Source: an uncultured Gammaproteobacteria bacterium
GTDB lineage: Bacteria > Patescibacteriota > Patescibacteriia > Patescibacteriales > UBA12465
NCBI GenBank assembly: GCA_964470695.1
Contig: CAYYDR010000001.1
Location: 10,638 to 74,637, forward strand
Length of the DNA stretch: 64,000 nucleotides
Direction of reading: 5' to 3'
The stretch's first letter is position 1. Each line of letters begins with the position of its first letter. Shown in pieces: positions 1-64,000 of the stretch. Under the pieces are notes generated by a model, which worked only from the letters and a program-made list of their open reading frames with translations, ran no database searches and was not told where the DNA came from. A program made the position numbers and the translations under genes.

Positions 1-2319
1 GCTTAAATGAAAAGCTAAACTCTTCTGACCACCCAACAACTTATTCCCAGTATAAATATCAAAAAGCTCAACCGACCTAATTAAGGGGTGAAAGTTTTTT
101 ATTTCACTCCTTAAATCATTATACAATATTTTATCTTCTACTACAAAAGAAATGTCTCTGGTAACCGGAGGATATTTTGGCGCCTCCTCAAAACGAAAGC
201 CAGGCCAACCAGACAACAGATCAATTAAAGAATTAAAGTTTATCTCAACTGCCGCTACTGATTTCTTAATATTAACATTTTTAACTACCGCTTTATTAAT
301 TTCCGCAATCAATCCTAAATCATGGCCCGCAACTAGTATTCTAGCCGAAGCTGTCTCACTTGCCCAACCGGGCTTATGATCAAGAGCGGAAAACTCGGTT
401 TCAATCTGATAACCGAACAAACTCTGAAAAAAATTGTTTATTACACTTTTTAGCTCTCCTAGCTGGTTAGCCTCTTCACCGGCCAAAATCAAACTCAGGC
501 GCTTTTCCTGATGGGGAAGCGTGTCTAAACTGACCGCATCCTTCTTCAAATTTCCTGGAATGTTAAAAAACACGCTGCCTAATTCAAATAGCCTCAAACT
601 ATCATATCTAGCCTGATTATTTTTTATATTATAAACCAAGCCAGGAATTAATGACTGCCTTAATAGAGCTTGATTTTCCGCTAACGGATTGGCCATCCGC
701 AAATAATCAAAAAATTCCAAGCCAGCTTTCTTAAGATTATCTTCGCCAATAAAAGAATAGTTATAAACCTCTGTCAAAGAATATTTAAGAGATAAAATAT
801 TCTTTATTTTTCTTTCCCATAATCTTTCTATATTCACCTCTGGGCGATTTAAAATTTGAACTGGCAATCCAGACTCAATATTATCATAACCATATAAGCG
901 CAATACCTCCTCAACAATATCCTCTTTTATATTAATGTCTTTAGTGGCACGCCAAGAAGGAATAGTAATTTCCAGTTCATCGTCTTGCCCTTTTATTTTA
1001 AAACCTAATTTTTCTAAAACTCCCACCACTTTTTCTCTAGGTATCACCTGGCCAATTTTATTATTCAGCCAAATAAGCGACAAGGAAATTTTTTTCTCTT
1101 CGTGGCTCACGCTGTTAACATCCGCTAAAGCGCTAACAATTTTAACCTCAGGAGAAATTTCTTTAAGCAGAGTTAAAAATCTAAGCAGAGCCGTCTCAGT
1201 TAAAAAAGGATCAAGGGATTTTTCAAAACGAATTGACGACTCTGATCTTAAGGCTAACCGGGAAGCGGTCTTGCGGATAGAAATGCCTTGGAAATTAGCT
1301 GATTCTAAAATCAGAGATTTGGTCTTATCATCAATCTCGCTGTTTTGCCCGCCCATAACACCGGCAATAGCGATTATTTTCTTTCCATCAGCAATTACCA
1401 AATCACCATCAACCAAAGATCGCTCTTTCCCATCTAAAGTCACGATATGCTCCCCAGCTACAGATTTTCTAACCACAATTTTCTTCACTTTATCGGCATC
1501 AAAAGCATGAAGAGGCTGCCCGATTTCCAACATAACATAATTGGTCAAATCTACAATATTATTTATTGGTTTTTGCCCAACGGCAATCAGCTTTTCCTTC
1601 AACCAGTCAGGCGACTCACTAACTTTGATATTCTCCACTCTGACCGCCTGATATTTCTGACATAATTCTTTATCTTCTACTTTAATATCTAATTGCGCCC
1701 CCTTTTTATCAGGAAATTCTAAGCGGCTGATTAATTTAGCGTATGGCTTAAGGCTAAGGGAAAAAATCGCCGCTAATTCTCGCGCTAAACCATAATGACT
1801 CCATAAGTCGGGACGATTAGACAGAGACTTATTATCAACTTCAAAAATTACATCGTCCGCTCGCAAATATTTAGCAAAAGGTTCTCCTATTTTAGCCCCT
1901 TCCTTTAAAACTAATATGCCCGCGTGGTCCTTTCCTAGACCTAATTCATCTTCAGCACAAATCATGCCATAAGATTTTTCGCCGCGTATTTCCGCCTCCT
2001 TTATCTCTAAACCATTAGGCAAGACAGCTCCTACTAAAGCGACAGGAACTAATTGTCCGACAGCTACATTTGGCGCGCCGCAGACAATCGTTAATTTTTC
2101 CTTTTTAACATCAACTTTAGTCACCCGCAATCTATCGGCGTTAGGGTGCTTATTAACCTCCAAAACCTTGCCGACTACTACTAAATTAAATTGATCGGCC
2201 TGTCTTGTTATGCCCTCTACTTCAACTGTGCGGCTGGTAAGCTCAGCAGCAATTTCCTCAGGGCTAGTCTTAGCTGGCAATTTTACTAAATCTTTTAACC
2301 AATTATAAGAAATATACAT
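1..2319 (-). CDS. pheT: Phenylalanine--tRNA ligase beta subunit (N-terminal part; gene runs off the window start)
   Basis: Reverse-strand translation from the ATG at 2319 gives MYISYNWLKDLVKLPAKTSPEEIAAELTSRTVEVEGI...KVLEVNKHPNADRLRVTKVDV, the tRNA-binding N-terminus typical of PheT. It lies immediately downstream of pheS. No stop is seen before position 1, which is why it is missing from the ORF track. Confidence 0.8.
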   Translation of the reverse strand, partial: MYISYNWLKDLVKLPAKTSPEEIAAELTSRTVEVEGITRQADQFNLVVVGKVLEVNKHPNADRLRVTKVDVKKEKLTIVCGAPNVAVGQLVPVALVGAVLPNGLEIKEAEIRGEKSYGMICAEDELGLGKDHAGILVLKEGAKIGEPFAKYLRADDVIFEVDNKSLSNRPDLWSHYGLARELAAIFSLSLKPYAKLISRLEFPDKKGAQLDIKVEDKELCQKYQAVRVENIKVSESPDWLKEKLIAVGQKPINNIVDLTNYVMLEIGQPLHAFDADKVKKIVVRKSVAGEHIVTLDGKERSLVDGDLVIADGKKIIAIAGVMGGQNSEIDDKTKSLILESANFQGISIRKTASRLALRSESSIRFEKSLDPFLTETALLRFLTLLKEISPEVKIVSALADVNSVSHEEKKISLSLIWLNNKIGQVIPREKVVGVLEKLGFKIKGQDDELEITIPSWRATKDINIKEDIVEEVLRLYGYDNIESGLPVQILNRPEVNIERLWERKIKNILSLKYSLTEVYNYSFIGEDNLKKAGLEFFDYLRMANPLAENQALLRQSLIPGLVYNIKNNQARYDSLRLFELGSVFFNIPGNLKKDAVSLDTLPHQEKRLSLILAGEEANQLGELKSVINNFFQSLFGYQIETEFSALDHKPGWASETASARILVAGHDLGLIAEINKAVVKNVNIKKSVAAVEINFNSLIDLLSGWPGFRFEEAPKYPPVTRDISFVVEDKILYNDLRSEIKNFHPLIRSVELFDIYTGNKLLGGQKSLAFHLS

Positions 2320-2323
2320 ATAA

Positions 2324-3352
2324 TTAAAATTGCTCTAAAAATTTAATATCCCCGCTATTAAATAAACGAATATCATTAATATTATATTTAAGCATGGCCA
2401 AGCGATTCAAGCCGAAACCGAAAGCTAACCCAGAATAAACATCGGGGTCAATCCCGCCCGCTCGTAAAACATCAGGGTGAACCAGGCCGGCGCCGACTAT
2501 TTCTAGCCAGCCCGAGTATTTACAAACCCGGCAGCCCTTGCCCTGGCATAAGAAACAAGTATATTCGCCATTGTTGCCTGGTTCAACAAAAGGATAGAAT
2601 TTAGGGCGCATTCGTAATTTAGTATTGGGGCCAAATAATTTTTGGCCGACTATTTCTAATAAACTCTTTAGATTGGCAAAATTAATATTCTTATCTATTA
2701 CTAATCCCTCTACTTGATAAAAAGTGTGTTCGTGCCTGGCGTCAGTCGCCTCATTGCGGAAACAGCGTCCTGGCATAATAGCTTTTAGGGGCGCCCCGTA
2801 GCGCTGCATGGTTCTTATTTGGACTGGAGAGGTGTGGGTGCGCATCACTAGGTCATACTGGCCCTCTTTATTCTTTGAATCAATATAAAAAGTATCTTGC
2901 ATATCGCGCGCGGGATGATGCGGCGGCATATTTAAGGCTGTAAAATTATAATAATCGCTCTCTAATTCCGGCCCATCCGCAATCATAAATCCTAAGGAAG
3001 AGAAAAGATCTTCTAATTCATTCTGAATTATAGTAATAGGATGAAGATGGCCATTTGGCAAAGGCGCTCCCGGCAGGCTAACATCTACGACCTCGCTCTT
3101 AGCCGCATAATTATTAATTATCTGGCTGGCCTCAGCAAATTTGCTTTGCAGTTCTTCTTTTAGGCTATTAGCTAATCCTCCTAATTCCTGGCGCAAATCT
3201 AGACTTAAATCTTTTAATTCGTGCATTGCAGCACTCAGCTCGCCTTTTCGCGATAAGAAGCGCAATTCCAAATCGCGCAAATGTTCATTGTTTTTAGCTT
3301 GCGCTAATTGCGATAAGAAGTCAGCGCGTAATTTATTTAATTTCGCTTTCAT
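2324..3352 (-). CDS. pheS: Phenylalanine--tRNA ligase alpha subunit
   Basis: 342 aa. Class II aaRS motifs are present (FRNEATDARHEHTFYQVEGLV, GAGLVHP, GLAFGFGLNRLAM). It is adjacent to pheT. Confidence 0.9.
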   Translation of the reverse strand: MKAKLNKLRADFLSQLAQAKNNEHLRDLELRFLSRKGELSAAMHELKDLSLDLRQELGGLANSLKEELQSKFAEASQIINNYAAKSEVVDVSLPGAPLPNGHLHPITIIQNELEDLFSSLGFMIADGPELESDYYNFTALNMPPHHPARDMQDTFYIDSKNKEGQYDLVMRTHTSPVQIRTMQRYGAPLKAIMPGRCFRNEATDARHEHTFYQVEGLVIDKNINFANLKSLLEIVGQKLFGPNTKLRMRPKFYPFVEPGNNGEYTCFLCQGKGCRVCKYSGWLEIVGAGLVHPDVLRAGGIDPDVYSGLAFGFGLNRLAMLKYNINDIRLFNSGDIKFLEQF

Positions 3353-3356
3353 ATAT

Positions 3357-3737
3357 TTATCTGTTTTTCTTATAACTAATCAAAAATAACTCCAAAATTG
3401 CAAAGATCATGACCAACATAATTAAATTTAACCAATTAAACAATTGCTGGGCCTTCAATATCAGTAAAATTATTATAAACAAAGAGAGGGAAAAGGACTG
3501 ACGAAAAGCGATTTTGACTAAATTAAAAGCTAATTCTTTCTTTAAAGCTATAAAACGAATTATAAATCCCACTAAAGCGATAGTTCCGCTTAGAGAGGCG
3601 AAAAGAGCTAAATAAAATAAAGTAAACCCCAGCCAGTTAGTGGCCGTCGGATCAACTAAGCCAGCGACAAAGAAAAAAATCGCCCAGCAAACAGCTGTTA
3701 AAACCGCCATGACGCCTAAATAATTTTTCAAGGTCAT
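3357..3737 (-). CDS. Small integral membrane protein (3-4 predicted TM helices), function unknown
   Basis: 126 aa, strongly hydrophobic segments. Sits between valS and pheS with a 4-nt overlap with valS. Confidence 0.45.
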   Translation of the reverse strand: MTLKNYLGVMAVLTAVCWAIFFFVAGLVDPTATNWLGFTLFYLALFASLSGTIALVGFIIRFIALKKELAFNLVKIAFRQSFSLSLFIIILLILKAQQLFNWLNLIMLVMIFAILELFLISYKKNR

Positions 3738-6370
3738 ATATTTTGAATATTTTTAACTATTTTATCCCGCTCTAATTTATAATTAGCCAGCTTATCTTTC
3801 TCAGCCTTAACAATCGTTTCCGGCGCTCGAGATACGAAGTCAATATTATTTAATTTTGTCTCCTGTAGAGCGATCAATTTCTCTAGCTGTTCTTTTTCTT
3901 TGCCAAGCCGCTCTCGTTCTTTAGCCTCATCAATCGTTCCAATTAAATAAATTTCCGTTTCCCCAACCGGGACGACTATTGCTTTATCAATTTTTTCACC
4001 CTTAACTTTAATAGTTAAACTACTTAGACCGGTTTTTAGCCCCATAATCAGTTCTTTTTCTGGCTCTAAGAATTTAGCATCAGGGCTATAAATAATTGCT
4101 TCCAGTTTCTGAGCCGGCTCTATCTTATTTTCGCTGCGGGCATTTCTGATGGCAATTATAATTTCTTGAATTTTTTTAATTTTATTTTCTGACTCGGTAT
4201 TAGACCAGTCTTTATTTTCTAAAGACATTTTTGGCCATCTTTCAACCATTAAAACAGATTCATTAAAGCTAGCCCAAATTGATTCAGTCACAAAGGGAAT
4301 AAAGGGGTGCCAAATAATTAATAAATTTTTCAAAATATAAATTAATATTTCCTCTTTATCTTTTTCTATTTTAGCTATTTCCAGATACCAATCAGCCAGC
4401 TTATTATAGGTAAAATCAACCAACTCATCAGCCGCTAAAGAAAAATTAAAATTAGCTAAATATCCGTCAACTATTTTAACTGATGTAGTTAAGCTATTTA
4501 GAATCCATTTATCAGCATTAGTTTTAACGGCCGGCATCTTATCAATCGGAACATCAAAATCTTTTTCATCAACCGAACTGAGAATAAACCGAGAAATATT
4601 CCAAAGCTTATTTATAAAATTACGCTTAGCTTCTACCTTATCCTCATTAAAACGCGAATCATTGCCTGGGGTAGAGCCCATTAGAATAGAGAGGCGCGTA
4701 GCGTCAGCACCAAATTTAGCCACCATATCTAAAGGATTAACGCCGTTACCTTTAGATTTAGACATTTTTTTACCGTTGCCATCTAAAATCATGCCATGCA
4801 AATAAACATTGCTAAAAGGAATCTCGCCTAAAGCGAAAAAGGACATCATAATCATACGAGAAACCCAGAGAGTAATTATTTCATAGCCTGTTTCTAGGAC
4901 CTGGGTAGGATGAAAACGAGCTAAGTCGCCAATTTTTTTACCATCTTTAAAATTATCCGGCCAACCGAGCGTGGAAAAAGTCCACATGCCCGAGGAAAAC
5001 CAGGTGTCTAGGGTGTCAGAATCTTGCGCCCAGCCATCGCCAGCCGGAGCAGATAAACCAACATAAATTTCCTCTCCTTTATACCAAACCGGAATCTGAT
5101 GGCCAAACCAAATCTGGCGAGAAATACACCAATCATGGAGATTATTCATCCAATCGGTATATCTCTTATTAAATCGCTCTGGAATAAATTTTATTTCGTT
5201 TGTTTCGGCCGCTTCAATTGCTCTCTCTTTTAATGATTTATCGCCCAATCGTGATAATTTTTTATCAACCGAGATAAACCATTGTTTAGAGGGAAGCGGT
5301 TCAATTGACGCGCCGCAGCGATAACAGACCGAAAGATTATTTGTTAAATCTTCCTCTTTAACCATTAGACCGCGGTTATTTAGCTCCTCAATAATTAAGG
5401 AACGCGCTTCAACCGCGCTAAGGCCGGAAAAATTACCAAAGTTTTTATGGATAAAGCCCTTTTCATCTATAACCTTTATTAAATCCAAATTATTAGCTTG
5501 AGCCATTTGCCAATCTACCATGGAGTGGGCCGGAGTAACCCCAAGAGCGCCGGTGCCAAAATCAGAATCAACATTTCTGTCAGCGATAATTTTAATTTTT
5601 AATTCTTGGCCGCAAAAATCTGCCAATAATTCCCGGCCAATAAAAGATTTATACCGCTCATCTTTTGGGTTAACCGCTATAGCCGTATCGCCCAGCTTAG
5701 TTTCGGGGCGGGTGGTAGAAATAGCGATAGGGAAGTCTTTATCATAACGGAAAGTATATAGTTTAGTCTTCTGTTCTTTATATTCCACCTCGTCATCAGC
5801 TAAAGTAGACTGGCAGCGCGGGCACCAATTAACAATTCTTTCCCCCTTATAAATCACACCTTCATCATACATTTCTTTAAACATCTGGCGGACAGCCTTC
5901 TGCCTCTCCTCGTCAAGAGTAAAAGCCAGGCGCGACCAATCTAAAGAGGCGCCTAATTTACGCATTTGATGCAATATTTCTCCTTGAGTCACATCTAGAA
6001 ATTTCCAAACCTCCTGTAAAAATTGCTCTCGGCCTAAATCATGACGTGTCTTACCCTGTTCACGAAAAATTTTTTTCTCTACCACATTCTGGGTAGCAAT
6101 AGCCGCGTGATCAGTGCCGGGCAACCATAGGGCCTTATACCCGCGCAAACGATGATAACGGATCAATAAATCTTCAATTGCCACCATAGCTGAGTGCCCC
6201 ATATGCAACCGATCGGTAATATTAGGTGGAGGGAGAACTATAGTATAAGAAGAGGCCTCGTCTGGTAGCCCCAAATTATCCGGATTAAAAAATCCTGAAT
6301 CTTCCCATTTTTTATAAATTTTGTCCTCATTTTCACCAGGACTATAAGCTTTAGGTAATTCTTGTTTCAT
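3734..6370 (-). CDS. valS: Valine--tRNA ligase
   Basis: 878 aa. Class I HIGH-type motif (LHMGHS) and KMSKS motif (KMSKSKGN) are present, with an editing domain and a C-terminal coiled coil. Confidence 0.95.
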   Translation of the reverse strand: MKQELPKAYSPGENEDKIYKKWEDSGFFNPDNLGLPDEASSYTIVLPPPNITDRLHMGHSAMVAIEDLLIRYHRLRGYKALWLPGTDHAAIATQNVVEKKIFREQGKTRHDLGREQFLQEVWKFLDVTQGEILHQMRKLGASLDWSRLAFTLDEERQKAVRQMFKEMYDEGVIYKGERIVNWCPRCQSTLADDEVEYKEQKTKLYTFRYDKDFPIAISTTRPETKLGDTAIAVNPKDERYKSFIGRELLADFCGQELKIKIIADRNVDSDFGTGALGVTPAHSMVDWQMAQANNLDLIKVIDEKGFIHKNFGNFSGLSAVEARSLIIEELNNRGLMVKEEDLTNNLSVCYRCGASIEPLPSKQWFISVDKKLSRLGDKSLKERAIEAAETNEIKFIPERFNKRYTDWMNNLHDWCISRQIWFGHQIPVWYKGEEIYVGLSAPAGDGWAQDSDTLDTWFSSGMWTFSTLGWPDNFKDGKKIGDLARFHPTQVLETGYEIITLWVSRMIMMSFFALGEIPFSNVYLHGMILDGNGKKMSKSKGNGVNPLDMVAKFGADATRLSILMGSTPGNDSRFNEDKVEAKRNFINKLWNISRFILSSVDEKDFDVPIDKMPAVKTNADKWILNSLTTSVKIVDGYLANFNFSLAADELVDFTYNKLADWYLEIAKIEKDKEEILIYILKNLLIIWHPFIPFVTESIWASFNESVLMVERWPKMSLENKDWSNTESENKIKKIQEIIIAIRNARSENKIEPAQKLEAIIYSPDAKFLEPEKELIMGLKTGLSSLTIKVKGEKIDKAIVVPVGETEIYLIGTIDEAKERERLGKEKEQLEKLIALQETKLNNIDFVSRAPETIVKAEKDKLANYKLERDKIVKNIQNI

Positions 6371-6490
6371 ACTTTAAAATTACCAAAAAAACAGCCTTAA
6401 GTCAAACAAAATTTATCTTGACTTTAAGCCTAATTACCGGTATATTAAAGGGTTGAGCTCACTATAAGCTCGGCCTATTTTATAGATCAA

Positions 6491-7633
6491 ATGCTAGACT
6501 TAGAACAACAAATTTTCCGACAGCTGGAAAAATCTAAAAGCCCCTTAATTGTATTCCCAGCCGATTGGTCTGGCGATTCCGTAGCTGCGGCTTTGGCGCT
6601 TTTTATATTTCTAAAAAATTTAGGCCTTAACCCGGAAATTGCCGCTTCTCAGCCAGACATAAATAAGCACAGCCTAGCCTTCTTGCCGTCTTTTCAGGCT
6701 ATCCAGGCGGGGCTACATAACTTGCGTCGTTTTATCGTCTCTTTAGACATCAGTCAAGCTAAAGTCCAGCAAATAAAATACACGGTTGACGAGGCCCGTC
6801 TTAATTTTATAATCTCTCCGTCAACCGGCTGGTTTAAGCCTGAAGATGTGACATCTCGCGCCGATGATTTTAAATATGATTTGATTATTACGCTAGGAAC
6901 CAGTAATTTAGAATCGCTGGGGAAAATATACGACGATAATATAGAATTTTTTTATAAAACTACCATTATCAATATTGACAACCATCCTACCAACGAAGAC
7001 TTCGGCCAAATTAATTTTGTTGATCTGAATTCAGTCGCTACCTCCGAAACTCTTTTTTATTTATTAAAAAATTATAAAGGAGAGCTCGTAAATGAAGATG
7101 CGGCGACCTGCCTTCTTGCCGGAATAATCCAGCAAACCAAAAATTTCAAAACCCCTAATCTTACTCCCCGCACACTGTTAACTAGCTCCCAACTTATCAC
7201 TTTAGGGGCGCGACGCGAAGAAATAGTAAATAATTTATATCGTTCTCGCGATATTTCTTCTTTAAAATTATGGGGAAGAATATTAAATAATCTAAAATCA
7301 AGTAAAAAAGATGAGATTCTTTGGTCCAGCCTGCTTGGGCCTGACTTCAAGGACTGCGACTCTTCTCCGGCCATGATAGATGACTTAGTAGATGAATTAA
7401 TGGCTAGCGTCCCCAGCGCTAAACTAATTGTTATAATATATGAAACTGATCCCGGCCTAACAAACATCAATCTTTACGCCCTTAAAAACAATAACGCCCT
7501 GGATCTATTAAAAGAATATTCTCCCCAAGGCCTGCCTCGCCTAGCTAAGGCCACCACCAGCCAAAGCCCCAATCAACTAACCAATGAATTAATACCCGCC
7601 CTACAAAAAAAGCTTGATAAATTAGTTTCTTAG
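6491..7633 (+). CDS. DHH-family phosphoesterase homologue (NrnA-like) with degenerate catalytic motifs
   Basis: 380 aa with NrnA-like architecture (N-terminal DHH, C-terminal DHHA1-like). The canonical DHH triad reads DNH (IDNHPTNEDFG) and the GGGH motif is not evident. Confidence 0.5.
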   Translation: MLDLEQQIFRQLEKSKSPLIVFPADWSGDSVAAALALFIFLKNLGLNPEIAASQPDINKHSLAFLPSFQAIQAGLHNLRRFIVSLDISQAKVQQIKYTVDEARLNFIISPSTGWFKPEDVTSRADDFKYDLIITLGTSNLESLGKIYDDNIEFFYKTTIINIDNHPTNEDFGQINFVDLNSVATSETLFYLLKNYKGELVNEDAATCLLAGIIQQTKNFKTPNLTPRTLLTSSQLITLGARREEIVNNLYRSRDISSLKLWGRILNNLKSSKKDEILWSSLLGPDFKDCDSSPAMIDDLVDELMASVPSAKLIVIIYETDPGLTNINLYALKNNNALDLLKEYSPQGLPRLAKATTSQSPNQLTNELIPALQKKLDKLVS

Positions 7634-7714
7634 TGATATAAATTTTAGTGACCCAATATAATAGCTAATGAAATTAAGTATCTTGCATTCTTTATTCGCG
7701 GCCATTATAATAAG

Positions 7715-7788
7715 GGGCATATAGCTCAGTTGGTTAGAGCACCGCTCTTATAAAGCGGGGGTCGATGGTTCAAGTCCATCTATGCCCA
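7715..7788 (+). tRNA. tRNA-Ile, anticodon UAU
   Basis: Cloverleaf: acceptor gggcata/tatgccc, D-arm agctcagttggttagagc, anticodon stem ccgct/agcgg with loop cttataa (U33, anticodon TAT, A37), T-arm gatgg-ttcaagt-ccatc. CCA is not encoded. Confidence 0.7.
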
Positions 7789-7802
7789 CAGTTTATTAAA
7801 GA

Positions 7803-7876
7803 GGGCTCGTAGCTCAGTTGGTTAGAGCGCCACGTTGACATCGTGGAGGTCACAGATTCGAGTTCTGTCGGGCCCA
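7803..7876 (+). tRNA. tRNA-Val, anticodon GAC
   Basis: Acceptor gggctcg/cgggccc (one G.U pair), anticodon stem ccacg/cgtgg with loop ttgacat (anticodon GAC), T-arm acaga-ttcgagt-tctgt. Confidence 0.8.
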
Positions 7877-7883
7877 CCCTGAA

Positions 7884-7914
7884 AAAACACGTCTTGATAA
7901 GGCGTGTTTTTTAA
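7884..7914 (+). terminator. Rho-independent terminator after the tRNA pair
   Basis: Hairpin aacacg-tcttgataagg-cgtgtt followed by a T-run (tttttt). Confidence 0.6.
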
Positions 7915-7976
7915 TTTATGTATTTACTTTTAACCTAATTATTGGTAAATTATATAAAGAAGATAATTAAATTAAT

Positions 7977-8396
7977 ATGCTTTTCCATAATAAAAAAAGG
8001 GTAGTTGCTTCAGTTTCTAAAAATAACCAAACCTCAGCCGAAGAATGGTTCAACTATGAAGAGCCGGAAACCGAGGGGCAGCTGGCTATTGATGTTTATC
8101 AAACCGACAAAAAAATAATTGTTAAATCCACAATCGCCGGAGTCAAACCAGAAAATTTAAAAATATCTCTCCACCACGATCTCCTAACAATCAAGGGGAG
8201 CCGTTCGGCCGGACAAGAAATAACTGAAGAAAATTATTTATACCGAGAATGCTACTGGGGGTCTTTCTCTAGGTCTATTATTTTGCCATCTGAAGTAGAT
8301 AATAAGAAAGTAGAAGCCGAGCTAGAAAATGGGGTATTAACTATTACTCTTTACAAAACTAACCCTAGCCAAATCCAAGTAAAAATCAAGGATTAG
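7977..8396 (+). CDS. Hsp20/alpha-crystallin family small heat-shock protein
   Basis: 139 aa. The alpha-crystallin domain pattern is present (LAIDVYQTDKKIIVKSTIAGVKPENLKISL...ENGVLTITL). Confidence 0.85.
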   Translation: MLFHNKKRVVASVSKNNQTSAEEWFNYEEPETEGQLAIDVYQTDKKIIVKSTIAGVKPENLKISLHHDLLTIKGSRSAGQEITEENYLYRECYWGSFSRSIILPSEVDNKKVEAELENGVLTITLYKTNPSQIQVKIKD

Positions 8397-8414
8397 ATTC
8401 GGACTCAAGCCGAT

Positions 8415-10370
8415 ATGAAAAATAAGGCTCTGATAATAAAAACCGCTTTAGTGTTAATAGCTTGCTTGTCAGCGGCTTTTTTTATTATTAATTACTCTAT
8501 CTGGAACAATAATTACCGAGGACGAATTTATCCCAACGTTATAATAGGGGGGCTAGATTTATCTGGAAAAACGCCGACTGAAGCTAGGGCCGCTTTGGCT
8601 GAACAAGCAGAAAAAATAAAAGAAGCCGGCTTAAAATTTAAATATAACGACAAAACTGTTTCCTTAGAAACATCGGTCGCCTCATTTGATGCTGACTTAT
8701 CCTATCCGGCTTTAGTCTTTGAAATAGAGGCGACTATTAATGAGGCTCTAGGGGGAGAAAAGGGGCAGGGATTTTTAAAATATCTTCTAAATATAATCGG
8801 GCTAGAAAAACAAGATAACCTAAAACTGCTGTATCAATTAAACGAAGAAAAGACTAGGTCTTTTTTAAATGAGAACTTCGCTGAACTAAATATCAGCCCG
8901 GCCAACGCTTACTTTTCCTTTGTAGAAAGCAATAATAATCTTTCCCTAAAAAATAACCCGGAAAAAATCGGCAAAGAAATAAATTACGATCAGGCTATTA
9001 ATGAAGTAAAGAATAATCTTGATAATTTAAAGGACGCAGTAGTAATCATTAAGACCAGATCTAAATACCCGACCGTTAAAACCAGTGATTTAGCAGGGCT
9101 AGAAAATGAAGCCAAGCAGATGTTTAATAAAGCTGACTTAATTCTCCAGCTCCCGGAGTCCGAGCAACCAAATCAAGAGCAAAAATCTTGGTCAATTAAA
9201 TCCAGCCGCTTAATAACTTGGGCTAATGCTAAAAAAACGGATCAGGGCCTCACTATTTCCTTAGACCAAGAAAAGGTGAAAGATTATATTAAGACAACAA
9301 TATCTCCTCAGGTTGACGAGGAGCCAATCAGGCCGCGCTTTGAAATTAAAAATGGCCGGGTCAGCAGTTGGCAAACTGGCAAAATCGGATTAGCCGTTGA
9401 TATTGAAGAAACAGCTAATCGTTTAATAGCCGGTTTTTTAAACAAGGAAAAAAGTATTACCATAATTACCAAGGAGGTTGGAAGCGAAGATTTGGCGGCA
9501 GACAACTCTTTTAACATCAAAGAAATATTAGGAACGGGCCACTCCGCCTTTACTGGATCGCCGGCTAATAGACGCCATAATATTGCTACTGGCGCCGCGG
9601 CTCTGCACGGCTTATTAATAAAACCGGGCGAGGAATTTTCTTTAGTGAAAGCCCTGGGAGATATTAGCGATCAGACCGGATATTTGCCCGAACTAGTAAT
9701 TAAAGGAAACAAGACTGTCCCTGAGTTCGGCGGCGGGCTCTGCCAAGTCGGCACAACCTTATTTAGAACTGTTCTAGCTACGGGATTGCCAGTCACCATG
9801 CGGCAAAACCATTCTTACCGCGTCTCTTATTACGAACCGGCTGGGACTGATGCCACTATTTATATACCACAACCAGACTTCCGATTTATCAACGATACTA
9901 ACAATTACATTTTAATTCAGGCTCGCTCTACTAAAAATGATTTGTATTTTGATTTTTGGGGAGTTAAAGATGGGCGCATTGCTACTACGACTTATCCAGT
10001 AATCTATAACATCGTAAAGCCTGAGCCGACAAAAATCGTAGAAACCGATGCTCTTAAACCAGGTGAAAAAAAATGTACTGAGAGTTCTCATAACGGCGCT
10101 GACGCTTACTTTGATTACAAAGTAATATACCCAGAGGGGGCCAGCGTTGAACCGCTAGTCCAAGAAAGAAGATTTAAATCGCATTATATCCCTTGGCAAG
10201 CGGTCTGCTTAGTAGGAAAATCGGCCAGCTCTAGCAGCCCAATTGCTTCTAGTACCCCAATAACATCCACCTCTTCTAGCGCTATCATAACGCCAACAAC
10301 TCCTAGTAACCCCGAAAACAAAGAAGCGACTGGAACTCCAGCCGCTTCTAGCAGTCTTATTAAACCTTAA
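8415..10370 (+). CDS. VanW-family protein with N-terminal TM anchor and C-terminal Ser/Thr/Pro-rich tail
   Basis: 651 aa. VanW core motifs are present (GTGHSAFTGSPANRRHNIATGAAALHG, FGGGLCQVGTTLFRT). There is an N-terminal hydrophobic helix and a low-complexity STP-rich C-terminus. Confidence 0.75.
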   Translation: MKNKALIIKTALVLIACLSAAFFIINYSIWNNNYRGRIYPNVIIGGLDLSGKTPTEARAALAEQAEKIKEAGLKFKYNDKTVSLETSVASFDADLSYPALVFEIEATINEALGGEKGQGFLKYLLNIIGLEKQDNLKLLYQLNEEKTRSFLNENFAELNISPANAYFSFVESNNNLSLKNNPEKIGKEINYDQAINEVKNNLDNLKDAVVIIKTRSKYPTVKTSDLAGLENEAKQMFNKADLILQLPESEQPNQEQKSWSIKSSRLITWANAKKTDQGLTISLDQEKVKDYIKTTISPQVDEEPIRPRFEIKNGRVSSWQTGKIGLAVDIEETANRLIAGFLNKEKSITIITKEVGSEDLAADNSFNIKEILGTGHSAFTGSPANRRHNIATGAAALHGLLIKPGEEFSLVKALGDISDQTGYLPELVIKGNKTVPEFGGGLCQVGTTLFRTVLATGLPVTMRQNHSYRVSYYEPAGTDATIYIPQPDFRFINDTNNYILIQARSTKNDLYFDFWGVKDGRIATTTYPVIYNIVKPEPTKIVETDALKPGEKKCTESSHNGADAYFDYKVIYPEGASVEPLVQERRFKSHYIPWQAVCLVGKSASSSSPIASSTPITSTSSSAIITPTTPSNPENKEATGTPAASSSLIKP

Positions 10371-10371
10371 C

Positions 10372-11127
10372 TTATTTGATAATTTCTCCTTCAACTATTT
10401 GAGGGGCTCCCGTCTGGGAGTCATTTTTTTTACGGAAAGTAAAAAGCTGCTGTAAGGCTGTAAACAAAGTTAAAACAAACCAATATAAAGTAAGGCCGCC
10501 CGGAAGCGAAATACCGATGAATACAGTGACGGCTGGCATAATATAAAGCATCTGCTTATTCATTATGGCGGCCATGTTCTCATCTTGCGAACCATCTGAT
10601 TTAACAGCCGGCTTAGATGACATCATCATCTTAGCTTGCCAAAATTGGGCCAAGCCAGCTAGAACCGCCAAAGGAACACTGGGCTTAGCTAAATCTAAAA
10701 ACCCTAATGACAAAGTATTTATTACTTCCGGCTTATAAATGAAGGAGTAAACTAAATCAAGCTTATTCCCCACGCCGTTTAAGAAAACTTTATAAACAGC
10801 AAATAAGAAAGGAAGCTGCAAGAGAAGAGGTAAACAAGAAGAAAACGGATTCACCTTATTCTCTTTATACATTTCCATGGTCGCCTGGCTCAATCCCGCT
10901 TTATCGTTAGCATACTTTTTCTTCAGTTCTTCAATTTTGGGCTGCAAATCCTGTAAAGCCTTCTGGGATTTTATTGATGATCGTCCTAAGGGCCAAAGAA
11001 TTAATTTAATCGCCGCGGTTAATAGTATTATGGCGACCCCTAAATCCTGAAAGGAGAGCGTATTATAAAACAAAACAAGAAGATTAAGGATGGGCTGATA
11101 AAATACTACAGTAAAAATGTTAGTCAT
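10372..11127 (-). CDS. yidC: Membrane protein insertase YidC/Oxa1 (short form)
   Basis: 251 aa with 5 TM helices. Conserved position downstream of rnpA-yidD. The YidC-like motif AIILLTAAIKLILWPL is present. Confidence 0.8.
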   Translation of the reverse strand: MTNIFTVVFYQPILNLLVLFYNTLSFQDLGVAIILLTAAIKLILWPLGRSSIKSQKALQDLQPKIEELKKKYANDKAGLSQATMEMYKENKVNPFSSCLPLLLQLPFLFAVYKVFLNGVGNKLDLVYSFIYKPEVINTLSLGFLDLAKPSVPLAVLAGLAQFWQAKMMMSSKPAVKSDGSQDENMAAIMNKQMLYIMPAVTVFIGISLPGGLTLYWFVLTLFTALQQLFTFRKKNDSQTGAPQIVEGEIIK

Positions 11128-11144
11128 AAAAACAAATTAAATAG

Positions 11145-11402
11145 TTATTTAACCGGATCATGGCCGCCCTTATTCCAGGGGTTACAGCGCAAAATACGCC
11201 AAACAGTCATTACTCCTCCCCGAATTATGCCATACTTTTCAATTGCCTCCAAGCCGTACTGGGAACAACTAGGATAAAAACGGCAAAAACCATGAGGATA
11301 AAAATTTTTTAGAGGCCCGTGATCAAAAGAAAGTGTCTTTTGATATATCCTTATAATTTTTATTACCGCTTGCCTAATTAGGTTTTCTAAATAACTATAC
11401 AT
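11145..11402 (-). CDS. yidD: Membrane protein insertion efficiency factor YidD
   Basis: 85 aa. YidD signature present ([17 protein letters not shown]...KGGHDPV). Lies between rnpA and yidC. Confidence 0.8.
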
Positions 11403-11422
11403 AAAATTAAGCTAATAATAGC

Positions 11423-11764
11423 CTATTTATATAATTTTATTCTCTTAAAAGCATTGACTATGAATTCTTTTATATCTTGGAAATTTTTATCTAATATTTG
11501 AGGAAAAACTATAATAACCAGATCCTTTCCAGACTTTATTTTAGTCAACTCTTCTCTTATAATAGTCCTTATCTGCCTTTTAAATTTATTCCTTATAACA
11601 GCTTTTTTACTAACTTTAGTACTAATTAATATACCAAAGCGGTTATTGTCTAAACCATTATCTACGGCCTTTACCCCTAATATTCTATTATAAAAAGATT
11701 GGCCGAGCTTAAAGGCTCGGTCAAAATCTTTATTACGCCCCATTCTATTGATTTTTTTTAACAT
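11423..11764 (-). CDS. rnpA: Ribonuclease P protein component
   Basis: 113 aa, basic protein with RnpA-like KRNKFKRQIR motif. Sits in the conserved rpmH-rnpA gene order. Confidence 0.8.
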   Translation of the reverse strand: MLKKINRMGRNKDFDRAFKLGQSFYNRILGVKAVDNGLDNNRFGILISTKVSKKAVIRNKFKRQIRTIIREELTKIKSGKDLVIIVFPQILDKNFQDIKEFIVNAFKRIKLYK

Positions 11765-11780
11765 GACGGGAGTATTTTGC

Positions 11781-11919
11781 TTTATTTACTAAGCTTTTTT
11801 CGGCCTTTTTGGCGACGACGCTTTAAAACATTGCGACCATCCTTAGTTTCCATTCTCTGTATAAATCCGTGCTTCTTTTTAGCTCGGTGTTTATCTGGTT
11901 GATAAGTTCTCTTCGGCAT
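11781..11919 (-). CDS. rpmH: 50S ribosomal protein L34, with an apparent 1-nt insertion frameshifting the conserved C-terminus
   Basis: Reverse translation from the ATG at 11919 gives [33 protein letters not shown], then [10 protein letters not shown] in the actual frame. Skipping one nucleotide (the extra C at + strand 11820/11821) restores the canonical ...[15 protein letters not shown]. It is not in the ORF track because it is under 60 aa. Confidence 0.7.
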
Positions 11920-12126
11920 ACAATCAAAATTTATTTTATTATTATCTGTAATATAACACTTTTATTTGTAAGAGTCAATGTAAGAAATTATGCCTTTAGA
12001 GGGGGTTATCCACTAATTGTTAACATATTTTAAACAAAGTCTATGCTTGTGATAAAACGCTTTATCTAATATAATGAAACTACTGGAAATTTAAAATAAA
12101 CGCCGAAAAGGCAGCTATCAGAACTT
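11920..12126. promoter_or_regulatory. Divergent rpmH/dnaA promoter region with a DnaA-box-like site
   Basis: TTATCCACT (8/9 match to TTATCCACA) at 12006-12014. The region is AT-rich and intergenic between divergent rpmH and dnaA. Confidence 0.4.
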
Positions 12127-13524
12127 ATGACAAACGAACAAATTTGGCAGGCGGTCTTGGGAGAAATAGAGGTCAACCTTTCCCGAGCTAACTTTGTCAC
12201 CTGGTTTAAAGATACTTTTATTTCTTCATTTGAAAATGACCGTTTTATTATTTGCGTTCCTAACGCCTTCGTTAAAAAATGGCTAGAAGAGAAATATCAT
12301 AAAAATATTTTAAGTGCCCTAGAGAGCATCACTAAACAAAAAATAAAAGAGATAATTTATAAAATAGAGTTAAGACACGGCGGCGGGCACTCTCTACCAA
12401 CCAGCTCCCAGGAATCACGAACAGGGGAGACCTCAACCATAAAAACAGAAGTAAACGAAAAGAGCAGTGAGCCTTCAATTAATAATAAAGTTAACCAACA
12501 CGGCTTAAATCCTCGCTATGTATTTGAGAACTTTATTGTCGGACGCGGCAACGAGCTAGCCCATGCTGCCTGTTTAGCGGTTGTGGAGAACTTAGGAAAA
12601 TCATACAACCCTCTCTTCATATACGGCGGAGTCGGATTAGGCAAAACCCATCTTTTACAGGCCATAGGAAATGCTGTAGCAAAAAAAACTGATAAGATTC
12701 TTTATGCTACCAGTGAAAAGTTTACTAACAATTATATCCAGGCTGTTAAAAGTGGTAAGGCAAAGGAGTTTAAAAATTTATACCGCAATGTTGATTTATT
12801 ACTAGTTGATGATGTCCAGTTTATGGGCGGAAAAGACGGCACTCAAGAAGAATTCTTCCACACCTTTAATGAACTACAACAAAATGACAAACAAATAGTA
12901 CTAACCTCTGATCGGCCGCCAAAATCCATTCCAGCCATTGAAAGCCGCTTAATTTCCCGCTTTGAGTCGGGAATGGTCGCTGATGTAGGGAAGCCGGACA
13001 TAGAAACAAAAATAGCAATTCTAGAAAAGAAATCTATAGAAAAGGGGTGTCCTTTAGATAAAGAAATTCTCGGTTATATAGCTGAACATGTCCAAAATAA
13101 TATTAGGGAACTAGAGGGAGCGCTTATTAAAGTTATTGCTTCTCATCAGTTTAAGGGTCTAACCCCTAGTCTAAAAAGTGTTAAAGAAATACTAAGCGAC
13201 TATGTCTCTAATATTCAAACCCGATCTTTATCCCCTAAAGAGATTATTGAAGCAACCGCCAAATTCTACAATTTAAATTATAAAGATTTAACTGGAAAGA
13301 GCCGAAAAAAAGAGTTGGTCTGGCCAAGACAAATTGCTATATTTCTTATTAGAGAAGATGTCGGTTCTTCTTACCCAACCATCGGGGCTGAACTAGGCGG
13401 TAGAGATCATACTACTGCTATGCATTCCTACACTAAAATATCTCAAGAGATAAAGGAGCGTGGCAACGAAAAAATAAAACAAGAAATAGCCTCTATCCGT
13501 CAACTATTTAATTCTCCTTACTAA
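12127..13524 (+). CDS. dnaA: Chromosomal replication initiator protein DnaA
   Basis: 465 aa. AAA+ Walker A (GGVGLGKTHLLQAIGN) and Walker B (LLLVDDVQF) are present, with the C-terminal DnaA-box-binding HTH. Confidence 0.95.
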   Translation: MTNEQIWQAVLGEIEVNLSRANFVTWFKDTFISSFENDRFIICVPNAFVKKWLEEKYHKNILSALESITKQKIKEIIYKIELRHGGGHSLPTSSQESRTGETSTIKTEVNEKSSEPSINNKVNQHGLNPRYVFENFIVGRGNELAHAACLAVVENLGKSYNPLFIYGGVGLGKTHLLQAIGNAVAKKTDKILYATSEKFTNNYIQAVKSGKAKEFKNLYRNVDLLLVDDVQFMGGKDGTQEEFFHTFNELQQNDKQIVLTSDRPPKSIPAIESRLISRFESGMVADVGKPDIETKIAILEKKSIEKGCPLDKEILGYIAEHVQNNIRELEGALIKVIASHQFKGLTPSLKSVKEILSDYVSNIQTRSLSPKEIIEATAKFYNLNYKDLTGKSRKKELVWPRQIAIFLIREDVGSSYPTIGAELGGRDHTTAMHSYTKISQEIKERGNEKIKQEIASIRQLFNSPY

Positions 13525-13788
13525 TTTTCTTGGTGGATATCTTGTTAGTAACTTGTTAGCACGTTAGGGATAAAATTATTCAGTTTGTTAATAACTTCCG
13601 CTTTAAAAAAGTTAGCCACAGTAAAGCTAAAATAGTTAAACAGATAATGTACTAACTTATTAACAAACAAATCGTAAAAAAGGTTAACAAAATAAAAGAA
13701 TATAGTAAAAATCAATAGTTATCCCCGCCCTTATTATTACTATTATTTATATATAATATAATAATATAATAATAACCAATAAATAATT
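13525..13788. other. Putative oriC (dnaA-dnaN intergenic)
   Basis: Degenerate DnaA boxes are present: TTAGCCACA at 13612-13620 (8/9), ggtggatat (7/9 to the reverse-complement consensus) and TTATCCCCG (7/9). A pronounced AT-only tract (tatttatatataatataataatataataat) next to the dnaN start is a candidate DUE. Confidence 0.4.
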
Positions 13789-14913
13789 ATGAAGTTTATT
13801 AGTCTGCAGGAAAATTTAAAAAGAGGGTTAAATATTGTTGGGCACATAACGTCTAAGAATATAAATTTACCTATCCTTAATAATATTTTAATTAAAGTTG
13901 ATAATGGTAATATTGAATTAGTGAGTACTAATCTAGAAATCGGTATAACGCATCAGCTAAGGGGAAAGATAGATGGCGAGGGTCAGTTTACAGTTGATTC
14001 AAAGTTAATTACGGAATATGTTAATTTACTAAGCGGCGGCGAAAAAGTTAAAGCCGAGGAAAAGGATGGCGAATTAAAGATAGAATGTGGTAATTACAAA
14101 ACAAAAATAAAAGGAGAATCAGCTAAAGAGTTTCCTTTGATCCCGGCCATACCTAAAGATAAATATTATAGCTGTGAGACTGAGGAATTTAAGAAAGCTC
14201 TTAATAGTGTTATTTTCGCGGTTTCTAATAGTGAGAACAGGGTAGAATTAACTGGTGTGTTATTCTATTTTAATAAGGGAAAATTAAATGTTGTGGCTAC
14301 CGATAGCTATCGTCTAGCTGAAAGAGAAATTACTGTTGTAAATAGTGGTGCTCCAGAGGAATCAAAAGTAATAGTGCCGGCTAAGACAGCCCAAGAATTT
14401 TTAAGAATACTTAATGGTTTAGATTATTCTAGTATAGATGGGTCGCCGGAGGTTCATATTCATTTATCTGACAACCAGGTTTTATTTACAGTTGACTCAG
14501 TTGATTTAATATCCCGCCTGATTAACGGTAATTACCCAGACTACAAACAAATAATCCCGACTAAAAGCCAAACGGGGGTAATAGTAGATAGACAGGAATT
14601 AATAAGAGCTGTGAAGGCCGCCGCCCTTTTTTCTAAAACAGGGATTAATGATGTTTCCCTGAAATTTAGTAGTAATAGAGTTTTAGTTAGTGCTTTTTCT
14701 GGGTCAAGCGGAGAAAGTGAAATTAATATTGAAGCGGAAATATCCGGGGAAGATAATGAAATTACTGCTAATTACCGCTATTTAATAGATGGTTTGAATA
14801 ATATTGAAGGAGAAAGGGTAAATATTTTAATTTTAAATTCTACTACCCCATGTTTACTAAAACCAGAGAAAAGCAGTAATTATTTATATATAGTAATGCC
14901 TATTAGACAATAG
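13789..14913 (+). CDS. dnaN: DNA polymerase III beta sliding clamp
   Basis: 374 aa with three-domain clamp pattern. Conserved position after dnaA. Confidence 0.9.
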   Translation: MKFISLQENLKRGLNIVGHITSKNINLPILNNILIKVDNGNIELVSTNLEIGITHQLRGKIDGEGQFTVDSKLITEYVNLLSGGEKVKAEEKDGELKIECGNYKTKIKGESAKEFPLIPAIPKDKYYSCETEEFKKALNSVIFAVSNSENRVELTGVLFYFNKGKLNVVATDSYRLAEREITVVNSGAPEESKVIVPAKTAQEFLRILNGLDYSSIDGSPEVHIHLSDNQVLFTVDSVDLISRLINGNYPDYKQIIPTKSQTGVIVDRQELIRAVKAAALFSKTGINDVSLKFSSNRVLVSAFSGSSGESEINIEAEISGEDNEITANYRYLIDGLNNIEGERVNILILNSTTPCLLKPEKSSNYLYIVMPIRQ

Positions 14914-14933
14914 TTATCTATTACACAGCAAAT

Positions 14934-14962
14934 AAAAAAACAGCCGATTGGCTGTTTTTTTA
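14934..14962. terminator. Bidirectional rho-independent terminator between dnaN (+) and the PBP gene (-)
   Basis: aaaaaaa-cagcc-gatt-ggctg-ttttttt: a hairpin flanked by an A-run and a T-run. Confidence 0.7.
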
Positions 14963-14966
14963 TTGT

Positions 14967-17825
14967 TTAATTAACAGTTATTTTTATTTCATTGCTTTTT
15001 ATCTGATCGCCATTCCAATCAGAAGCTTCAGCATAAGCAGTATAAACTCCGGGCGGCGGCGGAAAATCCCAGGTAGTTTCTAAAAATTTTTCAGCCGTTT
15101 TTAAGTTATTTTTAATGGTTATTTTATTTCCACTTCCGTCCCTGGCCATTAAATTGATTTGGGCTGTTCTTTCTGGTCTAGCAACTTGTAGCTTAAAGGC
15201 TAGAGGAAAATCAATTTTTTTGTCAGCCGTTCCTGATATAGGACTGATTATTTTTAGAGAGTTTTTGTTAATAGTGATTGGGTTATTGCTTATTAGGAGG
15301 TTAAATGTTGTACTTGTTTCGCCGCAAATTTCTAATTCGTCGCAGGCTTTCACAGTTAACTTATGGTAACCGTTATTAAGAAAATTTATTTCTTTAGTAA
15401 ATATGCCGCTTTGGCCGTTGGTTGTTTCCCATAAGTTATTGTTTATGTAATATTCTATTCTACTAATTTTATTTATGGAAGAAATTTCAGTCTCTATACT
15501 TAAGTTAGAAGAATTTAGGGTTTGGTTGGCGGCTGGATTTATTATTTTTATTTTTGGTGCCTCCATTGATTCAATAGGATTAGTACTGGGCGGAGTTGAG
15601 GTTGAGGTTTGGACCATTAGAGTGGAAGTAGCTTTAAGAGCCCATTTTTTTACAGCCTCCTCCCATAAATTAAACTGGGGGTCATTACTAGAGTTAGCCG
15701 GAGCAGGACTAAGAGGATTATCTTTATCAATATAGTATAAAATACTATGGTGGGCCGGAGCGGTTTTTTCGCCGATTAACTCTAAGGGAGTAGAACTAGA
15801 TATAGGTAGACCAGTACTAATATCAACTTTGATTATTTCGTTCGGGAGCCTTCCATCTAGAATATCTTTGCCAGTCTTATAGTCGTCTGGTTTTTTAAAA
15901 TCTTCTATAGGGGTGTCACCCAAGACTTTAGCCATAAAATCATGCCAAATAGGCGCCGCGAGAACGCTGCCGTCAGCCTTGCCTTTCATAGCCTTGTTGT
16001 CACTGTTTCCTACCCAAACGCCGGTTACTATTGATGGAGTATAGCCGATTGTCCAGGCGTCGTGATAATCATTAGTGGTGCCGGTTTTAGCCGCTACCGG
16101 TCTAGCTCCTAAATTAAGAAAATTTTTCGCGCCAAAAATATAAGTACGAGCCGCATTATCAGAAAGAATATCATTTATCATTCTGGCGACCTTAGAGCTT
16201 AGCGCTTTTTTTTCAGAGGGCTTATATTCTTCAATAACGCGGCCATCTTTGTCTTCCACTTTTAAGATACTGACAATAGGACTAATTTGCCCGTCTCGTG
16301 CGAAAACACTGTACGCGTTAACATGTTCTAATAATTTTACTTCGGCGCCCCCTAAAACAAAGGATAGACCAAAGCGGTTACGCGGGAATAGAGTGGTGTA
16401 ACCAAGATTGTCAGCTAGATCAATGACGTTATTAATATCCGCTAAGTAAATAGCTTTGACGGCCGGGATGTTGAGAGACCCGGCTAGTGCCTGTCTAATA
16501 GTTACTGGCCCTAATTCTTTACCGCTATAATCATGAGGTTGATAGGGTTCGCTGGGATTAGTAGAAAAATTAGTTATTACATCATAAAGAATAGTGTCTG
16601 GAGTATAACCCTTTTCAAACAAAGCAGCGTATACTAAGGGCTTCATTGATGATCCTGGCTGGCGCGGGCGCGTTGCGACGTTAACTTGGCCGCTAATAGT
16701 ATCATCAAAGTAATCACGAGATCCGACCATAACCAGAATTTGTCCGGTTTTTGGGTCAATAGACACTAGAGCAGCGTTATTTGCACCGTATTTTTGAGAA
16801 TAATCTTTGGTGCGGGTGGCAATTACTTCCTCAGCCGCCTTTTGTTTATATAAGTCTAAAGTAGTATATATTTTTAGACCGCCCTGTTCTACCATTTTTT
16901 CTCCGTATTTATCAGCCAATAAATCTTTTATATACATGACAAAATGGGGCGCGACAATATTAGTTTCTGGTCCCTTAAATTTTATTTCTCTTTTTTTTGC
17001 TTCGTCTCTTTCTGATTCGGATATATATCCCTGTTCAGCCATCAAATTTAAAACATAATCTTTGCGCCCTAAGAGAATATCTTTATTAGGGCCGTAAGGA
17101 GAATAGCGGCTAGGCACTTGAACTATGGCCGCTAAAATAGCCGCTTCTTCTAAACTAACATCCTTAACATTTTTACCAAAATATTTTTGGCTAGCAGCCT
17201 GGACGCCATAGGCATTTGAGCCATAAGGTATTTCGTTGAGGTACATTTGCAGTATTTCATCTTTAGAGAATTTTTTTTCTAGACGATAGGCTAGCACCAG
17301 TTCTTTTATTTTTCTCGGAATAGTTTTTTCCGAAGTTAAGATAGCATTTTTTATGAATTGCTGGGTAAGGGTTGAACCGCCGGCGCTGCGGTTAAAAATA
17401 ATATTAGTCGCCACCGTTCGGAACATGGCCCAGAGGCTGAAGCCGCCATGCTTGTAAAAGTTTTTATCTTCAATGGCAATGGTCGCCTGCTTAACTTTAT
17501 CAGGGATGTCTTGTAAGGACACGAGAGTCCTTTTTTGTTCGCCACTTATCTCGTATAAAATATTTTCGCCGCTGCGGTCATAAATTTTAGTGCTCTGCGC
17601 TATTTCTCGGTTGATTAGTTGATTAGGATTAGGTAGGTCGCGGGAAATCCAGGCGACATAAGCCGCGCCAAACAGGATTAAAATTAACCCTAAGGATAGA
17701 GATAATGCCGCTAATTTACGAGTTAAAACTCGTTTTTTTTGTGGTCTAGAAGACTTTATCCCGCGAGTGCTGCGGTAATCGCGCCAAGAATCTGAGGCTT
17801 TTTTGCGTAGTTGTGGTATAGGCAT
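14967..17825 (-). CDS. Class A penicillin-binding protein (bifunctional glycosyltransferase/transpeptidase) with about 250-aa C-terminal extension
   Basis: 952 aa with an N-terminal TM anchor. GT51 motifs are present (GGSTLTQQFIKN), and transpeptidase SxxK (SSMKP), SxN (SLN) and KTG (KTGTT) motifs. Confidence 0.9.
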   Translation of the reverse strand: MPIPQLRKKASDSWRDYRSTRGIKSSRPQKKRVLTRKLAALSLSLGLILILFGAAYVAWISRDLPNPNQLINREIAQSTKIYDRSGENILYEISGEQKRTLVSLQDIPDKVKQATIAIEDKNFYKHGGFSLWAMFRTVATNIIFNRSAGGSTLTQQFIKNAILTSEKTIPRKIKELVLAYRLEKKFSKDEILQMYLNEIPYGSNAYGVQAASQKYFGKNVKDVSLEEAAILAAIVQVPSRYSPYGPNKDILLGRKDYVLNLMAEQGYISESERDEAKKREIKFKGPETNIVAPHFVMYIKDLLADKYGEKMVEQGGLKIYTTLDLYKQKAAEEVIATRTKDYSQKYGANNAALVSIDPKTGQILVMVGSRDYFDDTISGQVNVATRPRQPGSSMKPLVYAALFEKGYTPDTILYDVITNFSTNPSEPYQPHDYSGKELGPVTIRQALAGSLNIPAVKAIYLADINNVIDLADNLGYTTLFPRNRFGLSFVLGGAEVKLLEHVNAYSVFARDGQISPIVSILKVEDKDGRVIEEYKPSEKKALSSKVARMINDILSDNAARTYIFGAKNFLNLGARPVAAKTGTTNDYHDAWTIGYTPSIVTGVWVGNSDNKAMKGKADGSVLAAPIWHDFMAKVLGDTPIEDFKKPDDYKTGKDILDGRLPNEIIKVDISTGLPISSSTPLELIGEKTAPAHHSILYYIDKDNPLSPAPANSSNDPQFNLWEEAVKKWALKATSTLMVQTSTSTPPSTNPIESMEAPKIKIINPAANQTLNSSNLSIETEISSINKISRIEYYINNNLWETTNGQSGIFTKEINFLNNGYHKLTVKACDELEICGETSTTFNLLISNNPITINKNSLKIISPISGTADKKIDFPLAFKLQVARPERTAQINLMARDGSGNKITIKNNLKTAEKFLETTWDFPPPPGVYTAYAEASDWNGDQIKSNEIKITVN

Positions 17826-17887
17826 ATAGTAAGTTTATGATAGTTATTATATCATATATATATAATAAAATCGTCTGAATTAAATTT

Positions 17888-18694
17888 ATGCCAATTATAA
17901 ATAGTCTTACTAATACCACTATAAAAGATTTAATCCGCCTCCATAAGTCTGGCGAGAGAAAGGCTCGGGGTTTGATAGTGGTTGACGGACAGAGAGAGAT
18001 TGAGTTTGGTCTGAAAGCTGGCTTAAAAGTGGTAGAGATTTTTTATTGTCCCAGTCTTCATAAATCAAAAGACGATCTAAAATTATTGGTAAATAAAAAT
18101 AAGTTTAAATTAACAGAAGTATCAGAACCTGTATTTAAAAAAATTTGTTATAAGGAGAATCCAGATGGATTCTTAGCGGTCGCTCAGAGGCCACAGACGG
18201 CGCTTCCTGAGCTTGAGAGAGTGGATCGCGACATCTTAGTCGTGGTTCTAGAAAATGTTGAGAAACCAGGCAACCTAGGGGCGATAATTCGTAGCGCTTA
18301 CGCGGCGTCCGTTGATTATATAATTATTAATAATGCCCAGACGGATATTTATAATCCTAATGTTATTAGGGCTAGCGAAGGATATATTTTTAAATTACTG
18401 CCCATAGAAATTTCCGTCCCAGATACGATTAGTTGGCTTAAAAAAAATAAAATAAGAACTTTAGGAGCCTCAACTAGCACTAAAAAAGAATATACTAAGG
18501 CTAATTTAGGCGGCCGGGTAGCTATTGTTTTAGGATCAGAGGCCGAAGGACTAAGTCGTAACTGGTTGGAGCTAGCCGATGATCTTATTAAGATTCCCAT
18601 GCGGAGCGATGTAGACTCCCTTAATGTATCGGTATCGGCAGCAATAATAATTTTTGAAGCCTTAAGACAGAGAAGTGTAAATAAAAAAGCGTAA
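17888..18694 (+). CDS. TrmH/SpoU-family RNA 2'-O-methyltransferase (RlmB-like)
   Basis: 268 aa. SPOUT motifs present (VVVLENVEKPGNLGAIIRSAYAASV; LGSEAEGLS...IPMRSDVDSLNVSVSAAIIIFE). Confidence 0.8.
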   Translation: MPIINSLTNTTIKDLIRLHKSGERKARGLIVVDGQREIEFGLKAGLKVVEIFYCPSLHKSKDDLKLLVNKNKFKLTEVSEPVFKKICYKENPDGFLAVAQRPQTALPELERVDRDILVVVLENVEKPGNLGAIIRSAYAASVDYIIINNAQTDIYNPNVIRASEGYIFKLLPIEISVPDTISWLKKNKIRTLGASTSTKKEYTKANLGGRVAIVLGSEAEGLSRNWLELADDLIKIPMRSDVDSLNVSVSAAIIIFEALRQRSVNKKA

Positions 18695-18765
18695 ATTTGA
18701 CAATAGTTCATATTTCTATTAATATAAGACAATAATTAGGGTTATTGTTTCTCTAATTATTTTTT

Positions 18766-18837
18766 GCGCCCGTAGTTCAATGGATAGAACACCAGCCTTC
18801 TAAGCTGGTTATGAGGGTTCGATTCCCCCCGGGCGTA
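18766..18837 (+). tRNA. tRNA-Arg, anticodon UCU
   Basis: Acceptor gcgcccg/cgggcgt, anticodon stem ccagc/gctgg with loop cttctaa (anticodon TCT), T-loop ttcgatt. Confidence 0.75.
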
Positions 18838-18858
18838 CGTTTCTTAAGAAACATTTAT

Positions 18859-18930
18859 GGTGCCTATGGTGTAGTGGTAACACAGCAGGTTGTGGTCCTG
18901 TTATTGAGGGTCCGATTCCCTCTAGGCACC
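18859..18930 (+). tRNA. tRNA-His, anticodon GUG, with encoded G-1
   Basis: Extra 5' G (G-1) pairing with discriminator C73. Acceptor gtgccta/taggcac, anticodon stem gcagg/cctgt with loop ttgtggt (anticodon GTG). Confidence 0.8.
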
Positions 18931-18944
18931 CATTATATGAAAAT

Positions 18945-18968
18945 CCTCGCTTTTAGGCGAGGGTTTTT
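18945..18968 (+). terminator. Rho-independent terminator after the tRNA-Arg/His pair
   Basis: Hairpin cctcgc-ttttag-gcgagg followed by gttttt. Confidence 0.55.
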
Positions 18969-19069
18969 AGTATGGTAAGTATTGACAATATTGTTTATAT
19001 ATGTTATTATAATAGTAACTTGAGCAGTTAAACTAAATCGTACATTTCAAATCATAAGGAAGTTATTAA

Positions 19070-19339
19070 ATGGAAAATTCAATGACAAAAGTTATTATTG
19101 ACCTCTTTAAAAAAGTAATTCTTTTTTCTCTTGTTCTCCGGGAGGTTATGAGATTGATGAAATATTTATTTTTCTTTTTAATCTTTTTGCTGCTGGCTTA
19201 TGTGGCATACATTGATAAGCCCTGGAAACAATGGGGTTATGTTGATTATGCAATTTTAGCTGTATTTTCAGCGGTGATTTTGGGGGCATTTCTTGCCGCG
19301 TCAATCAATGATGCGAAAAAGAAGAATATACCAGCCTAA
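19070..19339 (+). CDS. Small membrane protein (2 TM), unknown function
   Basis: 89 aa with two hydrophobic helices. Followed by the hairpin ccgactct...gagtcgg plus a T-run at about 19360-19392. Confidence 0.4.
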   Translation: MENSMTKVIIDLFKKVILFSLVLREVMRLMKYLFFFLIFLLLAYVAYIDKPWKQWGYVDYAILAVFSAVILGAFLAASINDAKKKNIPA

Positions 19340-19447
19340 TTAGCTGAAACATTTACACGGCCGACTCTGTAGTTTAAGAGTCGGTTTTTATTTGACATTT
19401 ATTGTTATTTTTAGTATAAATTAGGTAAATAATGGAAGGAGGTTTAT

Positions 19448-20059
19448 ATGGAATCGTTCTTTTTAATTCTGCTTTTTTCCTACTTAGTAGGATCAATCCC
19501 CTTTGATTATATTTTAGTTAAGATAATTAAAGGGATTGATATAAGAAAGGTCGGGAGCGGAAACCCCGGCGCGACTAATGTGAAAAGAATTTTAGGCTGG
19601 CCCGGGCTAGTGGCCGCCTTCATTTTAGACGCTTTTAAGGGCGTCGTTCCAGTTTGGTTAGCTTGGCACGTCTTTAATTTGCCGGTCTGGGAAGTTACTT
19701 TAGTGGGATCAGCTGCCATAATCGGACACATTCTTTCCATATTCCTTTGGTTTAAGGGCGGGAAAGGAGTATCTACTATTATGGGTGTTTTTTTGGTATT
19801 AAATCCATTAATAGGTGGCGCCGCCTTAGCTTCTTGGCTCTTCTTGTATTTAAGAACTGGGTTCAGTTCAGCCGGCTCTTTGTTAGCCGCCTTAGTTATT
19901 CCGGTTACCCAGATAGCAAAACAAATTTTTGATCCGGCACCAAGTTTAGCCGATAGCTTGCCGGTTACAATATTTTCTTTTTTAGTTCTGGGGCTTATTG
20001 TTTATAGCCACAGAGAAAATATTGGTAGATTGTTAAACGGCACAGAGAGAAAGGCCTAA
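19448..20059 (+). CDS. plsY: Glycerol-3-phosphate acyltransferase PlsY
   Basis: 203 aa. PlsY motifs present (GSGNPGATNVKRILG; HILSIFLWFKGGKGVST). A terminator hairpin follows at about 20076-20112. Confidence 0.85.
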   Translation: MESFFLILLFSYLVGSIPFDYILVKIIKGIDIRKVGSGNPGATNVKRILGWPGLVAAFILDAFKGVVPVWLAWHVFNLPVWEVTLVGSAAIIGHILSIFLWFKGGKGVSTIMGVFLVLNPLIGGAALASWLFLYLRTGFSSAGSLLAALVIPVTQIAKQIFDPAPSLADSLPVTIFSFLVLGLIVYSHRENIGRLLNGTERKA

Positions 20060-20149
20060 GTAGAGATGTTTTAGTAATTAGTAAAGAGGTTGGAAGTTAC
20101 AACCTCTTTTTTATTTAGGCAATTGCTATGGTCATGGTATAATTGAATT

Positions 20150-21820
20150 ATGTTGGCTGAAAAAATTATTATGACAAATGAGCAAAAAAAACCCATCGTT
20201 GCTTATTTCAGTATGGAAATAGGCTTGGAAAATAATATCAAAACTTACTCCGGGGGACTCGGAGTTTTAGCTGGTGATATTTTAAAGTCCGCGGCCAACG
20301 CTAATTTCCCTATGGTAGGGATAACATTGTTTAATGACCAGGGATACTTTAAGCAGACTATTAGTAAAAATGGCCAACAGGAGTTTGGACCGGACGATAA
20401 ATATGATTTTTCTAAATTAGAAAAGTTATCAGCCCAAATAGAAATATTAATAGGGAACGATAAAGTTTTGGTAGGCGTCTGGCAGTATTTTATCGTGGGC
20501 CATAATGATTTTGTTGTTCCGGTATATTTTTTAGATACCAATATTAATGGCAATAAAGATATTTATAAAAACTTAACCGGCGAGTTATATGGCGGCGATA
20601 ATGAATATCGTTTGCGGCAGGAAATTATTTTAGGACGAGGCGGAGTTAAAATGCTGCGAAAACTCGGCTATCAGGATATAAAAAAGTTTCATCTTAACGA
20701 AGGGCATGGCGCTTTAGCGGCAATAGAATTATTTTTAAATTCTGAAAAAAAATCGGATGAAGCTAAAATTAAAGATGTTCGGTCGCATTGTGTTTTTACG
20801 ACTCATACCCCTATTCCTAAGGCCCATGATATTTTTTCAAAAGAATACTTATTGAAATATCAAAAAGATTTCCCCGTCCATTTAACGGCCTTATATGATG
20901 AAGAAGGAAATATCCATTTTACTAGTTTAGGCCTTTATTTTAGCGGTTATTCTAACGCTGTTTCCCGTCTGCATCAAGAAACGTGCCAAAAAATGTACCC
21001 TAATTATAAAATTAATTTTGTTACTAACGGAGTGAATTCAGAATTTTGGTCCGTTCCAGAGTTTCAGAATTTATATAATAAATATATACCTGACTGGCTT
21101 AATAATAACGCTAGTTTGGCGAAGGCAGAAGATATTCCGCTGGGAGAAATTTGGTTAGCGCATCAGGCGGCTAAAAAGAGATTAATTCAACATATTAATT
21201 CAAATTCATTAGAGCATATTGATGAAAATATTTTTACGATTGGATTTGCTCGCCGTTTTACGGCTTATAAACAGCCGAAATATTTATTTCAAGATATAGA
21301 AAAATTATTAGCGATTAACGAGAATATCGGTAAGATGCAGATAATTTATGCCGGCAAAGCGCATCCCAGAGATATGGCCGGTCAAGAGATGATTAGATTT
21401 ATTCATGACCTAAAAAAGAAGTTAAAAGAAAAAATTAAGGTAATATTCTTGGCCGATTATAGTTTAGATAAAGCTAAATTATTGGTAGCCGGTGTTGATC
21501 TCTGGCTCAATACTCCAAAATTGTATCACGAGGCTTCTGGCACGAGCGGCATGAAAGCGGCTCATAATGGCGTTCCGCAACTGAGCACTTTAGACGGGTG
21601 GTGGCCGGAGGGATACGTAAAAAATAAAACTGGTTGGGCGATTGTTGAGAGCGAGAATGGCCAAAATAATTTATATGATGTTTTGGAAAAAGAAATTATT
21701 CCGATGTATTATAATAAACCGGATAAATGGCAAGCGATGATGCGCGACACGATTAGTTTAAACGCGGCGCGGTTTAATTCGTGTCGCGTTCTAAAACAAT
21801 ATATTAAAGAAGCTTATTAG
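20150..21820 (+). CDS. glgP: Alpha-glucan (glycogen/maltodextrin) phosphorylase, GT35 short form
   Basis: 556 aa. N-terminal YFSMEIGLE...GGLGVLAGD and the PLP-lysine region EASGTSGMKAAHNG are present. Confidence 0.85.
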   Translation: MLAEKIIMTNEQKKPIVAYFSMEIGLENNIKTYSGGLGVLAGDILKSAANANFPMVGITLFNDQGYFKQTISKNGQQEFGPDDKYDFSKLEKLSAQIEILIGNDKVLVGVWQYFIVGHNDFVVPVYFLDTNINGNKDIYKNLTGELYGGDNEYRLRQEIILGRGGVKMLRKLGYQDIKKFHLNEGHGALAAIELFLNSEKKSDEAKIKDVRSHCVFTTHTPIPKAHDIFSKEYLLKYQKDFPVHLTALYDEEGNIHFTSLGLYFSGYSNAVSRLHQETCQKMYPNYKINFVTNGVNSEFWSVPEFQNLYNKYIPDWLNNNASLAKAEDIPLGEIWLAHQAAKKRLIQHINSNSLEHIDENIFTIGFARRFTAYKQPKYLFQDIEKLLAINENIGKMQIIYAGKAHPRDMAGQEMIRFIHDLKKKLKEKIKVIFLADYSLDKAKLLVAGVDLWLNTPKLYHEASGTSGMKAAHNGVPQLSTLDGWWPEGYVKNKTGWAIVESENGQNNLYDVLEKEIIPMYYNKPDKWQAMMRDTISLNAARFNSCRVLKQYIKEAY

Positions 21821-21827
21821 AAATGAA

Positions 21828-21858
21828 AAAGGTCAATCTAGAGATTGACCTTTTTTAG
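21828..21858 (+). terminator. Rho-independent terminator after glgP
   Basis: aaaggtcaatc-tagag-attgacc-tttttt. Confidence 0.65.
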
Positions 21859-21878
21859 AGATTAGCTTTTTGGAGCAG

Positions 21879-22346
21879 TTATTTTTTAATTTTTTCCCTA
21901 AATTTTTTAGGGATAACAACCGGTTCTACAAGGGGGGTTGGCTTTAAACCGAGTCTGACAAATTCGGCTGTACCACCTACATAACGTGATAACCCTGTTT
22001 TATCTAAGAATTGAGTTATCTTGCGGAGAGTGTTAGCCTTCCTTTTGTTGTCTAGTTTTTTGGGATCATTTAGTACGTCCCGGGTTTTATTTAGGTAATC
22101 AATTATATCAAACCACTTTGCCTTAGTTCTTGGCAGGGCCGGGAAGTACGTTTTTCCGGTGTTAATTATCTGAAGCAAGTATTCATACTTAAATGCAATC
22201 ACCTCTTTGCCATGGTGATGGTATGAAACTTTTTGTGGGTCATACGGCGCTAGTACTTCGTTACTAAAACAACAAACAATTTTAACGATAGTTGATTTTT
22301 TTCTGTTTTGCTGTTTTACGGATGGCTGGTTGATTCGGCTTGTCAT
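21879..22346 (-). CDS. Hypothetical protein
   Basis: 155 aa basic protein with no recognised motif. Coding potential is supported only by ORF length and its position between terminators. Confidence 0.35.
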   Translation of the reverse strand: MTSRINQPSVKQQNRKKSTIVKIVCCFSNEVLAPYDPQKVSYHHHGKEVIAFKYEYLLQIINTGKTYFPALPRTKAKWFDIIDYLNKTRDVLNDPKKLDNKRKANTLRKITQFLDKTGLSRYVGGTAEFVRLGLKPTPLVEPVVIPKKFREKIKK

Positions 22347-22528
22347 TTCTACTCCGATTGGTTTTTGAATTGTTGTTTAAAGAACTTGAGGTATTTTTGT
22401 TTTAATATTCCGATACTTCATTCTTACATAAATATAAGAATTTGTCAATAGTTTAATAATTTAAGTAATTTTGCTACTATTATATAAAATAGCCAAACTT
22501 AGCTTATTAAACCACTAAAGACCAAATT

Positions 22529-22933
22529 ATGAAAAAGAAGATTCCCCTAGTTTCCTTTGATTTTTGGCGCTATCTGATAAATATTTGGTCAATTCTATTT
22601 TTTACGGTTATTGTTTTTGATTTTATAACCGACAATTCCTCTGTTGATCTTCTAAATCTGATTTCCATGGTCTATGTCGGCGTCCTGACTATTTATGTCA
22701 GCAATAAGGAATTTGAGCGCTGGTATCATCGCCACCATAATCAGCATCCGGGCGAAATATTCGTTATTGCCTGGTCGGCTTTAATTGCTTCGTTGATTGT
22801 TATAGATTTTATATCTAAATCGCCTTACCACTTGCCCGGCGCTGTCGCCTCTTCTTATATTGCCGTTTTGACTATTCTGGCTATTACCAGAAAATCAAAG
22901 CAGACTTATCAAGCCCGTTATCAAAAGAGGTAA
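22529..22933 (+). CDS. Hypothetical membrane protein (4 TM)
   Basis: 134 aa, hydrophobic helices. Confidence 0.4.
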   Translation: MKKKIPLVSFDFWRYLINIWSILFFTVIVFDFITDNSSVDLLNLISMVYVGVLTIYVSNKEFERWYHRHHNQHPGEIFVIAWSALIASLIVIDFISKSPYHLPGAVASSYIAVLTILAITRKSKQTYQARYQKR

Positions 22934-22990
22934 TTTATTTATTGTCTAAAACAGAGTATAATTAAGGCATTACAAAATAAATAAAAATTT

Positions 22991-23248
22991 ATGGCTAAAA
23001 AAACTAAAGCGAAAACTACTCAAGAACAATTTAAGATTGACGGTCATGAAGTTTTGCAGAAGGTTAAGCAGCTTATTAAGGAGGGTAATGTCCGTCGTAT
23101 TATTATTAAGAATGAAAAGGGGAAAGTGATGATGGAAATACCGATGACTTTCGCGGTGGTCGGAGCGGTTTTTGCCCCGGTGTTAGCGGCGGTCGGCGCC
23201 TTAGCAGCCCTAATGAATAAGTGCACGATTGAAGTAGAGAGAAAATAA
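22991..23248 (+). CDS. DUF4342-family small protein
   Basis: 85 aa. The family hallmark RRIIIKNEKG...IPMTFAVVGAVFAPVLAAVGALAAL...IEVER is present. A terminator (aaaaagacctaattactaggtctttttt) follows at 23268-23298. Confidence 0.55.
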   Translation: MAKKTKAKTTQEQFKIDGHEVLQKVKQLIKEGNVRRIIIKNEKGKVMMEIPMTFAVVGAVFAPVLAAVGALAALMNKCTIEVERK

Positions 23249-23340
23249 TTTTTAAGATAAAGAAATATAAAAAAGACCTAATTACTAGGTCTTTTTTATT
23301 TATATATTTTAATTTGAGTTCTTTATTAATTCAAGCTTTA

Positions 23341-24762
23341 TTAATCTAAGCTTTCCACATTAACTCCAAAGCTCCAATCAATTTCCGAGAATTCATGCAA
23401 TAGTTTATTAATATATTTTTTTAACTCTTGGTAGCGCTCGTTGGTTTTAGCTTCAAATTTTATGGTTAGATAAGGTCCATTCTGGGAGTATCTGACCACG
23501 AACATGGCATCGGACATTTCTAAACGTACGCCGTCTCCCGCTCTTTCGTCGCTTATTACCTCAACCTGTGGGAAATCTATTTTTAATTTCTGGGCAATTT
23601 TTTCTACTAAAGCCACTTTTATATTATCAGGCGTGCCGACTTTTATTTCTGGGCTAGAAATGTAAATAGGCAATTTAGATACGAGATAAGATAATTTTTC
23701 GCCTGTTCTTGCTAGATGTCCTAATAAGCGGAAGGTAGAATAACAGCCGTCATCATGATTGTAGAAATCTTTAGAAAAGAAAAAATGCCCGGATAATTCG
23801 CCAATGAAGGCGGCTTTAACTTCTTGGTTTTTCTTTTTAAGAAAGGAGTGTCCGGTTCGCCACATAAATGGCCGGCCGCCGTGGCTTTCAATTGTTTCAG
23901 TTACTACCCTAGAGCAAAGAGTATTAAACATGATTATTTCTTTAGGGTGCTGGCCCAAGACGTCGGCCGCGAAGAGAGCGACTAAGACATCATTCCAAAT
24001 TATTCCGCCCTTATCATCAACAATGCCAATCCGGTCACCATCCGCGTCATAGGAAAAGCCGATATCCGCCCCTTCTTCTAACACTTCGGCGCTAAGGCGC
24101 TTGGCTAAACTTACTTCGGTCGGGTCGGGCGTGCCTAGCGGGAAGCTAGGATCAATTTGGCAATTTTTTTCTATTACTTCATGCCCCGCCTGGCGCAGTA
24201 AGTCAGGCACAATAACGCCAGCGGTAGCGCAACTAGCGTCAACCACGATTTTAAATTTTTTATTGAAAGGGAAGCGGCGAATAATATCGGCGAAGTAGGC
24301 ACTTTTAACATCTTGTTTAGTAATAGTGCCAAGTTGCTGGCCAATTTCGTAATCATCATTTTCAATCATTTTTCGCAATTCCTGCATGCCCTCGCTAACC
24401 AGTGTTTCCGAAAATCCGTTAGCAAATTTAAAGCCATTATATTCAGCTGGATTATGCGAAGCGGTAACAAAAACGCCGCCCTGGCAGTCTAAATAATACT
24501 GCGCCCAATAAAACGTTCCGACCATGTTTAAACCGATATCAACCACATTTATTCCCGCCCAAGTCATACCCTTAATGATTGCCTCGCTATAAGCCGGGCT
24601 AGTAGCGCGGCAGTCATAACTGACCACAGCTTTAAATAAGCCCTGTCGTTTAAGATAGGTGCCATAGGCCTTGCCGATATGTTCAACGATTAGAGGAGTT
24701 AAGTCTTTGTCTACTAGACCGCGTAAATCATAACCGCGGAAAATCTGGGGGTTTATATTCAT
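23341..24762 (-). CDS. Phosphoglucomutase/phosphomannomutase (alpha-D-phosphohexomutase family)
   Basis: 473 aa. Active-site phosphoserine loop TASHNPAEYNGFK is present, with Mg-binding DADGDR. Confidence 0.85.
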   Translation of the reverse strand: MNINPQIFRGYDLRGLVDKDLTPLIVEHIGKAYGTYLKRQGLFKAVVSYDCRATSPAYSEAIIKGMTWAGINVVDIGLNMVGTFYWAQYYLDCQGGVFVTASHNPAEYNGFKFANGFSETLVSEGMQELRKMIENDDYEIGQQLGTITKQDVKSAYFADIIRRFPFNKKFKIVVDASCATAGVIVPDLLRQAGHEVIEKNCQIDPSFPLGTPDPTEVSLAKRLSAEVLEEGADIGFSYDADGDRIGIVDDKGGIIWNDVLVALFAADVLGQHPKEIIMFNTLCSRVVTETIESHGGRPFMWRTGHSFLKKKNQEVKAAFIGELSGHFFFSKDFYNHDDGCYSTFRLLGHLARTGEKLSYLVSKLPIYISSPEIKVGTPDNIKVALVEKIAQKLKIDFPQVEVISDERAGDGVRLEMSDAMFVVRYSQNGPYLTIKFEAKTNERYQELKKYINKLLHEFSEIDWSFGVNVESLD

Positions 24763-24772
24763 ATTTTTATTA

Positions 24773-25918
24773 TTAAATCTTGCCGAGCTGATGAGAAATG
24801 TAGGTCCAGATACCGCCTACCCCGAATAAAATAGCTAATAATCCTAGCAGCCAGCCGACATAAGGGAGCGCAAAAATTAGCCAGCAAATTAGAATGCCGA
24901 CAATCATAGTCCATAACAAAGGCGTGTCATTCCTCTTGGTTAGTTTTTTAATGATGACTTGCCCGATTATAATGGCCGTCAATATTTTGGCGACATAAAT
25001 CATGATTAGCCAGCTTGCGGTAATAATTAAGGCTAGAGGAATACCAATAATAGTAATCATTAGTAGTAGGGCGATGGGCAAAAGGACAAAAGTTAAGATA
25101 AGACCCGGCAGCCACATTTTAGCCGGCGTCTCCGTCATTTTAGTTAAAATGTTGCCAGTAATATTTTTGCCGATGAAGATTAATATTAAGCCGACGGCTA
25201 AAGCCGAGAAGATGGAGAATAACTCGCTCCATAGCCAGACTAAAATTTTATTGTTAGAATTTTTTTCTTGGATAGGTTTCTGTTGCACTTTTCCGGCTAG
25301 GCTCGCTTGATCAGAAATTTTTGCCGCTTGGTTGGAAGTATAGGTAATATCGCCATTAACAACCGCTTCAGGAGATATAACTAGCGGTTCGCTAATATTA
25401 TTATCAGCAAATTTAAGGTTAATGTTTTTTCCTACTTTGCCGGCGATTAAAGCCTGGCCAGCTTGTCCGGCGAGGCTGCCGTCAATTATTCCTCTTGATT
25501 CTATTGTGGAGCCTAATAGATAAGCATCCCAGCCAATACGTGAATTCGGCCCTAATACTATGTCGGCGCCGAAAGCGTTGGTATTGCGGATAGAGGATCC
25601 ATTGATAGTTAAGGAGTTGCCGGCAATACGAATATTGCCGCCCACTTCGCCATTGATAGTGATATTTTGGCCAGCGGCGATAACATCACCTTCTACTCGT
25701 CCATTCATATTAATGGTCTGAGCCACGGCAATTAAATCACCGCTGATAATGCCGTCAACAGTTATGCTTTCACCGGCCGCGTAAAAGTTGCCGTTGATGA
25801 TTTCTTCTTTGGCGATATAGATTGGCCCGCCAGTGCTTGTTGTAGCAGCTAAAGCCATTGAAACAGGCAGCAGCAGTATGGCGAAGAAGATTAGTGGTCG
25901 TAATAATTTTTGAGACAT
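24773..25918 (-). CDS. Beta-helix-repeat membrane protein (bactofilin/DUF4097-like repeats, signal peptide, C-terminal 4 TM)
   Basis: 381 aa. Repeated G-x-I/V-x-G-D/N-V/I units (GDLIAVAQTINMNGRVEGDVIAAGQNITINGEVGGNIRIAGNSLTINGSS), an N-terminal signal peptide and a C-terminal hydrophobic bundle. Confidence 0.4.
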   Translation of the reverse strand: MSQKLLRPLIFFAILLLPVSMALAATTSTGGPIYIAKEEIINGNFYAAGESITVDGIISGDLIAVAQTINMNGRVEGDVIAAGQNITINGEVGGNIRIAGNSLTINGSSIRNTNAFGADIVLGPNSRIGWDAYLLGSTIESRGIIDGSLAGQAGQALIAGKVGKNINLKFADNNISEPLVISPEAVVNGDITYTSNQAAKISDQASLAGKVQQKPIQEKNSNNKILVWLWSELFSIFSALAVGLILIFIGKNITGNILTKMTETPAKMWLPGLILTFVLLPIALLLMITIIGIPLALIITASWLIMIYVAKILTAIIIGQVIIKKLTKRNDTPLLWTMIVGILICWLIFALPYVGWLLGLLAILFGVGGIWTYISHQLGKI

Positions 25919-25998
25919 AGCGATATTGTTAAGTTTAAAAAAATCCTGTATTATTAAGGGATTATTTAAGATTTATATTTCAATTATAGCCGAAATAT

Positions 25999-27639
25999 AT
26001 GGGTGAAGCAATAAAAGAATTATTACAAGAGCATATCCATTCTATTAAAAGCCGCAATGACTTAGAGGCGGTTAAGCGTTTGCTTTGCAAGAAGTATGGC
26101 TTAGCTTCTATTCCTAATGCCGATATTTTAAAAGAATATAGCCTTTGGCAGAAAGCTACTGGCCAGTCAGTTGATATTTTAACTAAAATATTACGCAAAA
26201 GATCAATTCGGACCATGTCCGGCATCGCGCCTATCGCCGTTTTGACTAAGCCCTATCCTTGTCCTGGCACCTGTGCCTATTGTCCTCATGAGAAAGAAGT
26301 TCCGACTAGCTATTTATCTAATGAGCCGGCCGTAATGAGAGCAATCCGCTGCGGCTATGACCCCTATCGCCAAGTAATCCTGCGTTTGCGGTCTTTGGAA
26401 AATAATGGGCACGTCCCGACCAAATTAGAAATTATTGTGATTGGCGGCACCTGGAGTTATTTGCCGACTCGCTATAAATATTGGTATATATTAAATTGTT
26501 TTCGGGCAGCTAATGATTATAATTATTTTCATAAATTTCCCAGTCAGCTTGATTCGGCTGAGAAAATTGATGATAAAAAATTATCGGCTCCATATAAACA
26601 ATCCTTGAGTCTAACGGCGCTCCGTAAAGAATTATTTAAACAACAAACTAAAAATGAATCGGCTCGTTATAGCGTTATCGGCCTGACCTTAGAAACGCGG
26701 CCCGATTATATTGATAGAGGAGAGTTGTCGCAAATGCGCGAGTTAGGCTGTACGCGCGTGGAAATCGGCGTGCAAGCGGTAGATGACGAGATACTCAGAA
26801 TTAATAAGCGCGGCCATGGTGTTAAAGAAATCGCTGAGGCCACTAAATTATTAAAGGAGTATGGCTTTAAGGTTACTTATCATTTAATGCCCGCTTTGCC
26901 GGGTGCTACGCCGGCTAAAGACTTATCATTATTTAAAAAGCTATTTAGTGATGAGTGCTTCCAGCCCGATCAGATTAAATTTTATCCGACAGTCGTGACT
27001 GCCGGCAGTTTATTATATCGCTGGTATAGGCAGGGAAAGTACAAGCCTTATTCCGATAAAGTTTTGCGCGATTTAATTATTAAATGTAAGGCAGTTGTTC
27101 CGACTTATGTTAGAATAATCCGCTTAATTCGCGATATTCCGGGGGAGTCAATTATCGCTGGCAATAAAATTACTAACTTGCGCCAAATCATGAAAGATTT
27201 AGGCACTAAATGTAATTGTATTCGTTGCCGCGAGGCCCAGGACAAACCTTTGGCTAATAATTATATTACGCGGACAATTAGTTATCCGGCTTCAGGCGGG
27301 ACAGAATATTTTATTAGTGCTGATAGCCAAGACACTAAAACTTTATATGGTTTTTGCCGTTTAAGAATTGATAAAAATAGTCCGGTGGCGGGAGCGATTA
27401 TTCGCGAGCTGCATGTCTATGGTGAATTAGTTTCCGTCGGGAGTATAAAAAAGGTTCAGCATAGCGGCTTGGGACAAAAATTATTAGCTCAGGCCGAAGA
27501 ATTAGCTATTAAGAATAATTGTGCTAATATTTCAGTAATATCAGGGGTAGGAGTTAGAGGATATTATCGTAAATTTGCTTACAGGCTTAAGAATGGGTAT
27601 ATGGTAAAAGATTTAAAACAGCCCCTCAAGGTTAAATAG
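25999..27639 (+). CDS. elp3: Elongator Elp3 homologue (radical-SAM + GNAT; tRNA U34 side-chain modification)
   Basis: 546 aa. Radical-SAM CxxxCxxC (CPGTCAYCP) and a C-terminal acetyltransferase-like domain (IRELHVYGELVSVG...QHSGLGQKLLAQAEELA) are present. The architecture matches bacterial/archaeal Elp3. Confidence 0.8.
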   Translation: MGEAIKELLQEHIHSIKSRNDLEAVKRLLCKKYGLASIPNADILKEYSLWQKATGQSVDILTKILRKRSIRTMSGIAPIAVLTKPYPCPGTCAYCPHEKEVPTSYLSNEPAVMRAIRCGYDPYRQVILRLRSLENNGHVPTKLEIIVIGGTWSYLPTRYKYWYILNCFRAANDYNYFHKFPSQLDSAEKIDDKKLSAPYKQSLSLTALRKELFKQQTKNESARYSVIGLTLETRPDYIDRGELSQMRELGCTRVEIGVQAVDDEILRINKRGHGVKEIAEATKLLKEYGFKVTYHLMPALPGATPAKDLSLFKKLFSDECFQPDQIKFYPTVVTAGSLLYRWYRQGKYKPYSDKVLRDLIIKCKAVVPTYVRIIRLIRDIPGESIIAGNKITNLRQIMKDLGTKCNCIRCREAQDKPLANNYITRTISYPASGGTEYFISADSQDTKTLYGFCRLRIDKNSPVAGAIIRELHVYGELVSVGSIKKVQHSGLGQKLLAQAEELAIKNNCANISVISGVGVRGYYRKFAYRLKNGYMVKDLKQPLKVK

Positions 27640-27806
27640 ATTTGTTTTTATTAGCAATAAAGCCTATAATATTATCATGTTAATTACTCGTTATATTACA
27701 ACTTGGTCCGGCTTTAATCGCTCTATCAATACTTTTTAACCAAAGGGTTTTTTGATTTATCAAAACGCCCTTTGGGGCGTTTTTTTATTTATCTAAATTA
27801 CTCTTT

Positions 27807-28454
27807 ATGGTTTCTGATAAAATAAATTTTAAAATAGTAGCTGCCCTAACTTTTTATTTAGTTTCGCTTTTAGCCGCTAACACGCTCGGTCTAAAATTAA
27901 TGCCTTTTGTTTTTGGAACGCATTTATCAGTGGCAATTTTTTTCTTCCCCTTTGTTTTTATGACCACTGATGTAATCGGCCAGGTGTATGGCAAAGAAAT
28001 GGCTAAAAATTTTGTGTGGGCCGGGCTTATTAGCGTTTGTTTGTTTTTATTTTATTCTCTGATTTCTCTGGCCGTGCCTTGGTCGCCGGACGGGCTGTTG
28101 TTTAAAGATAGCTTCAATGCTATTTTTGGCGTCTCACTACGGATGTCTATTGCCTCGCTGCTGGCTTTCTTTATTGCTGAATACCAGGATGTCATCGCTT
28201 TTTTCTTTTTCAAGAAAAAGTTACAAGAAAAAGCTTTCTGGCTCCAATCTACTTTATCTAATCTTTGGTCGCAATTTTTAGACACAGCTATTTTCATGGC
28301 GGTGGCCTTCTTGGGCGTTTATTCATTTAAAGCTCTTGTTTTAATGAGCATTCCTTGGTGGCTATATAAGGTAGCTCTAGGTTTTTTGTATACCCCCTTA
28401 GCTTATTTAGGCATTTATTTACTGAAGTATGAAAATAAGAGCCATCAAAACTAA
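27807..28454 (+). CDS. YhhQ/DUF165-family queuosine-precursor transporter-like membrane protein
   Basis: 215 aa with 6 TM. Conserved FVFMTTDVIGQVYGKEMAKNFVWAGL segment is present. A terminator (gccctttggggcgttttttt) lies upstream at 27752-27790. Confidence 0.55.
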   Translation: MVSDKINFKIVAALTFYLVSLLAANTLGLKLMPFVFGTHLSVAIFFFPFVFMTTDVIGQVYGKEMAKNFVWAGLISVCLFLFYSLISLAVPWSPDGLLFKDSFNAIFGVSLRMSIASLLAFFIAEYQDVIAFFFFKKKLQEKAFWLQSTLSNLWSQFLDTAIFMAVAFLGVYSFKALVLMSIPWWLYKVALGFLYTPLAYLGIYLLKYENKSHQN

Positions 28455-29127
28455 AATTTTTCGTCCGGGCGATGATTTATTTATTTTTATTAATAAATAT
28501 TTACCACGGCCATCAGAAAAAAGTATTCTGGTAGTTACCTCAAAAATTGTCGCTTTAGCCGAGGGAAGAATTGCGGAAAAAACTAGTGAAGCCGCTAAGG
28601 AAAAAATAATTAGATTAGAGAGCGATTTTGTTTTGCCGACTAAGCAAGTCTATTTAACCATTAAAGACGGCTTAGTTATGGCTAACGCCGGGGTTGATGA
28701 GAGTAATGGCAACGGGAAAATAATTCTTTTGCCCCGCGACAGCTTTAGTTCGGCGCAGGCGCTAAGAAATTATTTTAAGCAAAAATATAAATTAAAAAAT
28801 TTCGGCGTTATTATAACTGATAGCCGTTGTTTACCATTAAGAGCCGGCGTCGTTGGGGTCGCCTTAGGTTATGCCGGGTTTAAAGGCCTGAAAGATTATC
28901 AAGGGCGGCCAGACATTTTTGGCCGGCTGTTTAAGTATGCCCGAGTTGATGTCGCTGATAGTTTGGCGGCCACCGCGGTTTTAGTCATGGGCGAGGGGAA
29001 AGAAAAGCAGCCGCTTGTAATAATCAGCGGCGCTCCGGTTAAATATACTAATCGTTTGAATAGAAATGAGTTAAAAATTGATATTAAGGAGGATATTTAT
29101 GGCCCTTTATTTAGAATAATTAAATAG
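28429..29127 (+). CDS. CofE-like protein (F420-0:gamma-glutamyl ligase family, PF01996)
   Basis: 232 aa. Family motifs GVDESNGNGK and IITDSRCLPLRAGVVGVALGYAG are present. 26-nt overlap with the upstream gene. Confidence 0.55.
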   Translation: MKIRAIKTKIFRPGDDLFIFINKYLPRPSEKSILVVTSKIVALAEGRIAEKTSEAAKEKIIRLESDFVLPTKQVYLTIKDGLVMANAGVDESNGNGKIILLPRDSFSSAQALRNYFKQKYKLKNFGVIITDSRCLPLRAGVVGVALGYAGFKGLKDYQGRPDIFGRLFKYARVDVADSLAATAVLVMGEGKEKQPLVIISGAPVKYTNRLNRNELKIDIKEDIYGPLFRIIK

Positions 29128-29174
29128 CTAACTAGTTTTTGACAAAACTAGTCCGCTAAACTAAGATTAACAAT

Positions 29175-30416
29175 ATGAAATACGACCACTTACAACAAGA
29201 CCCCGCCGTTTGGGAAATAGTTCAAAGGGAAGAAAAACGGCAAAATGAAGAACTGGAGCTAATCGCCTCAGAGAATTATGTTAGCCCGGCCGTCTTAGAA
29301 GCGATGGCGACGGTGTTAACTAATAAATATAGTGAGGGTTACGCGGGAAAACGTTATTACGGCGGTAATTATATTATTGATGAAATAGAAAATTTAGCCA
29401 TTGAACGCGCTAAAAAATTATTTGATGCGGAGCATGTTAATGTCCAGCCCTTATCCGGTTCGCCGGCTAACGCGGCGGTCTATATGGCTTTTTTAAATCC
29501 TGGCGACAAGGTATTGGGCCTTAAGCTTGATCATGGTGGGCATTTATCACATGGCCATAAAGTAAATTTTTCCGGACGTCTATATGATTTTGTGCAATAT
29601 GGCGTTAATGCCACGAGCGGTTTAATTGATATGGATGAGGTCCGGGAAATTGCTTTACGAGAAAAACCGAAAATGATAGTGGTCGGATTTAGCGCTTATT
29701 CGCGGGAAGTGGACTGGGCGGGATTTAAAAAAATCGCTGATGAAGTCGGCGCCTATACTTTCGCTGATATCGCTCATATTGCCGGCTTAATAGCGGCTAA
29801 GCAATTAAAAAATCCTGTGCCGATTTTTGATGTCGTTTCTACTACCACCCATAAAACTTTGCGCGGTCCACGCGGTGCTATGATAATGTGTAAAGAGCAG
29901 TTTGCTAAAGCGGTTAATAGCGCGGTTTTTCCAGGTATGCAGGGCGGTCCGCATGATCATATCACGGCCGCTAAAGCCGTCGCTTTTGCTGAAGCTTTAA
30001 AGCCGGAATTTACTGAGTATTCAAAACAGGTTATTAAAAATGCCCAGGCCATGGCCGCCGAATTTATCGCTCGCGGCTATGAAATTGTTTCCGGCGGCAC
30101 GGATAATCATCTGATGGTGATTAATTTAGCTAGTAAGGGCTTAGCCGGGAAGGAAGCGGAAAAGATTTTAGAATTAATAGGCATATCCGTTTCGCGCTCA
30201 ACCATTCCTAATGATCCTAACCCGCCACTTAATCCTTCTGGTATTCGTATTGGTACGCCGGCTATAACTACCAGAGGGCTAAAAGAAAATGAAGTGAAAT
30301 TAGTTGCTTCTTATATTGATGAGGCTTTTATGAATAAGGATAATGCGGCCGTGTTAGATAAATTAAAAGATAAGATTAAGGATATCTGCCGCCAGTTTCC
30401 TATTCCTACCAAATAA
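29175..30416 (+). CDS. glyA: Serine hydroxymethyltransferase
   Basis: 413 aa. PLP-lysine region TTTHKTLRGPRG and the GHLSHGH motif are present. Confidence 0.95.
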   Translation: MKYDHLQQDPAVWEIVQREEKRQNEELELIASENYVSPAVLEAMATVLTNKYSEGYAGKRYYGGNYIIDEIENLAIERAKKLFDAEHVNVQPLSGSPANAAVYMAFLNPGDKVLGLKLDHGGHLSHGHKVNFSGRLYDFVQYGVNATSGLIDMDEVREIALREKPKMIVVGFSAYSREVDWAGFKKIADEVGAYTFADIAHIAGLIAAKQLKNPVPIFDVVSTTTHKTLRGPRGAMIMCKEQFAKAVNSAVFPGMQGGPHDHITAAKAVAFAEALKPEFTEYSKQVIKNAQAMAAEFIARGYEIVSGGTDNHLMVINLASKGLAGKEAEKILELIGISVSRSTIPNDPNPPLNPSGIRIGTPAITTRGLKENEVKLVASYIDEAFMNKDNAAVLDKLKDKIKDICRQFPIPTK

Positions 30417-30419
30417 ACT

Positions 30420-31220
30420 ATGGCCAAAATAATTGATGGTAAAGCGATAGCCGAACGAGTTAAAAATCAAATCGCTAAAAATATATTTGCTCTTAATGGT
30501 CCAAGGCCTAACTTGGCCATTATTTTAGTGGGCGAAAGGGAAGATTCCAAGTTATATGTTTCTCTAAAAGAAAAAGAGGGGAAAAAAGTCGGCATTGATA
30601 CCCATCTTTATTTATTTGCTAGCGATACTTCGGAGGGCGAACTGCTTGCGACTATTAATTTTTTAAATAAGGATGATTTAATAGATGGTATTTTGGTCCA
30701 GCTGCCACTACCAGAAAAATTTAATACGGATAAAATTATTGCCGCTATTGATCCGGCTAAAGACGTAGACGGTTTTCATCCTAACTGTCCAGAATATATT
30801 TTATCGCCAGTTTTAGCTTCTATTCTTGCTTGTCTAGAAGAAATTAATTTTTTACCATCGGGTAAAAAGGCTTGTGTTTTGTATAACTCAGAAGTTTTTG
30901 GGCTGAGCATTAAAAACGCTTTAGTAGCTAAAGGCATGGAAGTAAGCCTTAAGGATAATCCGGCCGAAGCTGATTTATTAATTAGCGCTTTAGGCGAGGC
31001 TCATAAAGTTAAAAAGGAAATGATTAAACAAGACGCCGTTATTATTGATATCGGGATTAGTAAGCTGGACGGTAAAGTTGTCGGTGACATTGATGTTGAA
31101 GATGTTTTAAATAAAATTGGTTATATTACTCCTGTTCCGGGCGGGATAGGACCAATGACCATCGCCTTCTTATTTAAGAATGTTTGGGAAATATATAAAC
31201 GCCACCAAAATAATAGTTAA
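30420..31220 (+). CDS. folD: Bifunctional 5,10-methylene-THF dehydrogenase/cyclohydrolase
   Basis: 266 aa. Canonical N-terminus present (KIIDGKAIAERVK...AIILVGEREDSKLYV). Adjacent to glyA. Confidence 0.9.
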   Translation: MAKIIDGKAIAERVKNQIAKNIFALNGPRPNLAIILVGEREDSKLYVSLKEKEGKKVGIDTHLYLFASDTSEGELLATINFLNKDDLIDGILVQLPLPEKFNTDKIIAAIDPAKDVDGFHPNCPEYILSPVLASILACLEEINFLPSGKKACVLYNSEVFGLSIKNALVAKGMEVSLKDNPAEADLLISALGEAHKVKKEMIKQDAVIIDIGISKLDGKVVGDIDVEDVLNKIGYITPVPGGIGPMTIAFLFKNVWEIYKRHQNNS

Positions 31221-31224
31221 GGTC

Positions 31225-33033
31225 ATGGATAAGAAAAAACAACAACTTAAAGAATTATTAAAGATTCATTTCGGTTATGAATCTTTTTTAGCCGGCCAGG
31301 AAAAAGCCATTGATAGTATTTTGTCCGGGAAAGATACAGTGGTGGTTCTGCCAACGGGCGGTGGCAAGTCTTTAATTTTCCAATTACCGGCTCTAGTTTT
31401 TGAAGGTATAACCATAGTTATTTCTCCTTTGATTGCCCTAATGAAAGATCAGGTTGATTCTTTGGAAAAAGTCGGTATCCCGGCGACTTTTATAAATTCT
31501 TCCATTTCTGTAGCGGAAACAGAGAAGCGTTTGGCTAAATTACGCGATCAAAGCTATAAGATAGTTTATATTGCTCCGGAGCGTTTTTATAATCAGGCTT
31601 TTTTAGTCGGCTTAAAACAAATTAAAGTTTCTTTATTCGCGATTGATGAAGCGCATTGCATCAGCCAATGGGGACATGATTTCCGTCCTAGCTATATGCG
31701 GCTAAAAGAGGCAATTAAATTAGTCGGCTCGCCAACCGTTGTGGCTTTGACTGCTACCGCTACGCCGGAAGTCCGAGACGATATAATCAAGCAGTTAGGC
31801 TTAATTGACTCAGAGATGGTTATCACTGGTTTTGCTCGTCCCAATTTACAGTTAGCGGTGGTGCCGACTGGTAACGGGCAAAAAATTGAAAATATTGTTA
31901 ATCTTTTTACGACTAATTCCGAAATTGGTTCTGGTATAATTTATACGGGAACTAGAGCGAAGGCCGATGAAATATTAGAAGCTTTAATGGATAATAGCAT
32001 TAAGGCCGTGAGTTATCATGCGGGGATGGACGCTAATAGCCGTGATTGGGTCCAAGAGCAATTTATGAGCGGCGAGGCTCAGGTGGTCGTAGCTACTAAC
32101 GCTTTCGGACTAGGCATTAATAAGCGAGACATTAGATATGTTATTCATCATGACTTGCCCGGGACAATAGAAGCTTATTATCAAGAGGCGGGCCGCGCGG
32201 GGCGTGACGGGCAGCCAAGTTTTTGTTTATTATTTTATCATCAGCAAGATCGCTATCTACGGGAGTTTTTTATTAAAGGCGATAATCCTGCCCCTGAAAC
32301 TATTAGCGAGGTTTATGATTTTTTGGTCGGCCGAGCCGGCTTAGAAATTAATCCTAATGCTTCCGTTCTTATTACCTATGCGGAGATTGCCAAGAATTTA
32401 TCGGATTCAGTTCCCGAAATGGCGATTGGCACGGCTTTAAAAATTTTGGAGAAAGAAGGATATATATCACGACCGAATGAAAAAACCGCTAATTCTTTTT
32501 TATGCACTAAAAAGCCCTGGCCGGATATAATTTCCGCCGTTCCGAAGCGCTCTAAGAGCCAGTTAGAAATTATTAAATTATTAGAAGCCAAATATTATCA
32601 TGAGCTAGAAGCTGGTTGGGAGTTTAATCCGGAAGAGGTAGCCATTGTTTTAGGAATTAAGAAAGACTCTCTTTTGAGGGCCGTTAAAAAATTAGCGGAA
32701 AATGATTTGTTAGAATATCGTCCGCCCTTCCGAGGTACGGAAGTAAAAATTCTAAAGCTGGTGGAGACTGAGGATCTCTGTCTGGATTTTAAGGCCTTAA
32801 AAGCTAAAGCGGCGCGGGCTTTTGAAAAATTAGACGAGATGGAGGGCTATGTTTACTCCACTGTCTGCCGCCAAGAGTATATTTTGAAATATTTTGGCGA
32901 TTCACAGGCGCGGCCGTGTGGTAAATGCGATAATTGTTTGCGGGGAGAAAGAAGAGCTGGCCATTCAAGTCATCATCATAGTAGTTCCAGTAAAGATCAC
33001 TCACCGACTAAAGAATATTTAGGAGATTTTTAA
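31225..33033 (+). CDS. recQ: ATP-dependent DNA helicase RecQ, with His/Ser-rich C-terminal tail
   Basis: Helicase motifs present (LPTGGGKSLIFQLPAL, DEAHCISQWGHDFR), plus RQC/zinc cluster CGKCDNC and tail HSSHHHSSSS. Start chosen at MDKKKQQ (31225), preceded by an AAGG RBS and abutting the folD stop; the longer ORF from 31180 overlaps folD. Confidence 0.9.
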   Translation: MDKKKQQLKELLKIHFGYESFLAGQEKAIDSILSGKDTVVVLPTGGGKSLIFQLPALVFEGITIVISPLIALMKDQVDSLEKVGIPATFINSSISVAETEKRLAKLRDQSYKIVYIAPERFYNQAFLVGLKQIKVSLFAIDEAHCISQWGHDFRPSYMRLKEAIKLVGSPTVVALTATATPEVRDDIIKQLGLIDSEMVITGFARPNLQLAVVPTGNGQKIENIVNLFTTNSEIGSGIIYTGTRAKADEILEALMDNSIKAVSYHAGMDANSRDWVQEQFMSGEAQVVVATNAFGLGINKRDIRYVIHHDLPGTIEAYYQEAGRAGRDGQPSFCLLFYHQQDRYLREFFIKGDNPAPETISEVYDFLVGRAGLEINPNASVLITYAEIAKNLSDSVPEMAIGTALKILEKEGYISRPNEKTANSFLCTKKPWPDIISAVPKRSKSQLEIIKLLEAKYYHELEAGWEFNPEEVAIVLGIKKDSLLRAVKKLAENDLLEYRPPFRGTEVKILKLVETEDLCLDFKALKAKAARAFEKLDEMEGYVYSTVCRQEYILKYFGDSQARPCGKCDNCLRGERRAGHSSHHHSSSSKDHSPTKEYLGDF

Positions 33034-33034
33034 T

Positions 33035-33739
33035 ATGAAATCGGAAACAGTACAAAAATTGTTAAGTCTAGTCCAGAAAAACTATGAAGAAATAGCGGTT
33101 GATTTTGATAAGACGCGCCAGAAAGAAGTTTGGCCCGAACTTAAGCAGTTTTCTTTTTTAGCCGAGCCTGATAAAAAGATTTTGGATGTCGGTTGCGGTA
33201 ATGGACGATTGATTTCCGCTTTTGATATTTCTTCTAGTAATTATTTAGGAGTTGATAATAGCGAGCCTCTTCTTAAAATTGCTCAATCAAAATATCCTGA
33301 CCATCAGTTTCGGCTAGATGATATTTTAGCTTTAAGCCAAGCCAGCGATATTTCTTATGATAGTATTTTTTGTTTAGCCGTTTTGCCTCATATCCCCAGT
33401 GAAGAGCTTAGAATAAAAGCGCTTATTAACTTAAAGAAGAAATTACGGCCCGGAGGGACTATTGTTTTAAGTGCTTGGAATTTATGGAGTCCAATTTGGC
33501 GCGGCCGCCATTATCGCCAGCTCATTTTAAAAAGCTGGTTATGGAGTTTAGTTGGTCGGCAGGGGCTAGAGTTCGGCGATATTTTATTCCCCTGGAAAAA
33601 CGCTCAGGGAACGGTCGTGAGCGAGCGTTATTATCATGCTTTTAGGACTGGGGAATTAAAAAAACTAGCTCAGTCAGCCGGATTAAAAGTAAAAGACTTA
33701 AAAAAAGATAAGCATAATTATTGGCTTATATTAAATTAA
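33035..33739 (+). CDS. Class I SAM-dependent methyltransferase
   Basis: 234 aa. Motif I is ILDVGCGNGRL; the Methyltransf_11/12-like fold. Confidence 0.7.
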   Translation: MKSETVQKLLSLVQKNYEEIAVDFDKTRQKEVWPELKQFSFLAEPDKKILDVGCGNGRLISAFDISSSNYLGVDNSEPLLKIAQSKYPDHQFRLDDILALSQASDISYDSIFCLAVLPHIPSEELRIKALINLKKKLRPGGTIVLSAWNLWSPIWRGRHYRQLILKSWLWSLVGRQGLEFGDILFPWKNAQGTVVSERYYHAFRTGELKKLAQSAGLKVKDLKKDKHNYWLILN

Positions 33740-33839
33740 TTATCACCTCAGTCCTTAATTATTATTAAGCTAATTATTAAATATTAGTAGTCAGTAATAG
33801 TAGATTGGTGCCTTAATAAGGGGCTATTTTTTTATCCTC

Positions 33840-33867
33840 TTGACACCCCCTGGGGGTATGCTATAAT
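33840..33867 (+). promoter_or_regulatory. Near-consensus sigma-70 promoter with an embedded 13-bp perfect palindrome (candidate CsoR-type operator)
   Basis: TTGACA (33840-45), 16-nt spacer, TATAAT (33862-67). The spacer contains ACCCCC-T-GGGGGT (33845-57). The ATG of the CsoR-like gene is 20 nt downstream. Confidence 0.5.
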
Positions 33868-33886
33868 TAGTTTATAATTATAATAT

Positions 33887-34129
33887 ATGAAAACAGCCGA
33901 TCAACGCCTTAATAATATAATTGGGCAATTAGAAGGGGCTAAAAAAATGTTAGTCGATAAGGATAGAGATTGTTTTGCCTTGCTAATTCAGCTTAAGGCA
34001 GCCAAGTCAGCCATGTCTTCTTTAATGGAAAAAATTGTTAGTGAAGAATTTGATCGCTGTTTAATCGGGCCGCATAAGGCCAGCCGCGATAAGATGGAAA
34101 AAATATTTAAAGAAATAATGAATAAGTAA
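33887..34129 (+). CDS. CsoR/RcnR/FrmR-family metal-sensing transcriptional repressor
   Basis: 80 aa. DUF156 pattern present (RLNNIIGQLEGAKKML...DCFALLIQLKAAKSA...FDRCLIGPH), with Cys and His at the canonical ligand positions. Confidence 0.65.
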   Translation: MKTADQRLNNIIGQLEGAKKMLVDKDRDCFALLIQLKAAKSAMSSLMEKIVSEEFDRCLIGPHKASRDKMEKIFKEIMNK

Positions 34130-34172
34130 ATAGATAATAATTTAATAATAAATAACTATAAGTTACAAATTT

Positions 34173-34505
34173 ATGTCAAACGCGTTAGAAGTAAAAAAAG
34201 ATAGTTTCGCCGCCGAAGTTTTAAATAGCGACCTGCCGGTCTTGGTAGATTTTTGGGCGCCTTGGTGTATGCCTTGCCGGATGATGGCGCCAATTTTAGA
34301 TGAATTAGCGGGCGAGATGGCGGGCCGGGTTAAGATAGCTAAAGTTAATACCGAGGATGGTGCTAACCAGGATTTGGCCATGGAGTATCAGATTCAGAGT
34401 ATCCCTAATATGAAGTTATTCAAGGGCGGAAAAGTGATTGGCGAATTCATTGGTTTAAGAAATAAAGAAACCTTAAAAGGAGAAATTGAAGCTTTTATAA
34501 AATAA
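34173..34505 (+). CDS. Thioredoxin with atypical CMPC active site
   Basis: 110 aa with a typical Trx fold sequence (VLVDFWAPWCMPCRMMAPILDELA). The canonical WCGPC is replaced by WCMPC. Confidence 0.8.
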   Translation: MSNALEVKKDSFAAEVLNSDLPVLVDFWAPWCMPCRMMAPILDELAGEMAGRVKIAKVNTEDGANQDLAMEYQIQSIPNMKLFKGGKVIGEFIGLRNKETLKGEIEAFIK

Positions 34506-34526
34506 ATAATAAGGGCGTCTAAATAT

Positions 34527-35750
34527 ATGAGTATTTTTAATGATAACCTGAGCCGGCTAAAAGAGATCCAGGCTCTGGAAAATATCAGCGATGGGGACAT
34601 GGCCGCGCTTTTAGAGCCGGCTCAAACTAAATATGCGGAATTGGATATTAATGGCCAGAAATACCCGGCTTGGCGCATTATTTATAGCCGGGCAATAGGT
34701 CCGGGCAAGGGCGGAATTAGATTTCATCCTGATGTCAGCGAAGATGAAGTAAAGTCATTGGCTTTTTGGATGGCGCTCAAGAATTCATTAGCGGATATTC
34801 CTTACGGCGGCGCTAAGGGCGGAGTAAAGTTTGATCCTAAGAAAGCCGATCAGAAAGAATTAGAAGCAGTGAGCCGCCAGTATATGGATAATTTTTATGA
34901 GTTTGTCGGTCAGGATAAAGATATTCCGGCTCCCGATGTTTATACTAACGGTCAAATAATGTCCTGGATGCTTGATCAATTTGAAAAGAAAGTTGGGCAC
35001 CATGAACCAGGCATGATTACCGGTAAACCAGTGGAGCTCGGCGGTATTGCTATGCGCGGTGACGCCACGGCCCAGGGCGGATATATTATAGTTAAGGAAT
35101 TAACCGCTAAATTAATTGATAAAAAAGAAATTAAAGTTATTGTCCAAGGTTTTGGTAACGCCGGCCTTTTTATGGCGGAAAAATTATATAACGACGGCTA
35201 TAAGATAGTGGCCGTCTCTGATAGCAGGGGCGGAATTTATCAGGCAGATGGTTTGAATATTACCGACTTAGCTGCTTTTAAGAATCAGGGCCAAGCTGTT
35301 GGCAATTGGACACAGGGGAAGGCCGTGACTAATGCTGAACTACTGGAGTTAGAAACTGACATTTTAGTTTTAGCGGCCCTAGAAAATCAAATTACTAAAG
35401 ATAACGCCGGCAATATTAAAGCTAAATATATTGTAGAGTTAGCTAACGGGCCGGTTACTTATGAGGCTGATAAAATATTAGCCGCCCAAAATAAGATTAT
35501 TGTGCCTGATATTTTAGCGAATTCTGGCGGCGTAATTGTTAGTTATTTTGAATGGGCCCAGAATAGAACGGGTCAGATTTTAGATGAGGAATATTTGCGT
35601 CAGCTGCTGGAAAAGAAAATGCGAACCAATTGGCAAAGAGTTTATAGTAAGTATGAGGAGAAGGTTGGAACTATAACCTTACGTCAAGCGGCTTACATTA
35701 TAGCGGTCCGCCGTATTTTAGCGGCTGAGAAATGGCGCGGGAGAATATAA
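34527..35750 (+). CDS. gdhA: Glutamate (Glu/Leu/Phe/Val-family) dehydrogenase
   Basis: 407 aa. Conserved GPGKGGIRFHPDV and GGAKGGVKFDP are present, with the Rossmann motif GFGNAG. Confidence 0.85.
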   Translation: MSIFNDNLSRLKEIQALENISDGDMAALLEPAQTKYAELDINGQKYPAWRIIYSRAIGPGKGGIRFHPDVSEDEVKSLAFWMALKNSLADIPYGGAKGGVKFDPKKADQKELEAVSRQYMDNFYEFVGQDKDIPAPDVYTNGQIMSWMLDQFEKKVGHHEPGMITGKPVELGGIAMRGDATAQGGYIIVKELTAKLIDKKEIKVIVQGFGNAGLFMAEKLYNDGYKIVAVSDSRGGIYQADGLNITDLAAFKNQGQAVGNWTQGKAVTNAELLELETDILVLAALENQITKDNAGNIKAKYIVELANGPVTYEADKILAAQNKIIVPDILANSGGVIVSYFEWAQNRTGQILDEEYLRQLLEKKMRTNWQRVYSKYEEKVGTITLRQAAYIIAVRRILAAEKWRGRI

Positions 35751-35816
35751 TATAAAATTTTATTATGGCTGTCAGATAACTCACTTTTAACCAGTTTCGC
35801 TAGTCGGCTATAAATA

Positions 35817-35850
35817 TAAAAACCTCTCTAATTTAGAGAGGTTTTTATTA
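35817..35850. terminator. Bidirectional terminator between gdhA (+) and the DsbA-like gene (-)
   Basis: aaaacctctctaa-ttt-agagaggttttt. Confidence 0.6.
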
Positions 35851-35868
35851 TCTGTTTAACTTTAGTTT

Positions 35869-36879
35869 TTATTGGCAAGCTGCTGCCGCTGCACCAGCTT
35901 CTTGAGTTCCAGAACCGAAGCCTGGAGCCGGAGAGGCACTGGATAGAGCCGCTTGGCATTCTTTAGGCTGGTTATTGAAGGCGCTGCAGATAGCTTTTAA
36001 TAGAGAAGCAGAATCGCGGCCGCTAGAAACCTGTTCGCCGTTTACTATTAAAGTCGGAGAGCCGCCGACATTATACTTCTCATTATCGGCCTTATAAATA
36101 TCAAAGCCTGGGAAGCTGCCCTGGTAACCAACTTTGTTATTGAAGTTATCTATTACTTTATATTGCTTGTCAGTTTTAGAGGCACAAGCTTCCATCTTAG
36201 CTTTATCAACTCCGGTTGAGCTGACACAAGCAGCTGAATCGCTAGATTCTAAGAAGCACTTAAGGTAGCCGCTAAACTTTGGTAACTGTTCTTTCTGGAT
36301 GCAGTATTGATTGAGCTGTTCTTTAAGTTCTTTTTCGCCATGCATGGCATAGCTGTTGAATTTAATTTGGAAATCAATCTTATTGCCTAAAGCTGCAACG
36401 GCTGGTAATAAGCCTTTTTCCATCTGAGTGCCGTAAGGGCAATGGCTCATAACGAATAATTCTACATTTGGCTTATCACTTTTCTTAGTAACTTCAGCGA
36501 CTGGGGCGGCCTGTTCACCAGAGGCTGCCTGGTTAGGCTTTTCGTTACTCATTTTTTCAACATCTAAAGCTTGAGGGAAAAATAATTTTCCATCTCGGGA
36601 CAAATAAGAGTCAACTACGCTGGAGACAATATCAATTTTTAACTTATATAAACCATACTCCTCAGTTATCTCTTTAATGGTGGCTTTATTGCCGCCTGAT
36701 AACAGATAGGTATTAATGAACTGCTCGGCCTTAGCCTTAGCTTCTTCCTGGCTAAGATTCTTAACCGGTTTTTGATAAGAGAACAAAGCAATTACTACTA
36801 GCACAATAACTAGCAGAATCGGCAATGTGACTCGCAAAAAGCGTTCGCGAGAAAATAAACTTTTTATGAGTTTCTTCAT
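35869..36879 (-). CDS. Membrane-anchored thioredoxin-fold (DsbA-like) protein, Cys-rich
   Basis: 336 aa with an N-terminal TM helix. CPYG redox motif in FVMSHCPYGTQ, and several additional Cys pairs. Confidence 0.5.
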   Translation of the reverse strand: MKKLIKSLFSRERFLRVTLPILLVIVLVVIALFSYQKPVKNLSQEEAKAKAEQFINTYLLSGGNKATIKEITEEYGLYKLKIDIVSSVVDSYLSRDGKLFFPQALDVEKMSNEKPNQAASGEQAAPVAEVTKKSDKPNVELFVMSHCPYGTQMEKGLLPAVAALGNKIDFQIKFNSYAMHGEKELKEQLNQYCIQKEQLPKFSGYLKCFLESSDSAACVSSTGVDKAKMEACASKTDKQYKVIDNFNNKVGYQGSFPGFDIYKADNEKYNVGGSPTLIVNGEQVSSGRDSASLLKAICSAFNNQPKECQAALSSASPAPGFGSGTQEAGAAAAACQ

Positions 36880-36982
36880 AATTTTTATTTTATTATTAAT
36901 TATTTATTATTTTGTAAATTAGTAATCTTATTATAGTAAAAATAAGCACCGTCGTCAAAGGGCTTGCGCATTTTTCATTTAT

Positions 36983-37798
36983 TTAGTGGCGCGGCAGGGC
37001 GCTAGACAGTTCCTGGGGAAGGCCGATTTCAAAATTTAATTTTTTGCCTGATAAATCCTGGAATTCTAAATGGACAGCGGTTAGAAAAACTCGGCCTAAA
37101 TTAAGCTTCTTGTTTTTAACTTCGGTTTTTTTAGTAGAATATAGATCGTCGCCAGCTAGAGGGTGCCCATAGGCAAAAAAATGGACGCGAATTTGGTGAG
37201 TTCGTCCAGTTTTAATGTTAACGCGCACTAGGGTATAGTTTACAAAACGCTGTAAGACAGTGAATTCGGTTAGGGCTTGGCGGGATTTAAACCAGCTTTC
37301 AATATTGCCTTGATCGCGATATTTAGGATGGCGGCGGTTTAACAAGTCGCTAGCATTAGTCGGAATAGCAGCCATTTTATAACCGCTCTGGGAGCGGGTA
37401 ATGGGAAAATCTATCACCCCGGAATCGTTAGCTAATCGGCCATGGACCAGAGCCAGATATTCTTTATTAACTTCGCGATCTTTAAATTGCCCCTTGAGAC
37501 TAGCAAAACTCTTATTATTTTTAGCGATAACCATTAAGCCGCTAACATCTTTATCTAGGCGGTGCACTAAGCCGGGTCTAGCCGGATCATCACCGACAGT
37601 TTTTATTTTAGGATATTTAGCAATTAGCCAGTCCGCCAAGGTCGGTTCGGTTAAGTTCCCTCCGCCGTGGACAGCTAAGCCGGCCGGCTTATTTATCACT
37701 AAATAATCAGTCGTTTCCGCTATTATGGTTGGCTCAATCATTAATTTACTTGCCTTAACCGCTAGCTCGTCTTTTTCTGGCTTATCTTTTTTAGTCAT
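36983..37798 (-). CDS. RluA-family pseudouridine synthase
   Basis: 271 aa. Catalytic Asp motif HRLDKDVSGLMVIAKN is present. Confidence 0.8.
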   Translation of the reverse strand: MTKKDKPEKDELAVKASKLMIEPTIIAETTDYLVINKPAGLAVHGGGNLTEPTLADWLIAKYPKIKTVGDDPARPGLVHRLDKDVSGLMVIAKNNKSFASLKGQFKDREVNKEYLALVHGRLANDSGVIDFPITRSQSGYKMAAIPTNASDLLNRRHPKYRDQGNIESWFKSRQALTEFTVLQRFVNYTLVRVNIKTGRTHQIRVHFFAYGHPLAGDDLYSTKKTEVKNKKLNLGRVFLTAVHLEFQDLSGKKLNFEIGLPQELSSALPRH

Positions 37799-37803
37799 AT
37801 ATT

Positions 37804-39279
37804 TTAGAAATCAGGGGAATTATAGGTCGGTCCGCCGCTTTTGTTCTGGCCTTTAAAAATTGCTAATAAGTCGGCGTATTTTATCCCACCCATTAAAAAT
37901 AAGGCTAGAAGATAAATAATTACGCCCACTATTAAAATCATTATTAGTCCGACCAAGGTAGTTTGATACGGCATCAATAAAAAGTAAAGAGCCGCTCCCA
38001 TTATTAAACTGCTCACCAGTGATTTGCCCAGCATTCTGAAGTTTGGTCGGAAGCCGCTATATTTATATACGCAATAGCCGGAAAAAATTGCAATCATGGT
38101 TTCACTATAAACAGTTACGCTAGCTGCCCCGAAGTAAGAGAAGCGGGGAATAAGAATAAGATAAGCGATTAGCGAGCTAAGACTAGTAAAAACATATAGG
38201 CTTATCATGCTTTTTTGGCGGTCTAGCGCAATGACGGCGTGAGAGAACATAGTACCGATAAAAATAGCGGCGACGGCAAAAATAAGTATTTGGAGAATAT
38301 ATCCGGCGCTGGTAAATTCTGGCCCGGCCACAAAAGTAAGAATAGCGCTGGCCGTACATTGGGCGCCTATTATAAGGGGAATGGCCATGATTAACATTAA
38401 ATCAAAAGATTTTTGGAGGACTTTTTTAAAGTAATCAGGATTTTTTCCTAGCCAAGCGGCGGTCATGATAGGGAGAATTAAGCCGGCAAACATAAAGGGG
38501 ATGGTAGTCAGGACGTCTATTATTCGGTAAGAGGCACCGTAGAGACCGACATCGTCAGTGGTTTTAAATAATGATAAGAGAAGAGTATCAGCTCGTAGAT
38601 AAATAAGATTTAAAACAATAGTTATCGCTAGGGGCCATGACTTAGAAATTATTTTTTTCCATAATGCCCAATCAAACTCTGGCCGGAGCGCGGCAAAGGG
38701 CCGCGATAAAATATAATGGAAGAAAAAACTGGTAGCCGCTGAAGCAACATTAGCTAGCAGGATGCCGTTTAAACCCGACTCTAAATCAATTGCTAATAGT
38801 AAACTAAGGATTAATACTAGGCGGGAGGCTATTTCAGCGATAGCGTCTCTATCCATGCTTAATTTTTTCTGAAATAGGCCGATGATAATTTGGTTAAGAG
38901 CCGGAAACAAAAAAGAAATAAGCGCAATTAGAATTCCGGATTTAATAGCCTGGTTATAAGGGAAAAGCGCCATAAGTAGTGGCGCCAAGGATAAAATTAA
39001 AACAGCGGAAATCAGACGCAAGCCGAAGAGATTATTGAGGATTTTATTTTCGTCTTTTTCTTCGCCGCTAATCATTTGCACCGTTACTAGAGTTAAACCT
39101 AAATCAGCAATGACGGCGAAGAAGGTTAAATAGGTAATGACGGTTGTGTATTCTCCAAAGCCAGCTCGGCCTAAATAGCGGGTGATAATAGCCAGAGAGA
39201 AAAGACCTAAAATCGTGGCGACGATTTTACCGGAAATTTGGATCAGAGTATTAATGGCAACTTTTTTGGCTAAGCTCAT
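37804..39279 (-). CDS. MOP-superfamily flippase (Wzx/polysaccharide biosynthesis protein family)
   Basis: 491 aa with about 14 TM helices. N-terminal pattern typical of Polysacc_synt (PF01943). Confidence 0.6.
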   Translation of the reverse strand: MSLAKKVAINTLIQISGKIVATILGLFSLAIITRYLGRAGFGEYTTVITYLTFFAVIADLGLTLVTVQMISGEEKDENKILNNLFGLRLISAVLILSLAPLLMALFPYNQAIKSGILIALISFLFPALNQIIIGLFQKKLSMDRDAIAEIASRLVLILSLLLAIDLESGLNGILLANVASAATSFFFHYILSRPFAALRPEFDWALWKKIISKSWPLAITIVLNLIYLRADTLLLSLFKTTDDVGLYGASYRIIDVLTTIPFMFAGLILPIMTAAWLGKNPDYFKKVLQKSFDLMLIMAIPLIIGAQCTASAILTFVAGPEFTSAGYILQILIFAVAAIFIGTMFSHAVIALDRQKSMISLYVFTSLSSLIAYLILIPRFSYFGAASVTVYSETMIAIFSGYCVYKYSGFRPNFRMLGKSLVSSLIMGAALYFLLMPYQTTLVGLIMILIVGVIIYLLALFLMGGIKYADLLAIFKGQNKSGGPTYNSPDF

Positions 39280-39342
39280 TTTCTTGTGTTTCTAAGTAGA
39301 TTTTTATATAATATTAAGGTCTAATATAATTATATCATATTT

Positions 39343-39774
39343 ATGTTAATCACTAAAAAGCATTTTATATCCCTGTTTTCGCTTGTTCTGCTATTCTTAG
39401 CTTTATTTGCTTTTTGTCCGGTCCAAGCTGACAATAGCTTGATGACTAGCCAGGAGGGATTTAACAAAATCGGTACGGCTTATGGCAATAGTACCCCATT
39501 AGACATTAGAATAACAGTGGCTCGTATTATTAATGTTGTGCTCGGCTTACTAGGAGTAATTTTCGTGGTTTTAGCGATATTTGCTGGGTTTAAATATATG
39601 ACTTCGGCGGGGAGCGAAGAAAAGACTAAAGAAGCCATGGATATTCTGCGGACGGCGGTTATCGGCCTACTTATAATCTTAATGGCCTGGGCGATTACTA
39701 GATATACCATCCAGGTTATGAATAAGACTGTCAGCAACGCCGTAGACTATACGACTTATAACCCTAATTTTTAA
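39343..39774 (+). CDS. VirB2/TrbC-like pilin candidate
   Basis: 143 aa. Signal peptide ending AQA, then two hydrophobic helices separated by a short charged loop (FAGFKYMTSAGSEEKTKEAMDILRT). This topology is characteristic of T4SS pilins. A terminator hairpin follows at about 39833-39868. Confidence 0.3.
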   Translation: MLITKKHFISLFSLVLLFLALFAFCPVQADNSLMTSQEGFNKIGTAYGNSTPLDIRITVARIINVVLGLLGVIFVVLAIFAGFKYMTSAGSEEKTKEAMDILRTAVIGLLIILMAWAITRYTIQVMNKTVSNAVDYTTYNPNF

Positions 39775-39925
39775 TATCTGGCCGGCCTAGCTCGCCTTTG
39801 ACAAAAATCAGAATTGTGGTATTCTTATAGAAGAAAGCTAGTTGTTAATAACAATTAGCTTTTTCTCTTAATAAATTAGATTTCCCTTTTATCCGGCTAT
39901 CCGGAGGGGCAATAATATTAATAAT

Positions 39926-41287
39926 ATGTCGGAAATCAGTTCGGCTATCAAGCAGCTGTGTGAAGAAAAAAATTTAGATTATAAATCGGTTATTGCGGCC
40001 GTGGAGTTAGCTCTAGCGGCAGCTTATCGCAAGGACTACGGCGAGCGTAATCAGAACATCGTGGTAAAATTTGATCCTAATCTCGGGACCTCACAGATTT
40101 TTGATGTTAAAAAAGTCGTAGAAAATCTCCCGGCTCAGGAAGAGGCGGAGATGTTACAGAACTTATATAATCCTAACCCGAAAGAATTCCATCGTGAAGA
40201 CTTACGCGGCGAAGTGGCGCCTAAAGAAGGAATTGTTGAAGAAGAAAAGAAAAAATTTAACCCTAAAACAGACATCCAGATTAAAGAGGCTGGTATTTTA
40301 AAACATGACGCTCAAGTCGGAGATGAAATATATACAGATTTGCCTATCCCAGAAAGCTATGGCCGTATGGCCGCGCAAACTGCCAAGCAGGTTATTATCC
40401 AGAAGCTGAGAGAAATGGAAAGAGATATGATTTTCGGCGAGTTTAAGAGTAAGGAAAGAGAAGTGGTTTCCGGAATTGTGCAGAGACGCGAAGGCCGTTT
40501 TGTTTTTGTTGATTTAGGTAAAGCGATTGGTCTTTTGCCAGCCGAGGAACAAATTTATAGCGAACGCTATAACCCTAATGATAGAATTAAAGTCTTTATT
40601 AAAGAAGTTAGAGAAGGCCACAAAGGTCCGGAAATAATTTTGTCCCGTCGCAGTGAGGAAATACTACGTAAAATATTTTATTTAGAAATTCCTGAAGTAG
40701 CCAACGGTTTAGTAGAAATAAAAGCCGTGGCGCGCGAAGCCGGGTCTCGCTCTAAAGTCGCTATTTATACCGAAGCCGATAATGTTGATCCAGTCGGTTC
40801 TTGTGTTGGTCAGCGCGGTTCCCGCGTCCAGACTATTATTAGCGAACTGGGTGGTGAAAAAATTGATATTATTGAATATAATGAAGACGCCGAAAAGTTT
40901 ATTGCTAACGCTTTAGCTCCGGCTAAAGTTATGTCTATTGATTTGGATAATGTTGAACATAAAGCGATTGTCAAAGTTAGCTCTGATAAATTATCTTTAG
41001 CGATTGGTAAGGCCGGGCAGAATGTCCGCCTAGCCGCCCGCTTAACTGGCTGGAAAATAGATATTATTGAAGCTTCAGAAGACGGCGAGAAAAAAGTTTT
41101 GGCGGTTGATGAGGAGAGTTTGCAGTTAACCGAAGAAAACGTCGTTATTAAAGAAGCGGTAGAAAGTGAAATAGCCGCTCAGGAAGAAGCGGTGGCAGAA
41201 GTGACGGCAGAAGGCGAAACTACTGATAAGCCAAAAGCTAAAAAAGAAGTTAAAGCTAAAAAAACTAAAAAAGCTAAAAAAGAATAA
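39926..41287 (+). CDS. nusA: Transcription termination/antitermination factor NusA with Lys-rich C-terminal tail
   Basis: 453 aa with S1 and two KH domains (GSCVGQRGSRVQTIISELGGEKIDIIEY). The tail is KPKAKKEVKAKKTKKAKKE. Confidence 0.9.
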   Translation: MSEISSAIKQLCEEKNLDYKSVIAAVELALAAAYRKDYGERNQNIVVKFDPNLGTSQIFDVKKVVENLPAQEEAEMLQNLYNPNPKEFHREDLRGEVAPKEGIVEEEKKKFNPKTDIQIKEAGILKHDAQVGDEIYTDLPIPESYGRMAAQTAKQVIIQKLREMERDMIFGEFKSKEREVVSGIVQRREGRFVFVDLGKAIGLLPAEEQIYSERYNPNDRIKVFIKEVREGHKGPEIILSRRSEEILRKIFYLEIPEVANGLVEIKAVAREAGSRSKVAIYTEADNVDPVGSCVGQRGSRVQTIISELGGEKIDIIEYNEDAEKFIANALAPAKVMSIDLDNVEHKAIVKVSSDKLSLAIGKAGQNVRLAARLTGWKIDIIEASEDGEKKVLAVDEESLQLTEENVVIKEAVESEIAAQEEAVAEVTAEGETTDKPKAKKEVKAKKTKKAKKE

Positions 41288-41327
41288 TAAATAAATTCCC
41301 ATCGGGAAAATTATTAATTTTACATTT

Positions 41328-43337
41328 ATGCTCAGTAACCTACTCATTATCGGAAGCGCTCTCGTTGCCCTTGTTTACGGCGCGATTGTTATCGCTTCAA
41401 TCTTACGTTTACCAGAAGGTAACGACAAGATGAAAGAAATCGCTTCGGCTATTCAGGCCGGTGCTAAAGCCTTTTTAAACCGACAGTATAAATCAGTCGG
41501 TTTAGTGGCGGTTATTCTCTTCTTAATTATTGGTTTTGTGCCAGAACTAGGCTGGATGACGGCACTCGCTTTCTTAATTGGTGCGGCTTTATCGGCTTTA
41601 ACTGGTTATATCGGTATGTATGTCAGCGTGCGCGCTAATGTCCGCACGACCGAAGCGGCACGCGGCGGTTTAGCTAAAGCGCTTGATGTCGCGGTTAAGG
41701 GCGGCAGCGTTACCGGCATGTTAGTAGTTGGCTTAGCTCTCTTAGGAACTTCCGCTTTTTATTTCTTAACCGGCGATTTACATGCTTTGATTGGCTTTGC
41801 TTTCGGCGGTTCTTTAATTTCTATTTTTGCTCGTTTAGGCGGCGGTATTTATACTAAGGCCGCGGACGTCGGCGCTGATTTAGTCGGAAAAGTAGAAGCT
41901 AATATTCCGGAAGATGATCCTCGTAATCCAGCCGTTATCGCTGATAATGTCGGTGATAATGTTGGTGATTGCGCGGGCATGGCGGCGGACTTATTTGAAA
42001 CTTATTCGGTTACTTCTATTGCCGCGATGGTTTTAGGCAGTCTAAGTTTCGCGACTAATACTAATATTATTATTTACCCGTTAGTGCTAGGAGCGGTTTC
42101 TATTATTGCTTCCATTATCGGTATTTTCTTTATTCGTTTAGGCAAGAGCAATAATATCATGAACGCTTTGTATAAAGGTTTAATTGCGGCGGGTGTTTTA
42201 TCAGCCATTGCTTTCTATCCGATTACTAAATACATGATAGCGGGTGATTTAAGTATAAAAATTTATTTATCTAGTTTAATCGGTTTAGCCGTTACTGGTT
42301 TATTAGTAGTTATTACCGAGTACTATACCTCTACTAAATATAAGCCAGTTAAAGATATTGCTGAAGCCTCTAGAACCGGGAGCGGCACTAATGTTATTGC
42401 TGGTTTAGCAGTTTCTATGAAGTCTACGGCTTGGCCGGTTGTCGTTATTTGTTTAGCAATTCTTGGTGCCTTCTCTTTAGCTGGTTTATACGGCATCGCA
42501 GTTGCGGCCATGGCCATGTTATCAATGGCCGGAATTATTGTTACTATTGATGCTTATGGTCCGATTACTGATAACGCGGGCGGTATTGCGGAAATGGCTG
42601 AGCTCGGTGAAGATGTCCGTAACGTAACGGATCCGCTTGATGCGGTTGGTAATACTACTAAAGCAGTAACTAAGGGTTATGCGATTGGTTCCGCGGCTTT
42701 AGCGGCCTTAGTTCTGTTCGCTGATTTTACTTATAAGATAAAAGCCTCTGGCGGCAGCGCGCAATTCTTAATTGATAATCCTTATGTTTTAATCGGCCTA
42801 TTTATTGGCGGATTATTACCATATTTATTCGGGGCTATGGCTATGAAAGCGGTTGGCCGCGCGGCTGGTTCAGTCGTTGAAGATGTCCGCGCGCAGTTTA
42901 AAGAGAAAACTGGTATCATGAATGGTACAGAAAAACCAGACTATGGTCGCACCGTTGATATCGTAACTAAGGCGGCCATTAAAGAAATGATTATTCCAGC
43001 CCTGATTCCGGTCGTTACTCCTATCGTAGTTGGTTTTGGTTTTAATATGCTAGGCGCGGGTCGCGGTTTAGAAGCTTTAGGCGGATTATTAGTTGGCTCT
43101 ATTATTACCGGTATCTTTGTCGCTGTCTCTATGACTTCTGGTGGCGGCGCTTGGGATAATGCTAAGAAATATATTGAAGCGGGAAACTTCGGTGGCAAGG
43201 GCTCGGACGCTCATAAGGCGGCAGTTACCGGGGACACAGTCGGCGATCCTTATAAAGATACGGCTGGCCCAGCGATTAACCCGATGATTAAGGTCCTAAA
43301 TATTGTGGCCCTACTCATTGTCGGATTACTACTCTAA
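41328..43337 (+). CDS. hppA: Membrane-bound proton-translocating pyrophosphatase, K+-independent type
   Basis: 669 aa. [21 protein letters not shown] is present, and [16 protein letters not shown] has Lys at the position that distinguishes K+-independent H+-PPases. Terminator at 43353-43385. Confidence 0.9.
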
Positions 43338-43401
43338 TAAAATAGTTAAGTTACAAAAAATACTTCTAACGAAGTATTTTTTGCTTTTAGACTAATTATT
43401 T

Positions 43402-44085
43402 ATGAAATATAATGACAATAATGTCCTGGTTAGCATTGCTGGTCGCGGTGAAAAAGTTTTGCTGGCTAAAATAAAGGAAATTAACCAGCGTAAAATTACT
43501 CGCGTCGCTTTATTTTTAACCATGGCTGATAAGACCGAGAGAAGGCATATCTATCAGGCTTTGTTAAAATCAACTATTAAAGAAATTCCTTTTGTGCATT
43601 TGCGTAATGATATTAGTGCCGCGGAAGTCGCCTGGTTAGAAAAGAATTTTCAGCCCCGCTATTATAATATTCATGAGAATGGTTTTAATTATTTGCATAA
43701 ATGGATTAGTATTAAGAAAAAAATATATTTAGAATTAGCAGGGCACGAGAAGCGCAACCCAGAAGCGAGAATAGAAAAGATAGGCGGATTCTGTGTTGAC
43801 TTAGCTCATTATAAAATGGGCGAAGTGAGACAGTCGGATCAGTTCAAATATCATTTATCAAAGAAGAAGAATAAAGCGGCTTTTGTCTGCAACCATTTAA
43901 ACGGCTATGACGCTAAGCATAATACTTGTATCCATGAAGTTAGCCGCTTGTCAGATTTTTCTTATTTAAAAGGATTGCCAAATTTTATTTTTGGCCGGCT
44001 TATCGCCTTAGAGCTAGAAAATCCTATTAAAGAGCAATTAGTCTGGCGGAAGAAATTGTTGTTAATTTTGAATAATAGGGCTTGA
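43402..44085 (+). CDS. Hypothetical protein
   Basis: 227 aa with no recognised family. Has Cys/His pairs (CNHLNGYDAKHNTCIHE). Confidence 0.4.
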   Translation: MKYNDNNVLVSIAGRGEKVLLAKIKEINQRKITRVALFLTMADKTERRHIYQALLKSTIKEIPFVHLRNDISAAEVAWLEKNFQPRYYNIHENGFNYLHKWISIKKKIYLELAGHEKRNPEARIEKIGGFCVDLAHYKMGEVRQSDQFKYHLSKKKNKAAFVCNHLNGYDAKHNTCIHEVSRLSDFSYLKGLPNFIFGRLIALELENPIKEQLVWRKKLLLILNNRA

Positions 44086-44164
44086 TTTGTATTGACAAAT
44101 AGTTATGATAAGTTAAAATAATTTATTAATTAATCGTTTTTTCACAACTTAATAAGGGAAAATA

Positions 44165-44641
44165 ATGAAAAGGAAGAAAGATAATTTTATTGATTCTGTG
44201 CTATTGGCAGCTAAAAAATTAGACATTGATTTAGAAAGCGGATTATACGGATGCCACCGCGGGCTAGACTGTGGTAATGTTGGCTGTTTGTATCGTGCAG
44301 TATTTTCTAAATTGCCGGTTATTGTTATAGCACAAGAGTGTACCGATACGGGATTTTTAATTAAGGCAGTCATATCTTTATTTCCAAGAAAAGGCATGTC
44401 GTCTTTAACTAAAGAGGAAAAAAAGCTGAAGACCTTCTATTTATATTTTAAAGAAGATGATTACGCTTATCTTGATCAAGATTCAAAACATTTTTTTGAA
44501 AAGTTCAAAAAGGGTAAACCGTTCTTTGAGGGCAATTGGCAGGAGGTAATGGTTAAGACGGCTGGCATTTTGCAGGGGTCTCCTAACAGCACTCCGAAAC
44601 AAGAGAAATTTATCAAGGCGATATCAGCCATAAAGCCATAA
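44165..44641 (+). CDS. Hypothetical protein with CxxxxxC...C cluster
   Basis: 158 aa. Contains CHRGLDCGNVGC. A terminator follows (gggcgg...ccgccc tttttt at 44641-44680). Confidence 0.4.
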   Translation: MKRKKDNFIDSVLLAAKKLDIDLESGLYGCHRGLDCGNVGCLYRAVFSKLPVIVIAQECTDTGFLIKAVISLFPRKGMSSLTKEEKKLKTFYLYFKEDDYAYLDQDSKHFFEKFKKGKPFFEGNWQEVMVKTAGILQGSPNSTPKQEKFIKAISAIKP

Positions 44642-44773
44642 AAGGCGAGGGGCGGCTTTAAAGTCCGCCCTTTTTTATTTGCCTTGATTTTTCCCGAAAA
44701 AATGCTAAGATAATATTAATTAATCAATTACAAAAGCCGGCTAAAACCGGCTTCTACTAACTAAATAGCTATT

Positions 44774-46084
44774 ATGCAAGTAAGTAAAAAAGATCTGGAT
44801 AAATCACAGATAGAGCTGACGGTTGAACTGTCGGCCGAAGAACTAGCGCCTTATATTGAAAAAGGGGCGCAAAAAGTTTCTGAAGAGGTTAAAATTGAAG
44901 GCTTCCGTCCCGGCAAAGTTCCGTATGATGTTTTAAAACAGAAAATAGGGGAAATGACTATTTTGGAAGAAGCGGCTAATATCGCGATTAGAAAAACAAT
45001 TGATGAAGTGATTGAAAAAAATACTATGGAGCGCCAGGCCATTGGCCAGCCCCAGGTTAATGTTACAAAACTCGCGCCTAATAATCCTTTAGAATACAAA
45101 GTTGTTTTATCTCTTCTCCCGACAGTCGCTTTAGGAAAATATAAGGGTTTAAATATTAAAGTTGAGGAGGCTAAATTAGAGAAGGGTGAACTTGATAAGG
45201 CTATTAACGAGTTAAGAGAAATGCGTGCTCAAGAAAAAGTCGCGGATAGAGCCGCGGAAATGGGCGATAAGATTACTGTTAATATAAAAATGTTTTTGGA
45301 TAAAGTTCCGGTTGAAGACGGCGAGCATAAAGACTTGGCGATTATGTTAGGTAAGGATTATTTTGTGCCGGGCTTTGATAAAAAGTTAGTCGGCATGAAA
45401 AAAGATGAGGAAAGAAAATTTGAATTGCCTTATCCCGAGAATCATCATTTAAAAAATTTAGCCGGAAAGATGGTAGAGTTTGAGGTAATAGCTAAAGAAG
45501 TGTATAGCCGAGAACTGCCGGAATTAAATGATGAATTCGCTACTTTTTTCCGCATGAAAGATTTAGCTGAGCTCAAGAAAAATTTAGAAGAAAGTATTTT
45601 ACACGAGAGAAAGCATAAGATTGAAGCTAAGAATGAAGCAGAAATTGTCACTAAGATAATTGATGATACTAAATTCGGTGATTTGCCAGAAGTAATGGTC
45701 CAGAGCGAGCTAAAAAATATGCTAGCCGAATTAGAGCAGAGCGTCGTCCGCCAGGGAGGGAAGTTTGACGATTATTTACAGCATTTGAAAAAAGATAGAG
45801 CGGGACTCATGCTAGAAATGTCGCCTAACGCCGTTAAGCGCGTTAAGTCGGCCATGGTAGTTAGAGAAATTGCGATAGTAGAGAAAATAGCGGCAGGAGA
45901 AAAAGAAATAGCCGATAAGATAGAAGACCTTAAAAAGGAATATGCCAACAATAAGGAGGTTCTAAAAATGTTAGGAGAACATGGCTATGCCCATTATTTA
46001 CAAAACGTTTTAACTAATGAAAAAGTAATCAGTAAGCTTAAAGAATGGAATTATGCCCCAGTTAGCCCAGAACAGAAAAGCTAA
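44774..46084 (+). CDS. tig: Trigger factor
   Basis: 436 aa with N-terminal ribosome-binding domain (GFRPGKVP), PPIase-like middle domain and C-terminal arm. Confidence 0.85.
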   Translation: MQVSKKDLDKSQIELTVELSAEELAPYIEKGAQKVSEEVKIEGFRPGKVPYDVLKQKIGEMTILEEAANIAIRKTIDEVIEKNTMERQAIGQPQVNVTKLAPNNPLEYKVVLSLLPTVALGKYKGLNIKVEEAKLEKGELDKAINELREMRAQEKVADRAAEMGDKITVNIKMFLDKVPVEDGEHKDLAIMLGKDYFVPGFDKKLVGMKKDEERKFELPYPENHHLKNLAGKMVEFEVIAKEVYSRELPELNDEFATFFRMKDLAELKKNLEESILHERKHKIEAKNEAEIVTKIIDDTKFGDLPEVMVQSELKNMLAELEQSVVRQGGKFDDYLQHLKKDRAGLMLEMSPNAVKRVKSAMVVREIAIVEKIAAGEKEIADKIEDLKKEYANNKEVLKMLGEHGYAHYLQNVLTNEKVISKLKEWNYAPVSPEQKS

Positions 46085-46511
46085 TTTTGACTATGAGATC
46101 CTGGATAAATATGAAGCCGGGCTGGTTTTGTATGGGCACGAGGTTAAGGCGGTTAAAGCGGGCCAGGTGAGCCTTAAAGGAAGCTTTATCTCGGTTAGGA
46201 CTAAAGACGGTAAAACCGAGCTATATCTCGTAGGCTGCCAAATTTCGCCCTATAAGCAGGCCGGGCCTATGCCTGACTATAATCAGACTAGAGAACGTAA
46301 ATTATTGCTTAATCGTCGCGAAATAAGCCATCTTTTAGGGAAACGGCAAACCGAGGGCTTGACACTAATACCACTCAAAATATATACTAATCATAGTTTT
46401 CTGAAGCTGGAATTCGCGATTGCCCGCGGCAAGAAGCAATATGATAAAAGAGAGTCTATTAAGAAGCGGGAATTAGATCGGAGTTTGCGGTCTTTAACAA
46501 AGAGGAAATAG
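46053..46511 (+). CDS. smpB: SsrA-binding protein
   Basis: 152 aa. ANFDYEILDKYEAGLVLYGHEVKA and LLLNRREISHLLGK are present. Overlaps the tig 3' end. Confidence 0.9.
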   Translation: MPQLAQNRKANFDYEILDKYEAGLVLYGHEVKAVKAGQVSLKGSFISVRTKDGKTELYLVGCQISPYKQAGPMPDYNQTRERKLLLNRREISHLLGKRQTEGLTLIPLKIYTNHSFLKLEFAIARGKKQYDKRESIKKRELDRSLRSLTKRK

Positions 46512-46897
46512 GGGGATGTCAGGCATCGACAGCTGGAATTCTTCTAAATATTCAAGACGCGCTTAGCTACTCGCGTTAAACTGACTAAAAAAACACAAAT
46601 GCCAAAACGGCAAGAGCTTTCACTTGGTTAACTCCAAGTTATGCTCCAGTTATGGCCTAATTAATAAGGCGATAACCATCGGACGCGGCCAGTCTTCATA
46701 ACCGTCTTCCGGTGTCATAAACATGAAGATAGATATTGACTGCTCCTTCCGGGCAATATCAAACTAATAGAAGGATCGTTTCAATCGCTTTTCGTTTGGT
46801 TTTTGATGGTTGAGGCTAAAAAATAAAATCAATCTACTCTTGTAAATGTATTTAGACGAGCCAACTGGACATGGGTTCAAATCCCATCATCTCCACC
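46512..46897 (+). ncRNA. ssrA: tmRNA (ssrA)
   Basis: Starts GGGGAUGUCAGGCAUCGACAG directly after the smpB stop. The 3' end has a tRNA-like T-arm (atggg-ttcaaat-cccat) and acceptor strand catctcc-a-cc. The acceptor helix ggggatg/catctcc contains G3.U70 (alanine identity). A candidate tag ORF starts with GCC at about nt 90 (46601-46660). Confidence 0.7.
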
Positions 46898-46911
46898 GAA
46901 TAATGAAATAA

Positions 46912-46995
46912 GCCGCGGTGGCGGAACTGGTAGACGCGCTGGACTTAAAATCCAGTTGTAGCGATACAGTGCGGGTTCGATTCCCGCCCGCGGCA
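46912..46995 (+). tRNA. tRNA-Leu, anticodon UAA
   Basis: Acceptor gccgcgg/ccgcggc, anticodon stem ctgga/tccag with loop cttaaaa (anticodon TAA), long variable arm, T-arm gcggg-ttcgatt-cccgc. Confidence 0.8.
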
Positions 46996-47016
46996 CACCA
47001 GTTTTAAAAGTAAATT

Positions 47017-47088
47017 GCGGGTATCGTATAGTGGTTATTATGCGACCTTGCCAAGGTCGAGAGACGGGTTCGATTCCCGTTACCCGCT
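47017..47088 (+). tRNA. tRNA-Gly, anticodon GCC
   Basis: Acceptor gcgggta/tacccgc, anticodon stem cgacc/ggtcg with loop ttgccaa (anticodon GCC), T-arm acggg-ttcgatt-cccgt. Confidence 0.85.
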
Positions 47089-47127
47089 CACAAAACAGAA
47101 GCAGTCCGAAAGGGCTGTTTTTGTTTT
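47073..47127 (+). repeat. Left direct repeat: tRNA-Gly 3' end plus terminator-like hairpin (candidate attL)
   Basis: attcccgttacccgctcacaaaacaga (47073-47099) is repeated exactly at 50778-50804. It is followed by the hairpin cagtcc-gaaa-gggctg plus a T-run. Confidence 0.7.
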
Positions 47128-47487
47128 GTATTAGCAGGGATACTAACGTTAACAGGAATTAAATCCGTCATTATGTTCATCGTTAAATGATAAAGTTACT
47201 TTTTGGGAGGCTCTGACAAAAAGCGCTAAGGGTTTTGAAAAATGGTTTAATGTTTTTGTAAATGGGATTTCAATAATTGCATTTTTTATTATAACTCTCT
47301 CAATACTTTATTGTCTTGTTTATCTTTTATACAAATTAGCCCATATTTTTATATAGAAGTTCGTAAAGTTTATATATCACTAATAGAAAATAAAGCATGA
47401 ATTTGCTTTATTTTTGTTTGACATATTGGATGAATAATTGTAATCTTGAAGTATTTAGATTAATCCTTAACCTATTAAAGGAAATAT

Positions 47488-48300
47488 ATGTACCTAGAGA
47501 GCATTATTAATTTGTTTTATTCATGGCAAGCTCTGATCGGGTCTTTTATTGGTGCGGCAGCGCCTCTCGTTATTTGGTTTTTTATTCAAAGACATGAAAA
47601 TATAAAAAAAAGGAAAGACAATCTTTATTATCTAGAAAGATTATTGGTTTTTAATATAAATTTGGTTGGAGACACATACAGAACGGTAAATAAATTTATT
47701 AATGAAAATTTACAATTTTTAATGGACAATGTTCAAAGTCATATTATTGATAAGAAATATTCGTTAGATGGAACTTTTTTCCCGCTATTTCTGTCAAAAT
47801 TTGTTGATAAAAATATGTTACGCTTGAATACCGGCAGTAGTTATTTGGACAACAAGTTAAATCAGGTGCAACATATGTCAGAAAATTTTTCGGCTGGGAT
47901 TAACGACTTAAGATATCAGTTTAGAGAATTAGTGAACAATAATAGGGTCATGGTGGTAGAAAAAATGAATGATCCGGATGTACAATCTTATATCTATAAA
48001 AAAAATTTGGAAGAATTTGTTGCGGCTACTAGAAGAGATTTATTAGAAATAAACATTATTAGTTATCTGAAATTTTTAATAAAAGTTAGGGCTGCGGCTA
48101 TATTTTATAAAAAAATCGGTAATCTAAAGTGGCAAATGAAGTTTTCGCCTAGGTATAGATTTTTTTTGAGCAGAAAAAAATATGAAGAGAGTTTAGATTC
48201 GATTCATGATAATATAGATAAATATTTTGATGAAGAAGCTGAAAAAGAATTTCAACTTATTTTAACTCAACTGGAGAAGCCAGAAATTAAAAGAAAATGA
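47488..48300 (+). CDS. Hypothetical membrane-anchored protein (island cargo; upstream partner of the KAP NTPase)
   Basis: 270 aa. N-terminal TM helix (LIGSFIGAAAPLVIWFFI), then a predicted helical cytoplasmic domain with no recognised motif. A promoter-like TTGACA lies at 47418-47423. Confidence 0.4.
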   Translation: MYLESIINLFYSWQALIGSFIGAAAPLVIWFFIQRHENIKKRKDNLYYLERLLVFNINLVGDTYRTVNKFINENLQFLMDNVQSHIIDKKYSLDGTFFPLFLSKFVDKNMLRLNTGSSYLDNKLNQVQHMSENFSAGINDLRYQFRELVNNNRVMVVEKMNDPDVQSYIYKKNLEEFVAATRRDLLEINIISYLKFLIKVRAAAIFYKKIGNLKWQMKFSPRYRFFLSRKKYEESLDSIHDNIDKYFDEEAEKEFQLILTQLEKPEIKRK

Positions 48301-48416
48301 TTATTAGATAATTTTATGTTTTCTAAAATTTGGTAGGGTTGTTTGATAATTGTGCTAATTTTTAATAAATAGACCGCTAGCTTATTAAAGCGTATAAACG
48401 ATTAATTTTAATATAT

Positions 48417-50453
48417 ATGGATGAGATGAACCGTAAAATTGAAAATGCTATTCAAGAAATTAAAAAAGAGCTTAGCAATAGAGATGATATAGCTTCTAAT
48501 ATTGGTATGCAATGGACTATTGATGATGTTTTATATAAGCCTCTTGAAAATAGAGGAATAGAGCGCTCTGTTATAGCTAGCGCTGTTAGGTTTTTATTGA
48601 ATGATGGTAAATATTTAGTTCTTGGACAAAGTGGTGGTGGTTATGGAACATTAACTCCAGAAGGGTGGCAGTGGGTTTTTGGAAAAGTAAACGTGGACAA
48701 TAATGAAGATAAAAATAATAAAAATCGTGAACAATCCCTAAATATTTTAAGAGATTATGTAAAAAATATAGTTTCAAAATTATCACCACGTGAACAGAAA
48801 ATTCTGGAAATGCGTTTTGGTTTAATTGATGGAGTGACGCACACATTGGAAGAAGTGGGCCAAGAATTTGAAGTAACCCGTGAAAGTATTCGTCGTATCG
48901 AGAGCAAAGCTTTAGAAAAAATAAGACGATTTGAAGGGATAGAAAAATTAAAAGAACTTTCTGCTAAAGATGATAGTCTTAAATTTGATAATTACGTTAA
49001 AGAATTGTTTGAAAAGAGTTTTGATAAACAAAATGGTATAAGCAAACAAAATAAAAATGGAAAGTTTAATTATACGCTACTTGATGATGGAAATTTAAGA
49101 ATGAATACTGGTAATTCTAAACCATCCATTGGTGTCGAAGATATATCTAGTGAAATAGCTAGTATATTAGTGAATATGAAAGGACAGGACGGCGCTATGT
49201 TTGGTGTATTTGGTAGATGGGGAAGAGGGAAAACGTATTTGATGAATGAAATAAAAAAGAAAAATGTTGTTAAGGAAAATTTTCATATTGTAGATTTTAA
49301 TGCTTGGAAATATCAAGATGTCCCCGCTTTGTGGGCATATTTATATTGTGAAATATTAACAAGTTACTTGCAGCGAGGTCTTAGAATGACTAGGTTTTTT
49401 AGAAGTTTTTGGTTAAATATATTTAGGTTTGGTGTAGCTAAGTTTGTATTATCAATAATTATTTCTGTTATTTTTATTTCAACAGCGTTTGTTTGTGGCT
49501 ATGATTTTATAAATTATTTTATTAAAAATAATGAATTTTCATTGATCCTTTCCGCCTTACCGGCTATTGTCGTATTGGCGCCATTATTAGAGACCTTTAG
49601 TTTTGAAAAAACATTTAGTGGTATAATAAAACAAATAACTAAAAAACCTGGATTTTTTAATGCACTTGGCCTACAGCATGAAATTCAGAAAGAGTTAGAA
49701 TTACTATTAAAGGCTTGGTGTTTTTTTAATAATAAAAAGAGCATATTACTAATTGTCGATGATATTGATAGATGTTCAGAGAATAAAATTATCAAAATAG
49801 TTGATGCCTTGAAAGTGATGCTGGATGATCAATCAATAAATAAAAAAATTGTTGTTATTGCTGCTATCGACGAAAGAATATTAAAAAGGGCAATAGAATA
49901 TAAATATCACAATTTAATTAAAAAAGGAAAAGATGATAAAACATTGAACGATGAATTGTATTCAACTATTTTGATGAGAGAATACATGGATAAATTATTT
50001 TTATGTGGGTTACGACTGGGCAAGTTAACAAAAAATGAAGTTATTACTATAGCCGATAATTTTTGTGAGCTGAATACTGATCAGGATGGCGATCATATAA
50101 ATAAAAATTTTAAGAAAGATGGTGTTATATATCAGAATAAGGACGAGAAATATATAATTGATTTGGGTAATATTGATAACAATAATAAAGACACATTATT
50201 AAAAAATCAGATGTCTAAAGAAGAAAGGGATTTAGTACATGTTTATGCTCAAGAAATAGAAAATGTTACGCCTCGACAAATAGGCATATTTGTCTTTCGC
50301 TATCTTTTAGCTAGAAATATATTGCGCATTAAAAATATAGATTATGATTATAAGAGATTGCTCCGTTTAATCGTTGGCTATATGAAAGATGAAAATATTA
50401 AGGATGAAGATGAAATTATATTAAACGTTGTTGAAATGGTGGTTCCTTATTAG
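48417..50453 (+). CDS. Sigma-70 region-4 HTH fused to a KAP-family P-loop NTPase
   Basis: 678 aa. Residues about 120-170 (LSPREQKILEMRFGLIDGVTHTLEEVGQEFEVTRESIRRIESKALEKIRR) are near-identical in pattern to RpoD region 4.2. KAP-type Walker A (GVFGRWGRGKTYLMN) follows, then two TM helices inserted in the NTPase domain (FWLNIFRFGVAKFVLSIIISVIFISTAFV...LSALPAIVVLAPLL), then KAP-type Walker B (LLIVDDIDRCSENKIIKIVDALKVML). Confidence 0.6.
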   Translation: MDEMNRKIENAIQEIKKELSNRDDIASNIGMQWTIDDVLYKPLENRGIERSVIASAVRFLLNDGKYLVLGQSGGGYGTLTPEGWQWVFGKVNVDNNEDKNNKNREQSLNILRDYVKNIVSKLSPREQKILEMRFGLIDGVTHTLEEVGQEFEVTRESIRRIESKALEKIRRFEGIEKLKELSAKDDSLKFDNYVKELFEKSFDKQNGISKQNKNGKFNYTLLDDGNLRMNTGNSKPSIGVEDISSEIASILVNMKGQDGAMFGVFGRWGRGKTYLMNEIKKKNVVKENFHIVDFNAWKYQDVPALWAYLYCEILTSYLQRGLRMTRFFRSFWLNIFRFGVAKFVLSIIISVIFISTAFVCGYDFINYFIKNNEFSLILSALPAIVVLAPLLETFSFEKTFSGIIKQITKKPGFFNALGLQHEIQKELELLLKAWCFFNNKKSILLIVDDIDRCSENKIIKIVDALKVMLDDQSINKKIVVIAAIDERILKRAIEYKYHNLIKKGKDDKTLNDELYSTILMREYMDKLFLCGLRLGKLTKNEVITIADNFCELNTDQDGDHINKNFKKDGVIYQNKDEKYIIDLGNIDNNNKDTLLKNQMSKEERDLVHVYAQEIENVTPRQIGIFVFRYLLARNILRIKNIDYDYKRLLRLIVGYMKDENIKDEDEIILNVVEMVVPY

Positions 50454-50457
50454 ATTA

Positions 50458-50658
50458 TTATTTTAGTTGAAGTATCTGTAATAATTTTGACTTTTCAGCG
50501 TTAATCCTAATCGCTGGGTACGTTGGGTATATATTGTAGAGTTCCGAGAACATGTCATCTGTGGAGCATATAAAAGGCGAGTTTTTTGGCTCGGTGTTAA
50601 TTTGGAAAATTAAATCACCCCGCTCTATATTGCTTGCGGTTGCCCGCGGGTTGCCCAT
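50458..50658 (-). CDS. Small hypothetical ORF at the island's right edge
   Basis: 66 aa with no motif. Convergent with the KAP gene. May be spurious. Confidence 0.2.
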   Translation of the reverse strand: MGNPRATASNIERGDLIFQINTEPKNSPFICSTDDMFSELYNIYPTYPAIRINAEKSKLLQILQLK

Positions 50659-50777
50659 GGGATGATTAAAATTAATAAATTCAATTAATCGTAATAAATT
50701 TAAGACTAAGACTTTTTTCTTATATTAAATAAACTAAAGAAATTAAAAGAATTTCGTTTTGTTCGTTCCTCTCTTCA

Positions 50778-50830
50778 ATTCCCGTTACCCGCTCACAAAA
50801 CAGAGACAGCCCGAAAAGGCTGTTTTTGTG
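50778..50830 (+). repeat. Right direct repeat (candidate attR) plus hairpin copy B
   Basis: attcccgttacccgctcacaaaacaga is identical to 47073-47099, followed by the hairpin cagcc-cgaaaa-ggctg plus tttttg. TATAAT and the next gene's ATG lie immediately downstream. Confidence 0.7.
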
Positions 50831-50845
50831 TTATAATATAATTAT

Positions 50846-51904
50846 ATGGAAAAAGTAAATTGGCACAAAGTTGTCACAAGAGAATATTCATTTTTATGGG
50901 CCAGCTACACTGCCTCGGCCTATAAAATTATGAAAAGATTGACTGGGACGGAGCTTAGATATAATCTTTTTTATACTCAAGGAAGAATATTAACTATCTA
51001 TCGTGAAGCAAAAGACGTCCACCGGTCCTATAAGCTCATAAATGATTTAGCGTCCAAAAATCCACAAAAAATTGTAGAATACCTAAATCATTTCAAGGAA
51101 TTAATTCACAAAAATTATGAGACCTTTAATAAAATAAAAAAAATAAAAAATAAGATGGTGCTCAAAAAAGAGCTTGTTAATTTAGATAAATTGTTTTTGG
51201 AAACCGTAGTATATTACTTATATTTTGCATTTTTGGGTTATGCGGCCGATCAGGGGGCCATTAAAAGATTTTTAAGTAGATATAAAAAACAATTTGAAGA
51301 AGTTAGAATGTTTACTATAGATTTAGACATGCATAAAGAATTTGAACGTCTTTTTGTTAAGTTTGATAAGAGGTTGAAAGGTAAAGTCCTTTTCATGACT
51401 CGTCAGGAATTAATTAAGAACCTTAAGGGGCAAAAAATATTAAAATTAAAGATCCAAAAACGAAAACAACAAGCCTTGATGATTACTAAGAATGGTATTT
51501 CTGGCGAATATCAATTTAATAAGATACAGCAAGCTTTAGATTTTGAATTGTCGCACTTAAAAATTGATAGAAATGTTAAGATATTAGAAGGCAAGACGGC
51601 TTGTCGGGGTAAGGCCAGAGGAACAGCAGTACTAGTGTTTAAGAGAGAAGATTATAAAAAGATAAGAAGAGGAAATATATTGGTTACCCCAATGACTAAA
51701 CCGGAAATTGTTCCATATATTAAAAATGTTAAAGCTATTATTACTAACGACGGCGGAGCCTTGTCTCATGCCTCTATAATATCAAGAGAGTTAAATATTC
51801 CTTGTATTGTTGGGACCACTTATGCTACAGATATTTTGAAGGATAATGACTTAGTAGAGGTAGATGCTGATAAGGGCATAGTTAAAATTTTAAAGAAGGC
51901 TTAA
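50846..51904 (+). CDS. Orphan PEP-utilising-enzyme mobile (swivel phospho-His) domain protein
   Basis: 352 aa. The C-terminal roughly 110 aa match the PEP-utilizers mobile domain (EGKTACRGKARGTAVLV...NDGGALSHASIISRELNIPCIVG, with the catalytic His in SHAS). The N-terminal roughly 240 aa are unassigned. A bidirectional terminator follows at 51947-51985. Confidence 0.55.
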   Translation: MEKVNWHKVVTREYSFLWASYTASAYKIMKRLTGTELRYNLFYTQGRILTIYREAKDVHRSYKLINDLASKNPQKIVEYLNHFKELIHKNYETFNKIKKIKNKMVLKKELVNLDKLFLETVVYYLYFAFLGYAADQGAIKRFLSRYKKQFEEVRMFTIDLDMHKEFERLFVKFDKRLKGKVLFMTRQELIKNLKGQKILKLKIQKRKQQALMITKNGISGEYQFNKIQQALDFELSHLKIDRNVKILEGKTACRGKARGTAVLVFKREDYKKIRRGNILVTPMTKPEIVPYIKNVKAIITNDGGALSHASIISRELNIPCIVGTTYATDILKDNDLVEVDADKGIVKILKKA

Positions 51905-52074
51905 ATTTGTAATTAAGTCGCAAAAAGAGCTCAAATTTTATAAAACACAAAAAATAGACTAATATCAAGTCTATTTTTTGTTTGGTTTCTTTACGCACCA
52001 ATATGTAGCTAATTAAAAAAGCCCTTATTATAAAACAAGGACTTTGTAAATTTTGCTGGAATTGAAATAATTTT

Positions 52075-52800
52075 TTAGAATCTGTTTATTATTTCCATTT
52101 TTGTTTCCATGGTTTCAATATTAATGAATTCCACCGCTAAAGAAACGCGATTGTCTTCATTAAGAGAACTCCATATGTTTTCCGCGATGTTTTCTATTTC
52201 GCCATGGAGTGGCAATAGATATGGATCGCCTGTAAAAGATGGTAGCGGGTCTCCATCTCCAAAATAAGTAGTAACGCAGTAGCCAAAGCCACGGAGTAAC
52301 GATAAATTATAGGAGAAGGAATTACACTCTACGCTCGCCGGAGATTTTTTCAATATGTTAATTTTTGCCCGGCCGTTAAGCTCGTCGTCATTTTTATCAA
52401 ATGTAGCACTTATACGCGGGGTATAGTTTGGCTCATCCGGTTCATAGGCCCAGTCGCCAGAATCTAGCGTTTCCCAACCGGACCTCACTATGTCCTCCGT
52501 TTGATGTCCGTTGCTAACAACGAACATCTTATTTTCCGCATCGCAAGCTATAGCGGTGTATATTATCAGACTGGGGTCCTTTACTTTAGCTGGGTCAGCC
52601 GCTTTTGTTTTTAGAATGCCAGGGCCATCTTCTACGAATATGCGATTTCTACTATTTTCGCTCCGGCCCATGATCCAGTAAACGAAAATTAAGTTTTTAC
52701 CTGAGTCATCAAGTCCGGCTATTATGCCGCGACCGGGGTAAATATTATTAGCCAAAGCTAATAAATTTTCTACAGCTGTCTTTGCTATTTTTTGGTGCAT
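52075..52800 (-). CDS. purO: Archaeal-type IMP cyclohydrolase PurO-like protein
   Basis: 241 aa. YPGRGIIAGLDDSGKNLIFVYWIMGRSENSRNR aligns with PurO's YLGRILAVG...SFVAYRVSSRSFPNR, VVSNGHQTEDI with VVSNGSHTD, and YTPRISATF with NTPRIAA. Confidence 0.6.
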   Translation of the reverse strand: MHQKIAKTAVENLLALANNIYPGRGIIAGLDDSGKNLIFVYWIMGRSENSRNRIFVEDGPGILKTKAADPAKVKDPSLIIYTAIACDAENKMFVVSNGHQTEDIVRSGWETLDSGDWAYEPDEPNYTPRISATFDKNDDELNGRAKINILKKSPASVECNSFSYNLSLLRGFGYCVTTYFGDGDPLPSFTGDPYLLPLHGEIENIAENIWSSLNEDNRVSLAVEFINIETMETKMEIINRF

Positions 52801-52973
52801 TGCGATTTCTCCTTCTGATGTTTGGGTTAATTGTTAATTTACTATTCAAAGAATATTAATATGGAATGAGATATATGTCAAATAAGCCAATAGACAATTG
52901 GTTGGTCTAATTAATGAGATTTTTAATAATATCCTAAACTTATACCAAAGCTATAAGATAGGTTCATAAGATA

Positions 52974-53007
52974 GAGACAGCCCAAAAGGGCTGTTTTTGT
53001 TTTTTTA
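52974..53007 (+). repeat. Hairpin copy C (third member of the island-junction hairpin family)
   Basis: agagacagccc-aaaa-gggctgtttttg is closely related to copy B (cagagacagccc-gaaaa-ggctgtttttg). It has no tRNA fragment. Confidence 0.6.
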
Positions 53008-53094
53008 TGGTGATATACTAATAGTAGAAGCCCCTGATTATAAGGAGGGTCTAATTTTAAAACGTTTCTACCTTAATTAAACATCACTAAACAT

Positions 53095-53838
53095 ATGATA
53101 GGCAGAGAATCTTTAATTCCTAAATTAGAAAAAACTCAGATTTCCGACTCAGAATTAAAAGAAAAAATCCCGAATTTTTTTCAATCCTTTCCAGAGGTTG
53201 AATCAGCTAGTAAAGCCGAAAGAAATTTTGAGGCTAATGATCTAAATATTAGCTTTTCTGTTTCCGATTCCGAGAATATCTTTGCTGATAAAAATTTACC
53301 GAAGAACCATGACGAATTAATCGGCTCTAATTTGCCCATTAACGATCGCCGTCGATTGGAATTTTTAGATTTTTTTCCAGAAGATTATTATAAGGTGGAT
53401 AATTTAATAATTAAGAATAAGGAGGGAAAAATTTTATTTGATTCGCAGCGCGAGGCAAATGGGACTATGATATTTGTTAGAAGAGATGGAAATGATCCAA
53501 ACGGTTCGGGAATCTTGGTTAGTTGTGAAGATGTTAAAATTGAGATTGAGCCAAATTCTCCGGCTGGGCTTTTTACTCTTTTTCATGAGCTAGGGCATAT
53601 TAATAATTTGGAAAAAGATTTTGAACGAATGATGGATATATCAATTGATTGTACTAAGAAAGAAATATCAGAGAATACTCTCGCTATTGAAAGAAATGCT
53701 TGGGCCTATGCCCTACAAAAAATGAGGCCGCTTTTAAAAGATATGGGCGCAAAAGAAGAGGAGATGAATGTTTTTATTCATCAGTGGGCGCTCGGTAGTT
53801 ATTCTAAATATATTGAAAAGTATTTGGCGGCAGCTTAA
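53095..53838 (+). CDS. HEXXH zinc-metallopeptidase-like protein (ImmA/IrrE-like?)
   Basis: 247 aa. LFHELGHINN is a HEXXH motif in a context reminiscent of COG2856/ImmA-type peptidases. No other assignable domain. Confidence 0.35.
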   Translation: MIGRESLIPKLEKTQISDSELKEKIPNFFQSFPEVESASKAERNFEANDLNISFSVSDSENIFADKNLPKNHDELIGSNLPINDRRRLEFLDFFPEDYYKVDNLIIKNKEGKILFDSQREANGTMIFVRRDGNDPNGSGILVSCEDVKIEIEPNSPAGLFTLFHELGHINNLEKDFERMMDISIDCTKKEISENTLAIERNAWAYALQKMRPLLKDMGAKEEEMNVFIHQWALGSYSKYIEKYLAAA

Positions 53839-53872
53839 CCTATAATTAATATTTTAAATTAACAATTTTTAT

Positions 53873-54451
53873 ATGTCACAAATGCCACAAATAATCGCCC
53901 AGGCTGACGCCTTGGCTAGAGAAGAAATAAGTAAATTTGGCGTTCCTAAGCTAGAGCATTTTGTTTTAGCCAATGAAAAAGGCCAACAGCTAGCCGAAGA
54001 GTTAAAAGTTAATAAGGAAATAGTATTACTCGGCACTATTTTAATGGATTTAAAGATTGGACAGTGTTTAAAAGAGGGGCGCTTATCCGAGCATGTTAAA
54101 GATAGTTCTCTAGCTGCCCAAGAATTTTTAAAGCAGTTTAACCTGGAGGAAGAAGTCTTAAAGAAAATAATAAGCTGTATTGAATCGCATCACGGAGTAA
54201 ATAAATATTATTGCCCGGAGGCGGAGATATGTGCTAATGCCGATTGTTACCGATTTTTAAGCGCGGAAGGATTTTTTCATGGACTTTTAATTTTCAGTGG
54301 CCGGTATAATGATTTGAACGAGGCCTTATCTCAATCGGAAAAGAAAATTGAGGAAAAATATGGCGTCCTATCGCTTGATATCTGTAAAAAAGAGTTGACT
54401 GATAATTATTATAACTTCAAGAAGTTAATAAAAGAGGCGAGAAGGGGATAG
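53873..54451 (+). CDS. Divergent HD-domain-like protein
   Basis: 192 aa. Helical, with SCIESHHG and a candidate degenerate HD motif (LLGTILMDLKIGQ, with M where H is expected). Confidence 0.3.
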   Translation: MSQMPQIIAQADALAREEISKFGVPKLEHFVLANEKGQQLAEELKVNKEIVLLGTILMDLKIGQCLKEGRLSEHVKDSSLAAQEFLKQFNLEEEVLKKIISCIESHHGVNKYYCPEAEICANADCYRFLSAEGFFHGLLIFSGRYNDLNEALSQSEKKIEEKYGVLSLDICKKELTDNYYNFKKLIKEARRG

Positions 54452-54468
54452 CTGATTATTTTTAGTTT

Positions 54469-55785
54469 ATGAAAAAATTTCTAATAATTCTCTCTGTCTT
54501 GATTGCGCTAGTAATGATTATTTTTGGCGTTATGTTCCAATTCCGCATTTGTCCGCCTAAGGGGCCGTGGCCTATGCCGCCTTGGTGCGCTTCGGAATTT
54601 ATTAAATATCAATACGAGGTAAATGTCTCGCCACTTCCTTTAACGCAGATTAAGGCCGTTAATATGTATGACACCTGGGGGCGGAATTATAATATGAATA
54701 TGGTTGAGACTACTCAGGCTAATATTGAGGAGTCTTTCACCCGCGTGGCGTCTTTAGGGGCGCAAGAAATTTATATTCATGATTTTGACCGGGCCATTTA
54801 TGATAAAGAGGCGGATTTTACTAGTCTTAATTACCAGCTGGCTGATGAGATTTTCTTAAATGACATGCGCGATGAATCTATTAGCGTTTCTGACCTTAAA
54901 ATATTAGTCGCCGCCGCGCATAATCGGGGCTTGAAATTAGGGATCAAAAGAAATATTTCTTTTGTGAACATCGGTAAATATATTAGGGATGGTTTTAAGG
55001 GTAATATTTCTGGTGCCGTCTCTAGTGACTATAAAAAGTTTAACGAATCTCATTCTGAAGACTGGATAAATGATTATTTTCAAAAATGGCAGAAAAGACT
55101 ACTGGAAAAAGGTAAAATATATCAAGAGGCGGGCGTGGATATTATGAGCATTTCACCATCATTTCAAGAACCGACTTTCGCGGGCCAGGAAAAGTTAGCT
55201 AATGAGCAGTGGAACAAGCTAATTGCCGAATTACGCCAGGTATTCAAGGGTAAAATTATGGCAGACTTAAATGTTTATGGGCTTATTGACGGCCGCAATG
55301 GTAGCGAGGATTGGACTAAATATGATTATTATAAAAAAGTTGATATTGTAGAAGTAAAAATTTATAGTATTCCGGAGAAATATTGGGACAAAGATGGCTA
55401 TACTAGGGGAAGCATGGAAAAAGCAATTAGCTCCATGACAGCTGATTTAGATAAAATGGCCGAGAAATTAGGGGTTAAAATTTCAATATTTTACGCTCCG
55501 TCCAGTTATAAAAATGGCTTGTTAAGCGGGCCGGTGGAGTTTTTAGATGTTAAGAACCCGGCTGTTATGAGTTTAGAAAAAGATTATGAGGAACAGACGC
55601 TGGCTTTTGATTATTTTTTTAAGTCAGTGAAGGATAAAAAGAATATTGAGAGACTGAATGCAGCAAATTTCGCCTGGGACGACGCCCTAGACCCAGAAGT
55701 GAAGCCTAGAATTTCCGTTTCCGCCGGATTTAGGAATAAGCCGGCAGAAGCAGTAATTGGGGCATGGTGGGCCGCTAAATATTGA
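54469..55785 (+). CDS. Hypothetical membrane-anchored/secreted protein
   Basis: 438 aa with an N-terminal TM/signal sequence and no recognised catalytic motif. Possibly a TIM-barrel glycosidase-like fold; this is a guess. Confidence 0.35.
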   Translation: MKKFLIILSVLIALVMIIFGVMFQFRICPPKGPWPMPPWCASEFIKYQYEVNVSPLPLTQIKAVNMYDTWGRNYNMNMVETTQANIEESFTRVASLGAQEIYIHDFDRAIYDKEADFTSLNYQLADEIFLNDMRDESISVSDLKILVAAAHNRGLKLGIKRNISFVNIGKYIRDGFKGNISGAVSSDYKKFNESHSEDWINDYFQKWQKRLLEKGKIYQEAGVDIMSISPSFQEPTFAGQEKLANEQWNKLIAELRQVFKGKIMADLNVYGLIDGRNGSEDWTKYDYYKKVDIVEVKIYSIPEKYWDKDGYTRGSMEKAISSMTADLDKMAEKLGVKISIFYAPSSYKNGLLSGPVEFLDVKNPAVMSLEKDYEEQTLAFDYFFKSVKDKKNIERLNAANFAWDDALDPEVKPRISVSAGFRNKPAEAVIGAWWAAKY

Positions 55786-55834
55786 TTTAATTCCAATAAT
55801 AGGCTAAGATGAGTATTATTTATTATCTATTTAT

Positions 55835-55966
55835 ATGGCTAAAAGAACAACTGGAGTCGGCAAGAATAAGAAATCGCATTCTCGCAAGACTAAGAAAAGA
55901 TTGGAAGTTAAGCGCTTAATGCTTGAAGCTAAGGCTCTTAAGAAAGGTAAGCACAATATAAAATAA
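55835..55966 (+). CDS. Candidate small basic protein (43 aa)
   Basis: MAKRTTGVGKNKKSHSRKTKKRLEVKRLMLEAKALKKGKHNIK*. Followed by a clean terminator (aaaacaaccc-ttcttaaa-gggttgtttttg, 55969-56000). Below the ORF-track length cutoff. An overlapping alternative frame also exists. Confidence 0.25.
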   Translation: MAKRTTGVGKNKKSHSRKTKKRLEVKRLMLEAKALKKGKHNIK

Positions 55967-56014
55967 AGTTTAAAACAACCCTTCTTAAAGGGTTGTTTTT
56001 GTTAATAGAAAATT

Positions 56015-56419
56015 ATGATTTATTTAAAAAATTCTTTTAGATTCTTAAAACATTTAATTGCCATTCCACTTGTTTCAACGGTAGTTATACCTTTAGTTAT
56101 TATGGATATTTGGATAGAAATTTATCATCGGATTTGTTTTCCTCTGTATAAATTTCCTTTTGTAAGACGAAAAGATTATATTAAAGTAATGGATAGGGCG
56201 AAATTACCATATCTCAACTTTTTACAGAAGATTTACTGTATGTATTGCGGTTATGGGAATGGCGTTATCCATTATTGGTCAAAGATTGCTGGAGAAACTG
56301 AAAGTTACTGGTGTGGTATTCAGCATAAAAAAGAAGCAGATTTTGCCATTCCTGCTCATCAGGCTAATTTTTCAAAATATGGCGATGCTGAGGAATTTAA
56401 ACAGAAATATTGTAAATAA
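56015..56419 (+). CDS. Hypothetical membrane-anchored Cys-rich protein
   Basis: 134 aa with an N-terminal TM helix and a CMYCGYGNG...YWCG Cys cluster. Confidence 0.35.
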   Translation: MIYLKNSFRFLKHLIAIPLVSTVVIPLVIMDIWIEIYHRICFPLYKFPFVRRKDYIKVMDRAKLPYLNFLQKIYCMYCGYGNGVIHYWSKIAGETESYWCGIQHKKEADFAIPAHQANFSKYGDAEEFKQKYCK

Positions 56420-56433
56420 GATAGTTTAAAATT

Positions 56434-56934
56434 ATGAAAACTTTAATTACTCTTAACCCAGAAAATGCTTCAGATGAGGAAATTGCTAAATTTCGTGTCC
56501 GTGAGGCGGCTCGCGCCGTTGTTTATGATAAGGACGGGAAAATTGCCGTTCTATATGTCTCTAAAGAAAATTATCATAAGCTCCCGGGTGGCGGAATTAA
56601 AGCTGGCGAAGATATTGATCAGGCTTTGAAGCGAGAATGTTTAGAGGAAATTGGTTGTAATATTGAAGTAATGGGCGAAATCGGCGAGACCATAGAATAC
56701 CGAAAAATGTTTGGCTTAAAACAAATTTCCTATGTCTATTTAGCTAATCTAGTCGGGGAAAAGGGAAATCCTAATTATACGGAAAAAGAATTAGCTAATG
56801 GTTTTGAGATTAAATGGTTTTCTTTAGAGGAGGCTTTGAAGGCATTGGAGGCCGATAAGTCATTAGGTAAGGAAGGGGAGTTATATATCGGGCCGAGAGA
56901 TAGGGCAATATTAAGTGCGGTTAAGAATAGATAA
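56434..56934 (+). CDS. NUDIX hydrolase
   Basis: 166 aa. Nudix box GGGIKAGEDIDQALKRECLEEIG (GX5EX7REUXEEXGU) is present. Confidence 0.8.
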   Translation: MKTLITLNPENASDEEIAKFRVREAARAVVYDKDGKIAVLYVSKENYHKLPGGGIKAGEDIDQALKRECLEEIGCNIEVMGEIGETIEYRKMFGLKQISYVYLANLVGEKGNPNYTEKELANGFEIKWFSLEEALKALEADKSLGKEGELYIGPRDRAILSAVKNR

Positions 56935-57012
56935 ATTATAAATTTTAAATTAAAAACCCGCTCACCAATAAATGATTGTGTGCGGGTTTGTTGTATAGAC
57001 TTTCTTTTTAGG

Positions 57013-57633
57013 CTATTTTGTTAAATTATCGTCTGGGATTTCATTTACATCGTCAGCGCTTTTTGGAAACTGTACGCCCAGGTAGCCGCCCAAGGCCTTA
57101 ATATAGGCGGTTAATTCTTCAACAAATTCCCACTTATCTTTCCAGATAATATTAACGAAGTTGAAATAGTTATCTGATGAAAAGTGATTGAGGTTTATGT
57201 TTCTGTCAGGAATTAAGACCGACATTCTTTCAAAGACGCTGACATATATTAAAGTGCCGTTGTGTTTAGCAGTCATTTGTACGCCGCCGGTAAAGAACGA
57301 AGCTTGTGCTCTTTCTAAGACTCGGCGCTGCATTCTTTTATTGCTTATCACGAATCTTCGGCAAGCGGGAATTTTTGAAATTACTAAACCAAATATTCCG
57401 GAAGCTACGACATCAATTAAGGACACGATTCCGCCGTTCCAACCGTTAATGGTCGTAAGGACTAGTTGCAGCACTAATCCGATAAGAATCATGATGAACG
57501 TCCATATCCAGCCAGCATCGGAATAAGAGCTAGATCTGTCCGTTACCTTCCAGGCAATTTCCGCTGAGGTTATTGCTTCAGCTTCTTCAATGGCCTTTTT
57601 AATTTTTTTCTGGTCTTCTGATGTGAGTTTCAA
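57013..57633 (-). CDS. TPM-like membrane protein (partner of the downstream TPM-domain protein)
   Basis: 206 aa. N-terminal segment LTSEDQKKIKKAIEEAEAITSAEIAWKV resembles the start of TPM/YgcG-like domains. Followed by TM helices. Confidence 0.35.
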   Translation of the reverse strand: MKLTSEDQKKIKKAIEEAEAITSAEIAWKVTDRSSSYSDAGWIWTFIMILIGLVLQLVLTTINGWNGGIVSLIDVVASGIFGLVISKIPACRRFVISNKRMQRRVLERAQASFFTGGVQMTAKHNGTLIYVSVFERMSVLIPDRNINLNHFSSDNYFNFVNIIWKDKWEFVEELTAYIKALGGYLGVQFPKSADDVNEIPDDNLTK

Positions 57634-57670
57634 TTTGTTTCTCCTTTTCGTTTTAATTTTTTATTAGTTA

Positions 57671-58555
57671 TTACCAGCTTCCGCTACATCCGCCGCCACC
57701 AAAACTTCCGCCGCCACCGGAAAATCCGCCGCCGGAGAATCCGCTTGATCCGCCGCCGAATGAAGACCCGCTTGATCCGCCACTCCCTTCTAACCAGGCT
57801 TCAACTATATACCGGGCTAACCAACAAATGGCAAATCCGGCTATGGCCATGCCAAACATTATGACTGGGTCAAATCCCCAGAAGAGGGGCCAAGTAATGG
57901 GATAGGCTATGGCGCCGCAAATGCCACTAACTATACCGCTATCTGCACCTATGCCAATAAATCCAGCAATGAAAGCAATAATACCGAGGGTGATTAAGAA
58001 CCAGGTCGTATTGTTTTTCTTCTCAACTTCTTTCTTGACCGATTCAAATTCTCCAGCAATGGTTAATATGATTGCGTCAACTGTTGCCTTGATAGCATCA
58101 TCAAAGTCAGGATGTTTTGCCTTAACTTCAGGCATGAAGCAATGTTCCTTAATATAGAAGCAGGACCCGTCAGGCAGAGCGCCTTCTAAACCGTATCCGA
58201 CCTCTATTCTAAATTGCTTTTCTTTTTTGGCAATGGTTATTAGAACGCCATTGTTTTTGTCTTTTTGTCCTATTCCCCAAGCGGTAGCAATTTTATAGGA
58301 GTATTGTTCAATAGTTGTTTCCTCTCCCATGCTTTCAACCGTCAGGACTACTATTTGAGTAGAGGTAGAGCCTTCATACTTAGTTAGCTTATTTTCAAGT
58401 GAATCACGCGTTTCTTGATTAAATAAGTCCGCGTAATCATTGACGTGTCCCTTTAATTCAGGGATAACTTGGCTATAATCTGGTTCGTTTCCAGATTGCG
58501 AACAACCAAACAAAAATAGCGCTGTTAAAACGATGAATGTGATTTTCCCTTTCAC
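57671..58555 (-). CDS. TPM-domain (PF04536) protein with Gly/Ser-rich C-terminal tail
   Basis: 294 aa with a lipoprotein-like signal (LFGCSQ). TPM pattern present (HVNDYADLFNQETRDSLENKLTKYEGSTSTQIVVLTVESMG...AWGIGQKDKNNGVLITIAKKEKQFRIEVGYGLEG). Tail is GGSSGSSFGGGSSGFSGGGFSGGGG. Confidence 0.7.
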   Translation of the reverse strand: MKGKITFIVLTALFLFGCSQSGNEPDYSQVIPELKGHVNDYADLFNQETRDSLENKLTKYEGSTSTQIVVLTVESMGEETTIEQYSYKIATAWGIGQKDKNNGVLITIAKKEKQFRIEVGYGLEGALPDGSCFYIKEHCFMPEVKAKHPDFDDAIKATVDAIILTIAGEFESVKKEVEKKNNTTWFLITLGIIAFIAGFIGIGADSGIVSGICGAIAYPITWPLFWGFDPVIMFGMAIAGFAICWLARYIVEAWLEGSGGSSGSSFGGGSSGFSGGGFSGGGGSFGGGGCSGSW

Positions 58556-58798
58556 TGCTATCTCCTTACATGTTTGTGAATTATTAGTTATTTTTACTGA
58601 TTTGTAAGATTTAAGCTATAGTTAGCTAAATTAGGTGTGGGCTTAAGTCACAAATTAGTAAAAATAACCTGTTTTTAAAGAATTAATTATTGTACATTAT
58701 TTTAGCATATTTGTCAATAGTACTTGTTAATTTTATTGAAAATTAAAAACCCTCAATTTGATATAATTGAGGGTTTCTGGTTGTATATGGTAATAGTT

Positions 58799-59836
58799 TT
58801 ATTGTTCAATTCCCATGATGGCCGCCGCTCGGGAGGAGTCTACTTCGCCGACAAAATTACTTTCCATCAATTTTTTTATTTCCCCATAAGGAGTATTCTG
58901 CCCTAATAGCCACATTAATTTTGTACTCATCGCCTCCATACACATATCAAAAGCTTGGATAACCCCAGTTTGCAAAGCTTTTAGTCCGACATCATTAATT
59001 CCCATAACAGTAGCGCCGCCTGGGCATTGAGTCGTAACGACTACTGGGACTTCTTTTTTCTTAGCGTATAATAGGGCCTCTTCAAAATCATAGGGAATAT
59101 CGCCAGAGCCGTAAGCTCGTAAAATAAAGCCACGCGTCCCTGAGTCAATTAAATTTTTTAGAAAATCAGCTCGTAAGCCCGGAATTAAAGTTAGGCAGAC
59201 AATTTGTTCCACAAATTTACTTTGCACTTTAAGGGGCTCTTCGTGGCGTGGTTGTTTAAAATTAAAAATAGTGCCAACGCCGATTTCACCAAAATCTTTT
59301 TGATTAAAAGTTCGGAAAGCATCTAACTCTGACTCGCTGACTTTTTTGGCGCGGCAGCCTCTAATAATTTTACTGCCGAAAACGACAAAGACGCCGGCTA
59401 AGTTTAGAGTGGAAAGTCTTAAGGCATTGATGAAGTTGTTGCGGGCGTCAGTAGAAAGAGATTCCGCCGGAATTTGCGCGCCGGTTAAAACGACTGGCTT
59501 GCCGATATTAGGCAGAGCAAAAGATAGAGCGGCCGAGCAGTAAGCCATAGTATTAGTCCCCATGGTGACCACAAATCCGTCGTAATCATTATATTTTTTG
59601 GCAATGGTGTCGGCAATTCTGGTCCACTGGGCGCTAGTCATGTTGGTGCTATCAATATTATCAATAAATTCAATATCAACCTCGCAAATTTGGGAAAAAC
59701 GCGGCTCTAATTTTAGTAATTGATCATAACCATGTGAAACATCTAAAGCCTTAGTTTCATCATTTTTATGCATGGATATGGTCCCGCCGCAAAATAGAAG
59801 AAGAGTTTTACTCATATATTTATAATTAATTATCAA
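58799..59836 (-). CDS. L-asparaginase (type I/GatD-like family)
   Basis: 345 aa. N-terminal FCGGTISM (catalytic Thr) and TMGTNTMAY are present. A terminator hairpin (ccctcaat...attgaggg) lies 3' of the stop on the minus strand. Confidence 0.8.
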   Translation of the reverse strand: MIINYKYMSKTLLLFCGGTISMHKNDETKALDVSHGYDQLLKLEPRFSQICEVDIEFIDNIDSTNMTSAQWTRIADTIAKKYNDYDGFVVTMGTNTMAYCSAALSFALPNIGKPVVLTGAQIPAESLSTDARNNFINALRLSTLNLAGVFVVFGSKIIRGCRAKKVSESELDAFRTFNQKDFGEIGVGTIFNFKQPRHEEPLKVQSKFVEQIVCLTLIPGLRADFLKNLIDSGTRGFILRAYGSGDIPYDFEEALLYAKKKEVPVVVTTQCPGGATVMGINDVGLKALQTGVIQAFDMCMEAMSTKLMWLLGQNTPYGEIKKLMESNFVGEVDSSRAAAIMGIEQ

Positions 59837-59845
59837 TAGAGATTA

Positions 59846-60688
59846 TCAAATTAATAGAGATAAGACAAGGATAAGACTGGCCGCCAATAATTTTTTTAAA
59901 GTGGGCTTTTCTTTTAGAAAAATGATGCTGAGAATAAAAACAAAAATTGGCGTGATGTTGCCTAAGGTTAAAGTTACGCCCGCGCTGCCTCGTGATAAAG
60001 CCCAATATAATAGTACCCATTGTGTGATAACAAATAAACCGCGGAAAAATATCATACGGTACTGGCGGACGGAAATTTTATTTATTGTGAATTTAAAAAA
60101 TAGCACAGAAAATAGAGCAATTAGCATGGCTCTAAACATATAAAGAGTCGGAGCATTAGTAGCCTGAGCAGCGTCTAGTAGGTATTTAGAGGGGATGGCG
60201 GACAATCCAAATAGTATTGATGATAATAAGGCTGGCCATAAAGTAACTTTTTTGAATTGACGGAAATTATCCAGATCAACAGAAAATAAAATTATTAATA
60301 CTAGAATTATTAAACATAATATTATACTGCGCGGGCTAGCCAGGTCGCTTAACAAGAGCCAGCTAAAAAGAAATGTAAAGCCAGGCGCCAGAGATAACAA
60401 GGGCGAGGCAACACTGGCATCGGTATTCTCAAAAGTTTGAAAATAAAAATAATTGGCGGCCGTATCAACTAAAGCAATTATCAGCAGCAAGGCGATATTG
60501 ATAGCCGTCGGTTTAAATTGATAAAAAAATGGAGACAGAAGTAGAAGGACTGCCCCCATGGTGAAAAAATTTATGGCTAGAATGTCACGCGTTTTTAGGT
60601 CCTTTAGAATAGTTCTAGCTAGCAGATTGGCAATGGCCGCAAAAAAAGCGGAAATTATGGAAATGGTGGTGAAATTAAAAAAAGTCAT
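59846..60688 (-). CDS. EamA/DMT-family transporter
   Basis: 280 aa with about 10 TM helices in two halves. Confidence 0.5.
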   Translation of the reverse strand: MTFFNFTTISIISAFFAAIANLLARTILKDLKTRDILAINFFTMGAVLLLLSPFFYQFKPTAINIALLLIIALVDTAANYFYFQTFENTDASVASPLLSLAPGFTFLFSWLLLSDLASPRSIILCLIILVLIILFSVDLDNFRQFKKVTLWPALLSSILFGLSAIPSKYLLDAAQATNAPTLYMFRAMLIALFSVLFFKFTINKISVRQYRMIFFRGLFVITQWVLLYWALSRGSAGVTLTLGNITPIFVFILSIIFLKEKPTLKKLLAASLILVLSLLI

Positions 60689-60937
60689 ATTTTATATATT
60701 GTTTTTCTTAATAATAACATGGAATCAAGAAGTAATAAATGAGCCAATTTTTGATGTTTTTGATAAATAAGTTTTTTAATTAATATTAAGCAAAAATATA
60801 GGTAATTGTTGTCATTTTTATGATTATTGACTCTTTTACTATTGACAATTATCAGTATATTATGGTAATCTTGAAAATTAAACTAAGTTCTCTAAAATCA
60901 AAAAATATCAATTCATAACCAATAATAAGGAGGCCCT

Positions 60938-61993
60938 ATGTTTCTATTTAGTAATCCCGACATAGAAGAAGTAGACCACCTCTTTATTTGTTCGGGGTGG
61001 CACCACTTTAATGATATGTTTCCGTTCTTTAAGTCGCTTAATTGTCCTCATAAATACTATTTTAGTGACACTGGTAGCAGCGAAACATTTTCTATGGAGG
61101 ATTTTGATAGATTTACTTCTAGACGGAAGAAAGTGATTTTGTATTTTTCTTCCCTCAAGTTAGAAGCGATAGTCAACAAGCTCCTCAAAATTTACGACGA
61201 AATAAAATTCGTTAGACTATTCCATGGTATTGCTGGTCCTTGGGCTAAATTTATCCAATCGCCTAGTGGATTAGTTGATGTCGCAGTAGCTGCTTCAGAA
61301 TTAGACGCCGATTTTATCAGGAGATATTCTGATTATCGCGTAGAAATCATCGGTTGGCCCAAGGGAGAAAATTTTTATAATAATAATTGTCTCCATAATA
61401 AACCAATAATTCCTAATTCTGTGCTCGTGGCTTCAAATTGGACAAGAGAAAGGGGCGACTTAAGAATTTGTGATTATATCAATGACTTGAGCGGCCTAGA
61501 CAGAACTTTTATGATTCATCCTCGCATAGAGTTATCACACTCTAGCCAAAGAGGAATGCCGGCAGATTATATTAGTGCCCAGTTTAAAAAAATGGACCCT
61601 TCACTAGTTAAAGTGGTTAGATGCCCCAAAGGCGTGCTAGAACACATGAGAGACAGAGCTGTGCTTATGGGCGTAGTTTCTTCCTCATCATTTGAGTGGC
61701 TCTTATTTAATAGACCCATTATTTTCTTAAAAAAGTCTGAATATCTGAATTTTGGTCCCGTCCTGGATTACGGAGGCGATATCAAAAAGCAGATATTAGG
61801 ATTACTTAATGGGCCAGATGGGTTTTCTTATTTAAGAGAGCTGGCTCGAAGTAAATTGATGAGCCATTTTGACGGGCAATATGCCACTCGTTTCAATGAT
61901 ATGGTCGGAGATTTAGAAAGGCATTTTATCCCAGCTCGCGTATTTTTTGTGCCTAGTACTTCCGGTCGTAGATTTGCAACTTTAGAGCGTTAA
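60938..61993 (+). CDS. CDP-glycerol glycerophosphotransferase-like (TagB/TagF family) candidate
   Basis: 351 aa. C-terminal VLMGVVSSSSFEWLLFNRPIIF resembles the TagF LITDYSSvffdf...kPiIfy motif, and TFMIHPRIE resembles the HP motif. A terminator follows at 61994-62035. Confidence 0.4.
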   Translation: MFLFSNPDIEEVDHLFICSGWHHFNDMFPFFKSLNCPHKYYFSDTGSSETFSMEDFDRFTSRRKKVILYFSSLKLEAIVNKLLKIYDEIKFVRLFHGIAGPWAKFIQSPSGLVDVAVAASELDADFIRRYSDYRVEIIGWPKGENFYNNNCLHNKPIIPNSVLVASNWTRERGDLRICDYINDLSGLDRTFMIHPRIELSHSSQRGMPADYISAQFKKMDPSLVKVVRCPKGVLEHMRDRAVLMGVVSSSSFEWLLFNRPIIFLKKSEYLNFGPVLDYGGDIKKQILGLLNGPDGFSYLRELARSKLMSHFDGQYATRFNDMVGDLERHFIPARVFFVPSTSGRRFATLER

Positions 61994-62156
61994 AAGACTG
62001 TTATATTTTTTAAAACAGTCTTTTTTATTTTTTGATTTAGATTATTTCCATTATTGACTTATCACGGAGATTAAGTAGACTTAATCTATAATATATGGTG
62101 CTTATTAAATTTAAACAAAGTAGTTATTTAACAAATAAAATACATTAGGAGGTAGT

Positions 62157-63275
62157 ATGGAAAAGCAAAATACTGTCTTACCAAGCTTGAAGATTGGCAA
62201 CAAAATAGTGCCTGTTCCGATAGTTTTGGGTCCAATGGGGGCCGGAGTATCTCTGGCTGAATTAGTAGCCAGCGTCGCTAACGAAGGCGGGGCTGGAATT
62301 TTGTCGGTTGTATGTATTAGAAAGATTTGGTCAGACCGACTTAATCGAGCAGTTTCAACCTATGAGGCCGTTGGTTTAGAAATCCAAAAAACCAGAGAAC
62401 TGAGTCCAAATGGGGTAATAGGCATGAACGTTATGGTCGCCGTACAGCGCGACTATCAAGATTCAATCCGATCAGCCATTGATAATAAGATTGATTTCAT
62501 TACCATTGGCGCTGGTCTAATTGGCGATTTACCGGTTATGGATTATCCCCACGAAACATTTATTGCGGTTATTGTATCCAGCGCTAGAGCACTGTCTATA
62601 ATAATTGAAAAATGGAAACGGAATAAATGGGCAGAGCAGGGATATAAATTAGCGGCAGCTATTTTTGAAGGGGATAAAGCCGGTGGTCATCTTGGTTTTA
62701 AGGCCGATCAAATCGGCAAGCCCGAATATAGCATGGAAGCACTTCTGCCCGAAATTAAAAAAGTCGCCCAAGCTAATGGTAATTTTCCCGTTATTGCCGC
62801 AGGCGGCATTTTCACTAATCAAGATATTTTAGACGTCATAGCTCTTGGAGCAGATGGAGTGCAGATGGCTACCCGTTTTATGGCGACTAAAGAATCAAGT
62901 GCTAGTGACGCCTATAAACAGGCCGTTATTGAAACAAATAGTCCTGATGATATTATTGTTTCGTCCGGTTCACCTTGTGGCTTATTATTTAGAGTCTTGG
63001 CCAATTCTCCGATGTATAAAACCCATCTTTTGGCCGGTCGTCCACCCCTTTGCGATAAAGGATTTTTATTGAGAAGGGATGCTAACGGCAAATATACAAT
63101 TTGTCCGGCTAAAAATAATAACAAAGATTTCTTTTGCATCTGTAATGGTCTTGGTGCTTCTTGTGGCCATAACATCGGCGAGGAAGATTTGTATACCGGG
63201 GGCGCAAACGCTTACCGGATTACAAGGATTGAAACAGTTAAAGAAGTTATGAACGAACTCAAGGGTTTAGTTTGA
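62157..63275 (+). CDS. Nitronate monooxygenase/FabK-like FMN TIM-barrel protein with Cys-rich C-terminal extension
   Basis: 372 aa. PVPIVLGPMGAGVSLAELVASVANEGGAGIL and AAGGIFTNQDILDVIALGADGVQMATRF match NMO (PF03060). The tail is CPAKNNNKDFFCICNGLGASCGH. A terminator follows at 63287-63320. Confidence 0.6.
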   Translation: MEKQNTVLPSLKIGNKIVPVPIVLGPMGAGVSLAELVASVANEGGAGILSVVCIRKIWSDRLNRAVSTYEAVGLEIQKTRELSPNGVIGMNVMVAVQRDYQDSIRSAIDNKIDFITIGAGLIGDLPVMDYPHETFIAVIVSSARALSIIIEKWKRNKWAEQGYKLAAAIFEGDKAGGHLGFKADQIGKPEYSMEALLPEIKKVAQANGNFPVIAAGGIFTNQDILDVIALGADGVQMATRFMATKESSASDAYKQAVIETNSPDDIIVSSGSPCGLLFRVLANSPMYKTHLLAGRPPLCDKGFLLRRDANGKYTICPAKNNNKDFFCICNGLGASCGHNIGEEDLYTGGANAYRITRIETVKEVMNELKGLV

Positions 63276-63394
63276 AATAGAAACCCGAAGCCTGGATGAA
63301 TAATCCAGGTTTTTTATTTGCTCTAGCTATTATGATATAATATATTAAAGATTAGGCTTTTGTAGAAAGTTAAGCTGGTTTAAAAATAATCATT

Positions 63395-63928
63395 ATGAAA
63401 AAAATTATAGTTGCCTCAAAAAATCCGGTTAAACTTAAAGCTGCTTTAATTGGCTTTAGTAAAATGTTCCCTAAGGAAAAATTTGTTATTGAAGCGGTCT
63501 CAGCACCTTCCGGCGTTAGCGATCAGCCGCAGAACGAGGCCGAGGCTTTGCAGGGCGCTATTAATAGAATAAAAATAATTCAAAGAGCTAATCCAAAAGC
63601 TGATTTCTATGTTGGTATGGAGGGCGGTATAGAAGAAAAACATGGCGGTATGGAGGCCTATGCCTGGATAGTTATAAAGTCGCGCGAGGGAGTAGTCGGT
63701 AAAGGGAAGACCTGTACTATTTATTTGCCCGAGAAAATTAGGCAATTAATTAAGAAAGGCAAAGAATTGGGCGAGGCTGATGATATTGTTTTCGGCCAGA
63801 AAAATTCTAAACAGAAAAATGGCGCGGTCGGCATTTTGACCGGGAATATTATTACTAGGACCAAATCTTATGCTGAAGCGGTTGTTTGCGCTTTAATCCC
63901 TTTCAAAAATAAAAAACTATATTCTTGA
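63395..63928 (+). CDS. Non-canonical purine NTP phosphatase (YjjX/ITPase-XTPase family)
   Basis: 177 aa. VASKNPVKLKAALIGFSKMF, SGVSDQPQNEAEALQGAINRI, DFYVGMEGGIE and AVGILTGNIITRTKSYAEAVVCALIPF align along the length with E. coli YjjX. Confidence 0.7.
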   Translation: MKKIIVASKNPVKLKAALIGFSKMFPKEKFVIEAVSAPSGVSDQPQNEAEALQGAINRIKIIQRANPKADFYVGMEGGIEEKHGGMEAYAWIVIKSREGVVGKGKTCTIYLPEKIRQLIKKGKELGEADDIVFGQKNSKQKNGAVGILTGNIITRTKSYAEAVVCALIPFKNKKLYS

Positions 63929-64000
63929 AATATTAGGGAAAATTTAGGAAAAGGCGGTTTTTGGAGTGGTTATTTTTTGTTACTATTGACATTTTATCAA

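What the first reader, a model, noticed from the sequence alone, without database searches (positions are those of the whole stretch)
47073..50830. Genomic island at tRNA-Gly(GCC) bracketed by exact 27-nt direct repeats of the tRNA 3' end, but with no integrase
Seen in the sequence: attcccgttacccgctcacaaaacaga occurs at 47073-47099 (the T-loop to 3' end of tRNA-Gly plus 9 nt) and again at 50778-50804. Each copy is followed by a related hairpin plus T-run.

Established knowledge: duplicated tRNA 3' ends are the classic attL/attR footprint of site-specific integration into a tRNA gene.

The intervening 3.7 kb is markedly AT-richer than neighbouring housekeeping genes and encodes only a membrane protein, the sigma-4/KAP NTPase and a tiny ORF. 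No tyrosine or serine recombinase is present, so this looks like a decayed or satellite-type island that retained only its cargo.
Basis: partly seen in the sequence, partly recalled or inferred. Interest (0 to 1): 0.7.

Follow-up and report, generated by a model that had tools for sequence, protein, structure and literature searches.

The report
Decayed tRNA-Gly integrative defence island
A 3.7-kb stretch of foreign DNA at the end of a glycine tRNA gene in a small-genome Patescibacterium is the stripped-down remnant of a mobile element that has lost all but the last ~30 codons of its integrase gene: a real example of a well-known kind of genomic fossil.

Summary
An exact 27-mer, made of the last 17 nt of tRNA-Gly(GCC) plus 10 nt, occurs at 47073-47099 and 50778-50804 and nowhere else in the window. 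It brackets the lowest-GC 3.7 kb of the 64 kb (0.291 against a mean of 0.379).

The "missing integrase" is explained. Window 47103-47180 (minus strand) encodes 26 residues that are 85% identical to the C-terminal tail of an intact 399-aa tyrosine integrase. In a related Patescibacterium (L019) that integrase sits at exactly this position, next to an identical tRNA-Gly.

Ten metagenomic loci carry integrases 66-93% identical to it, and all lie beside tRNA-Gly(GCC). Where the flank is long enough, these are 9-11 kb elements bounded by 22-25-nt repeats of the same tRNA 3' end. They carry int, an xis-like gene, replication-initiator genes and defence cargo (type III R-M, OLD nuclease, Dsr1-like).

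The window's right end (50597-50832) is 83.5% identical to the right end of one such intact element.

So the island is an integrase-deleted derivative, comparable to a cis-mobilizable element (CIME). It keeps attL, attR, both arm regions and cargo: a 270-aa membrane protein and a sigma-region-4/KAP NTPase. This is a known kind of feature and of modest interest.

The parts
47017..47089 (+). tRNA-Gly(GCC), the integration target. It is intact after integration and identical or nearly identical to the gene in relatives.
   Evidence: ARAGORN; Rfam RF00005, 60 bits; comparison of the tRNA sequences across relatives.
47073..47099 (+). attL core: the tRNA-proximal copy of the exact 27-nt direct repeat. 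With one mismatch the identity starts at 47069 (TTCG/AATTCCC...), the same left boundary as in the intact elements.
47092..47127 (+). Element-borne replacement terminator hairpin plus T-run for the tRNA operon. It lies inside the integrase 3' tail.
   Evidence: RNAalifold on 10 attL flanks: 19 predicted pairs, and two apical pairs are kept through changes on both sides in 5-6 of 10 sequences.
47091..47195 (-). 3' remnant of the tyrosine integrase gene, also the P'-arm side of attL. Only 35 codons remain open before an in-frame stop. The remnant peptide reads ...MNIMTDLIPVNVSIPANTKQKQPFRTASVL*.
   Evidence: tblastn with the L019 integrase: residues 370-395 match window 47180-47103 at 85% over 26 aa, E 6e-7. 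blastn: 89-96% over 94-179 nt to L019 and L099. Alignment of the C-terminal tails. It is the only hit of the integrase HMM in the window, E 2.4e-5.
47196..47487 (.). AT-rich spacer with no homology to the intact elements. It lies beyond the deletion junction and presumably holds the promoter of the cargo genes.
   Evidence: blastn and tblastx give no hits beyond about 47194. The promoter role is inferred.
47488..48300 (+). Cargo gene 1: a 270-aa protein with one N-terminal transmembrane helix and no Pfam, PADLOC or PHROG match.
   Evidence: Its only homologue among 5.8 billion proteins (P0122, 38% identity) lies in a 15-kb tRNA-Pro element that has an integrase and 26-nt direct repeats.
48417..50453 (+). 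Cargo gene 2: a 678-aa protein with a sigma-70 region 4 domain fused to a KAP P-loop NTPase. Walker A is GRWGRGKT and Walker B is LLIVDD. Two hydrophobic helices are inserted in the NTPase domain.
   Evidence: Pfam KAP_NTPase 5e-25 and Sigma70_r4 7e-15. PADLOC QatA, PifA and MzaA partial hits. Motifs and hydrophobicity. Homologues lie in defence-type neighbourhoods.
50597..50777 (+). Conserved non-coding right end of the element (the P-arm side of attR). It contains the conserved block CTATATTGC...GGTTGCCCGCGGGTTGCCCATGG.
   Evidence: blastn of window 50597-50832 against L102 349-117: 83.5% over 237 nt, E 6e-64. Four-element alignment. A role as arm-type binding sites is inferred.
50778..50804 (+). 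attR core: the distal copy of the 27-nt repeat, representing the displaced tRNA 3' end.
50797..50838 (+). Terminator hairpin and GTGTTATAAT box on the chromosomal side of attR. This is probably the native tRNA-Gly terminator and the promoter of the next gene.
   Evidence: The same 'terminator + GTGTTATAAT' flank is present in relatives L013 and L017. Terminator scan.
52964..53008 (+). Third, partial copy of the repeat (terminator part only). It lies in a divergent intergenic region where no + strand gene ends. Whether it belongs to the island is uncertain; it may be a relic of an older junction.

Best explanation
The interval 47090-50777 is what remains of a small integrative element of Patescibacteria. 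Its tyrosine integrase recombines an attP, which copies the 3' end of tRNA-Gly(GCC) plus a terminator, with the chromosomal tRNA gene.

Integration rebuilt the tRNA from element sequence (attL, with an element-borne terminator that overlaps the integrase stop codon region). It displaced the original tRNA 3' end and terminator 3.7 kb downstream (attR).

A later deletion removed the integrase gene upstream of its last ~30 codons, together with the xis-like and replication genes that intact relatives carry next to it. What is left is attL, attR, about 95 nt of the left arm, about 180 nt of the right arm, and two cargo genes pointing towards attR.

The cargo is most likely an anti-phage module. 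This is inferred from family membership and neighbourhoods, not shown.

The island cannot excise by itself. Because both att sites and both arm regions are retained, it could in principle be moved by a cognate integrase supplied in trans, like a cis-mobilizable element. That is also an inference and was not tested.
For: Shown:
- The exact 27-nt repeat of the tRNA 3' end is present, with none expected by chance.
- The island is the compositional extreme of the window.
- L019, a relative with SmpB 81% identical and the same smpB-tmRNA-tRNA-Leu-tRNA-Gly cluster, has a 399-aa ORF (Pfam Phage_integrase 1e-33, Phage_int_SAM_3) and an HTH_17 xis-like gene directly after an identical tRNA-Gly.
- Window 47103-47180 (minus strand) matches that integrase's residues 370-395 at 85%, and the DNA matches at 89-96%.
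- The window frame is closed by a stop 35 codons from its end, whereas the intact genes stay open for at least 108 codons.
- Ten metagenome loci carry integrases 66-93% identical to the L019 one, and all are adjacent to tRNA-Gly(GCC).
- L093/L094, L101 and L102 show a second copy of TTCGATTCCCGTTACCCGCTCA 9.07, 10.4 and 11.0 kb away. The left boundary of identity is the same as in the window.
- Window 50597-50832 is 83.5% identical over 237 nt (E 6e-64) to the right end of the intact L102 element.
- Intact elements carry defence cargo oriented like the window's: type III R-M and Schlafen/AlbA_2 in L101, OLD nuclease and a Dsr1-like protein in L102. They also carry replication initiators.
- The 270-aa protein's only homologue lies in a 15-kb tRNA-Pro element whose integrase is 45% identical to the L019 one, flanked by 26-nt direct repeats.
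- KAP homologues sit beside Mrr, GmrSD, DpnII, SduA and methyltransferase genes.
- KAP NTPase fusion proteins have been shown experimentally to protect against phage (PMC13552941).
Against: - No empty site (tRNA-Gly directly followed by the 50846 gene) was found. In all 14 relatives, synteny stops at tRNA-Gly.
- No intact element carrying this same cargo was found.
- The only other assembly of this organism (Logan SRR13723396) has the identical arrangement, so there is no population evidence of gain or loss.
- The defence function of the cargo is inferred only. The 270-aa protein matches nothing known.
- The 290 nt between the integrase remnant and the first cargo gene has no homologue, so the exact deletion history cannot be reconstructed.
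Confidence: 0.88

Rival explanations
1. The island is an active satellite-type or cis-mobilizable element. It no longer needs its own integrase because a cognate integrase, encoded by a sibling element elsewhere in the genome or by an incoming element, still excises and integrates it through the retained attL and attR.
For: - The 27-nt cores are identical and both arm regions are retained at 84-96% identity to intact elements.
- The integrase family is large in Patescibacteria: 3199 proteins at E <= 1e-20.
- The concept is established for CIMEs (PMC5704250).
Against: - The only hit of the profile built from this integrase family in the 64-kb window is the remnant; that profile was not designed to find other recombinase families.
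- None of the 120 best integrase homologues is reported from a contig of 677,688 bp, the size of the contig that holds this island. This is weak evidence, because only the longest contig of each protein cluster is shown.
- The xis-like gene is also gone.
- No excision junction could be searched for.
Confidence: 0.12
2. The island is only the proximal part of a larger composite. Two or more elements accreted in tandem at tRNA-Gly, and the segment 50839-52963 (the PEP-utilizer-domain gene and the IMP-cyclohydrolase-like gene) is an older, more decayed insertion that ends at the third terminator copy, 52964-53008.
For: - The third copy matches the distal repeat with 3 mismatches in 30 nt, against none expected by chance.
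- It lies in a divergent promoter region where it terminates no + strand gene.
- The gene at 50846-51904 has GC 0.316, the fourth lowest in the window.
- Neither gene is found next to tRNA-Gly in the relatives.
- Tandem accretion is common at such sites (PMC5704250).
Against: - The third copy has no recognisable tRNA 3' segment.
- The segment shows no homology to the ends or genes of the intact elements.
- The IMP-cyclohydrolase-like gene has ordinary GC, 0.39-0.44.
- The 'terminator + GTGTTATAAT' flank of the second copy is shared with L013 and L017, which fits it being the native chromosomal flank.
Confidence: 0.2
3. There was no insertion. The distal repeat is a relic of a duplicated tRNA-Gly gene or terminator, and the genes between the copies are native.
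For: Terminator-like paralogues of the tRNA-Gly downstream sequence also occur 1-5 kb downstream in relatives L013, L017 and L021 without any integrase.
Against: - Both inner ends are homologous to the ends of integrase-bearing elements.
- The left boundary of repeat identity is the same as in the intact elements.
- The interval is 3.4 sd below the window's mean GC.
- The cargo genes are absent from all relatives at this locus and occur elsewhere only in island-like contexts.
Confidence: 0.02

Closest known systems
Cis-mobilizable elements (CIMEs): decayed integrative elements of Streptococcus and other Firmicutes
   Same: [quoted passage not shown] The window island fits that description: both att sites and both arms are kept, and int and xis are deleted. 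Like many CIMEs it sits at the 3' end of a tRNA gene.
   Different: CIMEs derive from conjugative or mobilizable elements (ICEs and IMEs). The intact relatives found here show no conjugation or relaxase genes among the ORFs tested, only int, an xis-like gene, a replication initiator and cargo. The host is a Patescibacterium with a genome of about 0.68 Mb. Mobilisation in cis or trans was not tested.
Classical tRNA-associated genomic islands and prophage remnants with P4/lambda-type tyrosine integrases (for example E. coli pathogenicity islands). This comparison rests on my own knowledge.
   Same: The target is the 3' end of a tRNA gene. The direct repeat runs from the T-loop to the tRNA 3' end (22-27 nt). 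The integrase gene lies next to the tRNA-proximal junction and is transcribed towards the tRNA. Base composition is deviant, and the integrase is frequently lost or degraded.
   Different: The element is very small: 3.7 kb here and 9-15 kb when intact. The integrase reading frame runs through the element-borne terminator and stops at a TGA that overlaps the tRNA 3' end, so the attP core overlaps the end of int.
Defence islands and defence hotspots carried on small integrative elements (P4-like satellites, pipolins, E. coli hotspot islands: PMC9122126, PMC11551731 and PMC10121019, listed)
   Same: A conserved integration module is combined with a variable cargo region holding different defence systems in different copies: type III R-M, OLD, Dsr1-like and KAP NTPase.
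   Different: No homology to the core genes of P4 or pipolins was seen, and no helper phage is known. An anti-phage function for the window's cargo is inferred only.
KAP-family P-loop NTPase defence proteins (PifA of the F plasmid, QatA of QatABCD, EF_KAP of Enterococcus; PMC13552941)
   Same: The protein has a KAP NTPase domain with intact Walker A and B motifs and hydrophobic helices inserted in the domain, and it is fused to a variable extra domain.
   Different: The PADLOC hits cover only the P-loop region (about 60 residues) of QatA and PifA. The fused domain is a near-copy of the housekeeping sigma factor's region 4, which is not a feature of PifA, QatA or EF_KAP. No qatBCD partners are present.

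Membership tests
tRNA-targeting tyrosine-integrase integrative element (genomic island) | Inserted at the 3' end of a tRNA gene, which stays intact | tested here: met
   tRNA-Gly(GCC) at 47017-47089 is called by ARAGORN and Rfam. Its sequence is identical to that of relatives.
tRNA-targeting tyrosine-integrase integrative element (genomic island) | Flanked by direct repeats that duplicate the tRNA 3' segment (attL/attR) | tested here: met
   Exact 27-nt repeat, none expected by chance. The left boundary is the same as in the 22-25-nt repeats of intact elements.
tRNA-targeting tyrosine-integrase integrative element (genomic island) | Encodes a functional tyrosine recombinase next to one junction | tested here: not met
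   Only a 26-35-codon 3' fragment remains at 47091-47195. No other recombinase lies between the repeats. The island is therefore filed as a decayed derivative, not as a functional member.
tRNA-targeting tyrosine-integrase integrative element (genomic island) | Ends homologous to those of intact elements of the same family | tested here: met
   Left end: 89-96% identity to L019, L099 and L102. Right end: 83.5% over 237 nt to L102.
tRNA-targeting tyrosine-integrase integrative element (genomic island) | Unoccupied site in related genomes or strains | tested here: inconclusive
   All 14 relatives keep smpB-tmRNA-tRNA-Leu-tRNA-Gly but have different DNA downstream, so no orthologous empty site can be defined.
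tRNA-targeting tyrosine-integrase integrative element (genomic island) | Excision or a circular intermediate | not testable with these tools
   This needs read-level data or an experiment.
Cis-mobilizable element (CIME) | [quoted passage not shown] | tested here: met
   Definition taken from PMC5704250.
Cis-mobilizable element (CIME) | Derived from an ICE or IME and mobilised by accretion with an incoming related element | not tested
   The intact relatives show int, an xis-like gene and rep but no conjugation genes among the ORFs scanned. Mobilisation cannot be tested here.
KAP-family NTPase anti-phage proteins | KAP P-loop domain with Walker A and B motifs and transmembrane helices inserted in the domain | tested here: met
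   Pfam PF07693, 5e-25. GRWGRGKT, LLIVDD and two hydrophobic segments at residues 333-396.
KAP-family NTPase anti-phage proteins | Protects against phage | not testable with these tools
   Only neighbourhood evidence and the literature on other KAP proteins are available.
QatABCD / PifA / Mza systems | Full-length match to the system's protein and presence of the partner genes | tested here: not met
   PADLOC hits cover only about 45-75 residues of profiles of roughly 450-720 positions. No partner genes are present in the island.

The most novel reading that the evidence does not exclude
This reading has two linked parts.

First, the 9-15-kb tRNA-specific elements (int, an xis-like gene, rep and swappable cargo) may be a main vehicle by which ultra-small Patescibacteria genomes exchange defence genes. 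The window island would then be a still-mobilisable cassette of that system.

Second, its cargo may be a new kind of sensor. This is a membrane-associated KAP NTPase whose N-terminal part is a near-copy (77-81% identical) of region 4 of the housekeeping sigma factor. It could act as a decoy that detects phage proteins which bind or appropriate sigma region 4.
Probability: 0.15. Interest if true: 0.6.

Novelty: new member of a known kind. Interest (0 to 1): 0.3.

Why it matters
In itself this is a textbook decayed tRNA island, and the apparent puzzle of att sites without an integrase is resolved by the integrase remnant.

Its modest value lies in three points:
- It documents a coherent family of tRNA-Gly(GCC)-specific integrative elements in Patescibacteria/CPR. 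These organisms have genomes of about 0.7 Mb, and I found no description of their mobile elements or defence-gene traffic in the searched literature.
- It shows that the site downstream of smpB-tmRNA-tRNA-Leu-tRNA-Gly is a recurrent insertion hotspot in this clade.
- It points to an unusual cargo protein, a sigma region 4 copy fused to a KAP NTPase, that may be worth testing as an anti-phage sensor.

Tried and rejected
- Viral collection. The 27-mer has no exact match in IMG/VR and the integrase has no relative there. Nothing therefore suggests a recognised prophage. No phage structural genes were seen among the element ORFs scanned.

- Empty site. SmpB-anchored loci from 14 related genomes all lose synteny at tRNA-Gly. 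Some relatives have an S1-FtsH-NusB-RNase III block 0.7-6.8 kb downstream of tRNA-Gly, but that block is absent from the window. No empty site could be defined.

- A shared 'second copy' sequence in L013, L017 and L021 and the window's third copy at first looked like an attR of another element family. Its left part, AAATTTATAACCAAACTGCAAAAGGAG, turned out to be a locally repeated intergenic motif in those relatives. It is absent from the window. I therefore do not use it as evidence for a second element.

- A direct repeat of tRNA-Asn around the closest KAP homologue's island (L004) was not found.

- Cognate integrase in the same genome. There is none in the window. None of the top 120 family members comes from a 677,688-bp contig, but this is inconclusive.

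- The 66-aa minus-strand ORF (50458-50658) has no family hit and is not conserved in L102, so I reject it as a gene.

- Rfam found no extra RNA in the window beyond the tRNAs and tmRNA, and none next to tRNA-Gly in L014-L016.

Full report
**1. The observation**

ARAGORN and Rfam place tRNA-Gly(GCC) at 47017-47089. It is the last gene of a cluster: smpB (46053-46511), tmRNA (46512-46898), tRNA-Leu (46912-46996), tRNA-Gly.

The 27-mer ATTCCCGTTACCCGCTCACAAAACAGA occurs at 47073-47099 and 50778-50804. It occurs nowhere else in the window on either strand, even with 3 mismatches. None of 100 dinucleotide-preserving shuffles gave a match. Its first 17 nt are the T-loop-to-3'-end segment of the tRNA.

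The similarity extends to 65 nt at 88% identity (47069-47133 against 50774-50838), and each copy ends in a G+C hairpin with a T-run.

The enclosed 3.7 kb has GC 0.291. That is the lowest of all 3.7-kb windows in the 64 kb (mean 0.379, sd 0.026). Its two genes are the two lowest-GC genes of 51.

**2. What lies between the repeats**

- 47488-48300 (+) encodes a 270-aa protein with one N-terminal hydrophobic helix and no Pfam, PADLOC or PHROG match.
- 48417-50453 (+) encodes a 678-aa protein with a Sigma70_r4 domain (7e-15) and a KAP_NTPase domain (5e-25). It has Walker A GRWGRGKT, Walker B LLIVDD, and two hydrophobic segments inside the NTPase domain.
- A 66-aa minus-strand ORF (50458-50658) has no match and is not conserved in the homologous region of a related element. 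I do not regard it as a gene.
- No intact recombinase is present.

**3. The integrase is not absent but deleted**

I anchored on SmpB and fetched the same locus from related genomes. The organism is a Patescibacterium. The best SmpB matches, at 63-85% identity, are 'Patescibacteria group' and 'Candidatus Falkowbacteria' MAGs.

Fourteen relatives keep H+-PPase, trigger factor, smpB, tmRNA, tRNA-Leu and tRNA-Gly. None carries any of the window's downstream genes next to tRNA-Gly. The tRNA-Gly sequence is identical or nearly identical in all of them.

In one relative, L019, the DNA after the tRNA matches the window for about 95 nt beyond the tRNA and then diverges. In L019 that stretch is the 3' end of a 399-aa minus-strand ORF with Phage_integrase (1e-33) and Phage_int_SAM_3 domains. 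An HTH_17 excisionase-like gene follows it.

tblastn with this integrase finds one place in the window. Positions 47180-47103 (minus strand) are 85% identical over 26 residues to integrase residues 370-395. The DNA is 89-96% identical to L019 and L099.

The window's reading frame gives ...MNIMTDLIPVNVSIPANTKQKQPFRTASVL*. L099 gives ...NIMTDLVPVNVNIPANTKQKQPFRTVSVL*. The window frame is closed by a stop 35 codons from its end, whereas the intact genes stay open for at least 108 codons.

A profile HMM of nine such integrases hits only this fragment among all stop-to-stop ORFs of the window (E 2.4e-5).

**4. The element family**

A metagenome scan with the L019 integrase returned twelve related loci.

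- All ten with integrases 66-93% identical lie directly beside tRNA-Gly(GCC), downstream of tmRNA and tRNA-Leu where that flank is present.
- A 52%-identical integrase lies beside tRNA-Glu, and a 45%-identical one beside tRNA-Pro. Target choice therefore tracks the integrase clade.

Where 10 kb of flank is available, a second copy of the tRNA 3' end is found:

| Locus | Spacing | Exact repeat |
|---|---|---|
| L093/L094 | 9.07 kb | 22 nt |
| L101 | 10.4 kb | 24 nt |
| L102 | 11.0 kb | 25 nt |

All three repeats start at TTCGATTCCC. The window's repeat has the same left boundary with one mismatch (TTCG/AATTCCC...).

These intact elements hold the following genes:

- int and an xis-like HTH gene;
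- replication initiators: rolling-circle Rep in L101 (PHROG 3419, 1.7e-20) and a wHTH replication initiator in L093;
- variable cargo oriented towards attR: type III Mod/Res and Schlafen/AlbA_2 in L101, an OLD-family nuclease and a Dsr1-like protein with a LexA-type HTH in L102, and a trypsin-like protease in L093.

No relative of the integrase is present in IMG/VR.

**5. The right end**

Window 50597-50832 is 83.5% identical over 237 nt (E 6e-64) to the right end of the intact L102 element. A four-element alignment shows a conserved non-coding block, CTATATTGC...GGTTGMCC...GTTGCCCA. These may be arm-type integrase sites, but that is inferred.

Both inner ends of the window's island are therefore homologous to the ends of integrase-bearing elements at the same site. 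This is the decisive evidence that the repeats are attL and attR and that the island is a deletion derivative.

**6. How it works (inferred from the anatomy)**

The element's attP copies the tRNA 3' end plus a terminator. After recombination the tRNA is completed by element sequence. The element also supplies the terminator.

The hairpin is kept through changes on both sides of two apical pairs in 5-6 of 10 elements (CAGTCC/GGGCTG, CAGACA/TGTCTG, CAGGCT/GGCCTG, CAGGCA/TGCCTG). It lies inside the integrase C-terminal tail, and the integrase stop codon (TGA) overlaps the tRNA 3' end.

The displaced chromosomal flank at attR is a terminator followed by GTGTTATAAT. The same flank occurs in relatives L013 and L017, which fits it being native.

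Loss of int, xis and rep fixes the cargo in place. [quoted passage not shown] Whether a cognate integrase elsewhere could still move it cannot be decided here.

**7. The cargo**

The 270-aa protein has a single homologue among about 5.8 billion proteins (38% identity). That homologue lies in a 15-kb element with a 45%-identical integrase next to tRNA-Pro(TGG), 26-nt direct repeats and a type III R-M system.

The KAP protein belongs to a large family with many alternative fused domains, including helicase, TIR, EVE, LRR and Clp_N. Its closest relatives lie in the following contexts:

- P0002 (69% identity): an 8-kb low-GC island directly after tRNA-Asn, beside an Mrr-like nuclease;
- P0004 (45% identity): among GmrSD, DpnII and SduA genes;
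- P0005 and P0006 (37-40% identity): beside methyltransferases, RelA/SpoT and GIY-YIG genes.

KAP NTPase fusions were recently shown to protect against phage in a Walker-B-dependent way (PMC13552941). A defence role is therefore likely but not shown.

**8. Loose ends**

A third copy of the terminator part lies at 52964-53008, with 3 mismatches in 30 nt to the distal repeat. It sits between two divergently transcribed genes and terminates no + strand gene. It may mark an older junction, which would make 50839-52963 an earlier accretion. However, it lacks a tRNA segment, and the segment has no element-like features. I give this reading about 0.2.

**9. Verdict**

As a kind of object it is well known, so I file it as a new member of a known kind. 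Interest is about 0.3. That score comes mainly from the host lineage, the element family now defined around it, and the unusual sigma-region-4/KAP protein.

Noticed in passing
window 48723-48956 (residues 103-180 of the KAP protein, gene 48417-50453); compare L004 5572-5805: The sigma-70 region 4 domain of the KAP NTPase is 77% identical to the C-terminal 78 residues of the housekeeping RpoD of another Patescibacterium. In that genome its own KAP homologue (P0002) is 81% identical to its own RpoD. Identity this high suggests a recently captured or constrained copy of sigma region 4, possibly a decoy for phage proteins that bind sigma, rather than a generic HTH.
   Followed up: partly
window 52964-53008: A third, partial copy of the tRNA-Gly downstream terminator (3 mismatches in 30 nt to the copy at 50800-50829) lies in a divergent intergenic region, about 90 nt upstream of the gene at 53095. 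No + strand gene ends there.
   Followed up: partly
L019 11094-12293; L093-L102 integrase 3' ends; window 47091-47127: The integrase reading frame runs through the element-borne terminator hairpin, giving a conserved ...PANxKQKQ... tail. It stops at a TGA that overlaps the tRNA 3' end, so the attP core overlaps the end of int.
   Followed up: partly
L017 12091 and 12898; L021 14192, 15871 and 16386; L013 5946 and 7630: A ~28-nt intergenic motif, AAATTTATAACCAAACTGCAAAAGGAG, recurs after genes downstream of tRNA-Gly in three relatives, once fused to a copy of the tRNA-Gly terminator. It is absent from the window. Its nature is unknown.
   Followed up: partly
L015 11033 and 11251 (contig end at 11272): In one relative a second copy of the tRNA-Gly 3' end (22 nt) lies only 218 nt downstream, separated by a G+C-rich segment, and the contig ends there. 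Several other contigs also end at or within about 120 nt after tRNA-Gly (L025, L026, L096, L098, L099). That pattern is what strain-variable insertions at this site would produce in assemblies.
   Followed up: no
L004 6945-15400: The closest KAP homologue (69% identity) lies in an ~8-kb low-GC island directly after tRNA-Asn(GTT). The island has an Mrr-like nuclease but no integrase and no detectable direct repeat. It looks like another, more fully decayed tRNA island.
   Followed up: partly
window 43402-44641: Two ORFs of unknown function (227 and 158 aa, GC 0.36-0.37) lie between the H+-PPase and trigger-factor genes. They are missing from nearly all relatives. Only L102 has a homologue of the first, at 59% identity. 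This is a second small variable spot.
   Followed up: no
L021 11066-16411: This relative has a 5.3-kb segment after tRNA-Gly with a HigB/HigA-like toxin-antitoxin pair (my reading of the sequences, not a database match) and no integrase. It ends at a copy of the tRNA-Gly terminator.
   Followed up: no
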